Below are positions 1-53,703 of a stretch of 53,703 nucleotides of DNA, piece by piece. The notes under the pieces are model-generated. The model saw only the letters and a program-made list of their open reading frames with translations, had not been told where the DNA came from and did not search any database. This DNA comes from Candidatus Epulonipiscium sp. (GTDB lineage Bacteria; Bacillota; Clostridia; Lachnospirales; JAAYNZ01), in the NCBI GenBank assembly GCA_012520595.1, contig JAAYNZ010000020.1, positions 1 through 53,703 of the forward strand, written 5' to 3'. A program made the position numbers and the translations under genes. Position 1 is the stretch's first letter. The number at the start of each line of letters is the position of its first letter.

Positions 1-260
1 ATCGAGATGTGACCATCGGAAGTATCAATTCTTCCATTGTACATCCTAGAGAGGTTTTTAAAGAAGCTATTCAGCGAAGTGCGGCACATATTATTCTTCT
101 TCACAACCATCCAAGTGGAGATCCGTCTCCTAGCCGGGAAGATGTACAAGTCACAAAACGAATTATTGAAGCTGGAGAATTATTAGGAATTCCTGTTTTA
201 GATCATATTATTATAGGAAATGGAAATTACATTAGTTTAAAAGAAAAAGATCTATGTTAA
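1..260 (+). CDS. radC: RadC/JAB-domain protein, 3' part (truncated by the window start)
   Basis: VHPREVF and [14 protein letters not shown]...LDHIIIG motifs. Usual position upstream of mreB. Confidence 0.93.
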
Positions 261-284
261 AAAAAACAACATAGATCTTTTCTT
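245..284 (+). terminator. Inverted repeat overlapping the radC stop; probable intrinsic terminator
   Basis: 14-bp perfect arms aaaagatctatgtt (245-258) and aacatagatctttt (268-281). Confidence 0.6.
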
Positions 285-324
285 GTAGTAAAAGACTTTT
301 TTTAGGCGATTTCGTATTTTAATG

Positions 325-353
325 TTGAAAAGTAGACTAAAAAAGAGTATTAT
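325..353 (+). promoter_or_regulatory. Putative sigma-A promoter for the mre operon
   Basis: TTGAAA-N17-TATTAT. Confidence 0.5.
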
Positions 354-628
354 GTTACTAGTAGTCATTTTAACATAGAATACTTATGTAATATTATGAA
401 GTTAGTATAAGTTTCATTTAAAAGATGGGTATAGGAAGAACAGGTAGGTTATATTTTTAGTTTAAGGGATTCCTATTTTTTATTTTTATAAACGTATTAG
501 AATGCTTCTGTATCGGGTAGAATAGAATATGATTACCTATGTTTAAATAAAAAGAAAAAGATATACGAAAAATCGAATAATTTGATAAAGATATTGCTGG
601 ATTTGTAATTCAAGGAAGGAGAACAAAT

Positions 629-1657
629 ATGTTATTTTCGAAAGATATGGGTATTGATTTGGGTACAGCCAATACATTGGTTTTTATAAAGGGAAAAGGA
701 ATTATTGTTAACGAACCTTCAGTTGTTGCAGTAGATACAAGAATAAAACAAGTATTAGCTGTTGGTGATGAAGCAAAACAAATGATAGGTCGAACACCAG
801 GTAATATTGTAGCAATGCGTCCTATGAAAGATGGGGTCATTGCTGATTTTGAAACTACAGAGGCAATGTTACGATATTTTATTAATAAAGCTTATAAAAA
901 AGGCTTTTTTAATGGGAAACCAAGAGTGGTAGTTTGTGTTCCATCAGGAGTGACAGAAGTAGAAAAACGAGCTGTTATTGAAGCGACCATTAATGCTGGA
1001 GCTAGAGAAAGAGATGCTTATTTAGTAGAAGAACCCATGGCAGCAGCGATAGGGGCAGGATTACCTGTAGCAGAGCCTACAGGGAGTATGGTTGTAGACA
1101 TTGGTGGTGGAACCAGTGAAGTTGCTGTTATTTCTTTAGGTGGAGTCGTCACAAGCAAATCTTTACGTATTGCCGGAGATGAGTTAGATGAATATATCGT
1201 AAACTATATAAAAAAAGAATACAGTTTAATGATTGGAGAACGAACAGCAGAAGAAATTAAATTGACCATTGGTTCTGCATATCCTATCCATCCAGAAGAA
1301 AAGAAACAAATTCGAGGAAGAGATTTAATTAGTGGACTACCTAAAACCATTGAAGTTACATCACAAGAGATTTTGCATGCTTTGCAAGAACCAGTGAATG
1401 CCATTGTAGATGCCATTAAGTTTACATTAGAAAAAACCCCCCCTGAACTGGCGGCAGATATTATGGAGACGGGTATTATGCTTACAGGTGGAGGAGCCCT
1501 TTTAAAAGGGTTGGATCAACTAATTAATCAAGAAACAGGAATGCCTGTTCATATTGCAGAAGAACCTTTAAACTGTGTAGTTTTAGGAACAGGATTGGTG
1601 TTAGAACATATTGATACCCTTAAAAGCGTATTGATTTCACCTCGAAAATTAAGGTAA
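629..1657 (+). CDS. mreB: Rod shape-determining actin-like protein MreB
   Basis: [18 protein letters not shown] and LTGGGALL motifs. RBS aggaaggag. Confidence 0.98.
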
Positions 1658-1675
1658 TGAACAACGAAATAAGGG

Positions 1676-2554
1676 GTGAAAGCATTGAAATTTAAGAATG
1701 TATCGATTCCTAGAAAATATATTTTAATAATAGTAACCATTGTAACAATGGTTACTATTATTGTAACTTTGCCCAATCGAAAGCAGGTTACGGCATTAGA
1801 AAAGGGGTTAGGGTATATCGTTATTCCTGGCCAAAAAATATTAATTAAGATTCAACATTGGGCTAATGAAAAAATAGCTTTTGTGTTTAATACCTATGAA
1901 ATACAAGAACAAAATAAAAAGTTATTAGCTGAAGTTGATGAATTACGGTATGAAAATAAAATTTTACAACAATATAAAAAAGATAATGAAAATCTTCGAA
2001 GTTTATTAGAGTTGGATCAAAAATACCCAGATTATCCCAAAGTAGGTGCTCAAGTCATAGGAAAAAATCCAGGTAATTGGTTTGATGTCTTCTTAATTGA
2101 TAAAGGAACCAATCATAATTTGGATATTGATATGGTTGTCATGGCAGATAGTGGCTTAGTAGGGCGGATTATTGAGGTAGGGCCTAATTATTCAAAAGTG
2201 TTATCGATTATCGATGATACAAGTTCAGTAAGTGCTCAAGTGTTACGTACGAATGAAGTAGGGGTTGTGCGTGGAGATAAGATATTAATGAATGATGGAT
2301 TATGTAAAGTACAGCATATTACCATGGAAGCACAGATGATTCAAGGAGATGAAATGGTTACTTCACATTTAGGAGATATTTATCCACCAGGAATTTTAAT
2401 CGGGACGATAAAAGAAATTAAAACAGAAAGTCACGGATTAACAAAGTATGCTTTATTAGAGCCTGCTGTAGATTTTCAGCATTTAGAAGAGGTCTTAGTC
2501 ATTAATCAAGTTTGGAAGGAGAAAAAACCTAATTTGAAGGAGTCTGCAAAGTGA
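1676..2554 (+). CDS. mreC: Rod shape-determining protein MreC
   Basis: N-terminal TM, coiled coil, IDKG...GLVGRI and TSHLGDIYPPGI motifs. Synteny. Confidence 0.95.
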   Translation: MKALKFKNVSIPRKYILIIVTIVTMVTIIVTLPNRKQVTALEKGLGYIVIPGQKILIKIQHWANEKIAFVFNTYEIQEQNKKLLAEVDELRYENKILQQYKKDNENLRSLLELDQKYPDYPKVGAQVIGKNPGNWFDVFLIDKGTNHNLDIDMVVMADSGLVGRIIEVGPNYSKVLSIIDDTSSVSAQVLRTNEVGVVRGDKILMNDGLCKVQHITMEAQMIQGDEMVTSHLGDIYPPGILIGTIKEIKTESHGLTKYALLEPAVDFQHLEEVLVINQVWKEKKPNLKESAK

Positions 2555-3066
2555 GAATACTGGTTATTAGTTTGCTATTATTATCGTACTTAATTTTACA
2601 GCCCACGTATATACAGTACTTACGAATTATGGGAGTTGTTCCAAATTTGGCAGTAATGATTATCGTTTCTTTTGCTTTATTAAGAGGTAGCGTAGAAGGA
2701 GCTATCATTGGATTTAGTATTGGCTTACTTCAAGATGTTTTTTTTGGTAGGGGCATAGGGTTTCAAGCTTTGATAGGCATGTTTATTGGATATGTATGTG
2801 GGATTCCAAGTCAAAAGTATTATAGAGAAAATTATATACTCCCTTTTTTTCTGATTATTGTTAGTACTTTTGCACAAGGTATGTGTACTTATGTTTTTAC
2901 TTTTTTAATTCGAGGACGGACGAATTTTTTGTTTTTTTTCAACCGCATTATTATTCCAGAAGTAGTGTATACAGCGGCATTGTCCTTATTAATTTATCGA
3001 TTGATTTATGGAATTAATGAAAAAATAGAGGCAAGGGAGCGGTTGCGGCGCAAGCATTTTAGTTGA
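2551..3066 (+). CDS. mreD: Rod shape-determining membrane protein MreD
   Basis: Hydrophobic 171 aa protein with PNL...G..IG...GLLQD pattern. Overlaps the mreC stop. Confidence 0.93.
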   Translation: MRILVISLLLLSYLILQPTYIQYLRIMGVVPNLAVMIIVSFALLRGSVEGAIIGFSIGLLQDVFFGRGIGFQALIGMFIGYVCGIPSQKYYRENYILPFFLIIVSTFAQGMCTYVFTFLIRGRTNFLFFFNRIIIPEVVYTAALSLLIYRLIYGINEKIEARERLRRKHFS

Positions 3067-3089
3067 AAGGCTTTGAGGTGTTTAGAAAA

Positions 3090-5630
3090 ATGAAGCGATT
3101 ATTAGAAGGCATATGGCGGGTCATAACCCATCGATTATTTTTATTTAGTATAGTAATGATATTGTTATTGTCTCGACTGATTGTACATTTATTTCAGCTT
3201 CAGATTGTAGAAGGGGAACAACATGAAGAAGAGTTAAGGGCAAGTATTTTAAGAGAAATTTCCATTCCTGCTCCTCGGGGAATGATTTTTGATCGATATG
3301 GACGACCTTTAGCAATGAATAAAGTTGCTTTTTCAATTAAAATTGATGATAGTATTGAAGTTACTAATCAAGATGAGATTTTATTACAAATTATTGAATT
3401 ACTAGAAAAGAATCAAGAACAATACATGGACGAATTTCCTATTACTATCGATGAAAAAGGAAATCTAGAGTTTATTGTTAATGAACAAGGAGAAATACGT
3501 TTTAAAGAAGAAATTTTTGGAAAGAAAAAAATAAACTTTACAGATGAACAGAAAAATATGAATGCAGAAGATGTTTTTCAGTACATGAGGAAAAAATTTG
3601 ATATTGATGAAAAATATACTGATTTTGATGCAAGAAAAATTATGGTATTAAAATATCCCTTATATCAAAGACGGTATCGACAATATCAACCGGTAACAGT
3701 AGCGATAGATGTTAGTGAAAAAACAGTAGCTCTGTTGGAAGAGAGGCATTCAGACTTTCCAGGACTTTATATCGATGTAGAACCATTACGTTATTATCCA
3801 GAAGGTGACCTGTTTAGTCATATTATAGGATATATTGGGAAAATTACAGATACCCAATTAGAAGAACTACAAGACAAAGGGTACACCCCTTTTGATATCG
3901 TAGGAAGAACAGGAATTGAAAAAGAAATGGAGATTTATCTTCAAGGGCAAGATGGCAAAATGATGGTTGAAGTAGATAAAGTAGGAAGGCGAATGAATGT
4001 ATTAAAAACAGAAGACGCAATTCCAGGAAACAAGATTTTTTTAACCATTGATCGTAATTTTCAACAAGCAACTCGAGATATTTTGGTTGATAAGTTGTCT
4101 GATATTTTAGTTTCTAGAATAGGTACTTACAGCACAAAAGAACGCTCTTATAATTTAGAAGATATTATGATTAGTATGGTTAAACATCATACCATTTCCA
4201 TTGCTAAGATATTAAGTGCAGATGAAAGTGCAACTGTACAAAAGAAAATTGCAACTCAATTCTCTAATCAATTTGAAGATCCTCAAAAAATGTTAAAAGC
4301 AGATATAGAGATTCTTCAGGAAGCTTTTATAACAATGATTAAAGATAGAAAGATATCCTATAAAGAATTACTATTGGTCTTATGGGAGCAAGGGGTTATT
4401 ACGGGAGATGACTCCTTTTTGGCAGATATTCAAAAAGGGCGTATATCGCCTTTACAGGTTATCAAACAAAAAATTCAACAAGGTGAAATTACTCCTCAAC
4501 AAGTAGGTTTAGATCCTAGCACAGGTTCTGTTGTTGTTATGAATATTCATACAGGAGAAATTTTATCCATGGTGAGTTATCCTAGTTATGATAACAATCA
4601 ATTGGTAAATCATTTTAATACAGAGTACTGGAATGATCTTTTAAACGATCCTACTACACCTTTGTTTCATCGTGCTACTATGGAAAGAAAAGCGCCAGGT
4701 TCCACCTTTAAAATGATTACAGCCATGGCAGGATTAGAAGAAAAGGTGGTAGGAGTTAGAGAAGCGATTTTAGATAAGGGAGTCTTTACAGATGCAGGTC
4801 ATCCACCTGCTCGGTGTTGGATTTATAACTCTTATCATAGTACGCATGGTCATGTTAATCTTGCAGATGCTTTAGAGGTATCCTGTAACTATTATTTTTA
4901 TGAAGTAGCATACCGTATGGGATGGACAGGGAAGGGACGTAGTGCTTTAAAGGGTATTAATACACTCAATGAATATGCTAAAAAGTTTGGATTGGATCAG
5001 CGTTCAGGCATAGAGATTGATGAAACGACTCCTATGTTATCTTCCCCAGATAATAAACGGATACAATTACAACGTTGGCAGCCAACAGCAGAAGAAGGAG
5101 AGTTACGATGGTATGATGGGGATACTATTCGTACAGGGATTGGTCAAGGATGGAATAACTTTGCACCTATTCATATGACGCGTTACATTGCTACTTTGGC
5201 CAATGGAGGTACTTTGTATAAAAGCTATTTGATTAATAAAATTGAAACACCAGATGGGGAATTATATGATAAGAAAGAACCTTTCATTCAAATGAAGTCT
5301 GATTTCGATTCTAAAAATTTAAAATCAATTTATGAAGGTATGCATCGGGTGACAAAAGGAAATCGGGGAACCGTACGAGGCGTTTTTGGTGAATTTCCTA
5401 TTCCTGTAGCAGGAAAGACAGGAACTGCACAAGAAGATCCCAAGCGAGATAGTCATGCTTGGTTTGTGGGTTTTGCTCCTTATGACAATCCGGAAATAGC
5501 TATTTCTGTACTCTTGCCCTTTGGGGAACGATCCGATTATCCAGCTGAAATTTTCAGGGATATTGTAGCTGCTTATTTTGAATTAGATGTTGAACATGAT
5601 AAGATGAATCTTGATAATACATTATATTAG
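3090..5630 (+). CDS. mrdA: Class B penicillin-binding protein PBP2 (MrdA-like)
   Basis: LFQLQIV...APRGMIFDRYG dimerization domain; STFK (SxxK), SCN (SxN) and KTGTA motifs. ATG 3090 follows gaggtg; the ORF track opens at 3063. Confidence 0.92.
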   Translation: MKRLLEGIWRVITHRLFLFSIVMILLLSRLIVHLFQLQIVEGEQHEEELRASILREISIPAPRGMIFDRYGRPLAMNKVAFSIKIDDSIEVTNQDEILLQIIELLEKNQEQYMDEFPITIDEKGNLEFIVNEQGEIRFKEEIFGKKKINFTDEQKNMNAEDVFQYMRKKFDIDEKYTDFDARKIMVLKYPLYQRRYRQYQPVTVAIDVSEKTVALLEERHSDFPGLYIDVEPLRYYPEGDLFSHIIGYIGKITDTQLEELQDKGYTPFDIVGRTGIEKEMEIYLQGQDGKMMVEVDKVGRRMNVLKTEDAIPGNKIFLTIDRNFQQATRDILVDKLSDILVSRIGTYSTKERSYNLEDIMISMVKHHTISIAKILSADESATVQKKIATQFSNQFEDPQKMLKADIEILQEAFITMIKDRKISYKELLLVLWEQGVITGDDSFLADIQKGRISPLQVIKQKIQQGEITPQQVGLDPSTGSVVVMNIHTGEILSMVSYPSYDNNQLVNHFNTEYWNDLLNDPTTPLFHRATMERKAPGSTFKMITAMAGLEEKVVGVREAILDKGVFTDAGHPPARCWIYNSYHSTHGHVNLADALEVSCNYYFYEVAYRMGWTGKGRSALKGINTLNEYAKKFGLDQRSGIEIDETTPMLSSPDNKRIQLQRWQPTAEEGELRWYDGDTIRTGIGQGWNNFAPIHMTRYIATLANGGTLYKSYLINKIETPDGELYDKKEPFIQMKSDFDSKNLKSIYEGMHRVTKGNRGTVRGVFGEFPIPVAGKTGTAQEDPKRDSHAWFVGFAPYDNPEIAISVLLPFGERSDYPAEIFRDIVAAYFELDVEHDKMNLDNTLY

Positions 5631-5660
5631 AAAGATAGAAATACACTGGGTGGGAAAATA

Positions 5661-6341
5661 ATGAATCATGATAATTATGTAATCTTTAAAGGAACAAAAG
5701 ATGGATTAATGATTTTGTTAAGTGAGGAATTGGATTTTACAACTTTAAAAAAGCATTTCGAAAAAAAAGTAATCGATGCAAGTCGATTCTTTCATGGTGC
5801 TAAAGTTGCTTTAACATTTCAAGGACGAAGATTATCAGAAGAAGAACAACAAGAACTCATTGAAATTTTATCTGAAAAATCCAAGTTAGACATTTCTTTT
5901 GTTTATGACTCTGAAGATCGTAAGATAGAAATGTCTTCTGTAAAATCAAATACAGAGGCAAACTTAGAGCAATGGGAAGAAGGTAGGGTTGGGTTTTATA
6001 AAGGAACCATTCGTTCAGGCCAACAAATTGAGTTTTCAGGAAGTGTGGTTATTGTTGGAGATGTAAATCCTGGAGGACAAGTGATTGCAGAAGGTAGTAT
6101 TATCGTTTTAGGCGGATTAAAAGGAATGGTACATGCTGGAAGCAAAGGAAATCAAGCAGTTTTTGTAGCTGCTTTATCGATGACTCCTATGCAGTTACGG
6201 ATTGGTAATATTATTAGTCGTTCTCCCGATGAAGAGCAGAATAAAAGTTCAAGTACACCCATCGCACAAATTGCATATATTCATCAAGAAAGAATTTGCA
6301 TTGAACCAATGGATGGAAAAATGAAAAATTTGTTTTTTTAA
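5661..6341 (+). CDS. minC: Septum site-determining protein MinC
   Basis: TIRSGQ...GDVNPGG..IAEG.I...G.L.G.VHAG beta-helix pattern. Confidence 0.95.
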   Translation: MNHDNYVIFKGTKDGLMILLSEELDFTTLKKHFEKKVIDASRFFHGAKVALTFQGRRLSEEEQQELIEILSEKSKLDISFVYDSEDRKIEMSSVKSNTEANLEQWEEGRVGFYKGTIRSGQQIEFSGSVVIVGDVNPGGQVIAEGSIIVLGGLKGMVHAGSKGNQAVFVAALSMTPMQLRIGNIISRSPDEEQNKSSSTPIAQIAYIHQERICIEPMDGKMKNLFF

Positions 6342-6579
6342 CAGTTTAAATGTCAAATGAGGTGTGAATTTGAAACAAATTGTAAAAATAAAATAGATGC
6401 AATTTTATTCGTTATTTGGTAATATAATAGTAGAACTTATTATTAAGTTTTAAAGAATAGGATTATTTCCTGCTTTAAAAGTTGCAGAATAAGTTATCTA
6501 TGTACGAACTTGTAACTTTAATTTTGCATATTCATACAATCATCGTAAAAGATAAAAGTAGATGCAAGGGGGAAAATAC

Positions 6580-7377
6580 ATGAGCGAAGTAATCGTTATT
6601 ACATCAGGCAAGGGAGGAGTAGGGAAAACAACAACAACAGCAAACCTTGGGACAGGGCTTGCTTTAGAAGGAAAAAGAGTGGCATTAATTGATGCAGATA
6701 TTGGACTTAGGAACTTAGACGTGGTTATGGGTTTGGAAAATAGAATTGTATATGATTTAGTTGATGTAGTAGAGGGACATTGTCGAGTAAAGCAAGCATT
6801 AATCAAAGACAAACGATATTCAGGAATGTTTTTACTACCAGCTGCTCAAACACGAGATAAAAATGCCATTAATCCGGAACAAATGCAAAAACTATGTGAT
6901 ACGCTAAAAGAAGATTTTGATTATATATTAATTGACTGTCCAGCAGGTATTGAACAAGGTTTTAAAAATGCTATTGCAGGGGCTGACCGAGCTGTTGTAG
7001 TTACCACACCCGAAGTATCAGCTGTTCGAGATGCAGATCGAATTATTGGGCTTTTAGAAGCCAGTGAGTTAAGAAACCCTAAACTAATCGTAAATCGTGT
7101 TAAAGGTGATATGGTTAAACGAGGGGATATGATGGCTATTGAGGATGTAATGGAAATTCTAGCAGTCGATATTATAGGGGTTGTTCCTGATGATGATCAT
7201 ATTGTTATTTCTACGAATCGTGGAGAACCTGTTGTTACGGATTTACATTCTTTAGCAGGACAAGCCTATCGCAACATTACAAAAAGAATTATGGGAGAGG
7301 AAGTTCCTTTGCTTAACTTAGAAGGCGATCAAGGTTTTATGCAACGTTTAAAGAAACTATTTGGATTAGGTGTATAA
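6580..7377 (+). CDS. minD: Septum site-determining ATPase MinD
   Basis: SGKGGVGKT, DIGLRNLD and a C-terminal amphipathic helix. Start at 6580 after agggggaa. Confidence 0.98.
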   Translation: MSEVIVITSGKGGVGKTTTTANLGTGLALEGKRVALIDADIGLRNLDVVMGLENRIVYDLVDVVEGHCRVKQALIKDKRYSGMFLLPAAQTRDKNAINPEQMQKLCDTLKEDFDYILIDCPAGIEQGFKNAIAGADRAVVVTTPEVSAVRDADRIIGLLEASELRNPKLIVNRVKGDMVKRGDMMAIEDVMEILAVDIIGVVPDDDHIVISTNRGEPVVTDLHSLAGQAYRNITKRIMGEEVPLLNLEGDQGFMQRLKKLFGLGV

Positions 7378-7391
7378 AGGGGGAATGCAGA

Positions 7392-7673
7392 ATGGATTTA
7401 TTTAATATCTTAGGTAGAAAGCAAACTTCCAGTTCTGTGGCAAAAGATCGATTAAAATTATTGTTAATCCATGATCGGGCCAACTGTTCTTCAGAAATTT
7501 TAGAAATGCTTAAAAGTGATATCATACAAGTTATTTCTAATTATATGGAAATTGATAAGGAAGGTTTAGACATTCAAATTAGTCAAACTCGCTCAGAGGA
7601 TTCAAATGGTGTTGTTCCTGTTTTATATGCCAATATTCCTATTAAAAATATGCGTAAAGTGAGTAATTCATAG
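7392..7673 (+). CDS. minE: Cell division topological specificity factor MinE
   Basis: SSSVAKDRLKLLLIHDR and ANIPIK motifs. Confidence 0.96.
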   Translation: MDLFNILGRKQTSSSVAKDRLKLLLIHDRANCSSEILEMLKSDIIQVISNYMEIDKEGLDIQISQTRSEDSNGVVPVLYANIPIKNMRKVSNS

Positions 7674-7684
7674 AATATACAATA

Positions 7685-7714
7685 AAAGCAGGGTTAAAAA
7701 CCTGCTTTCCTTTT
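7685..7714 (+). terminator. Probable terminator between minE and rodA
   Basis: aaagcagg / cctgcttt stem followed by cctttt. Confidence 0.5.
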
Positions 7715-7739
7715 GTTTAATACAGAAAGAAGGTGTCCG

Positions 7740-8879
7740 ATGTTCCAAAAAAAACAATTGAAATACTTTGATATTTGGATTATCATAATAATGATAGCAC
7801 TTGTCATTATAGGGATTATTGCCATAGGAAGTGCGACTCATGTAAATAATCCTGATATAGAACCTTATTATGTAAATAAACAAATTACAGGATTTATAAT
7901 GGGATTTGTTTTAATGTTGATAATCGCTTTTATTGATTATCGATTTATAGGACATTTTTATCCATTGCTTTATATTATCGTTATTGGACTTTTAGTAGCT
8001 GTATTAACTTTAGGGAAAGAAGTGAGTGGTGCTGTTCGGTGGTTAGAATTTGGGCCGATAACTATACAGCCTTCCGAATTTGGTAAAATTATAATGATTC
8101 TTGTTCTTGCAAAAGTAATGGACAAATTTCAAAAACATATCAATCATATTGGGGTTGTACTCTTTGTATTTTTGTTAGTAGGACTTCCGATTTTATTGAT
8201 CCAAAAACAGCCAGATTTATCGACTAGCTTGGTTTTGCTTTTTATAGTAGCAGCCCAATTTTACGTGGCTAAAATGAGCTATGGCTATATTATTACAGGG
8301 GCAGGACTAGGAACACTAGGATTGCTTTTTGTTTGGTGGGGAGCTCATCAGCCAGGTCAAGTTTTTTTAAGAAAGTTCTTAAAGAATCATCAAGTAAATC
8401 GGATTATGTCTTTTATTGACCCACAAACCTATGCTATGTCTGGAGCTTATCAAACCCAGCAGTCGATTCGAGCCATTGGTTCGGGACAATTACAAGGAAA
8501 AGGATTATATCAAGGCACATTAAATCAATTTCAATATTTATTAGAAGCTCGCACCGATTTTATTTTTGCAGTAATTGGAGAAGAATTTGGGTTTATTGGT
8601 TGTGTTACAGTCATTATTTTAATTTCTTTATTGCTTTTTCGATGTTTATGGCTTGCGAAAGATGTTCCTGATTTATATGGTCAACTCATTATCGTTGGAG
8701 TAGCCGCAATGATTTTTTTCCAAAGCTTTGTTCATATTGGGGTCACTACAGGTTTTTTGCCCAATACGGGTATTCCTCTTCCCTTTATTAGTTATGGACT
8801 TAGTGCCTTGTGGAGTAACATGATAGGTATCGGTTTAGTACTTAATGTAGGGATGGCAAGAAGAAAAACTTATTATTAG
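7740..8879 (+). CDS. rodA: SEDS family peptidoglycan glycosyltransferase RodA
   Basis: GAVRW...[24 protein letters not shown] and PLPFISYG motifs. ATG 7740 after agaaggtg. Confidence 0.9.
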
Positions 8880-8892
8880 GAGGTTGTTTTAT

Positions 8893-9288
8893 ATGAATAT
8901 TGGCTTAATCGCCCATGATACCAAAAAGAAATTGATGCAAAATTTTACTATTGCATATCGTCATATTTTAAGTAAACACGAGCTATATGCTACAGGAACA
9001 ACGGGGCGACTCGTAGAAGAAGTGACAAATTTAAATGTTCATAAATATTTAGCAGGTCATTTAGGTGGAGAACAACAACTAGGAGCCCAAATTGCTCATA
9101 ATCAAATGGATTTAGTGATTTTTTTAAGAGATCCCCTATCTCCTAAGCTGCATGAACCAGATGTAAATGCTTTAATGAGATTATGTGATATTCATAATAT
9201 TCCTTTAGCGACTAACTTAGCCACTGCAGAATTGTTGATTAAGGCATTAGAACGAGGCGATTTAGAATGGAGAAATATTGTGAGATAA
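8893..9288 (+). CDS. mgsA: Methylglyoxal synthase
   Basis: IAHD.KK, ATGTTG, FLRDP...HEPDV and ATNLATAE motifs. Confidence 0.95.
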
Positions 9289-9293
9289 AAATG

Positions 9294-9334
9294 AAAGAAG
9301 TTTCTTTGTATTAAAAAAGAAACTTCTTTTATTT
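9294..9334 (+). terminator. Terminator after mgsA
   Basis: 14-bp perfect arms aaagaagtttcttt / aaagaaacttcttt followed by a T-rich tail. Confidence 0.7.
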
Positions 9335-9348
9335 TTGGAATAAGAAAT

Positions 9349-9377
9349 TCATATACAACTCTTTCCCTACATAAGAT
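9349..9377 (+). promoter_or_regulatory. Putative sigma-E (mother-cell) promoter for the spoIVF-like operon
   Basis: TCATATA...CATAAGAT, matching ATA-N16-CATAnnnT. B. subtilis spoIVF is sigma-E dependent. Confidence 0.6.
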
Positions 9378-9421
9378 ATAGTAATAAAGGATGGATATGG
9401 ATACACAAAGGGGAGAAGGAT

Positions 9422-9862
9422 ATGAATTATAGAAAAAAACCAACACGAAGACAACCTATTAATAAAAGATCTCGATATAATCAAGAGAAAACAAAAAAAG
9501 AAAAAATCTTGCTTATTTTTTACAAACAGATAGTGATTAGTGTATGTATTTTTATTTGTTTTGTTGGGCTTAAAGTTTTACCATTTGTAGTAACAAAAAA
9601 TTGGATAAAGAATATTAATGAGAGCATATCCTATCAAGTGGAATGGCAACAAGTATATTATATGGCAACCCAATTACCGGCTTTTAAAACTTGGGTAGAA
9701 GAACAATGGACAAAAGAGAAGACGATTGAAGGTTCTGAGGATACTATAGAAGATCTAAAGGAAGAAAGCCCATTGGAACCAGAGCAAGAACAGGATATCA
9801 ATATTTTAGATGAGATAGAACAAAATCCGATAAAAGAGCAAGAAGGGTTATTGGGAAAGTAG
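9422..9862 (+). CDS. N-terminal half of a SpoIVFA-like protein (basic N-terminus, one TM helix, acidic linker); zero-frame ORF of a probable frameshifted gene
   Basis: RBS ggggagaagg. TM around QIVISVCIFICFVGL. Ends GGA AAG TAG. Confidence 0.75.
   Translation: MNYRKKPTRRQPINKRSRYNQEKTKKEKILLIFYKQIVISVCIFICFVGLKVLPFVVTKNWIKNINESISYQVEWQQVYYMATQLPAFKTWVEEQWTKEKTIEGSEDTIEDLKEESPLEPEQEQDINILDEIEQNPIKEQEGLLGK
9853..9862 (+). other. Candidate -1 programmed ribosomal frameshift site G_GGA_AAG followed by UAG
   Basis: X_XXY_YYZ heptamer in correct phase with ORF 9422-9862. A -1 shift enters the M23 frame, which is open from 9814 to 10269. Confidence 0.65.
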
Positions 9863-10269
9863 ATTGGATTAATCCTGTTTATGGAATCATTACAGATAGA
9901 TTTGGAGAGAGAGAAAACCCCATATTAAAAAAGAAAGAATTTCATACAGGAATCGATATCGGAGCACCTTTAGGAACACCCATTATGGCTGTGCAAGCTG
10001 GAAAGATCAAAGAAGTAAAAAAATCTGCTACGTATGGTCATGTAGTTGTGTACGATACTATCGATGGGTATACTATTTTATATGCCCATTGTCAGGAAAT
10101 TTTTATTCAAGAAGAAGAGGAAATTCAACAAGGACAAATTATTGCTGCTATTGGGGATACAGGGTTAGCCACAGGGCCCCATTTGCACTATGAAATTGTT
10201 AAAGATGGAATTTTAATCGATCCCATACAATATGTATCTTTACCTTTTATTCGATCTTTAGAACCATAG
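9859..10269 (+). CDS. M23/LytM peptidase domain, the C-terminal half of the SpoIVFA-like protein, in the -1 frame
   Basis: The frame reads VDWINPVYGIITDRFGERENPILKKKEFHTGIDIGAPLGTPIM...TGPHLHYE. The HTGID motif lies upstream of the first ATG (9985). Confidence 0.85.
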   Translation, partial: VDWINPVYGIITDRFGERENPILKKKEFHTGIDIGAPLGTPIMAVQAGKIKEVKKSATYGHVVVYDTIDGYTILYAHCQEIFIQEEEEIQQGQIIAAIGDTGLATGPHLHYEIVKDGILIDPIQYVSLPFIRSLEP

Positions 10270-10284
10270 AGAAAGAGGTTATCT

Positions 10285-11154
10285 ATGTTTAAAATTCGTT
10301 TTCATCCATTAGTAATCATTTTATTTATGGTTTCAATTGCTCTAAATAAAGTAGGGCAATTTTTTATTCTATTTTTCGTGATTACTGTTCATGAATTTTC
10401 TCATATTTTAGCAAGCAAAAAAGGGAAGGTCAAATGCATAAAATGGAGTTTCCTTCCTGTTGGTCAAGCTGCTTTTATTGAAGATTTAGTATTGCAGCCT
10501 CCTTGGAAACAAACCATTATTTTATTAGCAGGTCCTATGAGTAATTTCATTATAGCTGCAATAGGGCATTTGTTTATAATGATAGACCATCCTTATGTTC
10601 AATTTTTCCTTATATCTAATATAGCGATTGGGATTTTTAATTTATTACCCATTTATCCTTTAGATGGGGGTAAAATTCTATATGGATGGTTGGCTCATTA
10701 TAGGGGCAATTTACAGGCTATGAAACAAATGTTATATCTTAGTCGAAAGTGGATAGAATTGCTAAAGGTTTTTGGTATAATACAAATAATTTTATATCCA
10801 TTTAATAGTAGTTTGCTTTTTATTTGTTTTTATCTTAACTATATAAATAAAAAACAGCAACTTTTTGGAACTTATGAATTATATAAAATGATGTGGATAA
10901 AACAGAAATATATAGATAAAACAGAAATGTGTAATTTTGTATATTGTCGCAGGACGCATGTAGAAACCTCATTTGCAAAAATTTTACAGACATTTTCGAC
11001 TTCACGCTATGATGTGTTTTTAGTTCAAACAAAAACAATTCAGCAACCTCAAATTATTTTTGAAAAAGAATTATTCGCTTATATATTAAAATATGGTATG
11101 GAGGGAACCATTGAAGATTATTTGGAGTTTCAAAAGAACCAAGCAAAATGTTGA
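10285..11154 (+). CDS. spoIVFB: M50 intramembrane metalloprotease, SpoIVFB-like (pro-sigma-K processing)
   Basis: HEFSH, AGPMSN and NLLPIYPLDGG motifs. Lies between the min cluster and rplU as in Bacillus. Confidence 0.82.
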   Translation: MFKIRFHPLVIILFMVSIALNKVGQFFILFFVITVHEFSHILASKKGKVKCIKWSFLPVGQAAFIEDLVLQPPWKQTIILLAGPMSNFIIAAIGHLFIMIDHPYVQFFLISNIAIGIFNLLPIYPLDGGKILYGWLAHYRGNLQAMKQMLYLSRKWIELLKVFGIIQIILYPFNSSLLFICFYLNYINKKQQLFGTYELYKMMWIKQKYIDKTEMCNFVYCRRTHVETSFAKILQTFSTSRYDVFLVQTKTIQQPQIIFEKELFAYILKYGMEGTIEDYLEFQKNQAKC

Positions 11155-11179
11155 TATTGCATTTAAAGTAGGATATGAT
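11151..11179 (+). promoter_or_regulatory. Putative sigma-A promoter
   Basis: TTGATA-N17-TATGAT. Confidence 0.5.
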
Positions 11180-11219
11180 AAAAAAGAATATAGTAAATAC
11201 AAATGGAGGAAATACAAAT

Positions 11220-13064
11220 ATGAATAGAAGAGTACCGGATGAAATTTTGTTGCAAGTAGAAAAACCGGGACGTTACATTGGTAATGAAATCAATATGGTT
11301 CGTAAAAAAAAGGAACATATTGATATTCGATTTGCTTTTTGTTTTCCAGATGTTTATGAGATAGGAATGTCCCATTTGGGAATGCAGATATTATATCATT
11401 TTTTAAATAAGCGAGAAGATACTTATTGTGAGCGAGTGTTTGCACCTTGGATTGACTTAGAAAAACACATGCGAAAGCATAAAATCCCTTTGTTTGCTTT
11501 AGAAACCCAAGATCCGATTCAGAATTTTGATTTTGTAGGATTTACACTTCAATATGAAATGAGTTATACCAATCTTTTAAATATGTTAGATTTAGCGGGA
11601 ATTCCTTTATATAGTGAACAACGGAAGGAAGAAGATCCCATTATTTGTGCTGGAGGACCTTGTGCTTATAATCCTGAACCTTTAGCAGACTTTATTGACT
11701 TTTTTTACATTGGCGAAGGGGAAGTGATGTTAAATCAAATATTAGATTTATACAAGAAAAACAAACAAAACGGAGGAACACGACATCAGTTTTTGGAAAA
11801 ATTATTGTCAGTAGAAGGAGTTTATGTTCCAAAATTTTATAAAGTAAGTTATAAAGAAACAGGGGAGATCGCTTCTTTTATTCCTCTTCATCCAAAAGCA
11901 AAGACAAAAATTACGAAACAAGTAGTAGAACAATTTGATAAAAATCATTATCCTAGTAAACCATTGGTTCCTCTGCTCCAAACAGTTCATGACCGAGTGG
12001 TCTTAGAGGTTTTTCGTGGATGCCTTCGTGGATGTCGATTTTGCCAAGCGGGAATGGTTTACCGACCTGTTCGTGAAAAACAAGTCGATCAATTACTAGA
12101 ACAAGCTGATCAGCTTTTAAAAGCTACTGGACATGAAGAAATTTCTTTGTCTTCTTTAAGTACCAGTGATTATTCCGAAATAAAACAATTAATGACTGCA
12201 TTAGTTCATCGATATAGTACAAAAGGAATTAATATTTCTTTACCATCCATGCGTATCGATGCTTTTTCTCTTGAATTAATGAAAAAATTACAAGACATCC
12301 GTAAGAGCAGCTTAACCTTTGCACCAGAAGCTGGAACCCAACGACTTCGAAATGTTATTAATAAAGGATTAACAGAAGAAGATATTTTAGAAGGATCTAA
12401 ATTAGCTTTTGAAGGTGGTTGGGAACGAGTTAAGTTATACTTTATGATGGGTTTACCTACGGAAACAGAAGAAGATTTACAAGGTATTGCTATTTTAGGA
12501 CATGAGATTGTGGAAACTTTTTATCAAGTACCCAAAGAACAGCGAGGAAGAAACATAAAAGTAGTTATTAGCACTTCTTGTTTTGTTCCTAAACCTTTTA
12601 CTCCTTTTCAATGGGAAGCCCAAAATACTTATGAGGAGTTTATGGAAAAACAACGTTTATTAAAAACAAAGATTACAAAAAGACAAGTTCAATATCAGTA
12701 TCATGATGCAAAACTCAGTGTATTAGAAGGTGTAATTGCTCGAGGAGACCGAAAGGTTGGACAAGTGATTTATGAGGCTTGGAAACAAGGATGTGTTTTT
12801 GATGGGTGGTCCGAACAATTTCATTATGAAAAGTGGCAAGAAGCCTTTAAAATAACAGGAATCAATCCTGATTTTTATGCTCACCGAAAAAGAAATCTAG
12901 ATGAAATTTTACCTTGGGATCATATTTCAATCGGTGTTACTAAAGGATTTTTAAAGAAAGAATATGAAAAAGCTCTTCAAGAGCAAACGACTTCTCATTG
13001 TCGTCTTCAATGTGAACATTGTGGAGCCATGATTTTCAAAGGAGGAGTTTGCTATGAAATATAG
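11220..13064 (+). CDS. B12-binding radical SAM protein, TIGR03960-like
   Basis: FPDVYEIGMSHLG and RGCLRGCRFC (CxxxCxxC) motifs; TFAPEAG. ATG 11220 after ggagg. Confidence 0.9.
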   Translation: MNRRVPDEILLQVEKPGRYIGNEINMVRKKKEHIDIRFAFCFPDVYEIGMSHLGMQILYHFLNKREDTYCERVFAPWIDLEKHMRKHKIPLFALETQDPIQNFDFVGFTLQYEMSYTNLLNMLDLAGIPLYSEQRKEEDPIICAGGPCAYNPEPLADFIDFFYIGEGEVMLNQILDLYKKNKQNGGTRHQFLEKLLSVEGVYVPKFYKVSYKETGEIASFIPLHPKAKTKITKQVVEQFDKNHYPSKPLVPLLQTVHDRVVLEVFRGCLRGCRFCQAGMVYRPVREKQVDQLLEQADQLLKATGHEEISLSSLSTSDYSEIKQLMTALVHRYSTKGINISLPSMRIDAFSLELMKKLQDIRKSSLTFAPEAGTQRLRNVINKGLTEEDILEGSKLAFEGGWERVKLYFMMGLPTETEEDLQGIAILGHEIVETFYQVPKEQRGRNIKVVISTSCFVPKPFTPFQWEAQNTYEEFMEKQRLLKTKITKRQVQYQYHDAKLSVLEGVIARGDRKVGQVIYEAWKQGCVFDGWSEQFHYEKWQEAFKITGINPDFYAHRKRNLDEILPWDHISIGVTKGFLKKEYEKALQEQTTSHCRLQCEHCGAMIFKGGVCYEI

Positions 13065-13749
13065 GTTGAAATTTAAAAAAGAGGATGAAATAAAATTTAT
13101 TGGACATTTAGATTTGATGCGTGTTTTTCAAAAAGCAATTCGAAGAGCCCAGATACCCATTGCTTATTCAGAAGGTTTTAATCCCCATCAATTAGTTACT
13201 TTTCCCTTGCCCCTTACCTTAGGAGCCACCAGTGAAGGAGAGTATATGGAATTACAATTAACAAAGGAGATGAATATAGAAATTCTTTGTGAGCAATTAA
13301 ATCAACAATTGCCTTTGGGTTTAATCATCTTAGATGGACTTCCTTTGTTGGATACATCAACGAAAGGAATGACCATTGTCCAAGGAGCCCAATATGAACT
13401 GAGGTACCCCATTCTATTAGCTCAATCTTTGAATTGGCAAAGTAAAATTCATGAATTTCTCAATCAGACCCAAATTATGATTAAAAAACAAACGAAAACT
13501 AAAACTCAAATGGTGAATATTCGAGAGGGAATTTATTGCATGGATGGGTGGAATGCAGGACAAAGGTTAGTTTTAGATCTTTTCCTAGCTGCAGGGAGTC
13601 GGCAAAATATTCGACCCGAATGGGTTATGGAGAGTTTTTTGCAATTTTGTGGACTGCCTTTTTCAGCTTCCCAATTACAAATTCATCGAAAAGATCTTTT
13701 TGCCCTAAAAAATAAAGAGTGGGTCTCATTACAACATTTTATAGATTGA
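13054..13749 (+). CDS. Radical SAM-linked protein (TIGR03936/DUF2344-like)
   Basis: FIGHLDLMR...YSEGFNPH motif. Overlaps the end of the radical SAM gene. Confidence 0.88.
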   Translation: MKYRLKFKKEDEIKFIGHLDLMRVFQKAIRRAQIPIAYSEGFNPHQLVTFPLPLTLGATSEGEYMELQLTKEMNIEILCEQLNQQLPLGLIILDGLPLLDTSTKGMTIVQGAQYELRYPILLAQSLNWQSKIHEFLNQTQIMIKKQTKTKTQMVNIREGIYCMDGWNAGQRLVLDLFLAAGSRQNIRPEWVMESFLQFCGLPFSASQLQIHRKDLFALKNKEWVSLQHFID

Positions 13750-13777
13750 CGGATGTAAGGAAAATGAAGGAGGACCT

Positions 13778-15214
13778 ATGAAAGAAATAATTGTAGAAGT
13801 AGGCATGCAGTATACAAGAACTGCTTTAGTGGAAGACAAAGAATTAGTTGAATTTTACGTAGAAGAAAACAAACAACAATCGGTAGTGGGCAATATTTAT
13901 AAAGGTTTAATACAGAAAGTGATTCCTGGTTTAGGAGCTGCATTTATTGATGTTGGAGAAGAAAAAAATGCTTATTTATCATTAGCAGAACAGCCCCCTG
14001 TATTTTGGGATTCTGGGATTTCTCCTTCTACTTTAAAAGGAGGACAAGGGGTTACGGTACAAGCCATTAAGGAAGGAACAGAGGTAAAAGGAATTACTGT
14101 TACTACTCATATAAGCCTTCCAGGCAAGTTTTTTGTGTTACTTTCAGATCGTGGAGATATTCATGTTTCAAAAAAAATAAAAGAAGAATCAGAAAGACAA
14201 CGACTTATCCAAATTGCTCAAAAATATAAAAAAGAAAATCACGGTGTAATTATTCGCACAGAAGCGAAAGAAAGAACAGAAGAAGAACTTCGCAGAGACT
14301 ATTTATCTCTACAAAAAAAGTGGGAGGATATTTTAAAAAGGCAAGCCTATGCAATGCCAAAGACTCTGATTCATCAGGAATTTTCATCAGGATTGAAGAA
14401 TGCAAGGGAATTTTTCACAGAAGAAGTTGATGCTTATAAAATAAATAACCAGAAACTATATGAACAAGTAAGAGATTTTGTTTCCAAGTTTTCTCCGCCT
14501 TTAGTTCACAAAGTGCAGTATACAGAAAAAGATTTATTCAGGGAGTATGGACTAGAATTAAAAGTGATAAAAGCATTAAAGCCAAAGGTATGGTTAAAAA
14601 GTGGAGGAACTTTATTTATTGAAGAGACAGAGGCATTGACAGTGATTGATGTGAATTCAGGAAAATTTATTGGTAAAAAAAATGTAGAAGATACTATTGT
14701 TCAAACAAACCTAGAAGCCGTAGAAGAAATTGCAAAACAAGTGCGATTAAGAAATCTTAGTGGTATTATTATTATCGATTTTATTGATATGGAGAAAAAA
14801 ATTCATCAGGAGCATATTTTTAATGCTTTAAAAAAAGCTTTTGAAAAGGATCGAGTGCCTACTTATGTTTTAGGAATGACAAGTTTAGGATTGGTTGAAA
14901 TGACTCGCAAAAAAATGAGAAATTCTCTTCAACTTCAATTGTTACAGCCTTGTTCTCATTGTTATGGTGGAAAGCAGTATGGAAAAGCCTTTCTAATTCC
15001 TAAAATTGAAAAAGAAATTCTATCTATTATTAATAATACTTCAGCAAAAGAAATTCTATTAGAAGGTTCAGAAGAAATAATTCATGCTTTTGAGCCTTAT
15101 AAGAAAAAATTTCTAAAACCACTGCAGTTTCAGAAAAATCCTTATGTATCTTCCTTGGGATATAAAGTTTCTCCTCTTTTTTCTTTTAATGAAGATAAAA
15201 TGATTGACAAATAG
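13778..15214 (+). CDS. rng: Rne/Rng family ribonuclease
   Basis: S1 domain (GNIYKG...AAFIDVG), IDVNSG and LRNLSGIIIIDFIDM motifs. Confidence 0.92.
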   Translation: MKEIIVEVGMQYTRTALVEDKELVEFYVEENKQQSVVGNIYKGLIQKVIPGLGAAFIDVGEEKNAYLSLAEQPPVFWDSGISPSTLKGGQGVTVQAIKEGTEVKGITVTTHISLPGKFFVLLSDRGDIHVSKKIKEESERQRLIQIAQKYKKENHGVIIRTEAKERTEEELRRDYLSLQKKWEDILKRQAYAMPKTLIHQEFSSGLKNAREFFTEEVDAYKINNQKLYEQVRDFVSKFSPPLVHKVQYTEKDLFREYGLELKVIKALKPKVWLKSGGTLFIEETEALTVIDVNSGKFIGKKNVEDTIVQTNLEAVEEIAKQVRLRNLSGIIIIDFIDMEKKIHQEHIFNALKKAFEKDRVPTYVLGMTSLGLVEMTRKKMRNSLQLQLLQPCSHCYGGKQYGKAFLIPKIEKEILSIINNTSAKEILLEGSEEIIHAFEPYKKKFLKPLQFQKNPYVSSLGYKVSPLFSFNEDKMIDK

Positions 15215-15235
15215 ATAACTCTATGGTAGTATAAT
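15204..15235 (+). promoter_or_regulatory. Sigma-A promoter for the rplU operon
   Basis: TTGACA-N17-TAGTAT with an extended TG; TATAAT overlaps 3 nt further on. Confidence 0.7.
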
Positions 15236-15239
15236 TCAG

Positions 15240-15305
15240 TGTGTAACTTCCGCACGAAGAGGTAAGAAACAAAATAGAATTTTGTACCATATTCGGCGAG
15301 ATTGG
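15240..15305 (+). ncRNA. Ribosomal protein L21 leader (cis-regulatory RNA)
   Basis: CCGCAC...AGGT...ACC...GGCGAG pattern with an internal acaaaat/attttgt stem, in the rplU 5' UTR. Recognised by eye; boundaries approximate. Confidence 0.75.
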
Positions 15306-15322
15306 ATAGAGGAGGTGCCTGC

Positions 15323-15634
15323 ATGTACGCAATTATTGAGACAGGTGGCAAACAGTATAAAGTGCAAGAAGGAGATATTCTAAAAATAGAAAAATTAGGA
15401 ATGGCTCCTGGAGAAGCAGTTGTTTTTGATAAAGTAATTGCTCTTTCTAAAGATGGCACATTAGCAGTTGGTAGTCCTTATGTAAATAATACAACCGTTT
15501 CAGCTTCTGTAGTAAACGAAGGAAAAAATAAAAAAATTATCGTTTACAAGTATAAAGCAAAAAAAGGATACCATAAAAAGCAAGGTCATAGACAACCTTA
15601 CACTGAAGTAAAAATTGAAAAAATTAATGGATAA
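15323..15634 (+). CDS. rplU: 50S ribosomal protein L21
   Basis: [14 protein letters not shown]...GHRQPYT. RBS ggaggtg. Confidence 0.98.
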
Positions 15635-15636
15635 TC

Positions 15637-15987
15637 ATGATTAGCATAACTATTTTTCGCAGGAAAAAAAATCAGATTTGTGGGTTCCAAGTAAAAGGGC
15701 ATGCAGAATATGGCCCTTATGGAAAAGATATTCTTTGCTCTGCAGTGACGGCATTGGTGTTTAATACGATTAATTCCATTGAAGCACTAACCTTAGAACC
15801 TATTGAATATGAATATAAGTCCGAGGGAGGATTTATACGTTGTCATTTTTTAAATGCTAGTAAATCAGATCTTGGACAAGATGCAAAATTATTAGTTGAA
15901 TCAATGCTTTTAGGATTATCTCATATTCAAAAAGATTATGGTAATGAGTATATACAAATTATAGATGAGGAGGTGGAATTATGTTAA
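15637..15987 (+). CDS. prp: Ribosomal-processing cysteine protease Prp (YsxB)
   Basis: GHAEY...[10 protein letters not shown]. Lies between rplU and rpmA. Confidence 0.93.
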
Positions 15988-16271
15988 GTATGAACCTTCA
16001 GTTTTTTGCATCTAAAAAAGGGGTTGGTTCTAGTAAGAATGGACGTGACTCCGAATCAAAACGTTTAGGTGCAAAAAGAGCAGATGGACAATTTGTAAAA
16101 GCAGGTAACATTCTTTATCGACAACGAGGAACGAAAATTCATCCTGGTATGAATGTAGGACGAGGTGGAGATGACACCTTATTTGCTTTAGTCGACGGAG
16201 TCGTAAAATTCGAACGAAAAGGCAAAAAAAGAAAACAAGTTTCTGTATATCCTGAAGCAATTGCACAATAA
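15981..16271 (+). CDS. rpmA: 50S ribosomal protein L27 with Prp-cleaved N-terminal extension
   Basis: [24 protein letters not shown]. Confidence 0.98.
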
Positions 16272-16282
16272 TAAGTATAGAG

Positions 16283-16318
16283 AAGCAGGTTTCCAATCGT
16301 ATGTGGGGGCCTGCTTTT
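16283..16318 (+). terminator. Terminator after rpmA
   Basis: aagcaggtttcca / tgggggcctgctt stem with G-U pairs, plus T tail. Confidence 0.6.
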
Positions 16319-16338
16319 AAAATACAAAAAAGAGGTGA

Positions 16339-17625
<1,287 letters not shown>

Positions 17626-17676
17626 TCATCATTTTTTATTTTATATTAAATTGATATTAACATAAGGAGGTTTTCT

Positions 17677-17967
17677 ATGATTACAAGTAAACAAAGGGCT
17701 TATTTGAGGGGACTAGCTAATACCATAGAACCTATTTTCCAAGTAGGGAAATATGGGGTAACACCTGAATTAACTTCAGCCATTGATGAAGCTTTAGAGG
17801 CAAGAGAATTAATTAAGATACACATTTTACAAAACTGTATGGAAGATCCTAAAGACATTTGCCAAAAGCTTTCAGAACGAACTCATTCAGAGCCAGTACA
17901 AGTTATTGGGAAAAAGATTGTATTATATCGACCTTCAAAAGAAAAATCAAAAATTCAACTTCCCTAA
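17677..17967 (+). CDS. yhbY: CRM-domain RNA-binding protein YhbY
   Basis: TSKQRAYLR...ARELIK...QVIGKKIVLYR. Confidence 0.95.
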   Translation: MITSKQRAYLRGLANTIEPIFQVGKYGVTPELTSAIDEALEARELIKIHILQNCMEDPKDICQKLSERTHSEPVQVIGKKIVLYRPSKEKSKIQLP

Positions 17968-17978
17968 ATAGGAGGGTT

Positions 17979-18005
17979 GGCGACATAAAAGTCGCCTTTT
18001 TATTT
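17979..18005 (+). terminator. Intrinsic terminator after yhbY
   Basis: ggcgac-ataaaa-gtcgcc followed by tttttattt. Confidence 0.8.
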
Positions 18006-18076
18006 CTTTTTTTCATAGAGTAGTATATAATAAATGAGGTATACCTTTACAGAATGTTTTTAAAAGGAGTTTATTT

Positions 18077-18712
18077 ATGCGTAATCTCATGCTTAAAGAT
18101 AAAAAATTAGAAAGATTAGCCATTATGGGGGGGACTTTTGATCCGATTCATTATGGGCATTTAGTAACGGCAGAAGCAGTACGACATCAATTTCAAATCA
18201 ATAAAGTATTGTTTGTACCAACAGGACATCCACCACATAAACCTTTTTTTGATGTAAGCCATACGGAACATCGCTATCTTATGACAGTGTTAGCTACAGT
18301 GACAAATCCCTACTTTGATGTATCACGAATAGAAATTGATCGCAAAGGAATTACTTATACCATCGATACAATTCAGCATTTAAAAAAAATATATGGTTCC
18401 AATACGGAATTATACTTTATTACAGGTGCTGATGCTATCCATGAAATTTTAACTTGGAAAGATCCAGAAGAAGTTCTTCGGCTTTGTACTTTTATAGCTG
18501 CCACTCGACCTGAATATCATAAAAAAGATTTATTAAAAAAGATTGAACAACTTCGTCAACAGTATGGATCAAAAATAGATTTTTTAGAAGTACCCTCTTT
18601 GGCCATTTCCTCATCAGATATTCGAAAAAGGGTACAAGAAAATCGTCCTATCAAGTATCTTTTACCTGAGCCTGTAGAAAATTATATTTTTAAGTTTGGA
18701 TTATATCAATAA
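18077..18712 (+). CDS. nadD: Nicotinate-nucleotide adenylyltransferase
   Basis: [17 protein letters not shown] and ISSSDIR motifs. Confidence 0.96.
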
Positions 18713-18744
18713 ATAACTTATTATTTTAGGAAAAAGGTGATCGA

Positions 18745-19317
18745 ATGTTATCCTATGAAACCATGGTTGAGAAATTACGTTCGTCTCTTTCACCCAAACG
18801 CTTCATACATACCTTACATGTTGTAGACACCGCATTGGAGTTAGCTGATTTTTATCACGAAGACAGGGAAAAGACCAAAATTGCAGCATTACTACATGAT
18901 TGTGCAAAAGACTACCCTTATTTGTTAAAAGTACAATTATGTAAGGAGTTTCATATTGTTTTAGATCCTATTACGCAGAAAAATCCAGAATTAATTCACA
19001 GCTTTTTAGGAGCAGAAATCGCAAAAAGAGAATATAAAGTAGAAGACGGATACATACTGAATTCCATTCGATACCATACTACAGGTAGAGCCAATATGAC
19101 TTTGCTGGAAAAGATTGTATTTTTAGCTGACTACATGGAACCCACTCGCCTCCTTTTTCCTGGTTTAGAAGAAGTCAGAGCCCTCGCCTATGTTCATTTA
19201 GATAAAGCCATTTATCAAGCTTTGTTGTTAACCATAGCATATATTAAGGAACAAGGATTCCTTCTGCATCCATTAACACAAGAGGCAGTGGATGATTTAA
19301 AAGCAAAGTTCCTATAA
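18745..19317 (+). CDS. yqeK: HD-domain Ap4A hydrolase YqeK
   Basis: RFIH, LLHDCAK, RYHTTG and LADYMEP motifs. Follows nadD. Confidence 0.92.
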   Translation: MLSYETMVEKLRSSLSPKRFIHTLHVVDTALELADFYHEDREKTKIAALLHDCAKDYPYLLKVQLCKEFHIVLDPITQKNPELIHSFLGAEIAKREYKVEDGYILNSIRYHTTGRANMTLLEKIVFLADYMEPTRLLFPGLEEVRALAYVHLDKAIYQALLLTIAYIKEQGFLLHPLTQEAVDDLKAKFL

Positions 19318-19332
19318 GAAAGGAGAAAATTA

Positions 19333-19692
19333 ATGATTATTTCAGAACAAGGGAAAGAAATGTTAAGAGTTGTATATCATGCATTAGATGAAAAACAAGG
19401 AGAAGATATTCGTATTCTTGATATCCATGGTATTTCTATACTGGCAGATTATTTTGTTATTACCCATGGGAATAATCAGAATCATGTCCAAGCTTTAGCG
19501 GAGCATGTAATAGAATCTTTAGCAGAAGCCGGGTATAGACTACTACGAAGAGAAGGGGAGGCGACCTCTTCTTGGATATTATTAGATTATGGTCATATAA
19601 TGATTCATGTTTTTGGGAAAGAAGAAAGAAACTTTTATGATTTGGAACGAATCTGGAGTGATGGAAAAGAAATTACTGCCAGTCATTTTTAA
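19333..19692 (+). CDS. rsfS: Ribosome silencing factor RsfS
   Basis: ADYFVI, WILLDYG and FYDLERIW motifs. Confidence 0.95.
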   Translation: MIISEQGKEMLRVVYHALDEKQGEDIRILDIHGISILADYFVITHGNNQNHVQALAEHVIESLAEAGYRLLRREGEATSSWILLDYGHIMIHVFGKEERNFYDLERIWSDGKEITASHF

Positions 19693-19713
19693 CTATAAAA
19701 TAGAAGGACATAA

Positions 19714-19742
19714 TAAAACAACTGTCAATGACAGTTGTTTTA
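19714..19742. terminator. Bidirectional terminator-like palindrome between the convergent rsfS and dac genes
   Basis: taaaacaactgtca-a-tgacagttgtttta. Confidence 0.7.
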
Positions 19743-21047
19743 GCGTTTATGAATGGGTCTATAAGCATATAAAACAGATAAGATAGAAAATAATCCGCCC
19801 AACAATAAAAAAATAGCCAAAACCATAAGAATGATTTTTTTAATGTTAAAAGAAGGAGTAGAAGAGAACTCTTTTTCGGGAGTCATTCCAATTGATCTTT
19901 CTTCTATGGATAAATCATAATCTTTTTGAGAAATAATATTTGCCTTAGCAATAGGCTGGTTGTTATAAGAAAATATAATATATCCCAGTAATTCATGTTT
20001 TTTCACTGATGATTGTATTTCATAAGGCAAGATAGTCATTTTTTGAATTTCTTCTCGTTTTGCACTTTTAGGTAAAACAGTATAAACATCATTTTCTAAC
20101 GTGGTTTTAACCACATCAAAAGATTTTAGTGGAATAGAAGGAGAAGGAGTATTTTTTTTAGCTAATGGTATAAGAGAAAAGTGGTCAAAACCATAGTTTA
20201 GAAGTTCCGTAGTTTCTTCGTACATCTGTGGTTTCTCAGATTTTAAAATAACGCAGATCAGTTCCATTCCATCTTTTACAGCATAGGTTACTAAGGTATG
20301 TCTTGCTTGATCAGTATATCCCGTCTTTCCACCCAAACAACCTTCATAGAGATATTTTGTTTTTCGGTTAGGCAGCATATAGTGCTGATTATGTAGATAC
20401 CGAATATCATTTTTATTAGTAGGAGGAATCTCATATCGAGGGGTTTGAATAATCTCCCTAAATTTTGGGTTTTTAAAAGCTTCCTTAGCAATTAAAGCCA
20501 TATCATAAGCAGTAGTATAGTGCTGTTCATCATGAAGGCCATGAGGATTAACAAAATGAGTCTGATAGGCTTCTAAGGCTTGAGCTTTTTGGTTCATTAA
20601 TTTTGTAAAATCCTCAACGGATCCACTAATGAATTCGGCAATTCCATTAGATACTTCATTTGCTGATTGAAGCATCATACCATATAGAGCTTGTTCTAAA
20701 GTGATTTGTTCTTCTGGTACCATCCATAAATGACTACTATTTCTTTCAATACTAAAAACAGCCTCTTCTGAAAAGGTAACGATTCCATCTAAATCGCCAT
20801 ATTCTAAGGCTAGGTATGCAGTCATAATTTTAGTAATGCTAGCTGGAAAGTATTGCTGATGGATATTTTTTTCATAGATTACTTTTCCTGTTTTTGCTTC
20901 CATCACAATTGCACTCTCTGATAGAATCGTAGGAGGTGTAACATCAGAAGGTACAACGTTAGAAAAATTCAATTCATATGCAAAAATAGTAATATTCATC
21001 ATAAAAATTAAAAAAATACTCATAAACAATCTACCAATGGATTTCAT
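19740..21047 (-). CDS. D-alanyl-D-alanine carboxypeptidase (peptidase S11, DacA/DacB-like) with C-terminal TM
   Basis: PASITK (SxxK), SAN, NPHGL and GKTGYT motifs; signal peptide. ATG 21047 after gagaggag. Confidence 0.92.
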   Translation of the reverse strand: MKSIGRLFMSIFLIFMMNITIFAYELNFSNVVPSDVTPPTILSESAIVMEAKTGKVIYEKNIHQQYFPASITKIMTAYLALEYGDLDGIVTFSEEAVFSIERNSSHLWMVPEEQITLEQALYGMMLQSANEVSNGIAEFISGSVEDFTKLMNQKAQALEAYQTHFVNPHGLHDEQHYTTAYDMALIAKEAFKNPKFREIIQTPRYEIPPTNKNDIRYLHNQHYMLPNRKTKYLYEGCLGGKTGYTDQARHTLVTYAVKDGMELICVILKSEKPQMYEETTELLNYGFDHFSLIPLAKKNTPSPSIPLKSFDVVKTTLENDVYTVLPKSAKREEIQKMTILPYEIQSSVKKHELLGYIIFSYNNQPIAKANIISQKDYDLSIEERSIGMTPEKEFSSTPSFNIKKIILMVLAIFLLLGGLFSILSVLYAYRPIHKR

Positions 21048-21124
21048 GTGCTTACTCCTCTCTTTTATCACTCTTAAGTATAGCAGAAAATGTATGAAAG
21101 AAAAAGTATGTTTTTTAGAAAAAC

Positions 21125-21153
21125 AAAGGATTTTAAGTAATTATGGCGAATAA
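21125..21153 (+). promoter_or_regulatory. Putative sigma-H promoter upstream of comEA
   Basis: AAAGGATTT-N11-GGCGAATAA matches RNAGGAWWW-N11/12-RNNGAATWW. Confidence 0.65.
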
Positions 21154-21189
21154 TTTAAATAGAGAAAAACAAGCTAGGGAGGATCGAAA

Positions 21190-21837
21190 ATGAAGGGGAA
21201 AAAAATATATTTGCCAGTCCTAGTAGGATTTATTATGTTTGTCACAGGCATCATTTATGTAAAATATTCTGTATCTCGTCCTACTTCTATACAAGTAACC
21301 CATAATTCGACGAATACTCCCCTTTTTGAAGAAGAAATCGAAGATACATCGGTACAAAAGACCACATCTATTGAAAGTGAAGAAGAAATGGTATACGTTG
21401 TCCATATTGCAGGAGCTGTTCATAAACCAAATGTCTATACACTGCCATCTGGCAGCCGAGTTTATGAGGTCATTGAGTTGGCAGGAGGAGCAACGGAAGA
21501 TGCGGATCTTGCCGCAATCAATTTAGCTATGAAGATTAAAGACGAACAAAAAATTTATATTCCTAGGATTGGTGAAACATTTGACAAAACTGAAAAAGAG
21601 AATAATAATAGTATTAGCATGCAGCTTGAAGAAGAAAATATGCATAAAATTAACATTAATACAGCAAGTGGGAAAGAGTTAGAGGAATTACCAGGAATTG
21701 GGCCAGTAACAGCAGAGAGTATTATCCAGTACCGAGAGGAAAATGGAAGATTCCAAAAGATTGAAGATATACAAAAGGTTTCAAGGATTGGTCCTAAAAC
21801 CTTCGAAAAAATAAAAATGAAGATTACAGTAGATTAG
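21190..21837 (+). CDS. comEA: Competence DNA receptor ComEA
   Basis: N-terminal TM, SLBB domain (VHIAGAV..P.VY) and HhH (ININTAS..EL..LPGIG). Confidence 0.93.
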   Translation: MKGKKIYLPVLVGFIMFVTGIIYVKYSVSRPTSIQVTHNSTNTPLFEEEIEDTSVQKTTSIESEEEMVYVVHIAGAVHKPNVYTLPSGSRVYEVIELAGGATEDADLAAINLAMKIKDEQKIYIPRIGETFDKTEKENNNSISMQLEEENMHKININTASGKELEELPGIGPVTAESIIQYREENGRFQKIEDIQKVSRIGPKTFEKIKMKITVD

Positions 21838-21841
21838 GAGG

Positions 21842-22534
21842 ATGATTATGGCTTATCATGCACTAGTTGTGGATGATGAAAAATTAATTGTAAAGGGAAT
21901 TCGATTTAGTTTAGAACAAGACAACATGAAAGTGGATGTAGCATATGATGGAGAAGAGGCTTTACAATTGGCAAAAGCCAATCCATATGATATTATTATT
22001 TTGGATGTAATGTTGCCTAAGTTAGATGGATTAAATGTATGTCAACAAATTAGGGAGTTTTCCAACGTTCCTATTATTATGTTGACGGCTAAAGGAGAAG
22101 ATATGGATAAAATCATGGGACTTGAGTATGGAGCCGATGATTATATGACGAAGCCTTTTAATATTTTAGAATTAAAGGCACGAATTAAAGCAGTACTTAG
22201 AAGAATGCAGTCGAAAAACCAAGGGAAAAAACGGGATGTTCTTGAATTAGAAGATTTAAAATTAGATTTTAATGGTAGACGCGTTTATATTCAAGGAGAA
22301 GAAGTAAATTTGACAGCAAAGGAATTTGACTTATTGGAATTATTTATCAGCAATCCAGGAAAGGTATATAGTAGAGAAATGTTACTAAATACCATATGGG
22401 GCTATGACTATCCAGGGGATGTACGGACAGTAGATGTACATGTTCGAAGATTAAGAGAAAAAATAGAAAAAAACCCCAGTGAACCAACTTATATTTATAC
22501 AAAATGGGGAGTGGGTTATTATTTTAAGGATTAA
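21842..22534 (+). CDS. OmpR-family response regulator (WalR/PhoP-like)
   Basis: VVDDE, LDVMLP and KPF motifs; WGYDYPGDVRTVDVHVRRLREKIE. The start may be 21848. Confidence 0.93.
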   Translation: MIMAYHALVVDDEKLIVKGIRFSLEQDNMKVDVAYDGEEALQLAKANPYDIIILDVMLPKLDGLNVCQQIREFSNVPIIMLTAKGEDMDKIMGLEYGADDYMTKPFNILELKARIKAVLRRMQSKNQGKKRDVLELEDLKLDFNGRRVYIQGEEVNLTAKEFDLLELFISNPGKVYSREMLLNTIWGYDYPGDVRTVDVHVRRLREKIEKNPSEPTYIYTKWGVGYYFKD

Positions 22535-23954
22535 TTTTAAGTGGATACACAGTTTACGTTGGAAATTATTGATTACGTATATGATGATTAGTTTTTTGCC
22601 TCTTATGTTTTTTTCTTTAGGTATTTATAATACATTAGAAAAGCATTATATTCAAGAACGAAAAGCGGAATTACAACGTCAAGCCAATATTACGGCAGGA
22701 CACATTGTTGTAACCGGTTATTTAAAAGATTCTACCATAGAACAAAAAAGATTGTTTCACTCTGATATTCAACAAACGAGTAAGGAAATAGGAGCTCGAA
22801 TTATTGTTGTTGACTCAAAAGGAATTGTAAAAAATGATTCAAATAAAGTCGATATTGGAAAGACAATTTTACAAAAAGAGGTTCTTGCTGCTTTGCAAGG
22901 ATCAGATGTTGCTTACAAGCAACCAGGAAGCAATATTATTCATGCTGTTGCTTCGATTAAAGATGATAAAACCCAAGAAATTATTGGAGCTATTATTATT
23001 TCCGCCTCCATTGAAGATATTTATGTATCTTTAAAATCCGTACAAAAACAATTATATATTTTAGTTGTATTAACCACATTAGTTGTAGGTCTCTTTAGTT
23101 TTTATGTATCAGGCGTTCTGATTCGACCGCTAAAAGAGTTGGTACAGGTCATGAAAAAAGTAACAGAAGGACATTTGGACCAGCAAATTCAAGTAAAAGG
23201 AAAAGATGAAATTGCAGAACTTAGTTTAGCTTTTAATCATATGAGTGAACGTTTACTAGAAGTAGATAACTCAAGGCAGGAGTTTGTTGCCAATGTATCT
23301 CATGAATTAAAAACACCATTAAGCTCGATAAAAGTATTAAGTGAATCACTTTTGCTTCAAGAAAATGTTCCAGAAGAAATGTATAAAGAGTTTTTAAGTG
23401 ACATTACTTCAGAAGTAGATAGAGAAACAGAGATCATTAATGATTTATTGGCTTTAGTGAAATTGGATCGTAAAGATATGGCATTATCTTTTGAGAGTAC
23501 ATACTTGAACGAGATGATCCAAAGTATTTTAAAACGGCTTCATCCGTTAGCTCAACAAAGAAACATTGATCTAATCTATGATAGCCGACGAGATGTTTAT
23601 GCAAAAGTAGATGCAATGAAATTAACCTTAGCAATCTCAAATCTAATTGAAAATGGTATAAAATACAATGAAGAAAATGGAACAGTAACGGTTATTTTAG
23701 ATGCTGACCACCAAAATGCTTTTATTACGGTGCAGGATACTGGAATTGGAATTCCAGTTGAAGAACAAAAGAAAATTTTTGAACGTTTTTACCGAGTGGA
23801 TAAAACAAGAGACCGAATGACAGGGGGAACGGGATTAGGTTTATCCATTACCCATCGTACCATATTGTTGCATCAAGGAAGTATTAAACTTATTAGTGAA
23901 GAAGGAGAAGGGGCTACTTTTATCATTCGTATCCCATTACACCAAAATTCATAG
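22479..23954 (+). CDS. Sensor histidine kinase (two TM, HAMP, HisKA, HATPase); true start uncertain
   Basis: NVSHELKTPL, NLIENGIKY, DTGIGI and GGTGLGLSI motifs. Confidence 0.93.
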   Translation: MNQLIFIQNGEWVIILRINFKWIHSLRWKLLITYMMISFLPLMFFSLGIYNTLEKHYIQERKAELQRQANITAGHIVVTGYLKDSTIEQKRLFHSDIQQTSKEIGARIIVVDSKGIVKNDSNKVDIGKTILQKEVLAALQGSDVAYKQPGSNIIHAVASIKDDKTQEIIGAIIISASIEDIYVSLKSVQKQLYILVVLTTLVVGLFSFYVSGVLIRPLKELVQVMKKVTEGHLDQQIQVKGKDEIAELSLAFNHMSERLLEVDNSRQEFVANVSHELKTPLSSIKVLSESLLLQENVPEEMYKEFLSDITSEVDRETEIINDLLALVKLDRKDMALSFESTYLNEMIQSILKRLHPLAQQRNIDLIYDSRRDVYAKVDAMKLTLAISNLIENGIKYNEENGTVTVILDADHQNAFITVQDTGIGIPVEEQKKIFERFYRVDKTRDRMTGGTGLGLSITHRTILLHQGSIKLISEEGEGATFIIRIPLHQNS

Positions 23955-24022
23955 ATTTGTAACACTTTATTTGTAACATTGTAATGGTTATGGGGTATAA
24001 TAATTTTTACGGGGGTGATTTT

Positions 24023-25003
24023 TTGGGGTATTTTAAAAAACCATATCAATGGCTTTTAGGCATTGGAACGGTTGTGCTTATACTCGTATTTCTATTTTTT
24101 GCTCGTAGTATTGACTTTTCAAATAACCAATCCATGTCCAAAAAAACAGTAGAACTCCAAAGCAATACCATTCAGTTATATTTTGTTAGCCAAGATCAAT
24201 CCAAATTAGTGGGAGAAAATGTGGCTATTACAAAAGAACAAGAGGAAGACATTATTCTTCAGGTGCTAGAGGCATTAAAACAGGGCCCTCAGACTCCAGG
24301 ATTATTTCCAAGTATTCCTAAAAATATAGAGTTTATCGATACTCAATTTGATGAAGAGGAACATATGGTGGAGCTTAACCTTTCCTCTGCTTATTTTGAT
24401 TTAAAAGCAATGGATGAAGTATTTTTTCGAGCATCTGTGGTAAAAACCTTAACAGAACTACCTTTTGTACAGAAAATACAGTTTTTTGTAGAAGAAAAGC
24501 CTTTGTTAGGAACAGATGGGAAACCTTTAGGTCCCATTTCAGCAGAGGACATTATTTTGGAAAAAGTAAATCCCTTAAATACAGAATACAAAGAAATACA
24601 ACTCTATTTTTCGAATCAAGATGCAACAGCCTTAGTAGTAGAAAATAGAACCATTGCTATTAATCCAAACGAACCTTTGGAAAAATATGTGATGGAACAA
24701 TTAATTGCCGGACCTCAAATACAGAATCTACATAAAACAATTCCACCAGAAACAAAAATTAAAGGGATTCAAACCAGTGATGGTATTTGTTATGTGGATT
24801 TAAGCACAGAATTTAGAACAAAACATTGGGGAGGTTCAACAGGAGAAATTTTTACAATTTACTCTATCGTAAACTCTTTAACAGAACTACCACACATACA
24901 AAAAGTTCAGTTTTTAATTGAAGGAGAAAAGCAAGAAACTTTTAAAGGCCATGTAGATTTCAGTAATCCGTTTGAAAGAAATCTAGATTTTATCCAACAA
25001 TAA
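24023..25003 (+). CDS. Membrane-anchored protein with two GerMN domains
   Basis: Two repeats of LYF...L..GP...IP...V.LS...S.V..LTELP..QK.QF..E. TTG 24023 after gggggtg. Confidence 0.85.
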   Translation: MGYFKKPYQWLLGIGTVVLILVFLFFARSIDFSNNQSMSKKTVELQSNTIQLYFVSQDQSKLVGENVAITKEQEEDIILQVLEALKQGPQTPGLFPSIPKNIEFIDTQFDEEEHMVELNLSSAYFDLKAMDEVFFRASVVKTLTELPFVQKIQFFVEEKPLLGTDGKPLGPISAEDIILEKVNPLNTEYKEIQLYFSNQDATALVVENRTIAINPNEPLEKYVMEQLIAGPQIQNLHKTIPPETKIKGIQTSDGICYVDLSTEFRTKHWGGSTGEIFTIYSIVNSLTELPHIQKVQFLIEGEKQETFKGHVDFSNPFERNLDFIQQ

Positions 25004-25014
25004 AATAAAAAAAT

Positions 25015-25055
25015 AAAATACATACAATCATGCCTCATGTTTGTATGTATTTTTT
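25015..25055 (+). terminator. Terminator after the GerMN gene
   Basis: aaaatacatacaa-t-catg / catg-t-ttgtatgtatttt stem with a T tail. Confidence 0.65.
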
Positions 25056-25297
25056 ACACTTATAGATATCCAAGCCCATAATTTGATTTTGCAAGATCCT
25101 ATCCATGGGTTCACGCTCTGATTGTACCTCTCGTTGCTCAAAATATAAAAGAAGGAAGCAACAGGGGATAAAAGTTGCGTATTCGCTGATAGTATGTACT
25201 TGCTTTGTAATTAGGGAATTTTCAATTATGAGTGTGTATCTATATAGCACGATTAGGATAAAATAAAGTGGGTTTAGAAAAAATGGGGTGGAGATCC

Positions 25298-27712
25298 ATG
25301 AAACGACCTTTGGTATGGGGGACCTGTTTGTATATCGCAGGAATTGTTTTTGGAAAAATAACAGATTCTTTATTGCTGTTTATCTTTTTTTGTTCCTTAC
25401 TGTTAGCATTTACTTGTTGGTGTACAATAAAATATAAATGGCTTGGATTTTATCTTTTTTTATGTTTCTTTTTTTTAGGTTTTTCTCGTATGTATGGAAT
25501 GAAAGCAAAGGATATGGATGCTTATTTTCATACATTTTCAGCTTATTTAGAAGAGAATCCAATAGAGGGTACTGTAAAAAGTATTCAGTACAATAAACAA
25601 AAAAAATTTTCAAAAGCTTTGATTAAAGTAAAATGGGAAAATTTTCAAGGATTCCAAGAGAAAGAAAAACTTTTATTTAAGAAAATTCCTGCTATTCATA
25701 TCCAACTTTATACAGAAGAACCAGTAGAGTTACAAATACAAGATCAAATTTGGTTTAAAGGTCAATTAAAGAAGTTAGAAGGACCAAGAAATCCAGGTGA
25801 TTTTGATCAAAAACAGTACGGAAAAATTCAAGGTTTTGATTTTATTTGTTATGGGACCATCGAAAAACGTAATCCTACTACCTCTTTTCATTTTTACTCA
25901 TGGTTACAGCAAGGAAATCAAAAGTTTCAACAGGTTTATGATAGGATTTTACCATCTACACAAGCCGCTGTTATAAAAGCAATGCTGCTAGGAGAGCGAC
26001 AAGAATTAGAAATGGAGACGAAAGATTTATATAAAAAAGCTGGCATTTCCCATATATTAGCCATTTCAGGACTTCATATTTCCATTATAGGCTTATTGAT
26101 CTTTCGTGGATTGCAATGGTTTCGAATTTCGAAACCTATAGGAGCAGGGATTACAATATGTTTACTTATATTTTACTGCCTATTTGTGGGAAACAGTGTA
26201 TCTACTATGCGAGCAGTTATAATGATGAGTTGTATTTTGGGAGGTTATCTATTTCTTCGTACCCCAGATACCTTTACTTCATTAGCCTTTTCAGCTCTTG
26301 TATTATTATTTAAGCAGCCTTTTTATTTATGGGATGTAGGATTTCAGTTATCTTATGGAGCAGTCCTTGGCTTGCTTGTTTTTTCTCCCTTAATAGCAAA
26401 AGCTTATTTTATACCTTCCTGGTTGCGTTCTTCTATGGGAGCTAGTATAGCAGCTAGCCTAGCTACTTTTCCTATGGTAGCCTATCATTTTTATTACATT
26501 CCTTTATATGGGATCTTGTTAAATGTTCTGATTGTTCCTTTTCTTGTATTACTTATCTTTTTTGGTATGATAGCTGGTATTTTTGGCATTTTTTCAGTGA
26601 TGATAGGACAATTTATGGTAGGAATTGTTTATTATATTCTTTTATTTTATGAAGCATTGGCTCGTTTTACAACCCAATTACCCAAAGGGTATTTGCTGGT
26701 AGGTTCGCCTTCTTTCTATTTTCTTTTTTTATATTATATCCTCTTTTTTGTATCAGCTTGGCATTTTTCTAAGGCATTACCAAAGAGAAAAGTAAGCCAT
26801 AAAAGGTACCTTTATTTTTTAGGAATAACAAGTGTTTTTTTCATGTTTTATCTTTTATTTCCTAAGCCATTAGAAATCGTTTTTTTAGATGTTGGACAAG
26901 GCGATTGTACAATTATTCATACATCCACGAATCAGCATTTTATTATTGATGGTGGAGGTTTTTTATTTCATGAAGAAGGACAAGCCAATACAGGAAAAAC
27001 CATTATTTATCCTTATTTAGAATACAAAGGAATACATAAAATAGATGGGATTTTTTTGACCCATCCCCATGGTGATCATATAATAGGATTAATAGAGTTA
27101 GTAGAACTTATACCCATAGACCAATTTTTTGTACCACAAGCTTCTTTAGAAAATCATCCTCTATACCTTCAACTTCTTCATAAAACAAGACAAAATCAGA
27201 TCCCTATTTACCATATAGAAGAGGGGCATCATTTACAAGTCGGAGATATTGGTTTTGATTGTTTATTTGCAGGTTATGGGAATCAGCTATATGAAGAAGA
27301 CAATTGGAACACTACTTCATTGGTTTTATATTTAAAATATAAACAAATATCTTTTTTATTTACTGGAGATATTGAAGCTTCAGAAGAAGAATATTTAACA
27401 CAGAAATATTCAGCTTTATTAAGAGATGTAACGTTTTTAAAAGTGCCTCATCATGGTTCTCTTACTTCTTCAACAGAGTTGTTTTTGAATACAATAAAAC
27501 CCGCAGCAGCTGTGATTAGTAGCGGAAAGAATTCATATGGGCACCCTCACCCAATGGTTTTGCAGCGATATCAAGAAAAAGGTATTCCCATTTATTTGAC
27601 ACAAACAGAAGGAACTGTTATTTGTAAAACCTTTGGAAAGCAAACAAAAGCATATTCGGTTTTAGGAAAGAGAAAGGAACGATTATATGGAAAGGCTCAA
27701 AGAGGATCTTAA
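25298..27712 (+). CDS. comEC: DNA uptake channel ComEC/Rec2 with metallo-beta-lactamase domain
   Basis: RNPGDFD, HILAISGLH, GFQLSY, LDVGQGD, THPHGDH and KVPHHGS motifs. Confidence 0.95.
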   Translation: MKRPLVWGTCLYIAGIVFGKITDSLLLFIFFCSLLLAFTCWCTIKYKWLGFYLFLCFFFLGFSRMYGMKAKDMDAYFHTFSAYLEENPIEGTVKSIQYNKQKKFSKALIKVKWENFQGFQEKEKLLFKKIPAIHIQLYTEEPVELQIQDQIWFKGQLKKLEGPRNPGDFDQKQYGKIQGFDFICYGTIEKRNPTTSFHFYSWLQQGNQKFQQVYDRILPSTQAAVIKAMLLGERQELEMETKDLYKKAGISHILAISGLHISIIGLLIFRGLQWFRISKPIGAGITICLLIFYCLFVGNSVSTMRAVIMMSCILGGYLFLRTPDTFTSLAFSALVLLFKQPFYLWDVGFQLSYGAVLGLLVFSPLIAKAYFIPSWLRSSMGASIAASLATFPMVAYHFYYIPLYGILLNVLIVPFLVLLIFFGMIAGIFGIFSVMIGQFMVGIVYYILLFYEALARFTTQLPKGYLLVGSPSFYFLFLYYILFFVSAWHFSKALPKRKVSHKRYLYFLGITSVFFMFYLLFPKPLEIVFLDVGQGDCTIIHTSTNQHFIIDGGGFLFHEEGQANTGKTIIYPYLEYKGIHKIDGIFLTHPHGDHIIGLIELVELIPIDQFFVPQASLENHPLYLQLLHKTRQNQIPIYHIEEGHHLQVGDIGFDCLFAGYGNQLYEEDNWNTTSLVLYLKYKQISFLFTGDIEASEEEYLTQKYSALLRDVTFLKVPHHGSLTSSTELFLNTIKPAAAVISSGKNSYGHPHPMVLQRYQEKGIPIYLTQTEGTVICKTFGKQTKAYSVLGKRKERLYGKAQRGS

Positions 27713-28676
27713 AACAGGACAGTTTCAAAAGCTATATTTGTTTTATGGAGAAGAAGAATATTTAAAAAAACACTATTTGCAAGAAATTTCAAAAAAAATC
27801 ATTCCAACGGGTCAAGAACTTATGAATATAAGTATATTTGAAGGAAATCAAGTTTCCCCTCAGCAAATCATAGAAGCTGTAGAGACTCTTCCTTTTTTGG
27901 TAGAAAAAAGATTGGTTATTGTTAAAAATAGTGAATTATTTAAAGGAGGAAGGGCAGATGATACTCAAAAAATAGTTGACTTTTTCTCCTTGATTCCTTC
28001 CACTTGCTGCTTATTATTTATTGAATCAGAGATTGATCGTAGAAATAAAGGATTTAAAGCCCTTCAGAAATGGGGACGTAGTGTTACTTTTTCTTATTTA
28101 CAGGAAAAAGATTTAGTTACTTGGATTAAAAAAGCATTCAAGAGAAACAGGAAAAACATTGATACACAAACTACATTATATTTGTTAAGAATCGTTGGAT
28201 CTGACATGGAAAGATTAGAAGGGGAAATTGAAAAGATCATTTCTTATGTTATAGGAGAAGAAATACAAAAAAAGGATATTGATGCAATTTGTATTCCTTC
28301 TTTAGAAGTTAGGATTTTTGAATTGGTAAAAGCCTTAGGGAATAAACAAAGCCAAAAAGCGTTAGAAATTTACTCGAATTTAATTTTGATAAAAGAATCC
28401 CCTCATATGATTTTAGCTATGATTACCCGACAATTTCGGCTTATCCTACAAGTTAAATATTTGCAGGAACAAGGAATGTCCCAAAGTCAAATTGGAGCAA
28501 GATTAGGACTAAGAAATTTTATTGTAAGGGATTGTTTACAACAAGGAAAAGGATTTTCTATGAACACACTAAAACAAGCTCTTCATGAAAGTTTAGAAAC
28601 GGACGTGAATATAAAAACAGGAATCGTAGATGGAGTCTTGGGGGTAGAGATGTTACTGATTAAGTATTCCCATTAA
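27687..28676 (+). CDS. holA: DNA polymerase III delta subunit
   Basis: YLFYGEEEYL and ETLPFL..KRLVIV motifs. comEC-holA-rpsT synteny. Confidence 0.93.
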   Translation: MERLKEDLKTGQFQKLYLFYGEEEYLKKHYLQEISKKIIPTGQELMNISIFEGNQVSPQQIIEAVETLPFLVEKRLVIVKNSELFKGGRADDTQKIVDFFSLIPSTCCLLFIESEIDRRNKGFKALQKWGRSVTFSYLQEKDLVTWIKKAFKRNRKNIDTQTTLYLLRIVGSDMERLEGEIEKIISYVIGEEIQKKDIDAICIPSLEVRIFELVKALGNKQSQKALEIYSNLILIKESPHMILAMITRQFRLILQVKYLQEQGMSQSQIGARLGLRNFIVRDCLQQGKGFSMNTLKQALHESLETDVNIKTGIVDGVLGVEMLLIKYSH

Positions 28677-28700
28677 CTTATATTTTTTAGAATAAGAGAA

Positions 28701-28754
28701 ATAAAAAGCATAAAAATTGCTCTTTTTTAAAAGAGCAAATTTTATGCTTTTTAT
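28701..28754. terminator. Long inverted repeat between the convergent holA and rpsT genes (bidirectional terminator)
   Basis: ataaaaagcataaaa-a-ttgctctttt / aaaagagcaa-a-ttttatgctttttat. Confidence 0.75.
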
Positions 28755-29020
28755 TATTGTGCCATGGAATTTACCATTTTTGTTAACTGAGAAACCTTAC
28801 GCGCTGCGTTATTTTTATGGAAAATCCCTTTTGTAGCTGCTTTATTAATTTTAGAAACCGCATTTTTTAAGTTTGTTTCTGCTAATGTTTGATTTCCTTC
28901 ATTTACAGCTGCTAATACTTTTTTAGTAGCAGTTTTAACTTGGGATTTTATCATTTTATTTCTTAAAGTTTTCTTAGAAATAATTTTAATTCTTTTTTGT
29001 GCAGATTTAATATTTGCCAC
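28754..29020 (-). CDS. rpsT: 30S ribosomal protein S20
   Basis: MANIKSAQKRI...HKNNAARKVS. GTG 29020 after aggaggtg. Confidence 0.97.
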   Translation of the reverse strand: MANIKSAQKRIKIISKKTLRNKMIKSQVKTATKKVLAAVNEGNQTLAETNLKNAVSKINKAATKGIFHKNNAARKVSQLTKMVNSMAQ

Positions 29021-29127
29021 AACGCTCACCTCCTTATTGCGTGGTGTTTTTTAAAAACGTACCGAAACAAAATACATATAAAATAACATGCCTTATTATT
29101 CTAATCGAAAGTTGTCTTAAAGTCAAT

Positions 29128-29156
29128 GCATATATGAAAAAATAGTGGAGAAAATA
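29128..29156 (+). promoter_or_regulatory. Possible sigma-F/G promoter for gpr
   Basis: GCATA-N14-GGAGAAAATA. The spacer is 1 nt shorter than the canonical 15. Confidence 0.4.
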
Positions 29157-29184
29157 TAAAGAGACAAAAAACAGGAGGGATTTT

Positions 29185-30174
29185 ATGACTTTTTTTCAAA
29201 CAAGAACCGATTTGGCCATTGAAGCTCGGGAGATGATACAAAAAGAAGACCAGACTGGGGAAATTCCAGGAGTAAAAGTAGAGATGGAGCAAAAGGAAGA
29301 CTTAAAATTGAAAATAACAAAAGTAAAAATCATGGATAATAAAGGGGCAGAAGTAATGGGAAAACCAATAGGAACTTATGTTACCATTGAAAGCCCATTT
29401 CTAAAAGAAAATGATATGGATACTCATGAAGATTTTATTCGAATTGTAGGAAAAGAATTAATTCGTTTAAAAGAATTATCAGAAGAAGATGTTATTTTAG
29501 TCGTGGGTTTAGGAAACTGGAATGTAACCCCAGATGCTCTAGGTCCTAAAGTGGTTTCTCAATTAGTAGTTACAAGGCATTTAATGGAATATATGCCTGA
29601 ACAAATCGATGAATCACTTCGTTCTGTTAGTGCTATATCACCAGGGGTTTTAGGAATTACAGGGATTGAGACAGGAGAAATTATTCAGGGCATTGTGGAT
29701 AAGATCGCTCCAGATGTAGTCATTGCTATTGATGCTTTAGCAGCTAGAAAAGCTAGTCGAGTCAATACAGCTATTCAAATGTCTGATACAGGCGTTCATC
29801 CTGGATCAGGTGTAGGAAATAAACGAATGGGTCTCAATAAAGAAACCTTAGGTGTTCCAGTTATTGCAGTTGGAGTTCCTACAGTGATTGATGCCGCTAC
29901 TTTAGTCAATGATACAATGGATCAATTATTAGATACTATGAAAGCAGAGGCAATGAAGGAAGGTCCTTTTTATGAAATGCTACAAAATGTAAACAAAGAA
30001 GAAAAATATCAGTTAATTCGAGAAATATTAGCTCCTTATGTAGGCAATCTTTTTGTAACTCCAAAAGATATTGATGCAACCATTGATCGGCTGGCTCATC
30101 TGATTGCTCAAGGAATCAATATGGCTTTACATCCAGGCTTAGATACAAAAGATATAGGTCGATATATCAATTAA
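29185..30174 (+). CDS. gpr: Germination protease GPR (peptidase A25)
   Basis: RTDLAIEA, GLGNWNVTPDALGP, AIDALAA and VTPKDID motifs. Confidence 0.97.
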   Translation: MTFFQTRTDLAIEAREMIQKEDQTGEIPGVKVEMEQKEDLKLKITKVKIMDNKGAEVMGKPIGTYVTIESPFLKENDMDTHEDFIRIVGKELIRLKELSEEDVILVVGLGNWNVTPDALGPKVVSQLVVTRHLMEYMPEQIDESLRSVSAISPGVLGITGIETGEIIQGIVDKIAPDVVIAIDALAARKASRVNTAIQMSDTGVHPGSGVGNKRMGLNKETLGVPVIAVGVPTVIDAATLVNDTMDQLLDTMKAEAMKEGPFYEMLQNVNKEEKYQLIREILAPYVGNLFVTPKDIDATIDRLAHLIAQGINMALHPGLDTKDIGRYIN

Positions 30175-30193
30175 GGACTAGTTATTATTTTAA

Positions 30194-30222
30194 TCATAAT
30201 GTACTCCTCTTTATAATATGCT
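30194..30222 (+). promoter_or_regulatory. Possible sigma-E promoter for spoIIP
   Basis: TCATAAT...AATATGCT, with ATA-N16 spacing. Confidence 0.45.
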
Positions 30223-30296
30223 ATAAAAGAAGAAAATTTTCATAAATTTCTATTGAAGGTTTTTACACAGCATGGATAAAGAGAGGTGCAGTAAAG

Positions 30297-31577
30297 ATGC
30301 GGATTCACACCATTGAAGGAAAAAAAGTAATACAAGGTTTCATATGGGTTTTGATTTGTGCAATATTGTTCTATGTGGTTTATCGAATTTTTATTACATC
30401 TTATTTGTCACCCCCCTCCTATGTTTCAATGAGTGCCATTCCAAAGGAGGGGAAAATTCCTCTTCATGTATACCAACGTTGGCTAGGAGAAAGTGTACCA
30501 CATATGGATAAGGCAAAAACATTTTCAAAGGATCATTTTTCTATCTTTCTTTTGCAGTGGGTGACTCATTTAAATTTTAATAATAAGACGACTTTGTTGG
30601 ATGGGGTGATCCCTTATATTTCTTATGTAAATCAACAGCAGATGAAAGAAATTTCCTTAGTAGAAGTATATCCACGGTTAAAAAGTAAAAAGAAAAATCC
30701 TCAGGATTCACAGGAAGAAATCTTTGATGAATCCATTGATTTTTTTAAAAAAGAGGATTCTACAACTTCACTCCCATCCCATTTGCCATTGACTATAACA
30801 GAAGAAAATCTTAAAGATATGAATTTTTTATTGAAGAATCTTTATAACATAGAAGGGAATATGCCACTAACAATTAATGATTTCCCTACTCAAACTTTTT
30901 TAATGAAAGATTTAAAATTGCAGCCAGCTAGGTCAGAAGAACCTAAAATTTTGATTTTTCACACTCACTCTCAAGAAGCTTTCAAGGATAGTCGTCCAGG
31001 AAAAGTGGAAGATACAGTAGTAGGATTAGGACAAACATTAACAGATATTCTTAGAAATCAATATGGAGTAGGAGTCATTCATGATACAGGAATGTATGAT
31101 GTAGTAAATGGCCGGGAGTATCGAACAAACTCCTATGAAAGAGCAGAAAAACCGATTTTAGATCTTCTCAAAAAACACCCAAGTGTTGAAGTTGTCATTG
31201 ATCTCCATCGTGATGGAGTTCTTGATCATGTTCGACTAGAAACGAATATCCAAGGGAAACCCACTGCTAAAATTATGTTTGTAAATGGAATTTGTAAAAT
31301 TGCATCTGATGGAAAAATGCGGTCTTTGGATTATTTACCTAATCCTTATCTAGAAGATAATATGGCTTTCAGTCTTCAAATGCAACTCAAGGCCAATGAA
31401 CTTTATCCTGGATTAACTCGTAAAATTTATATTAAGCCCTATCGTTATAGTCTACATATGAAACCCAAATCTCTTTTAATCGAAGTAGGAGCCCAAACAA
31501 ATACGGTAGAAGAAGCTTATAATGCCATGGAACCTTTGGCTCACATTTTAATGACTGTTCTTAGAGAAGAAGGTTAG
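30297..31577 (+). CDS. spoIIP: Stage II sporulation protein P (amidase/endopeptidase)
   Basis: ILIFHTHSQE, IDLHRDG and LIEVGAQTNT motifs. Follows gpr. Confidence 0.93.
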   Translation: MRIHTIEGKKVIQGFIWVLICAILFYVVYRIFITSYLSPPSYVSMSAIPKEGKIPLHVYQRWLGESVPHMDKAKTFSKDHFSIFLLQWVTHLNFNNKTTLLDGVIPYISYVNQQQMKEISLVEVYPRLKSKKKNPQDSQEEIFDESIDFFKKEDSTTSLPSHLPLTITEENLKDMNFLLKNLYNIEGNMPLTINDFPTQTFLMKDLKLQPARSEEPKILIFHTHSQEAFKDSRPGKVEDTVVGLGQTLTDILRNQYGVGVIHDTGMYDVVNGREYRTNSYERAEKPILDLLKKHPSVEVVIDLHRDGVLDHVRLETNIQGKPTAKIMFVNGICKIASDGKMRSLDYLPNPYLEDNMAFSLQMQLKANELYPGLTRKIYIKPYRYSLHMKPKSLLIEVGAQTNTVEEAYNAMEPLAHILMTVLREEG

Positions 31578-31579
31578 GC

Positions 31580-31608
31580 TTGAGGATTCCTCCGCCCTAT
31601 GCTATAAT
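31580..31608 (+). promoter_or_regulatory. Sigma-A promoter for lepA
   Basis: TTGAGG-N17-TATAAT with an extended TG. Confidence 0.6.
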
Positions 31609-31690
31609 ATCCATCAGCACAATGGATTATAAGTTTAAAGGTATAGATTTTTTAAAATATCTATACTAAGACGAAGGAGGAATTCCGTCA

Positions 31691-33499
31691 ATGTCTTCAA
31701 GCAGACAAGATCATATTAGAAATTTTTGCATTATCGCACATATTGATCATGGAAAATCCACCCTTGCCGATCGAATTATCCAAACAACAGGATTGCTTAC
31801 TGAAAGAGAAATGCAAGAGCAGATTCTAGATAATATGGATTTAGAACGGGAGAGAGGGATTACAATTAAATCCCAATGTGTTCGTTTAATTTACAAGGCA
31901 AAAAATGGTGAAGAATATATTTTCAATTTAATTGACACTCCAGGTCATGTGGATTTTAATTATGAAGTATCCCGTAGTTTAGCAGCTTGTGAAGGTGCTA
32001 TTTTAGTTGTGGATGCAGCCCAAGGAATTGAAGCACAAACATTGGCAAATGTATACTTAGCATTAGAACATAATTTAGAAATTTTACCTGTTATCAATAA
32101 AATTGATTTGCCTAGTGCAAACCCAGATATGGTAAAAAAAGAGATAGAAGATATTATTGGTCTACCAGCCATGGATGCTCCTTTGATTTCAGCCAAAATA
32201 GGATTAAATATAGAAGAAGTTTTGGAGAAAATTGTAGAGGTAATTCCCTCCCCTCAAGGAGATCGTGAAGCTCCTCTGAAAGCGCTTGTTTTTGATTCGG
32301 TTTATGATGCTTATCGTGGAGTCATTGTATTTTGTCGTATTAAAGAAGGTAGCATTAAAAAAGGGATGAATGTCCGTATGATGGCTACAGGAAAAGAGTT
32401 TGAAGTAGTCGAAGTAGGTTTTTTTGGAGCTGGTCAATTCATTCCTACTGATGAACTTACTCCAGGTACAGTAGGGTATTTTACTGCCAGTATCAAAAAC
32501 TTAAAGGATACGCGAGTAGGAGATACAGTAACAAATGTCAACAATCCTACCCAAGAACCTTTACCAGGATATAAAAAGGTAAACCCCATGGTATATTGCG
32601 GGATGTATCCAGCTGATGGAGCCAAGTACGAGGATTTAAAAGAATCATTAGAAAAGTTACAATTGAATGATGCGGCTCTTTATTTTGAACCAGAAACGTC
32701 AGCAGCTTTAGGATTTGGATTTCGTTGTGGATTTTTAGGCTTATTACATTTAGAAATTATTCAAGAAAGATTAGAAAGAGAATATAATATTGATTTAGTT
32801 ACAACAGCTCCTAGTGTTATTTATAAAGTATATAAGACAAATGAAGAAATGATTCTTTTATCCAATCCTACGGAATTACCTTCACCAGCTGAAATTGATT
32901 ATATGGAAGAACCCATTGTAAAAGCGGAAATAATGGTTCCTACTGATTACATAGGAGCCATTATGGAGCTGTGCCAAGAACGTAGAGGGGTTTATATTAG
33001 TATGCAATATTTAGATGAAACTCGAGCTTTATTAACATACGAGTTGCCCTTAAATGAAATTATTTATGATTTTTTTGATGCGTTAAAATCCAGAACACGA
33101 GGATATGCCTCTTTTGATTATGAATTAATTGGTTATCAACAATCCGATTTAGTTAAATTAGACATTATGATTAATCGCGAAGTAGTAGATGCTCTTTCTT
33201 TTATTGTTCATGAATCAAAAGCTTATGAACGAGGACGTAAAATTGCTGAAAAATTAAAAGATGAAATTCCAAGACATTTATTTGAAATTCCTATTCAAGC
33301 TGCTATTGGTCAGAAAGTCATAGCCAGAGAAACCATTCGAGCTCTTCGAAAAGATGTATTAGCCAAATGTTATGGAGGAGATATTAGTCGAAAGCGGAAA
33401 TTATTAGAAAAGCAAAAAGAAGGTAAGAAAAGAATGCGTCAAGTAGGTAATGTTGAAGTACCTCAATCAGCTTTTATGAGTGTTTTAAAATTGGAGTAA
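31691..33499 (+). CDS. lepA: Translation elongation factor 4 (LepA)
   Basis: [25 protein letters not shown] and AKCYGGD motifs. Confidence 0.99.
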
Positions 33500-33506
33500 A
33501 ATAACA

Positions 33507-34649
33507 ATGAAAAAAACGATCGGTTTATATATTCATATTCCTTTTTGTAAATCCAAATGTTATTACTGTGATTTTTTATCTAAACCCAATCAGGAAGATT
33601 ATTTTCAAGCCTATGTTCGAGCCTTAGAGAAGGAAATGTTAGCTTATCATAAACTGCTTTCTGATTATGTAGTAACAAGCATTTTTATTGGAGGAGGCAC
33701 GCCGACGATTCTTCCAATCGAATTATTACAAAAAATAGGGATTCGGTTAGGCGAACTTTTTTTTATCGATCCTAAGGCTGAATTTACTATTGAATCCAAT
33801 CCAGGAACACTTTCTTTTGAAGCATTAAGTGGATTAAAAAAAACAGGAGTAAATCGGTTAAGTATTGGTTTACAAGCTTTTCAAAATAGACTATTAAAAA
33901 AATTAGGACGAGCCCATACCCTAGAACAGTTTTTACAAAATTATGAAAATGCTTTAAAGGTTGGTTTTGACAATATTAATATTGATTTAATGTTTGGATT
34001 GCCAGAACAAGAAACACGAGATTGGGAAGAGTCTTTATTAAAAGTGATTCAATTAGATCCACCTCATCTTTCTTGTTATAGTTTGATTTTAGAAGAAGGT
34101 ACTCCTTTTTTTAGGATGTGGGATCAAGGTCATCTCCTGTTACCCACGGAAGACGATACACTCCAGATGTATCGAAAGTGTATTCAGATGCTAACAGATG
34201 CAGGCTATGAACATTATGAAATTTCTAATTTTGCAAAGCCTCAAAGAAAATGTAAACATAATCTAAGATATTGGAATTGTGATGAATATGTGGGATTGGG
34301 AGTAGGAGCTCATTCTTATTTTCAAGGAATTCGATACCATAACCAAGAAAATCTAGCTCAATATATAAAAGAAAGCTACTGTCTTCAAAAATTGCAAAAA
34401 GATCCACAAGCTATACATGCTAAAGAAGCTTATGAGGAATATATGTTTTTAGGTTTACGTTTGATTCAAGGAGTATCAAAGGAAGAATTTTATCATCGTT
34501 TTCAACGATCAATGGAAGAAGTATATGGATCTGTCTTGCAAAAATTAGTCAAACTAGGATTGTTAAAAGAAGAAGAAAACAACGTTAAATTGACAAAACG
34601 GGGGCTAGAAGTAGGTAATGTAGTTTTTGAACAATTTTTATTGGAATAA
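33507..34649 (+). CDS. hemW: Radical SAM heme chaperone HemW (HemN-like)
   Basis: LYIHIPFCKSKCYYCDF, GGGTP and YEISNF...HNLRYW motifs. Confidence 0.92.
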   Translation: MKKTIGLYIHIPFCKSKCYYCDFLSKPNQEDYFQAYVRALEKEMLAYHKLLSDYVVTSIFIGGGTPTILPIELLQKIGIRLGELFFIDPKAEFTIESNPGTLSFEALSGLKKTGVNRLSIGLQAFQNRLLKKLGRAHTLEQFLQNYENALKVGFDNINIDLMFGLPEQETRDWEESLLKVIQLDPPHLSCYSLILEEGTPFFRMWDQGHLLLPTEDDTLQMYRKCIQMLTDAGYEHYEISNFAKPQRKCKHNLRYWNCDEYVGLGVGAHSYFQGIRYHNQENLAQYIKESYCLQKLQKDPQAIHAKEAYEEYMFLGLRLIQGVSKEEFYHRFQRSMEEVYGSVLQKLVKLGLLKEEENNVKLTKRGLEVGNVVFEQFLLE

Positions 34650-34664
34650 ATATAAAAATATCAC

Positions 34665-34693
34665 TTGACAAATAAAAGATAGAGTGATACTTT
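34665..34693 (+). promoter_or_regulatory. Sigma-A promoter of the hrcA operon
   Basis: TTGACA-N17-TACTTT with an extended TG. Confidence 0.75.
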
Positions 34694-34704
34694 TATGTCA
34701 GATG

Positions 34705-34731
34705 TTAGCACTCACAACGCTAGAGTGCTAA
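34705..34731. promoter_or_regulatory. CIRCE element (HrcA operator)
   Basis: Perfect TTAGCACTC-N9-GAGTGCTAA. Confidence 0.98.
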
Positions 34732-34753
34732 CAATAATAAAGGAAGGGATAGT

Positions 34754-35800
34754 ATGGATTTAAATGAAAGGAAATTAAAGATTTTACATGCGATTATTTG
34801 TGACTATTTAGAAACAGCAGAACCAGTAGGCTCGCGAACCATTTCTAAAAAATACAACTTGGGAGTTAGTTCTGCCACTATCAGGAATGAAATGTCTGAT
34901 TTAGAAGAATTAGGGTTTATTATACAACCTCATACTTCTGCTGGGCGTATTCCTTCTGATAAAGGATATCGTTTATATGTAGAACAGTTAATGGAATATC
35001 CCGTAGTGGAAATGTATCAAATACAGTTAGTTAAACAAATCATCGTAGAAAAAATTGATAAAATTGAATCCATGCTTCAAGAAATTAACAAGTTATTATC
35101 AATGATAACTAATTATACAACTCTTATTTCTTCGCCAAGGCTTCATAAAACAAAGTTAAAACATATGCAGTTAATTCCTTTAGATGAACGTTCCATTATC
35201 TTAGTAACAGTAACAGATGGAAATATTGTTCGCAATCATATTTTAAATATTACAACACCTATTCCGTCTCAAACTTTATTAAGGCTTTCAAACATGTTAA
35301 ATCAACGTTTACAGGGATTAACTCTAGAACAAATTAATTTGCCTTTGATACAAAGTTTAAAGCAACAGATGGGGAGTCATGGCCTTTTACTAAACGATGT
35401 ATTAGATGTCATTGCAGAAACCATTCAATTTGTAGATGAACCCGAAATTTATATGAGTGGAGCTATTAATATTTTAGATTTTCCAGAGTTTAATGATGTA
35501 TTGAAAGCTAAAAATTTATTTCATGCCTTAGAAGAAAAAGATCTTCTTGTGACCATATTATCCCCAAAACCTTTCAAACAACAAGAACAAAATATTCAAA
35601 TCACCATTGGCAATGAAAACATTGCAGAAGAGATGAAAGATTGTAGTGTTGTTACTACAAACTATCGAATTGGTGACCAGACAGTAGGAACCATAGGAGT
35701 TTTAGGCCCTACTCGTATGGATTATGGACGTGTTGTTTCCACTCTTTCTCATTTGGTGGAATATATGGATCATATCATAAAAGATTTAATGGATGGATAA
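34754..35800 (+). CDS. hrcA: Heat-inducible transcription repressor HrcA
   Basis: EPVGSR, SSATIRNEM, PHTSAGRIPS and GPTRMDY motifs. Confidence 0.98.
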   Translation: MDLNERKLKILHAIICDYLETAEPVGSRTISKKYNLGVSSATIRNEMSDLEELGFIIQPHTSAGRIPSDKGYRLYVEQLMEYPVVEMYQIQLVKQIIVEKIDKIESMLQEINKLLSMITNYTTLISSPRLHKTKLKHMQLIPLDERSIILVTVTDGNIVRNHILNITTPIPSQTLLRLSNMLNQRLQGLTLEQINLPLIQSLKQQMGSHGLLLNDVLDVIAETIQFVDEPEIYMSGAINILDFPEFNDVLKAKNLFHALEEKDLLVTILSPKPFKQQEQNIQITIGNENIAEEMKDCSVVTTNYRIGDQTVGTIGVLGPTRMDYGRVVSTLSHLVEYMDHIIKDLMDG

Positions 35801-36416
35801 AAAGATAAAACAAGAGAAAGGGGTCAAGCCAGTGAGTAAAGATGAAACCCTAAAAAAAGAAACCAAAAAAGAAGAAAAAATAGTAGAAATGGATTCGCAA
35901 ACGACAGAAGTGGAAGTAGAATCCATGGAAGAAGCAGTAGATGATATTGATGCAGAAGTTCTTAAAAAAAGGCTAAAAGAACAGGAAGAGAAAAATCAAG
36001 AGTACTTCGATCGTTTACAGCGAACTATGGCAGAATTTGATAATTTTAGAAAGCGCACTGTAAAAGAAAAATCCAATATGTATGATATGGGTGTAAAAGA
36101 TACAGTAGAAAAAATCTTACCTATTATTGATAATTTTGAAAGAGCTCTTTTGAATACAAAAGAGGGAGAAGAAATAAATGATGGTTTTGTACAAGGAGTA
36201 GAAATGATTTATAAGCAATTTAAAAATATATTAGACGAAATGGGTGTAAAGGAAATAGAAGCAATTGGAAAACCTTTTGACCCTAATTTTCATAATGCTG
36301 TTACTCATGTACAAGATGAAAAGTATAAAGAAAATGAAGTTATTGAGGAATTTCAAAAAGGATATTTATACCAGGATCAAGTCATTCGATATAGTATGGT
36401 AACTGTTGCTAATTAG
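35793..36416 (+). CDS. grpE: Nucleotide exchange factor GrpE (alternative start GTG 35832)
   Basis: AEFDNFRKR, DNFERAL, FDPNFHNAV and QKGY motifs. Confidence 0.96.
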   Translation: MDKKIKQEKGVKPVSKDETLKKETKKEEKIVEMDSQTTEVEVESMEEAVDDIDAEVLKKRLKEQEEKNQEYFDRLQRTMAEFDNFRKRTVKEKSNMYDMGVKDTVEKILPIIDNFERALLNTKEGEEINDGFVQGVEMIYKQFKNILDEMGVKEIEAIGKPFDPNFHNAVTHVQDEKYKENEVIEEFQKGYLYQDQVIRYSMVTVAN

Positions 36417-36459
36417 TATTTCTATTGAATATAAAGAGTGTTGATTTTATTGAAAATAA

Positions 36460-38319
<1,860 letters not shown>

Positions 38320-38335
38320 TGAATTGATTTAAAAG

Positions 38336-38363
38336 AGCCAAAGATAAAAGTCTTTGGCTTTTT
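38336..38363 (+). terminator. Terminator after dnaK
   Basis: agccaaaga / tctttggct stem followed by tttt. Confidence 0.7.
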
Positions 38364-38382
38364 CAAAGTATAATGATATAAT
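38354..38382 (+). promoter_or_regulatory. Putative sigma-A promoter for dnaJ
   Basis: TTGGCT-N17-TATAAT with an extended TG. Confidence 0.55.
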
Positions 38383-38466
38383 AATAAACGTTATGAATAT
38401 TGATATTTACAATAAAAGCATCCATATATATCCTTATTTATATTGTGTAAGTGGAAGGTGAAAAAA

Positions 38467-39615
38467 ATGGCAGCAAAAAGAGATTATTATGAAATATTAG
38501 GTGTGGATCGAACTGCTTCAGAAGCAGAGATAAAAAAAGCATACCGAAAACTAGCCAAACAATACCATCCGGATATGAATCCGGATAATGAAGATGCAGA
38601 ACAAAAGTTTAAAGAAGCTACAGAAGCTTATGAAGTTTTAAGTGATACAGAAAAAAGATCACAATATGATCAATTTGGTCATGCCGCTTTTAATGGAGCA
38701 GGACCTGGAGGATTTAGTGGTGGATTTACTGATTTTGATATGGGAGACATCTTTGGAAGTATGTTTGGTGATATTTTTGGTGGAGGAATGAACCAACGGC
38801 AACGAACAGGACCAATGCAAGGAGCAGATGTACGTACTTCAATTAACATTGATTTTCATGAAGCTGCCTTTGGTGTTGATAAAGAAATTGAAATTGTAGT
38901 AGGAGAAAACTGTACCACTTGTCATGGAACAGGTGCAAAACCAGGTACACAGCCACAAACATGTAAACATTGTAACGGAACGGGACAAGTACGATACAAT
39001 CAAAACACCCTTTTTGGAAGTATGACCAGTATTCGAACATGTGATGTATGTCAGGGTGAGGGAAAGATTATTGCAGATCCTTGCAATACCTGTCATGGAA
39101 AAGGAATCGTAAAAAACAAAAAGAAAATTCAAGTAAATATTCCAGCAGGGATTGATCATGGACAAAGCATTCGTTTACAAGGGAAAGGAGAACCAGGCCA
39201 ACGTGGAGGTCCCTATGGTGATTTATTGATTACCATTTTAGTAAAACCTCATCCTATTTTTGAAAGGCAAGGGTATGATATTTATTGTAAGATTCCTATT
39301 ACCTTTGTACAAGCTGCTCTAGGTGGTAAGTTGCAAGTTCCTACATTAGATGGAAAAGTGGAATATAGCATTAAGGAAGGAACCCAAACAGGAACTACTT
39401 TTCGTTTAAAAGGCAAAGGTGTGCCTTATCTTAGAAATCCCAAGATGCGTGGAGATCAATATGTTACAGTAACCATTGATGTTCCAACAAGGTTAAACGA
39501 AGAACAAAGAAAAAAATTAGAAGAATTTGCCCAAATTAGTGGAGATGAAGTACATTCTCAGAGAAAAGGTTTTTTTGAAAAAGTAAAAGATGCTTTCGGA
39601 GAAGCTTTAAGCTAA
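38467..39615 (+). CDS. dnaJ: Chaperone DnaJ
   Basis: HPD J-domain, G/F-rich region and four CxxCxGxG repeats. Confidence 0.98.
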
Positions 39616-39645
39616 TCGTATAGGTTAAATAAAGGAGGGATTAAA

Positions 39646-40590
39646 TTGCAGTGGATTGAAATAAAAATCATAACAAGAACAGAAGCTGTTGAAGCTATTT
39701 CTTATATGTTGACGGAATTAGGGATAAAAGGAGTTCGCATTGATGATCCTAAAGATATTTTAATGCAAGAAAAAGATGAGTGTGCATGGGATTATGTTGA
39801 TGAAGCCCTCCTACAATCAAAAGATCCAGATGTGGTAGAAATTTTTTGCTATCTTTCAGAAGAAGATTATTATTTACAACGCATTGAAGAAATTAAAAGT
39901 CGTTTGGCTATGATTGCACAATTTATTCCTATTGGAGAAGGAACAGTAACCCTTCAAAAGGTAAAAGAAGAAGAATGGGCCAATGCTTGGAAACAATATT
40001 ACAAACCTTTTCGAGCAGCCAAGCAAATTGTCATTGAGCCTACGTGGGAAAAGGCTACTTTTGTACAAGAAGGCGACCAGGTCATTAAACTTGACCCAGG
40101 TATGGCTTTTGGCACGGGAACTCATGAGACAACTTCTTTATGCATCCAATCATTAGAAAAGTATGTGACTCCAAATGATACAATTTTGGACATTGGATGT
40201 GGTAGCGGAATTTTAGGAATTGTAGCAGGAAAGTTAGGAGCTAAAAAAGTAATTGGTGTAGATATTGATCCTAATGCCATCAAGGTGGCAAAAGAAAATG
40301 TTCAGATTAATCAAGTAGACGAGATTGTAGAGATTCGACAAGGAGACTTGTTAGAAGTAGTAGAAGAAAAAACAGATTGTATTGTAGCCAATATTATTGC
40401 CGATGTCATTATCAAACTAGTAGAATCTGTTCCACAGGTTCTTCGACCAAAAGGATTTTTTATTGCTTCCGGCATTATTATGGAACGTTTAGAAGAAGTA
40501 AAACAGGCCATTGAAAAAAGTTCCTTTGATCTTGTAGAAGTATTGACGAAGGGAGACTGGGCTGCTGTTGTTGCTCGAAAGAAAGAGTGA
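39646..40590 (+). CDS. prmA: Ribosomal protein L11 methyltransferase
   Basis: LDPGMAFGTGTHETT and LDIGCGSGIL motifs. Confidence 0.97.
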   Translation: MQWIEIKIITRTEAVEAISYMLTELGIKGVRIDDPKDILMQEKDECAWDYVDEALLQSKDPDVVEIFCYLSEEDYYLQRIEEIKSRLAMIAQFIPIGEGTVTLQKVKEEEWANAWKQYYKPFRAAKQIVIEPTWEKATFVQEGDQVIKLDPGMAFGTGTHETTSLCIQSLEKYVTPNDTILDIGCGSGILGIVAGKLGAKKVIGVDIDPNAIKVAKENVQINQVDEIVEIRQGDLLEVVEEKTDCIVANIIADVIIKLVESVPQVLRPKGFFIASGIIMERLEEVKQAIEKSSFDLVEVLTKGDWAAVVARKKE

Positions 40591-40594
40591 GAGT

Positions 40595-41335
40595 ATGGCT
40601 AAATTTTTTGTAGATCCAAAACAAATTCAAAATGAGTCCATTCAAATCCAAAACTCTCAAGATATCATACACATTAAAAATGTTCTACGCTTAGGAAAAA
40701 AAGATAAACTTTGGATTAGTGATGGACAACAAATGGAATATGAGTGTATAATAGAGGATATAGAACAAAATGAAATCCATGTAAAGATTCTAAATAGATA
40801 TAGGAGCGACAGTGAACCTGCTATACATGTCACTTTGTTTCAAGGTTTGCCAAAGTCAGATAAATTGGAATGGATTATACAAAAAGCTGTAGAATTGGGT
40901 GTTCATCAAATAGTACCCATGATTACAGAAAGGACCGTTGTTAAAATAAGTGATCCGCAAAAAATAAAGAAGAAATGGGAACGTTGGAATAAGATAGGAG
41001 AATCAGCTGCCAAACAATCAGGGCGTGGTAAGATACCATCCATTTCTTTGCCTGTTTCATATCAAGAAGCATTGCGGTTAGGAAAAGAATTAGACCATGC
41101 AATTATCCCCTATGAAAAAGAAGAAAATGAAACATTAAAGCATATTCTCCCAGTCCCTTTACAACAGTCCATTGGTATATTTATTGGACCAGAAGGCGGT
41201 TTTACATTTGAAGAAATTCAAAGAGCCAAAGAACAAAACATTGTACCTATTACGCTAGGCAAACGGATTTTACGTACAGAAACGGCAGGATTAGCAGTTT
41301 TGTCGATCATTATGTATGAGGCTGGGGAGGTATAA
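40595..41335 (+). CDS. rsmE: 16S rRNA m3U1498 methyltransferase
   Basis: HIKNVLR, QKAVELG, IGPEGGF and LGKRILRTETA motifs. Confidence 0.96.
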   Translation: MAKFFVDPKQIQNESIQIQNSQDIIHIKNVLRLGKKDKLWISDGQQMEYECIIEDIEQNEIHVKILNRYRSDSEPAIHVTLFQGLPKSDKLEWIIQKAVELGVHQIVPMITERTVVKISDPQKIKKKWERWNKIGESAAKQSGRGKIPSISLPVSYQEALRLGKELDHAIIPYEKEENETLKHILPVPLQQSIGIFIGPEGGFTFEEIQRAKEQNIVPITLGKRILRTETAGLAVLSIIMYEAGEV

Positions 41336-41338
41336 AAT

Positions 41339-41707
41339 ATGACAAATATAAAAATCCTAATTGTTGACGATGCTATTTTTATGCGAACTGTTTTAAAAAA
41401 AATGCTTGTGGAAGAAAATTTAACAGTTGTTGGAGAAGCCAATAGTGGTTTAGAAGCCATTGAAATGGCAAAAAAATTACAACCAGATTTAATTACCCTT
41501 GATATTACAATGCCTGAAATGGATGGAATTACAGCTATTGAAGAAATTCTCAAGGTGAGTCCTCATTCAAAAATCATTATGTGTTCAGCCATGGGACAAC
41601 AAGCCATGGTGATTGATGCCATTAAGCGAGGGGCTAAGGATTTTATTGTAAAACCTTTTGAAAAATCCAGGGTTTTACAAGCAATTCAGAATGTTATGAG
41701 AGAGTAA
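41339..41707 (+). CDS. Single-domain response regulator, Firmicutes CheY-like
   Basis: ILIVDDAIFMR, LDITMPEMDG, CSAMGQQAMV and DFIVKPF motifs. Confidence 0.9.
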   Translation: MTNIKILIVDDAIFMRTVLKKMLVEENLTVVGEANSGLEAIEMAKKLQPDLITLDITMPEMDGITAIEEILKVSPHSKIIMCSAMGQQAMVIDAIKRGAKDFIVKPFEKSRVLQAIQNVMRE

Positions 41708-41712
41708 GATTT

Positions 41713-41745
41713 AAACTGGTGGGGAAGCCTGCCAGTTTTCCTTTT
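41713..41745 (+). terminator. Terminator after the CheY-like gene
   Basis: aaactggtggg-gaag-cctgccagttt followed by tcctttt. Confidence 0.65.
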
Positions 41746-41785
41746 GTAAAGAGTATGATCATTAACGATAAACAGAGGTGAGCTT

Positions 41786-42976
41786 GTGAAAGAGATTTAT
41801 TTAGATTACGCAGCGACAACACCGCCTTCTTCTGAATCCGTTCAAAGTATGCTTAAAGTACTAGAAAAAGATTACGGAAATCCCTCTTCCTTGCATCGAA
41901 AAGGTATGAAAGCAGAAGAATATATAAAAAGAACAAGTGATGAGATCGCTAAGCATTTAAAAGTAACACCAGAAGAATTGTATTATACTTCAGGAGGAAC
42001 CGAATCAAATAATCTAGGAATTTTAGGAGTGGCTACTAGTTATAAAAGAACAGGTAAACATGTAATTACAACGAAGATTGAACATTCTTCTGTACAAGGT
42101 CCCTTCCAAAAGCTAGAAGAAAAAGGTTATGAAGTGACCTATGTGCCTGTTGATTCCCAAGGCTATGTAGATATAGAGTTTTTAAGACAATCCATTCGCC
42201 CAGATACCATTTTAGTGAGTATAATGCATGTGAATAATGAGATAGGCACCATTCAACCCATTGAACAAATTGGTCATTTGATCAAAGAAGTCAATCCTTT
42301 AGCTCTGTTTCATGTAGATGGAGTTCAATCCTTTGGAAAATTTCCTATTTATCCAAAACGATGGAAGATTGATTTATTGAGTATTAGTGGTCATAAAATT
42401 TATGCTCCCAAAGGAATCGGTGTCTTGTATGTGGCTAAGAACACAAAAATAGAGCCTCTTTTCTATGGTGGAAATCAACAAAACGGACTACGTTCGGGAA
42501 CAGAAAATGTTCCAGGTATTGTGGCTCTTTATCCAGCAGTTAAAAATGCTTATGAAAACTTGCAGGAGCATACTGCCTACTTATATCAACTAAAAAAACT
42601 TTTGGTAACAGAGCTAACATCCCAACTGGAAAATACATTTTTACAGGGACCTTCAGTAGAAGAGGGAGCTCCTCATATCTTAAATATACGCTTTCAAGAT
42701 GTAAGAGGAGAAGTACTAGTCCATGCTTTAGAAGATAAGAAAATTTATATTTCTACTGGTTCCGCTTGTTCTTCTCGCAAATCCAATAAAAGCATGACTC
42801 TGCAAGCCATAGGATTATCTGATGAGCAAATCATGTCTTCTGTAAGAATTAGTTTATCACCTTGCACAACAAAAGAAGACATACAAAAGTGTGTTTACGA
42901 AATGAAACAAATAGTACCTATGCTACGGAAATTTGTTCCAGGAGGAAAAAAGAATGAAAAAATTATTTTTAATTAA
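41786..42976 (+). CDS. Cysteine desulfurase (IscS/NifZ-like, partner of ThiI)
   Basis: YLDYAATT, SGGTESNN, SGHK and STGSACSS motifs. Confidence 0.93.
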   Translation: MKEIYLDYAATTPPSSESVQSMLKVLEKDYGNPSSLHRKGMKAEEYIKRTSDEIAKHLKVTPEELYYTSGGTESNNLGILGVATSYKRTGKHVITTKIEHSSVQGPFQKLEEKGYEVTYVPVDSQGYVDIEFLRQSIRPDTILVSIMHVNNEIGTIQPIEQIGHLIKEVNPLALFHVDGVQSFGKFPIYPKRWKIDLLSISGHKIYAPKGIGVLYVAKNTKIEPLFYGGNQQNGLRSGTENVPGIVALYPAVKNAYENLQEHTAYLYQLKKLLVTELTSQLENTFLQGPSVEEGAPHILNIRFQDVRGEVLVHALEDKKIYISTGSACSSRKSNKSMTLQAIGLSDEQIMSSVRISLSPCTTKEDIQKCVYEMKQIVPMLRKFVPGGKKNEKIIFN

Positions 42977-44129
42977 ATATGGTGAAATTGCTATCAAAGG
43001 GAAAAACCGATATTTATTTGAAGATGCTTTACTACGAAACATTCGAAAAAGCATTCAAGATATTGGCTCTTTTAAATTGGTTAAGGAACAAGGTAGGATT
43101 ATCGTTGAACCTAGAGATGATAACTACGATGAAGAGGAAGTTAAAGAGCGATTAACAAGAGTATTTGGCATTGTAGGGATTTGCCCTGTTATTAAAGTAG
43201 ATAGCCTTGATTTTGAAGAAATTCAGAAAAATGTTTTGCTTTATATGCAAGAAACTTATCAAGATCAAAAGTTGACGTTTAAAGTAGAAGCCCGACGTTC
43301 CAATAAATCCTATCCCTTAAATTCACCAGAGATAGCAAGGGAAGTTGGAGCCTATCTACTGGAGCATATGCCTACTCTTTCTGTTGATGTACATCATCCC
43401 CAAGTACGAGTGTGGATTGAATTAAGGAATTCGGTTTATATTTATTCCAAAGTGATCCCAGGTTTAGGAGGAATGCCTGTAGGTACCAATGGAAAAGCAA
43501 TGCTACTACTATCAGGAGGAATAGACAGTCCTGTTGCTGGTTGGATGATTGCTAAAAGAGGGGTCAAGTTAGAAGGCGTTTATTTTCACAGTCATCCTTA
43601 TACGAGTGATCGAGCCAAAGAAAAAGTCATTGAATTGGGACGAAAATTAGCAGTTTACACAGGGGAATTTACACTTCATGTCGTTCCTTTTACAACTATC
43701 CAAATGGAAATTTATGAAAAATGTCCCCATGTACAACTTACTATTATTATGAGAAGAATCATGATGAGAATTGCAGAGGAAATAGCTAAAAAACAAAAGG
43801 CTTTTGGATTAATAACGGGAGAAAGTATTGGACAAGTAGCCAGTCAAACCATTCAAAGTTTAAGTGTGACCAATGCAGTTTGTACCTTACCTGTTTTTCG
43901 TCCACTAATTGGTTTTGATAAGCAAGAGATTATTACCATTGCAGAAAAAATTGATACCTATGAGACATCCATTCTCCCTTATGAAGATTGTTGTACTATT
44001 TTTGTTGCAAAACATCCTCAAACAAAGCCTAAATTGGAAAATATTGAGCAGTCAGAAAAACTTTTAGAACAAATGGATGTAATGATAAAAGAAGCTATTG
44101 AAAAAACAGAGGTTATTCGGGTTTCATAA
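42954..44129 (+). CDS. thiI: tRNA 4-thiouridine synthase ThiI
   Basis: KYGEIAIKGKNR, THUMP domain, LLSGGIDS, GQVASQT and EDCC motifs. Confidence 0.96.
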   Translation: MKKLFLIKYGEIAIKGKNRYLFEDALLRNIRKSIQDIGSFKLVKEQGRIIVEPRDDNYDEEEVKERLTRVFGIVGICPVIKVDSLDFEEIQKNVLLYMQETYQDQKLTFKVEARRSNKSYPLNSPEIAREVGAYLLEHMPTLSVDVHHPQVRVWIELRNSVYIYSKVIPGLGGMPVGTNGKAMLLLSGGIDSPVAGWMIAKRGVKLEGVYFHSHPYTSDRAKEKVIELGRKLAVYTGEFTLHVVPFTTIQMEIYEKCPHVQLTIIMRRIMMRIAEEIAKKQKAFGLITGESIGQVASQTIQSLSVTNAVCTLPVFRPLIGFDKQEIITIAEKIDTYETSILPYEDCCTIFVAKHPQTKPKLENIEQSEKLLEQMDVMIKEAIEKTEVIRVS

Positions 44130-44130
44130 A

Positions 44131-44162
44131 AATAAAATCCACTGTTTACAGTGGATTTTATT
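44131..44162. terminator. Bidirectional terminator between thiI and the HPr-like gene
   Basis: aataaaatccactgt-tt-acagtggattttatt, perfect 15-bp arms. Confidence 0.8.
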
Positions 44163-44182
44163 ACACGAAATGGTTAAAAAAC

Positions 44183-44416
44183 TTATTCAACAATAAAAGA
44201 TTGAATATCTGCAATTACTTGATCTGCTTCAGCATCATCATGAATATCTAATCGAATGGGTTTACTTAAGTCTAAGCTAAAAATTCCCATAATAGATTTT
44301 GCATCAATAACATATCTACCTGATACCAAATCAAAATCAGTATCATATTTACTAATGGTATTGACAAAGTTTTTAACTTTATCGATGGAACTTAAAGAAA
44401 TGTTTACAGATTTCAT
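44183..44416 (-). CDS. HPr-family protein lacking the His15 site
   Basis: DAKSIMGIFSL (Ser46 motif) is present; there is no GxHARP motif. RBS aggggg. Confidence 0.88.
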   Translation of the reverse strand: MKSVNISLSSIDKVKNFVNTISKYDTDFDLVSGRYVIDAKSIMGIFSLDLSKPIRLDIHDDAEADQVIADIQSFIVE

Positions 44417-44458
44417 GATATAACCCCCTTACGCATTAAATGATGTTCTTACATGTCT

Positions 44459-44487
44459 ATAGTACCGTTTAGGGTAATTTTTGTCAA
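44459..44487 (-). promoter_or_regulatory. Sigma-A promoter for the HPr-like gene
   Basis: Minus strand TTGACA-N17-TACTAT. Confidence 0.7.
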
Positions 44488-44650
44488 TGAGTATTTTAGC
44501 CAAAAAAATCATGTGCAAATGTTAGATTATCCCTAAAGTAAAGAGAATTTTTTCTATTTATTGTTTTTTAATGTAATTTTTTATATAATCAATTTATAAA
44601 GCAAAGTTTACTTTCTTTATTCAAATACACCGATGGAGGAGGTATTAAAG

Positions 44651-45724
44651 GTGAAACGAAATTTATGCTTGATCTTATGTATTCTATTTTTTATTGTTGG
44701 TTGTAGTAAAAATAAGGTCAATTCGTCCACTCCTATGGTGCCAAGTACAGAATGTAGGACAGAAGTAAAAGGTTTAGTTTTAAAATATGTATTGATTGAT
44801 ACTGCTTATGAAATATACCAAGTAAATGCACAAAAAATAGATGTTTTTTCAGAACAGGAATATGCAAGTATAGGAAAAGATACACACGATCATTATTTAT
44901 GGTTGATAGATACTTATGAACAGTTTGATGAGGAGATGAAAATAGAATTACATGCTATTTTTGAGTCGATTCACCCTTGGGCATTGATGAATCAAACTAC
45001 ACCATTGAAAGATCATGCAAACGTAGAGGAAATCATTGGATGTTTACATGGATCTAACCAACTAAGATTAAATAAAAAGTTAAAAAAATCAATCTCTACA
45101 TTTTTTCCTTATTTTTATTATGGTTTTTTACAAGACTACCTAGAAATTAACCAAGAAACATTTGATCAATATGCAGAAGAAATTAATCAGCAATTAAATC
45201 AACATAATGCCAATATTATTGAGTTTATGGAAAAAATTTCAGGATTGAAATTTAAGACCAGATACAAACCTATTTTTTATTATACGCTACGACCTATTGG
45301 AGCCATGGGTTTTAACAATGGGAATAAAAAAATTTCTACACTTCAGAGGACGTGTAGAGATGATGCAATACTTTTTAGTACTCCCTTTCATGAATTTTCT
45401 CATGAGCTTTTTCAGCAATTTACAAAAAGTAAAGAATTTAAAAACATAGGAAAACAACTAAAACAAATTGAAACTTTTGAAGCAGATTGGATAAATGGAA
45501 TGCAAGACAGCTATAGTTGGCTCGCATGGTGTGAAGAAAATTTAGTAGAAGGATTTGCAAAATATTTACGATATAAATATTATGGGACTTCTTCCATAGA
45601 AGGAATTTATACTTATGATGAAGATTTTTTCAATTATTTAAAAGATCTAAACTTTGATGCCAGTGATCAATCCCTTAAAGAAGCTAGTATTTTATTTTAT
45701 ACAAAGATTATTGAAGAACAGTAA
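44651..45724 (+). CDS. Uncharacterised lipoprotein with an HExxH motif (putative zinc metallopeptidase)
   Basis: GTG after ggaggaggt; MKR...FIVG/C lipobox; FHEFSHE and downstream EENLVEG. Confidence 0.7.
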   Translation: MKRNLCLILCILFFIVGCSKNKVNSSTPMVPSTECRTEVKGLVLKYVLIDTAYEIYQVNAQKIDVFSEQEYASIGKDTHDHYLWLIDTYEQFDEEMKIELHAIFESIHPWALMNQTTPLKDHANVEEIIGCLHGSNQLRLNKKLKKSISTFFPYFYYGFLQDYLEINQETFDQYAEEINQQLNQHNANIIEFMEKISGLKFKTRYKPIFYYTLRPIGAMGFNNGNKKISTLQRTCRDDAILFSTPFHEFSHELFQQFTKSKEFKNIGKQLKQIETFEADWINGMQDSYSWLAWCEENLVEGFAKYLRYKYYGTSSIEGIYTYDEDFFNYLKDLNFDASDQSLKEASILFYTKIIEEQ

Positions 45725-45753
45725 AAGGATAAGAGATTAATTGAGGTGCTAGA

Positions 45754-47103
45754 ATGAAAATAGTAAATCATGAAAATTTAAATGGACTTCAAAATAAAAA
45801 AATCATAGCTGGATTTACTCTTGGATGTAAAGTAAACCAGTATGAAACCGAAGCCATTATGGAGCTTTTTAAAAATAGAGGATATGAAATTGGTTTTTTT
45901 GAAGACTATGCCGATATTTATCTTATCAATACATGCACTGTAACAAATGTAGGAGATAAAAAATCGAGGCAAATGATTCGTAGGGTCCACAAGAAAAATC
46001 CGAATGCTACCATTATTGTTGTGGGTTGTTATGCTCAAGTTGCTCCAAAAGAAGTAGCAATGATCGAAGGAGTTGATATGGTACTAGGAACCCACCAAAG
46101 AAATCAAATTGTTGATTTATACGAAGAATATACAAAACTACAAGAACCCATTATTCAGGTGGATAACATCATGAAAGTCAGAGAATTTGAAGAAATGAGC
46201 ATTTCAACTTTACAAGAAAAAACTCGAGCCTACCTAAAAATTCAAGAAGGTTGTGATCGTTTTTGCTCTTATTGTATTATTCCCTATACAAGAGGGCCTG
46301 TACGAAGTCGTTCTCCAGAAAATATCATAAAAGAAATTAAAACATTAGTAGCCAATGGATACAAAGAAATTGTATTAACAGGTATTCATGTAGGATCCTA
46401 TGGAAAAGATATTAAAAATATTGATTTAAATGAATTGCTTAAAAATATTCATTCTATTCAAGAGCTAGAACGTATTCGCTTTAGTTCTATTGAGCCAACA
46501 TTTGTTACGGATGCTTTTATTCAAACCATACAAAGATTGCCAAAAGTATGTCGCCATTTTCATTTATCTTTACAAAGTGGTTCGAACCGAACTTTAAAGA
46601 GAATGAATCGTAAATATACAAAAGAAATGTATCAAGAAAAAGCAGAAATACTACGTAAAGCTTTCATAGATGTGGCATTGACAACAGATGTAATTGTTGG
46701 ATTCCCTGGAGAAACCAGGGAAGACTTTGAGGAAAGTTATAAGTTTGTAGAACAGATCCAATTTAGCAAAATCCATGTTTTTCCTTATTCCCCCAAAAAA
46801 GGAACACCAGCTGCTCAATACCCAGATCAACTTTCCAATAAAATCAAAGAAGAGCGAAGTAAACAAATGATTCAGTTAGGAGAAAAATTAGAAAGCCAGT
46901 TTTTAAAGAAACATTTAAATACCATTCAAAAAGTTCTTTTTGAAACGAGAGTTAGTGAAGGCAATCAATATGAAGGTCATACTTCCAACTATATGAAGGT
47001 CCAAGCTTACTCATCTCGATCCTTAGAAAATGAAACCCAGCTGGTTAGAATCATTGATCATCGAAAAGATCATCTTATTGGTGAAATACTTGACAATCAA
47101 TAA
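45754..47103 (+). CDS. mtaB: tRNA t6A37 methylthiotransferase MtaB
   Basis: TLGCKVNQYE, INTCTVT, QEGCDRFCSYC and HVFPYS motifs. Confidence 0.94.
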   Translation: MKIVNHENLNGLQNKKIIAGFTLGCKVNQYETEAIMELFKNRGYEIGFFEDYADIYLINTCTVTNVGDKKSRQMIRRVHKKNPNATIIVVGCYAQVAPKEVAMIEGVDMVLGTHQRNQIVDLYEEYTKLQEPIIQVDNIMKVREFEEMSISTLQEKTRAYLKIQEGCDRFCSYCIIPYTRGPVRSRSPENIIKEIKTLVANGYKEIVLTGIHVGSYGKDIKNIDLNELLKNIHSIQELERIRFSSIEPTFVTDAFIQTIQRLPKVCRHFHLSLQSGSNRTLKRMNRKYTKEMYQEKAEILRKAFIDVALTTDVIVGFPGETREDFEESYKFVEQIQFSKIHVFPYSPKKGTPAAQYPDQLSNKIKEERSKQMIQLGEKLESQFLKKHLNTIQKVLFETRVSEGNQYEGHTSNYMKVQAYSSRSLENETQLVRIIDHRKDHLIGEILDNQ

Positions 47104-47114
47104 AACTGTTTCAT

Positions 47115-47143
47115 TTGCATAAACAAAAAATCTATATTATGAT
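47115..47143 (+). promoter_or_regulatory. Putative sigma-A promoter for ireB
   Basis: TTGCAT-N17-TATGAT. Confidence 0.45.
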
Positions 47144-47182
47144 TATAAATAGAAATGATTTTGTAGTAGGAGAGTGAAAATC

Positions 47183-47452
47183 ATGAATTCTTTTAACAAA
47201 ACGGTTCATTTTAATGTTAAAAAAGAAGAAATGAATGAAGCACAGAATATTTTATTAAGTGTATATGAAGCTTTGGTAGAAAAAGGATATAACCCTATTA
47301 ATCAAATTGTTGGCTATATTTTGTCTGGAGATCCGACATATATTACTAGCTATAACAATGCTCGAAGTAAAATTAGGAAATTAGAAAGAGATGAATTGTT
47401 AGAAGAATTGGTTAAAAGTTATTTAAAAGATCATCACCAAGATAATAAATAA
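47183..47452 (+). CDS. ireB: IreB/ReoM family regulatory phosphoprotein (UPF0297); start 47174 or 47183
   Basis: [23 protein letters not shown]. Confidence 0.93.
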
Positions 47453-47485
47453 ATAATAAAAACTGGATCATATTATTTTAAAAGA

Positions 47486-47514
47486 TTGTACTGAATGAAT
47501 GACATGTATATAAT
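47486..47514 (+). promoter_or_regulatory. Putative sigma-A promoter for ruvX
   Basis: TTGTAC-N17-TATAAT. Confidence 0.55.
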
Positions 47515-47549
47515 AGAAAAGATTGTATAAACTAGAAAGGGGGAAAAGA

Positions 47550-47972
47550 TTGAGAATATTAGGTTTAGATTTTGGAGAAAAAACCTTAGGTGTTGCCATT
47601 AGTGATCCTTTTGGTTGGACAGCACAAGGAGTGGAAACCATCCATCGTAAAGGAGAAGAGGAGATAGAGGGAACGCTAAAGCGTTTACAAGAAATTATAA
47701 ATGACTATCAAGTAGAAGAAATAGTACTAGGTTTGCCAAAAAATATGAACAACACGTTGGGGCCTAGGGCTGAGAAAACTCTTTTATTTAAAGAACAATT
47801 ACAAAATAAATTTTCTTTACCTGTTCATGTTTGGGATGAAAGATTAAGTACAGTAGCAGCTAATCGAAGTCTTTTAGAAGCAGATATTAGTAGAAAAAAA
47901 AGAAAAAAAGTCATTGATAAAATGGCCGCTACTTATATTTTGCAAGGTTATTTGGATCACTTATCTAATTAA
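47550..47972 (+). CDS. ruvX: RuvX/YqgF nuclease
   Basis: [21 protein letters not shown] and DKMAA..ILQGYL motifs. TTG after aggggg. Confidence 0.95.
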
Positions 47973-48040
47973 GTAAAAGACATAGAATTAATAAAATATC
48001 TTGATTGAACTCACTAAATAAACTAAAAGAGGTGTATAAA

Positions 48041-48325
48041 ATGGAACATGAAGAATTTGAAAGTATTTATTTCACAATGGAAGATACAGAAGAAGAAATA
48101 GAATTTATTATTTTAGATCATGTAACTTGGAATAAAGAAAATTATATTTTAGTCATTGAAGCAGATAAATTAGATGATGAAGAAGCCGATGCTATGATTT
48201 TAAAGGAAAAAGAAAGCGATACTGAAGATGTTGTTTATGAAATTATTGAAGATGAAAATGAAATGTACCAAGTAGCTGAAAAATTTAGAGAATTGGCAGA
48301 AGAATATGATCTTGACGTAGAATAA
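48041..48325 (+). CDS. Acidic DUF1292-like protein
   Basis: Very acidic small protein in the ireB-ruvX-DUF1292 arrangement. ATG after gaggtg. Confidence 0.8.
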   Translation: MEHEEFESIYFTMEDTEEEIEFIILDHVTWNKENYILVIEADKLDDEEADAMILKEKESDTEDVVYEIIEDENEMYQVAEKFRELAEEYDLDVE

Positions 48326-48336
48326 AATGCATTTAT

Positions 48337-48355
48337 TAAAATGATTCTTACTATC
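48337..48355. promoter_or_regulatory. Fur-box-like site next to the -35 of the fur promoter
   Basis: TAAAATGATTCTTACTATC matches 13/19 of GATAATGATAATCATTATC. Confidence 0.45.
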
Positions 48356-48357
48356 AA

Positions 48358-48386
48358 TTGACAAAAACCTAAGAAGCCTATATAAT
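48358..48386 (+). promoter_or_regulatory. Consensus sigma-A promoter for fur
   Basis: Perfect TTGACA-N17-TATAAT. Confidence 0.85.
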
Positions 48387-48470
48387 ATCCTTAGAAAAGT
48401 AAGTTGTTAGATTTACAAATGATAAAGTAATTGATTTTATCAAAGGAATTCTAACGGATTGGGGGCTTCT

Positions 48471-48923
48471 ATGAATATTAATAACACATTTAAAGACATG
48501 CTAAAAGAAAAAGGATACAAACTTACTACACAGCGTCGGGCAGTCTTAGATGTACTTCAAAATCATATAGGAGATCATTTAACAACAGAAGAAATTTATC
48601 AATATGTTAAGCTCCAATGTCCAGAAATTGGGCTTGCCACAGTTTATCGAACAGTACAATTATTAGAAGAGTTAAAGATTATTGATCGGCTTACTTTTGA
48701 TGATGGTTGTAATCGATATGAATTAGGAACTTTTGGAGAAGATCATCATCATCATCATTTGATTTGCGATTTTTGCGGACAAATTTTTGAAGTGGAAGAA
48801 GATTTAATGGATGCAATAGAGATACAGGTGGAAAAAAAGTATAAGTTTCAAGTTACAAATCATAAAGTGAAATTTTACGGAATTTGTCATCAGTGTCATG
48901 CGAAAAAACATCCTACTTCTTAG
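48471..48923 (+). CDS. fur: Fur-family transcriptional repressor
   Basis: TTQRRAVL, GLATVYR, HHHHHLICDFCG and GICHQC motifs. Confidence 0.92.
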   Translation: MNINNTFKDMLKEKGYKLTTQRRAVLDVLQNHIGDHLTTEEIYQYVKLQCPEIGLATVYRTVQLLEELKIIDRLTFDDGCNRYELGTFGEDHHHHHLICDFCGQIFEVEEDLMDAIEIQVEKKYKFQVTNHKVKFYGICHQCHAKKHPTS

Positions 48924-48933
48924 GATGTTTTTT
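48903..48933. terminator. Terminator overlapping the fur stop, probably bidirectional
   Basis: aaaaaacatccta / taggatgtttttt. Confidence 0.75.
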
Positions 48934-48960
48934 TATGTCCAATTAAAGATTGACTTCATA

Positions 48961-48989
48961 TTGAAATAGCATCATTTAAATGGTATAAT
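48961..48989 (+). promoter_or_regulatory. Sigma-A-like promoter pointing antisense through the CBM gene toward rnj
   Basis: TTGAAA-N17-TATAAT with an extended TG. Confidence 0.6.
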
Positions 48990-48997
48990 CTTACATA

Positions 48998-49357
48998 TTA
49001 CCATTGAGGTCTTGTTCGAGATTTAAAGTGATAGTCCCTTCCACTGTTGTTATCCCAATATCCTAATCCATTATGGAAGGCCATATGAAGGACTTGATTT
49101 TCAACAAGAGGAAGTGTAATTTCCATGTCTTGATCTTGAGAAGAAATTAAGGGAATATCTTGAATATCATTCCATACATTACTATCATTTCCATATCCGA
49201 TTCGAGCATAAATTTCAGATTCGCCAGACTGTGTGAGAAGTCCCTTATATTTCACAGTTAACTGATTACCAATAGGAGTATTGCAAGGAGAAAATGCAAC
49301 CCCGTTTTGAATATAACCCTTTTTGTTTTCTTGAAAGAGAGAAGATAGAGAATCCAT
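48998..49357 (-). CDS. Small stand-alone starch/glycogen-binding module protein (CBM25/CBM53-like)
   Basis: V.Y.GLL...G..EIY..IGYG...W and AFH...WDNNSGRDYHF patterns. RBS aaggag. No signal peptide. Confidence 0.75.
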   Translation of the reverse strand: MDSLSSLFQENKKGYIQNGVAFSPCNTPIGNQLTVKYKGLLTQSGESEIYARIGYGNDSNVWNDIQDIPLISSQDQDMEITLPLVENQVLHMAFHNGLGYWDNNSGRDYHFKSRTRPQW

Positions 49358-49412
49358 TTGCCAATCTCCTTTCCAATATTTTAAAAAAATTTGGATAAAA
49401 TAAAGATATATT

Positions 49413-49441
49413 TATTATTAGAGAAATAATTATAAATATAC
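49413..49441 (-). promoter_or_regulatory. Possible sigma-G (forespore) promoter for the CBM gene
   Basis: Minus strand GTATA-N17-AATAATA. The region is AT-rich, so a chance match is possible. Confidence 0.4.
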
Positions 49442-49640
49442 ATGGTATCCTTTTCTGCAAAAGGATATAGAAATCCATAACGGAATGAAAGTAACTTCAC
49501 TTAAATAAAATAAAAACTAGAAAAAACTTTTCAATGTCTGTAGAGGAAAAAACAGACATTTTTAAAAGTATAGAGGATGGTTTATGTTAAATAATCAAAA
49601 GGAAAGAAAGATAAGAAAGAAAAATAACGGAGGTGTCATT

Positions 49641-51302
49641 TTGGCAGCAAAGAAAGGAAAACTGAAAATCATTCCACTAGGAGGCTTGGATCAGATTGGC
49701 AAAAATATTACAGCCTTTGAATACAACAATGATATTGTTGTTGTTGATTGTGGAATAGCCTTCCCAGAGGATGACATGTTAGGAGTGGATTTAGTCATTC
49801 CTGATGTTACGTATCTTAAGCGAAACCAAGATCGAGTAAAGGGAATTGTTTTGACACATGGACATGAAGACCATATTGGAGCTTTGCCTTATGTTCTTCG
49901 AGAATTAAATGTACCCATTTATGGTACTCGCTTGACGATCGGATTAGTTGAAAATAAGTTAAAAGAACATAATATGCTTAATACTGTATCTAGAAATTGT
50001 ATTGTACCCGGTCAAATGATCCAATTAGGTGTTTTTAAAGTAGAATTTATTCGAACTAACCACAGTATTGCAGATGCTGTTGCTTTAGCTATCCATACTC
50101 CTGTAGGAGTTGTAATTCATTCTGGAGACTTTAAAATTGATTATACACCGATTTACGGAGACATGATCGATTTGCAAAGATTTGCTGAATTAGGCAAAAA
50201 AGGAGTATTAGCTTTTCTTTGTGATAGCACCAATGCAGAAAGAAAAGGATATACTATGTCAGAAAGAACAGTAGGAAAAGTATTTGAAGATGTTTTTTCT
50301 CAATCGATAAATCAACGTATTATGGTAGCAACTTTTGCTTCGAATGTAGATCGATTGCAACAAATTTTTGATGCCGCTTATAAATACAAAAGAAAAGTAG
50401 CTGTAGTTGGTAGAAGTATGGTAAATGTAGTAAAAACAGCTACTGAATTAGGGTATCTTATGATTCCTAATCGTACTTTAATTGAATTAGCAGAAATTAA
50501 TCGCTATTCGGATGATCAGTTGGTGATTATTACAACTGGAAGCCAGGGGGAGCCTATGGCTGCATTATCTAGGATGGCTTCTTCAGAGCATCGGCAAGTA
50601 GATATTAGACCAGGAGATAAGATTATTTTGAGCTCCACTCCCATACCTGGGAATGAAAAAACAGTATCTCGAGTGATTAATGAACTGTTTAGAAAAGGGG
50701 CTGAAGTTATTTTTGAAGATACTCATGTATCTGGACATGCTTGTCAAGAAGAATTAAAAATCCTTCATAGTTTAATTAAACCTAAGTTTTTTATTCCTGT
50801 TCATGGAGAATATCGGCATTTAAAGAAACACGCTGAATTGGCTCAGCAACTGGGCATGGATTCAAAAAATATTTTTCTCTTATCTGTGGGAAATATTTTA
50901 GAACTTAGTAAGGATGAAGGAAAAGTTACAGGCAATGTACCAGCTGGTCAAGTATTAGTTGATGGTTTAGGAGTAGGCGATGTAGGCAATATTGTTCTTC
51001 GTGATCGTAAACATTTATCACAAGATGGTTTATTGGTTGTTGTTGTTACTCTTCAAAGACAGTCAAATATTGTATTATCTGGGCCTGATATTATTTCACG
51101 AGGTTTTGTATATGTACGTGAAGCTGAAAATTTAATGGAAAATGCAAAAAAAGTTGTACAAGAAGCTTTAGAAAAATGTCAAGACAGTAATATTACAGAG
51201 TGGGCTTCTATTAAGAATATTATCAAAGAAGCATTACGAGAGTTTTTATGGCAAAAAACAAAAAGAAGTCCTATGATTTTACCTATTATTATGGAAGTAT
51301 AA
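49641..51302 (+). CDS. rnj: Ribonuclease J
   Basis: PLGGL.QIGKN, THGHEDHIG, TGSQGEP, HVSGH and PVHGE motifs. TTG after ggaggtg. Confidence 0.97.
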   Translation: MAAKKGKLKIIPLGGLDQIGKNITAFEYNNDIVVVDCGIAFPEDDMLGVDLVIPDVTYLKRNQDRVKGIVLTHGHEDHIGALPYVLRELNVPIYGTRLTIGLVENKLKEHNMLNTVSRNCIVPGQMIQLGVFKVEFIRTNHSIADAVALAIHTPVGVVIHSGDFKIDYTPIYGDMIDLQRFAELGKKGVLAFLCDSTNAERKGYTMSERTVGKVFEDVFSQSINQRIMVATFASNVDRLQQIFDAAYKYKRKVAVVGRSMVNVVKTATELGYLMIPNRTLIELAEINRYSDDQLVIITTGSQGEPMAALSRMASSEHRQVDIRPGDKIILSSTPIPGNEKTVSRVINELFRKGAEVIFEDTHVSGHACQEELKILHSLIKPKFFIPVHGEYRHLKKHAELAQQLGMDSKNIFLLSVGNILELSKDEGKVTGNVPAGQVLVDGLGVGDVGNIVLRDRKHLSQDGLLVVVVTLQRQSNIVLSGPDIISRGFVYVREAENLMENAKKVVQEALEKCQDSNITEWASIKNIIKEALREFLWQKTKRSPMILPIIMEV

Positions 51303-51310
51303 AGGAATTA

Positions 51311-51345
51311 AAATACACACGCCAAAGTTGGTGTGTGTATTTTTT
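51311..51345 (+). terminator. Terminator after rnj
   Basis: aaaatacacacgccaa / ttggtgtgtgtatttt with G-U pairs, plus T tail. Confidence 0.75.
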
Positions 51346-51365
51346 GTGAACCTGCAATAAAACAA

Positions 51366-51394
51366 TTGAAGTATGGCATAAAAATGGGTATAAT
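51366..51394 (+). promoter_or_regulatory. Putative sigma-A promoter for mltG
   Basis: TTGAAG-N17-TATAAT. Confidence 0.6.
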
Positions 51395-51447
51395 ACCAAT
51401 AGGACCGTGGATACATCTTCATAGAAAGGAAGAAGGGATCTAAAGCA

Positions 51448-52518
51448 ATGAATAAAAAACAAATCTCATTCCTTAGTAAAGGAGTAATAAAATTAGGATT
51501 TTGGTTCGCAAGCTTAGTTTTAATATATGTTATTGGAAAAAAAGCCTTTTTATATACGTATAACATCACCAGGCAACCAGCTGCAGAAAATCGAATTGCT
51601 AAAGAAGTAGAGGTTCAGATTCCTAAGGGATCAACCACCAAAGAGATTGCTGATCTTTTACAAGAAAAAGGATTAATTACAAATAGTTTATGGTTCCGAA
51701 TAGAGAGCCGCATGAACAATTATGATAGTCATTTCAGATACGGAACTTTTACTCTTAACACCACCATGGATCAAGAAGAAATCATGAAAATCTTACAAAC
51801 AGGTGGAGAACAAGAAAAGGGGATTAAACTTACGATTCCAGAGGGATTTACAACCCAAGATATAGCCAAAAGAGTAGAAAGTTTAGGATTAGCAAAAGCA
51901 AGTGATTTTTTAGAATCCATTACGGATGCAGAGGAATATGGATATGATTTTATTTATCAAATTCCTAAACGTAATCATCGTTTAGAAGGATATCTCTTTC
52001 CTGCTACTTACGAAATTCGAGAAGGAGCTACTCCAAAAGAAATTGTTAGTAAAATGTTAAAGAAATTTGAACAAGTGTATACTTCTGAATATCAACAAAG
52101 GGCTGAAGAATTAGGGTATACTATGGATCAGATTATTACGATTGCTTCTATCATTGAAAAAGAAGCACGACTAGATGAAGAAAGAGCGAAAATGGCAGGT
52201 GTTATTTATAATCGGTTAAATCAAAATATGAAATTGCAAATGTGTTCTACTGTAATGTTTGTTCTTGGAAAACCAAAGGCACGGTTGTTATATAAAGACT
52301 TAGAGATTGAATCACCTTACAATACCTATCTATATGAAGATTTGCCGCCCGGTCCCATTGCCAATCCAGGAGAAGCATCGATTCGAGCAGCTTTATATCC
52401 AGAAGAGCACGACTATTTATATTTTGTAGTTGAAAATGAAGAAACGGGACAGCATCATTTTTCAAAAACAGGGGAAGAACACGAACGTGCCAAACAGAAG
52501 TATAATCAAAAATTTTAA
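51448..52518 (+). CDS. mltG: Endolytic transglycosylase MltG
   Basis: TIPEG, LEGYLFPATY, ASIIEKE, SPYNTY...LPPGPI.NPG and YLYFV motifs. Confidence 0.96.
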   Translation: MNKKQISFLSKGVIKLGFWFASLVLIYVIGKKAFLYTYNITRQPAAENRIAKEVEVQIPKGSTTKEIADLLQEKGLITNSLWFRIESRMNNYDSHFRYGTFTLNTTMDQEEIMKILQTGGEQEKGIKLTIPEGFTTQDIAKRVESLGLAKASDFLESITDAEEYGYDFIYQIPKRNHRLEGYLFPATYEIREGATPKEIVSKMLKKFEQVYTSEYQQRAEELGYTMDQIITIASIIEKEARLDEERAKMAGVIYNRLNQNMKLQMCSTVMFVLGKPKARLLYKDLEIESPYNTYLYEDLPPGPIANPGEASIRAALYPEEHDYLYFVVENEETGQHHFSKTGEEHERAKQKYNQKF

Positions 52519-52545
52519 AGACTAAAGAGAGATCTTTAGTCTTTT
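52517..52545 (+). terminator. Terminator-like hairpin after mltG
   Basis: aaagactaaaga-gaga-tctttagtcttt. Confidence 0.65.
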
Positions 52546-52594
52546 GATTGTTTTTTCCATTAATGTAGTATTGAATTATTAAGGAGTCGATAAA

Positions 52595-53272
52595 ATGAGT
52601 GAGATTACTCAAGATTATATTGTTGATTTTCTTTCAACGATTCAACCTTCCTCTAATTCATTCATTACCGCTTTAGAGAAAGAAGCCCATCGGAAAGAAA
52701 TTCCTATTATATCCTTTGAGGTAAAGGCATTACTAGAAGTTTTGCTCTCCCTTCACAAACCAACAAAGATTTTAGAAATCGGAACGGCCATAGGATATTC
52801 ATCAATTTTAATGAGCCAGTATCTTCCACAGGATGGAAAGATCATTACCATTGATCGATATCCTTATATGATCCAACAAGCAAAAGAGAACATTTTCAAG
52901 GCCCGATTAGATTCTAAAATCACTTTACTAGAAGGGGATGCAGAGGAAATCTTGCCTACCTTAGAGCCATATTTTGATATGATTTTTTTAGATGCAGCAA
53001 AAGGACAGTATCATGCTTTTCTTCCTTATTGCTTGCGTTTATTACGCCCAGGAGGATTATTGATCGCTGATAATGTGTTGCATAAAGGAATGATTGCAAA
53101 ATCCAGATATAATATTCCACGTAGACAACGAACCATTCATAAACGGTTACGAAGTTTTCTATGGGATATTCACCATCATCCCATACTTCAAACCAGTGTT
53201 TTACCTATCGGTGATGGTGTAGCGCTTTGCTATAAAAAAACAGAAGAGGAGACAAAAAATGAAAAACTATAA
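52595..53272 (+). CDS. SAM-dependent O-methyltransferase (YrrM/TrmR-like, tRNA ho5U methylation)
   Basis: LEIGTAIGYS, FLDAAKGQY and ADNVL motifs. mltG-yrrM-U32 synteny. Confidence 0.88.
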   Translation: MSEITQDYIVDFLSTIQPSSNSFITALEKEAHRKEIPIISFEVKALLEVLLSLHKPTKILEIGTAIGYSSILMSQYLPQDGKIITIDRYPYMIQQAKENIFKARLDSKITLLEGDAEEILPTLEPYFDMIFLDAAKGQYHAFLPYCLRLLRPGGLLIADNVLHKGMIAKSRYNIPRRQRTIHKRLRSFLWDIHHHPILQTSVLPIGDGVALCYKKTEEETKNEKL

Positions 53273-53703
53273 AAAACCTGAATTACTAGCTCCAGCAGGT
53301 GGTTTAGAAACATTAAAAATAGCTGTTTTATATGGGGCAGATGCAGTTTACTTAGGAGGATTTCAATATGGCTTACGAGCTAATGCAAAAAACTTTACTC
53401 AAGAACAAATGAGAGAAGGAATTCAATTTGCTCATGCTCATGGTGTAAAAGTATATATTACCGGTAATATTATTCCTCATAATATTCATTTAAAAGGAAT
53501 GGCTGAATATTTTAAAGCCATTCGAGATGCAGGGGCAGATGGCCTTATTGTAGCAGATCCTGGTGTTTTTATGATTGCTAAAGAAACGGTGCCTGACCTT
53601 CCTTTGCATATAAGTACCCAAGCTAACAATACCAACTATCAAAGTGCCCGCTTTTGGTATGAGCAGGGAGCAGAACGGATTGTTGTGGCCAGAGAGCTTT
53701 CAT
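53259..53703 (+). CDS. Peptidase U32 family protein (TrhP/YrrO-like), truncated by the window end; not in the ORF track
   Basis: My translation gives MKNYKKPELLAPAGGLETLKIAVLYGADAVYLGG...HISTQANN...RIVVAREL. Confidence 0.92.
   Translation, partial: MKNYKKPELLAPAGGLETLKIAVLYGADAVYLGGFQYGLRANAKNFTQEQMREGIQFAHAHGVKVYITGNIIPHNIHLKGMAEYFKAIRDAGADGLIVADPGVFMIAKETVPDLPLHISTQANNTNYQSARFWYEQGAERIVVARELS

What the first reader, a model, noticed from the sequence alone, without database searches (positions are those of the whole stretch)
9422..10269. Candidate programmed -1 ribosomal frameshift in a SpoIVFA-like sporulation gene (G_GGA_AAG followed by UAG)
Seen in sequence: ORF 9422-9862 (one TM plus an acidic linker) ends TTG GGA AAG TAG. 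The -1 frame is open from 9814 to 10269 and, from this exact point, reads GKVDWINPVYGIITDRFGER...FHTGIDIGAP.... It has no ATG, GTG or TTG before 9985, which lies after the HTGID zinc motif, so the complete M23 domain has no canonical start of its own. The two open frames overlap by only 49 nt, and that overlap holds a correctly phased X_XXY_YYZ heptamer (9853-9859) abutting the stop. Established: GGGAAAG is the -1 shift site of phage lambda gpG/gpGT, AAG in the A site is shift-prone, and B. subtilis SpoIVFA is one TM plus a LytM domain encoded just upstream of spoIVFB. Inference: the locus makes a 146-aa membrane-anchored form and a roughly 282-aa form carrying M23, in a set ratio that could tune SpoIVFB and pro-sigma-K processing. 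I know of no described recoding event in spoIVFA. Stimulators are weak: a purine run GAAGGG 5 nt upstream and a modest ctgt..atg/cat..acag hairpin at 9875-9895. An assembly indel or a recent frameshift mutation is not excluded.
Basis: partly seen in the sequence, partly recalled or inferred. Interest (0 to 1): 0.88.

Follow-up and report, generated by a model that had tools for sequence, protein, structure and literature searches.

The report
Frameshift-dependent sporulation M23 peptidase gene
A membrane-anchored cell-wall peptidase gene beside the sporulation protease spoIVFB can only be read whole if the ribosome slips back one base, and the same split is kept across a whole order of Clostridia, so it looks like a deliberate, previously undescribed recoding signal rather than a broken gene.

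Summary
ORF1 (9422-9862, one TM) ends TTG GGA AAG TAG. The -1 frame (9814-10269) holds a complete Peptidase_M23 domain and has no ATG/GTG/TTG before 9985.

It is not an assembly error. Contigs from three independent studies bridge the junction without an indel. The same split and TTGGGRAAGTAG junction occur in a congener and in another genus.

It is not a pseudogene. dN/dS is 0.07-0.14 in the M23 frame, and five active-site residues are invariant in 16 of 16 orthologs.

The split is order-wide. Of 54 genomes with an ortholog-level match, 40 need -1, 11 need +1 and 3 are fused. In the 67-genome set, 29 of 49 -1 genomes carry in-phase A_AAA_AAN. Ten of 11 +1 genomes end CCC TAG.

All 13 outgroup homologs from other orders are fused, with M50 downstream.

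The best reading is programmed -1 ribosomal frameshifting at G_GGA_AAG with the abutting stop, giving a 146-aa anchor and a 282-aa anchor-M23 form. No expression data exist. The proposed hairpin is not supported. I found no prior description.

The parts
9349..9377 (+). Possible sigma-E-type promoter: TCATATA, 14 nt, CATAAGAT. This is a lead only.
   Evidence: In the alignment of the region upstream of ORF1 in G000, G001 and G002, ATTCATAT and a CATA block 14 nt further on are invariant within a divergent spacer. The sigma-E consensus is recalled from memory and was not tested.
9422..9862 (+). ORF1 (zero frame), 146 aa: basic N-terminus, one TM segment, acidic linker. It ends GGA AAG TAG.
   Evidence: TM hydropathy is 2.6. 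It is homologous and collinear with the N-terminal half of fused outgroup proteins: BLASTP E = 4e-7, profile 36.6 bits against at most 5.0 bits for 200 shuffles. dN/dS is 0.25-0.35.
9853..9859 (+). Slippery heptamer G_GGA_AAG, in phase with ORF1.
   Evidence: The identical heptamer is in G002, and G_GGG_AAG is in G001. Passages of PMC4066793 list G_GG.A_AA.G among the three most efficient -1 motifs in E. coli.
9860..9862 (+). ORF1 stop codon TAG, directly abutting the heptamer.
   Evidence: TAG abuts the site in 3 of 3 genomes of the family. In the -1 group, 13 of the 36 genomes with a heptamer have the stop directly after it.
9814..10269 (+). The -1 frame, open for 151 codons. After the slip, the part from 9859 on would be translated (136 aa): a complete M23 domain with stop at 10267-10269.
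   Evidence: Pfam PF01551 E = 2e-29, profile positions 2-96 of 96. Best PDB match is 3slu_A at 3.4e-21. dN/dS is 0.07-0.14.
9943..10188 (+). M23 metal-binding and catalytic residues in the -1 frame: H 9943-9945, D 9955-9957, H 10087-10089, H 10180-10182, H 10186-10188.
   Evidence: H30, D34, H78, H109 and H111 are invariant in 16 of 16 aligned orthologs. Their correspondence to the LytM zinc and catalytic residues is recalled.
9985..9987 (+). First canonical start codon (ATG) in the M23 frame. It lies downstream of the HxxxD motif.
   Evidence: Gene callers report exactly this truncated 94-aa product (P0004, 100% identity, 12 contigs).
10285..11154 (+). SpoIVFB-like Peptidase_M50 gene, 289 aa, 15 nt downstream of the M23 stop.
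   Evidence: Pfam PF02163 E = 3.4e-18. HEFSH and NLLPIYPLDGG are visible in the translation.

Best explanation
The locus is one gene read in two frames. It descends from a single-ORF gene (basic N-terminus, one TM segment, linker, M23 peptidase domain) that sits upstream of the M50 protease gene spoIVFB in other Clostridia.

In the window, most ribosomes terminate at TAG 9860 and make a 146-aa membrane anchor with an acidic tail. A fraction slip back one base on G_GGA_AAG (9853-9859). The Gly and Lys tRNAs re-pair to GGG and AAA, helped by the slowly decoded stop codon next in line. Those ribosomes continue in the -1 frame and make a 282-aa protein. By the positive-inside rule, its M23 domain lies outside the membrane.

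Shown: the anatomy, its conservation, selection on both frames, and the absence of an indel. Inferred: that the slip is ribosomal, its efficiency, the topology, and any role of the two products in the SpoIVFB / sigma-K checkpoint.

The same gene is split across the order (probably Lachnospirales), mostly by -1 at A_AAA_AAN. In two family codes it is split by +1 at CCC TAG. This argues that the recoding itself is under selection.
For: 1. No error. Contigs from three studies (X2, X5, X8) cover the junction with no indel. Nearby strain SNPs at 9846, 9873 and 9898 leave the heptamer and stop unchanged.

2. Family conservation. G001 and G002 have the same 0/-1 split, with ORF1 ending on TTGGGRAAGTAG.

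3. Selection. dN/dS is 0.25-0.35 for ORF1 and 0.07-0.14 for the M23 frame. H30, D34, H78, H109 and H111 are invariant in 16 of 16 orthologs.

4. No own start. There is no ATG/GTG/TTG in the M23 frame upstream of the domain in 37 of 60 split genomes. That is 36 of 49 in the -1 group, including the window.

5. Order-wide pattern. Of 151 genomes of the order, 54 have an ortholog-level match (E <= 5e-43). Of those, 40 need -1, 11 need +1 and 3 are fused.

6. Site types among the 49 -1 genomes of the enlarged 67-genome set:
- 29 have in-phase A_AAA_AAN
- 3 have G_GGA_AAG or C_CCA_AAG
- 4 have other heptamers
- 12 have only a tetramer
- 1 has nothing

7. Phase of the A-runs. Runs of 6 nt are in the one valid phase in 6 of 6 cases. 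Runs of 7 nt are in a valid phase in 11 of 11. The background in ORF1 bodies is 28/33/40 over the three phases.

8. The +1 group. Ten of 11 end CCC TAG, 1 ends CCA TAG, and all 11 stops are TAG.

9. One ancestral gene. Fused proteins align to split loci in two frames with contiguous query coordinates that switch at the slip site. Window ORF1 matches the N-terminal half of fused outgroups.

10. Outgroups. All 13 homologs from other orders are fused, with the TM in frame and M50 downstream.

11. Motif quality. G_GG.A_AA.G is among the three best -1 motifs in E. coli, and the heptamers of frameshifting IS elements show the same spectrum (passages of PMC4066793). CCC followed by a stop is a used +1 site (passages of PMC5009743).

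12. Finished genomes. Two single-contig genomes, G067 and G054, are also split.
Against: - There is no direct evidence of the trans-frame product. No RNA holder was available and no proteomic or ribosome data exist.
- No stimulatory RNA structure was found. Folding of the 70 nt after the site gives z = +0.40. The three-way consensus fold has 1 compensatory pair in 15 and a positive covariation term.
- The heptamer is imperfect in the congener G001 (G_GGG_AAG).
- Ten -1 genomes have only a G_GGN tetramer, 2 only an A_AAR tetramer, and 1 has none.
- G002 has an ATG two codons after the stop. A gene caller uses it: a 132-aa 'M23 family metallopeptidase'.
- Ten of 11 +1 genomes have some canonical start in the M23 frame upstream of the domain.
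- PMC4066793 warns that G-rich motifs can act as a Shine-Dalgarno sequence for weak initiation at a non-AUG codon in the -1 frame. The window has ATT 8 nt after GGGAAAG.
- dS is near or above 1, so the dN/dS values are rough.
Confidence: 0.78

Rival explanations
1. These are two separate polypeptides. ORF1 ends at TAG, and the M23 part is made on its own by termination-reinitiation or weak internal initiation at a non-canonical codon (ATT 9868 in the window and G001, ATG in G002). The G-rich GGGAAAG would serve as a poor Shine-Dalgarno sequence. The M23 protein would then be soluble and cytoplasmic.
For: - ATT or ATG lies 8 nt after GGGAAAG / GGGGAAG in all three family members.
- A gene caller uses the G002-type ATG (P0003, 132 aa).
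- PMC4066793 reports such SD-driven initiation on an AUA codon for G_GG.G constructs (passages).
- Ten of 11 +1-type genomes have a canonical start somewhere upstream of the domain. This includes a conserved ATG in G013 and G132, and an ATG at the frame opening in G141.
Against: - 36 of 49 -1 genomes have no canonical start at all upstream of the domain.
- In f19 the slip site runs within 2-3 codons into the conserved INP..G.ITS.FG core.
- The conserved W of the domain N-terminus precedes the ATT.
- GGGAAAG lacks the GGAG/GAGG core seen before ORF1 and the M50 gene.
- By established knowledge of the family, an M23 peptidoglycan peptidase without a signal or anchor would have no access to its substrate.
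- This reading does not explain why known slippery heptamers sit in the correct phase in the short overlaps.
- Fused outgroups and the two-frame alignments show that the ancestral product was one chain.
Confidence: 0.1
2. The frame is restored by RNA polymerase, not the ribosome. Transcriptional slippage would add one base in a homopolymer run, giving some mRNAs with a fused frame.
For: In relatives the shift site is often a run of 7-9 A: 11 runs of 7, 3 of 8 and 9 of 9 among 29. Passages of PMC5009743 and PMC4066793 name transcriptional slippage at long A/T runs as a known route.
Against: - The window has only GGG and AAA.
- The f1 and f32 sites (TTG GGR) and all the +1 sites (CCC TAG) lack long homopolymers.
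- Six genomes have runs of only 6 A, yet all are in the single phase that makes a ribosomal heptamer (6 of 6). Slippage by the polymerase would not need that phase.
Confidence: 0.04
3. It is a broken gene or an artefact: a recent frameshift mutation, a decaying pseudogene, or an assembly indel.
For: Gene callers report only fragments: a 94-aa product identical to the window's Met-9985 ORF. No fused-length close relative was found in the protein collection (the tool itself calls this weak evidence).
Against: - No indel in contigs of three independent studies.
- The same junction in two other genomes at only 73% protein identity.
- dN/dS of 0.07-0.14 and invariant catalytic residues.
- The split is kept in 51 of 54 ortholog-bearing genomes of the order. 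Paralogous M23 genes in the same genomes have open frames of roughly 300-1100 aa.
- Re-fusion is evidently easy. Fused forms are scattered and nested in split clades, needing 5 changes on the tree. Yet they remain rare.
Confidence: 0.02

Closest known systems
Phage lambda gpG/gpGT tail assembly chaperone frameshift (G_GGA_AAG), and the conserved tail-chaperone frameshift of dsDNA phages
   Same: The window has the identical heptamer. The slip occurs near the 3' end of a short ORF, giving a short product plus a C-terminally extended fusion in a set ratio. In related phage genes the same outcome is reached by -1 or by +1 (passages of PMC5009743), as seen here between lineages.
   Different: This is a chromosomal sporulation-locus gene of a bacterium, not a phage gene. 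Here a stop codon abuts the site. The extension is an enzyme domain.
IS3/IS1-family transposase -1 frameshift (A_AAA_AAG, A_AAA_AAA, A_AAA_AAC)
   Same: The heptamer spectrum is the same as in the relatives. A_AA.A_AA.G and A_AA.A_AA.A make up 72% of IS heptamers, followed by A_AA.A_AA.C (passages of PMC4066793). There are two overlapping ORFs in the 0/-1 arrangement, and the functional enzyme needs the fusion.
   Different: This is not a mobile element. No IS911- or IS3-type hairpin or pseudoknot was found in the window.
E. coli dnaX (tau/gamma) -1 frameshift
   Same: It is a cellular gene with an A_AAA_AAG-type site and gives two products that share an N-terminus (recalled).
   Different: In dnaX the shifted product is the shorter one. 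Its upstream SD and downstream stem-loop stimulators are well defined, and neither is evident here.
+1 frameshifting at CCC followed by a stop (Listeria phage PSA/A118/A500 tsh; E. coli pheL CCC_UGA; prfB-type 'shifty stop')
   Same: The 11 +1-type relatives and two Anaerotignum MAGs end ORF1 in CCC TAG (10 of 11 and 2 of 2). The next frame continues CCT AGY. This matches the proline-codon-plus-stop sites in passages of PMC5009743.
   Different: This applies to relatives, not to the window. The stop is TAG, not TGA. A prfB-like GGAG 3 nt upstream is present in only 3 of 11.
Bacillus subtilis SpoIVFA
   Same: The gene lies directly upstream of an M50 protease gene. The architecture is a cytoplasmic N-terminus, one TM and a LytM/M23 domain. 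The genome also has SpoIVB, BofA and sigma-K, all above their curated cut-offs.
   Different: Passages of PMC3533761 call the clostridial gene a non-orthologous displacement and the Bacillus LytM domain probably inactive. Here all five active-site residues are invariant. No curated SpoIVFA family matched. B. subtilis spoIVFA is a single ORF (recalled).

Membership tests
Programmed -1 ribosomal frameshift site | Two long open frames in the 0/-1 relation with a short overlap. The downstream frame has no start of its own. | tested here: met
   The overlap is 49 nt, and the first ATG/GTG/TTG in the M23 frame is at 9985, after HxxxD.
Programmed -1 ribosomal frameshift site | An X_XXY_YYZ heptamer in phase with the upstream frame, inside the overlap. 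| tested here: met
   G_GGA_AAG at 9853-9859. In relatives, 36 of 49 -1 genomes have at least one in-phase heptamer, and 29 have A_AAA_AAN.
Programmed -1 ribosomal frameshift site | The split and the site are conserved in relatives, with purifying selection on both frames. | tested here: met
   G001 and G002 share the junction. dN/dS is 0.25-0.35 and 0.07-0.14. 51 of 54 ortholog-bearing genomes of the order are split. The heptamer is imperfect in G001.
Programmed -1 ribosomal frameshift site | A stimulatory element: a downstream structure, an upstream SD-like sequence, or an adjacent stop codon. | tested here: inconclusive
   A stop codon abuts the site in 3 of 3 family members. The downstream fold gives z = +0.40 and there is no conserved structure. 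The upstream GAAGGG is weak and is not conserved in G001 or G002 (alignment).
Programmed -1 ribosomal frameshift site | The trans-frame protein is detected, and its level depends on the slippery sequence. | not testable with these tools
   No RNA holder was listed and only contigs were available. A reporter assay, proteomics or ribosome profiling is needed.
SpoIVFA (B. subtilis type) | Encoded directly upstream of spoIVFB (M50) in a sporulating organism that has SpoIVB, BofA and pro-sigma-K. | tested here: met
   M50 gene at 10285-11154. SpoIVB scores 425 bits, sigma-K 349 bits and BofA 69.6 bits, all over their cut-offs in the window's genome.
SpoIVFA (B. subtilis type) | One chain comprising an N-terminal cytoplasmic part, one TM segment and a C-terminal LytM domain. 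| tested here: inconclusive
   This is met only if the frameshift occurs. The TM is in ORF1 and M23 is in the -1 frame.
SpoIVFA (B. subtilis type) | A degenerate, catalytically inactive LytM domain. | tested here: not met
   H30, D34, H78, H109 and H111 are invariant in 16 of 16 orthologs. The nearest curated families are active endopeptidases (Pgp3, MepM, ShyA), all below their cut-offs.
SpoIVFA (B. subtilis type) | Sequence orthology to B. subtilis SpoIVFA. | not tested
Passages of PMC3533761 describe a non-orthologous displacement in clostridia.
Peptidase family M23 | A full-length match to the family profile above the curated cut-off. | tested here: met
   PF01551 scores 102.1 bits against a cut-off of 28.7, covering profile positions 2-96 of 96. 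The best PDB relative is 3slu_A at 3.4e-21.

The most novel reading that the evidence does not exclude
An entire order of endospore-forming Clostridia (probably Lachnospirales) expresses its spoIVFB-adjacent, catalytically intact M23 peptidase only through programmed recoding. The requirement has been kept since the order's ancestor, while the device was swapped between lineages: -1 on A_AAA_AAN, -1 on G_GGR sites as in the window, and +1 on CCC TAG. It was only occasionally lost by re-fusion. The fixed ratio of anchor-only to anchor-M23 protein would then be a selected feature of the mother-cell/forespore checkpoint or of engulfment-stage cell-wall remodelling.
Probability: 0.6. Interest if true: 0.88.

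Novelty: new member of a known kind. Interest (0 to 1): 0.82.

Why it matters
Conserved programmed frameshifts in non-mobile bacterial chromosomal genes are few (dnaX, prfB, copA and a handful of others; recalled). This would add one in a developmental gene, kept across an order that includes many gut and digester spore-formers.

It explains why annotation shows only fragments of this gene. It may also explain why surveys report no SpoIVFA in clostridia (passages of PMC3533761 and of the 2022 preprint).

The interchange of -1 and +1 devices in one cellular gene gives a natural experiment on why a fixed product ratio is selected.

It makes a concrete question testable: does a clostridial SpoIVFB partner exist in two forms, one of them an active peptidoglycan hydrolase?

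Tried and rejected
- Downstream hairpin or pseudoknot. Folding window 9860-9929 gave z = +0.40 and 9830-9929 gave z = +0.44. G001 gave z = -1.18 and G002 z = -3.22, but with different structures. The three-sequence consensus fold had 1 compensatory pair in 15. I rejected this as evidence.
- Simple phase count of heptamers (36, 14 and 21 genomes for phases 0, 1 and 2). Long A-runs score in several phases, so it is not clean. I replaced it with the A-run end-phase test.
- Scan of genome contigs with alignment A2.
- prfB-like SD upstream of the +1 sites. GGAG 3 nt upstream occurs in 3 of 11, and other purine tracts in a few more. It is not general.
- Expression. No RNA holder was listed. Run X20, guessed to be RNA, gave one 180-nt contig at 9983-10162 that does not reach the junction. 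Nothing can be said about expression.
- Longer, fused-length close relatives in the protein collection. None at E <= 1e-30 among 937 candidates; the tool calls this weak evidence.
- Literature. Six searches found no description of recoding in this gene:
  - 'spoIVFA' + 'frameshift' (4 papers, passages read in 2)
  - 'programmed frameshift' / 'M23' / 'Clostridia'
  - 'GeneTack' / 'programmed frameshift' / 'sporulation'
  - 'ribosomal frameshifting' + 'Lachnospiraceae' + 'sporulation' (0 papers)
  - 'conserved frameshift' + 'peptidase M23' (0 papers)
  - 'disrupted ORFs' / 'transcriptional realignment'
- Term look-ups in PMC3711429 and in the held 300,000 characters of PMC5009743 found no M23, LytM, sporulation or peptidase case. 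Supplementary tables were closed and may list such a cluster; this applies to the GeneTack clusters and to Tables S3 of the Galperin papers. The 2011 survey of disrupted ORFs is not in the library.
- No structure prediction or complex prediction was run. The trans-frame protein is a joined sequence that those tools do not accept, and the Pfam and PDB matches already define the fold.

Rows dropped or selected:
- A1 holds 16 of the 17 loci I listed. L024 was dropped because the reference held a stop.
- A2 holds 8 of those 16.
- The 67-genome set is the 54 genomes with E <= 5e-43, plus 13 lower-scoring matches. I picked those 13 largely because their open frames were short or notable, so they are biased towards split forms. 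They comprise 9 of the -1 type, 3 fused and 1 unclear. The unbiased figure is 40 -1, 11 +1 and 3 fused of 54.
- The tree and the ORF1 homology test used 11 of the 13 outgroup loci. L178 and L179, congeners of L177, were left out.
- The two-frame tblastn test used 12 hand-picked pairs.
- dN/dS used only the three f1 genomes.
- The 'm1_Grun' label on the tree was set by a loose pattern.
Full report
**1. The observation**

ORF1 (9422-9862, 146 aa) has a very basic N-terminus, one hydrophobic segment and an acidic tail. It ends TTG GGA AAG TAG.

The -1 frame is open from 9814 to 10269. Pfam finds a complete Peptidase_M23 domain there: E = 2e-29, profile positions 2-96 of 96. The first ATG/GTG/TTG in that frame is at 9985, downstream of the HxxxD motif. 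The overlap is 49 nt. GGGAAAG (9853-9859) is phased G_GGA_AAG and abuts the stop.

The next gene (10285-11154) is a Peptidase_M50 with HExxH and NxxPxxxLDG motifs. Upstream lie minD, minE, a rodA-like gene and an MGS-domain gene.

**2. Not an artefact**

Twenty listed runs hold the stretch or part of it, in 12 studies. Contigs of three of those studies (X2, X5, X8) were laid over 9400-10300. They bridge the junction with no inserted or deleted letters. Strain differences lie at 9846, 9873 and 9898, beside an unchanged heptamer and stop.

**3. The family keeps the split**

In G001 (same genus) and G002 (another genus of the same family), the M23 part is 73% identical to the window's. Both genomes have the same two-frame arrangement. 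In both, ORF1 ends ...LGK TAG on TTGGGRAAGTAG, although the 40-odd residues before it cannot be aligned.

G002 has the same G_GGA_AAG. G001 has G_GGG_AAG, which still allows the Gly tRNA to re-pair but is not a perfect heptamer.

dN/dS is 0.25-0.35 for ORF1 and 0.07-0.14 for the M23 frame, with dS near saturation. In 16 orthologs, H30, D34, H78, H109 and H111 are invariant. By recall these are the zinc and catalytic residues of LytM-type enzymes. So the -1 frame encodes a working, selected domain.

**4. One ancestral gene**

Window ORF1 is homologous and collinear with the N-terminal half of single-ORF homologs from other orders. BLASTP gives E = 4e-7. A profile scores 36.6 bits, against at most 5.0 bits for 200 shuffles.

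Fused proteins from within the order align to split loci in two frames with contiguous query coordinates. The switch falls at the slippery site. For G016 on G014, query 52-210 aligns in one frame and 196-371 in the other. For G063 on G013, query 5-119 and 124-247 flank CCC TAG.

**5. The order-wide picture**

A profile of the M23 part was searched in 151 genomes of the window's order. It found 54 genomes with an ortholog-level match (E <= 5e-43), clearly above the paralogs. I read every junction. Forty need -1, 11 need +1 and 3 are fused.

I then added 13 lower-scoring matches. I chose these partly for their short open frames, so they are biased. The enlarged set of 67 has 49 -1, 11 +1, 6 fused and 1 unclear, across 22 family codes.

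Site types in the 49 -1 genomes:
- 29 carry an in-phase A_AAA_AAN
- 3 carry G_GGA_AAG or C_CCA_AAG
- 3 carry T_TTG_GGG
- 1 carries other heptamers
- 10 have only a G_GGN tetramer (mostly TTG GGG GAG in f32, the window family's nearest relatives)
- 2 have only an A_AAR tetramer
- 1 has nothing

The A-runs are in phase. All 6 runs of 6 nt are in the single valid phase, and all 11 runs of 7 nt are in one of the two valid phases. Runs in the ORF1 bodies are spread 28/33/40. In-phase heptamers are 3.6 times denser in the overlaps than in the ORF1 bodies.

Thirty-six of the 49 have no canonical start in the M23 frame upstream of the domain. In f19 the site runs almost directly into the conserved INP..G.ITS.FG core.

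The 11 +1 genomes lie in two family codes. Ten end ORF1 in CCC TAG and one in CCA TAG. All 11 stops are TAG, against 14 TAG among the 67 M23 stops. Two named Anaerotignum MAGs do the same.

Two single-contig genomes, G067 and G054, are split.

**6. Polarity**

In 251 genomes of the class, 13 genomes from other orders had a best homolog at E between 1e-41 and 1e-45. All 13 are single ORFs of 255-345 codons, with the TM in frame and an M50 gene directly downstream.

On a quick tree of the domain (136 columns, low resolution, 11 of the 13 outgroups), the 67 in-order sequences form one side of a branch (SH-aLRT 97). The A-run type is spread over most lineages. The +1 type sits in at least two places. 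The six fused forms are scattered and nested among split ones, needing 5 changes.

The simplest reading is that the split arose in or near the order's ancestor. The slip device then changed several times, and re-fusion happened now and then but stayed rare. That pattern is what selection for the recoding itself predicts. It is an inference from a weak tree.

**7. Mechanism**

G_GG.A_AA.G is among the three most efficient -1 motifs in E. coli. The IS-element spectrum (A_AA.A_AA.G and A_AA.A_AA.A at 72%, then A_AA.A_AA.C) is the one seen here (passages of PMC4066793). CCC followed by a stop is a used +1 site in Listeria phages and in pheL. Related phage genes reach the same extension by -1 or +1 (passages of PMC5009743).

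In the window family the conserved stimulator candidate is the abutting stop. In the -1 group, 13 of the 36 heptamer-bearing genomes have the stop directly after the heptamer. No downstream structure is supported.

Transcriptional slippage may contribute at the A8-A9 sites of some relatives. It cannot act on GGGAAAG, TTGGGG or CCCTAG.

The main rival is separate initiation of a soluble M23 chain at ATT/ATG just after the stop. It is not excluded for the window family. Its support is the ATT at the right distance, the ATG in G002 that a gene caller uses, and the caution in PMC4066793. It fails for most of the order, and it would leave the peptidase without access to the cell wall.

**8. What it is for**

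This part is inference. The window's genome has SpoIVB, sigma-K and BofA, all above their curated cut-offs. The gene sits where spoIVFA sits in Bacillus.

Passages of PMC3533761 and of the 2022 preprint say that clostridia lack SpoIVFA proper. They say a non-orthologous LytM gene occupies that position. They do not mention recoding.

Unlike the Bacillus protein, this M23 domain looks active. Two products, anchor alone and anchor plus enzyme, could set the stoichiometry of a SpoIVFB complex. Alternatively they could keep a potentially lytic enzyme at a low level. Neither was tested.

**9. Novelty**

Six literature searches and term look-ups in the two most relevant recoding papers found no description. 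Supplements were closed.

Databases hold only fragments: a 94-aa ORF identical to the Met-9985 piece, and a 132-aa 'M23 family metallopeptidase [Epulopiscium sp.]'. No fused-length close relative was found (weak evidence).

The named relatives place the group in Lachnospirales. The window's own order code cannot be matched to a name.

**Verdict.** It is a new member of a known kind of mechanism, with an unusually broad and varied conservation.

Noticed in passing
L116, L117, L123, L124, L126, L128, L130, L140 (f21); L012, L152, L156 (f12); L034, L035 (Anaerotignum MAGs): In these relatives the same gene needs a +1 shift, not -1. ORF1 ends CCC TAG (10 of 11 genomes, plus 2 of 2 MAGs), and the M23 frame continues CCT AGY. 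One genome (G049) has CCA TAG, which does not fit a simple Pro-tRNA +1 slip.
   Followed up: partly
L122 (G035), L145 (G056), L136 (G014), L127 (G067), L165 (G058), L134 (G034): 8-12 nt after the A-run: A short block, (T)AGTTCCG or GGTTCC, recurs after the slippery run in several family codes. It reads V-P in the zero frame (tails such as PVVPE*, QLVPE*, PLVPLE...) and S-S or G-S in the -1 frame. I cannot tell whether the protein tail, the trans-frame linker or an RNA element is conserved.
   Followed up: partly
L114 (G016), L151 (G063), L157 (G124), L026 (G031), L169 (G068), L176 (G111): Six genomes of the order carry a fused single ORF. On the domain tree they are scattered and nested among split forms, which suggests secondary re-fusions. 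The G016 linker (…TTEKKVFGSDSG…) resembles the trans-frame reading of G014 across its A_AAA_AAG.
   Followed up: partly
window 9300-9340 and 9349-9377: A terminator-like inverted repeat (GTTTCTT...AAGAAAC followed by a T-run) closes the MGS-domain gene. After it, ATTCATAT, 14 nt and CATA are invariant in G000, G001 and G002. That resembles the sigma-E promoter consensus as I recall it, which would fit mother-cell expression.
   Followed up: partly
window 9846, 9873, 9898: Strain variants occur in the contigs of two other studies: G>A (Gly to Glu in ORF1), T>C (synonymous in the M23 frame) and A>G (Arg to Gly at a variable position of the M23 N-terminus). None touches the heptamer or the stop.
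   Followed up: yes
loci of f32, several of f21 and others (27 of the 67 loci): The M50 gene was found directly downstream in only 40 of 67 loci within the fetched 1.5-kb flank. In f32 and several f21 genomes another gene follows; in L006 it is an S1-domain, RNase E/G-like ORF. So linkage to spoIVFB is not universal in the order.
   Followed up: no
window 11175-13064: A 629-aa ORF follows the M50 gene. From its CxxxCxxC-type motif in the translation it looks like a radical-SAM protein. I did not examine it further.
   Followed up: no
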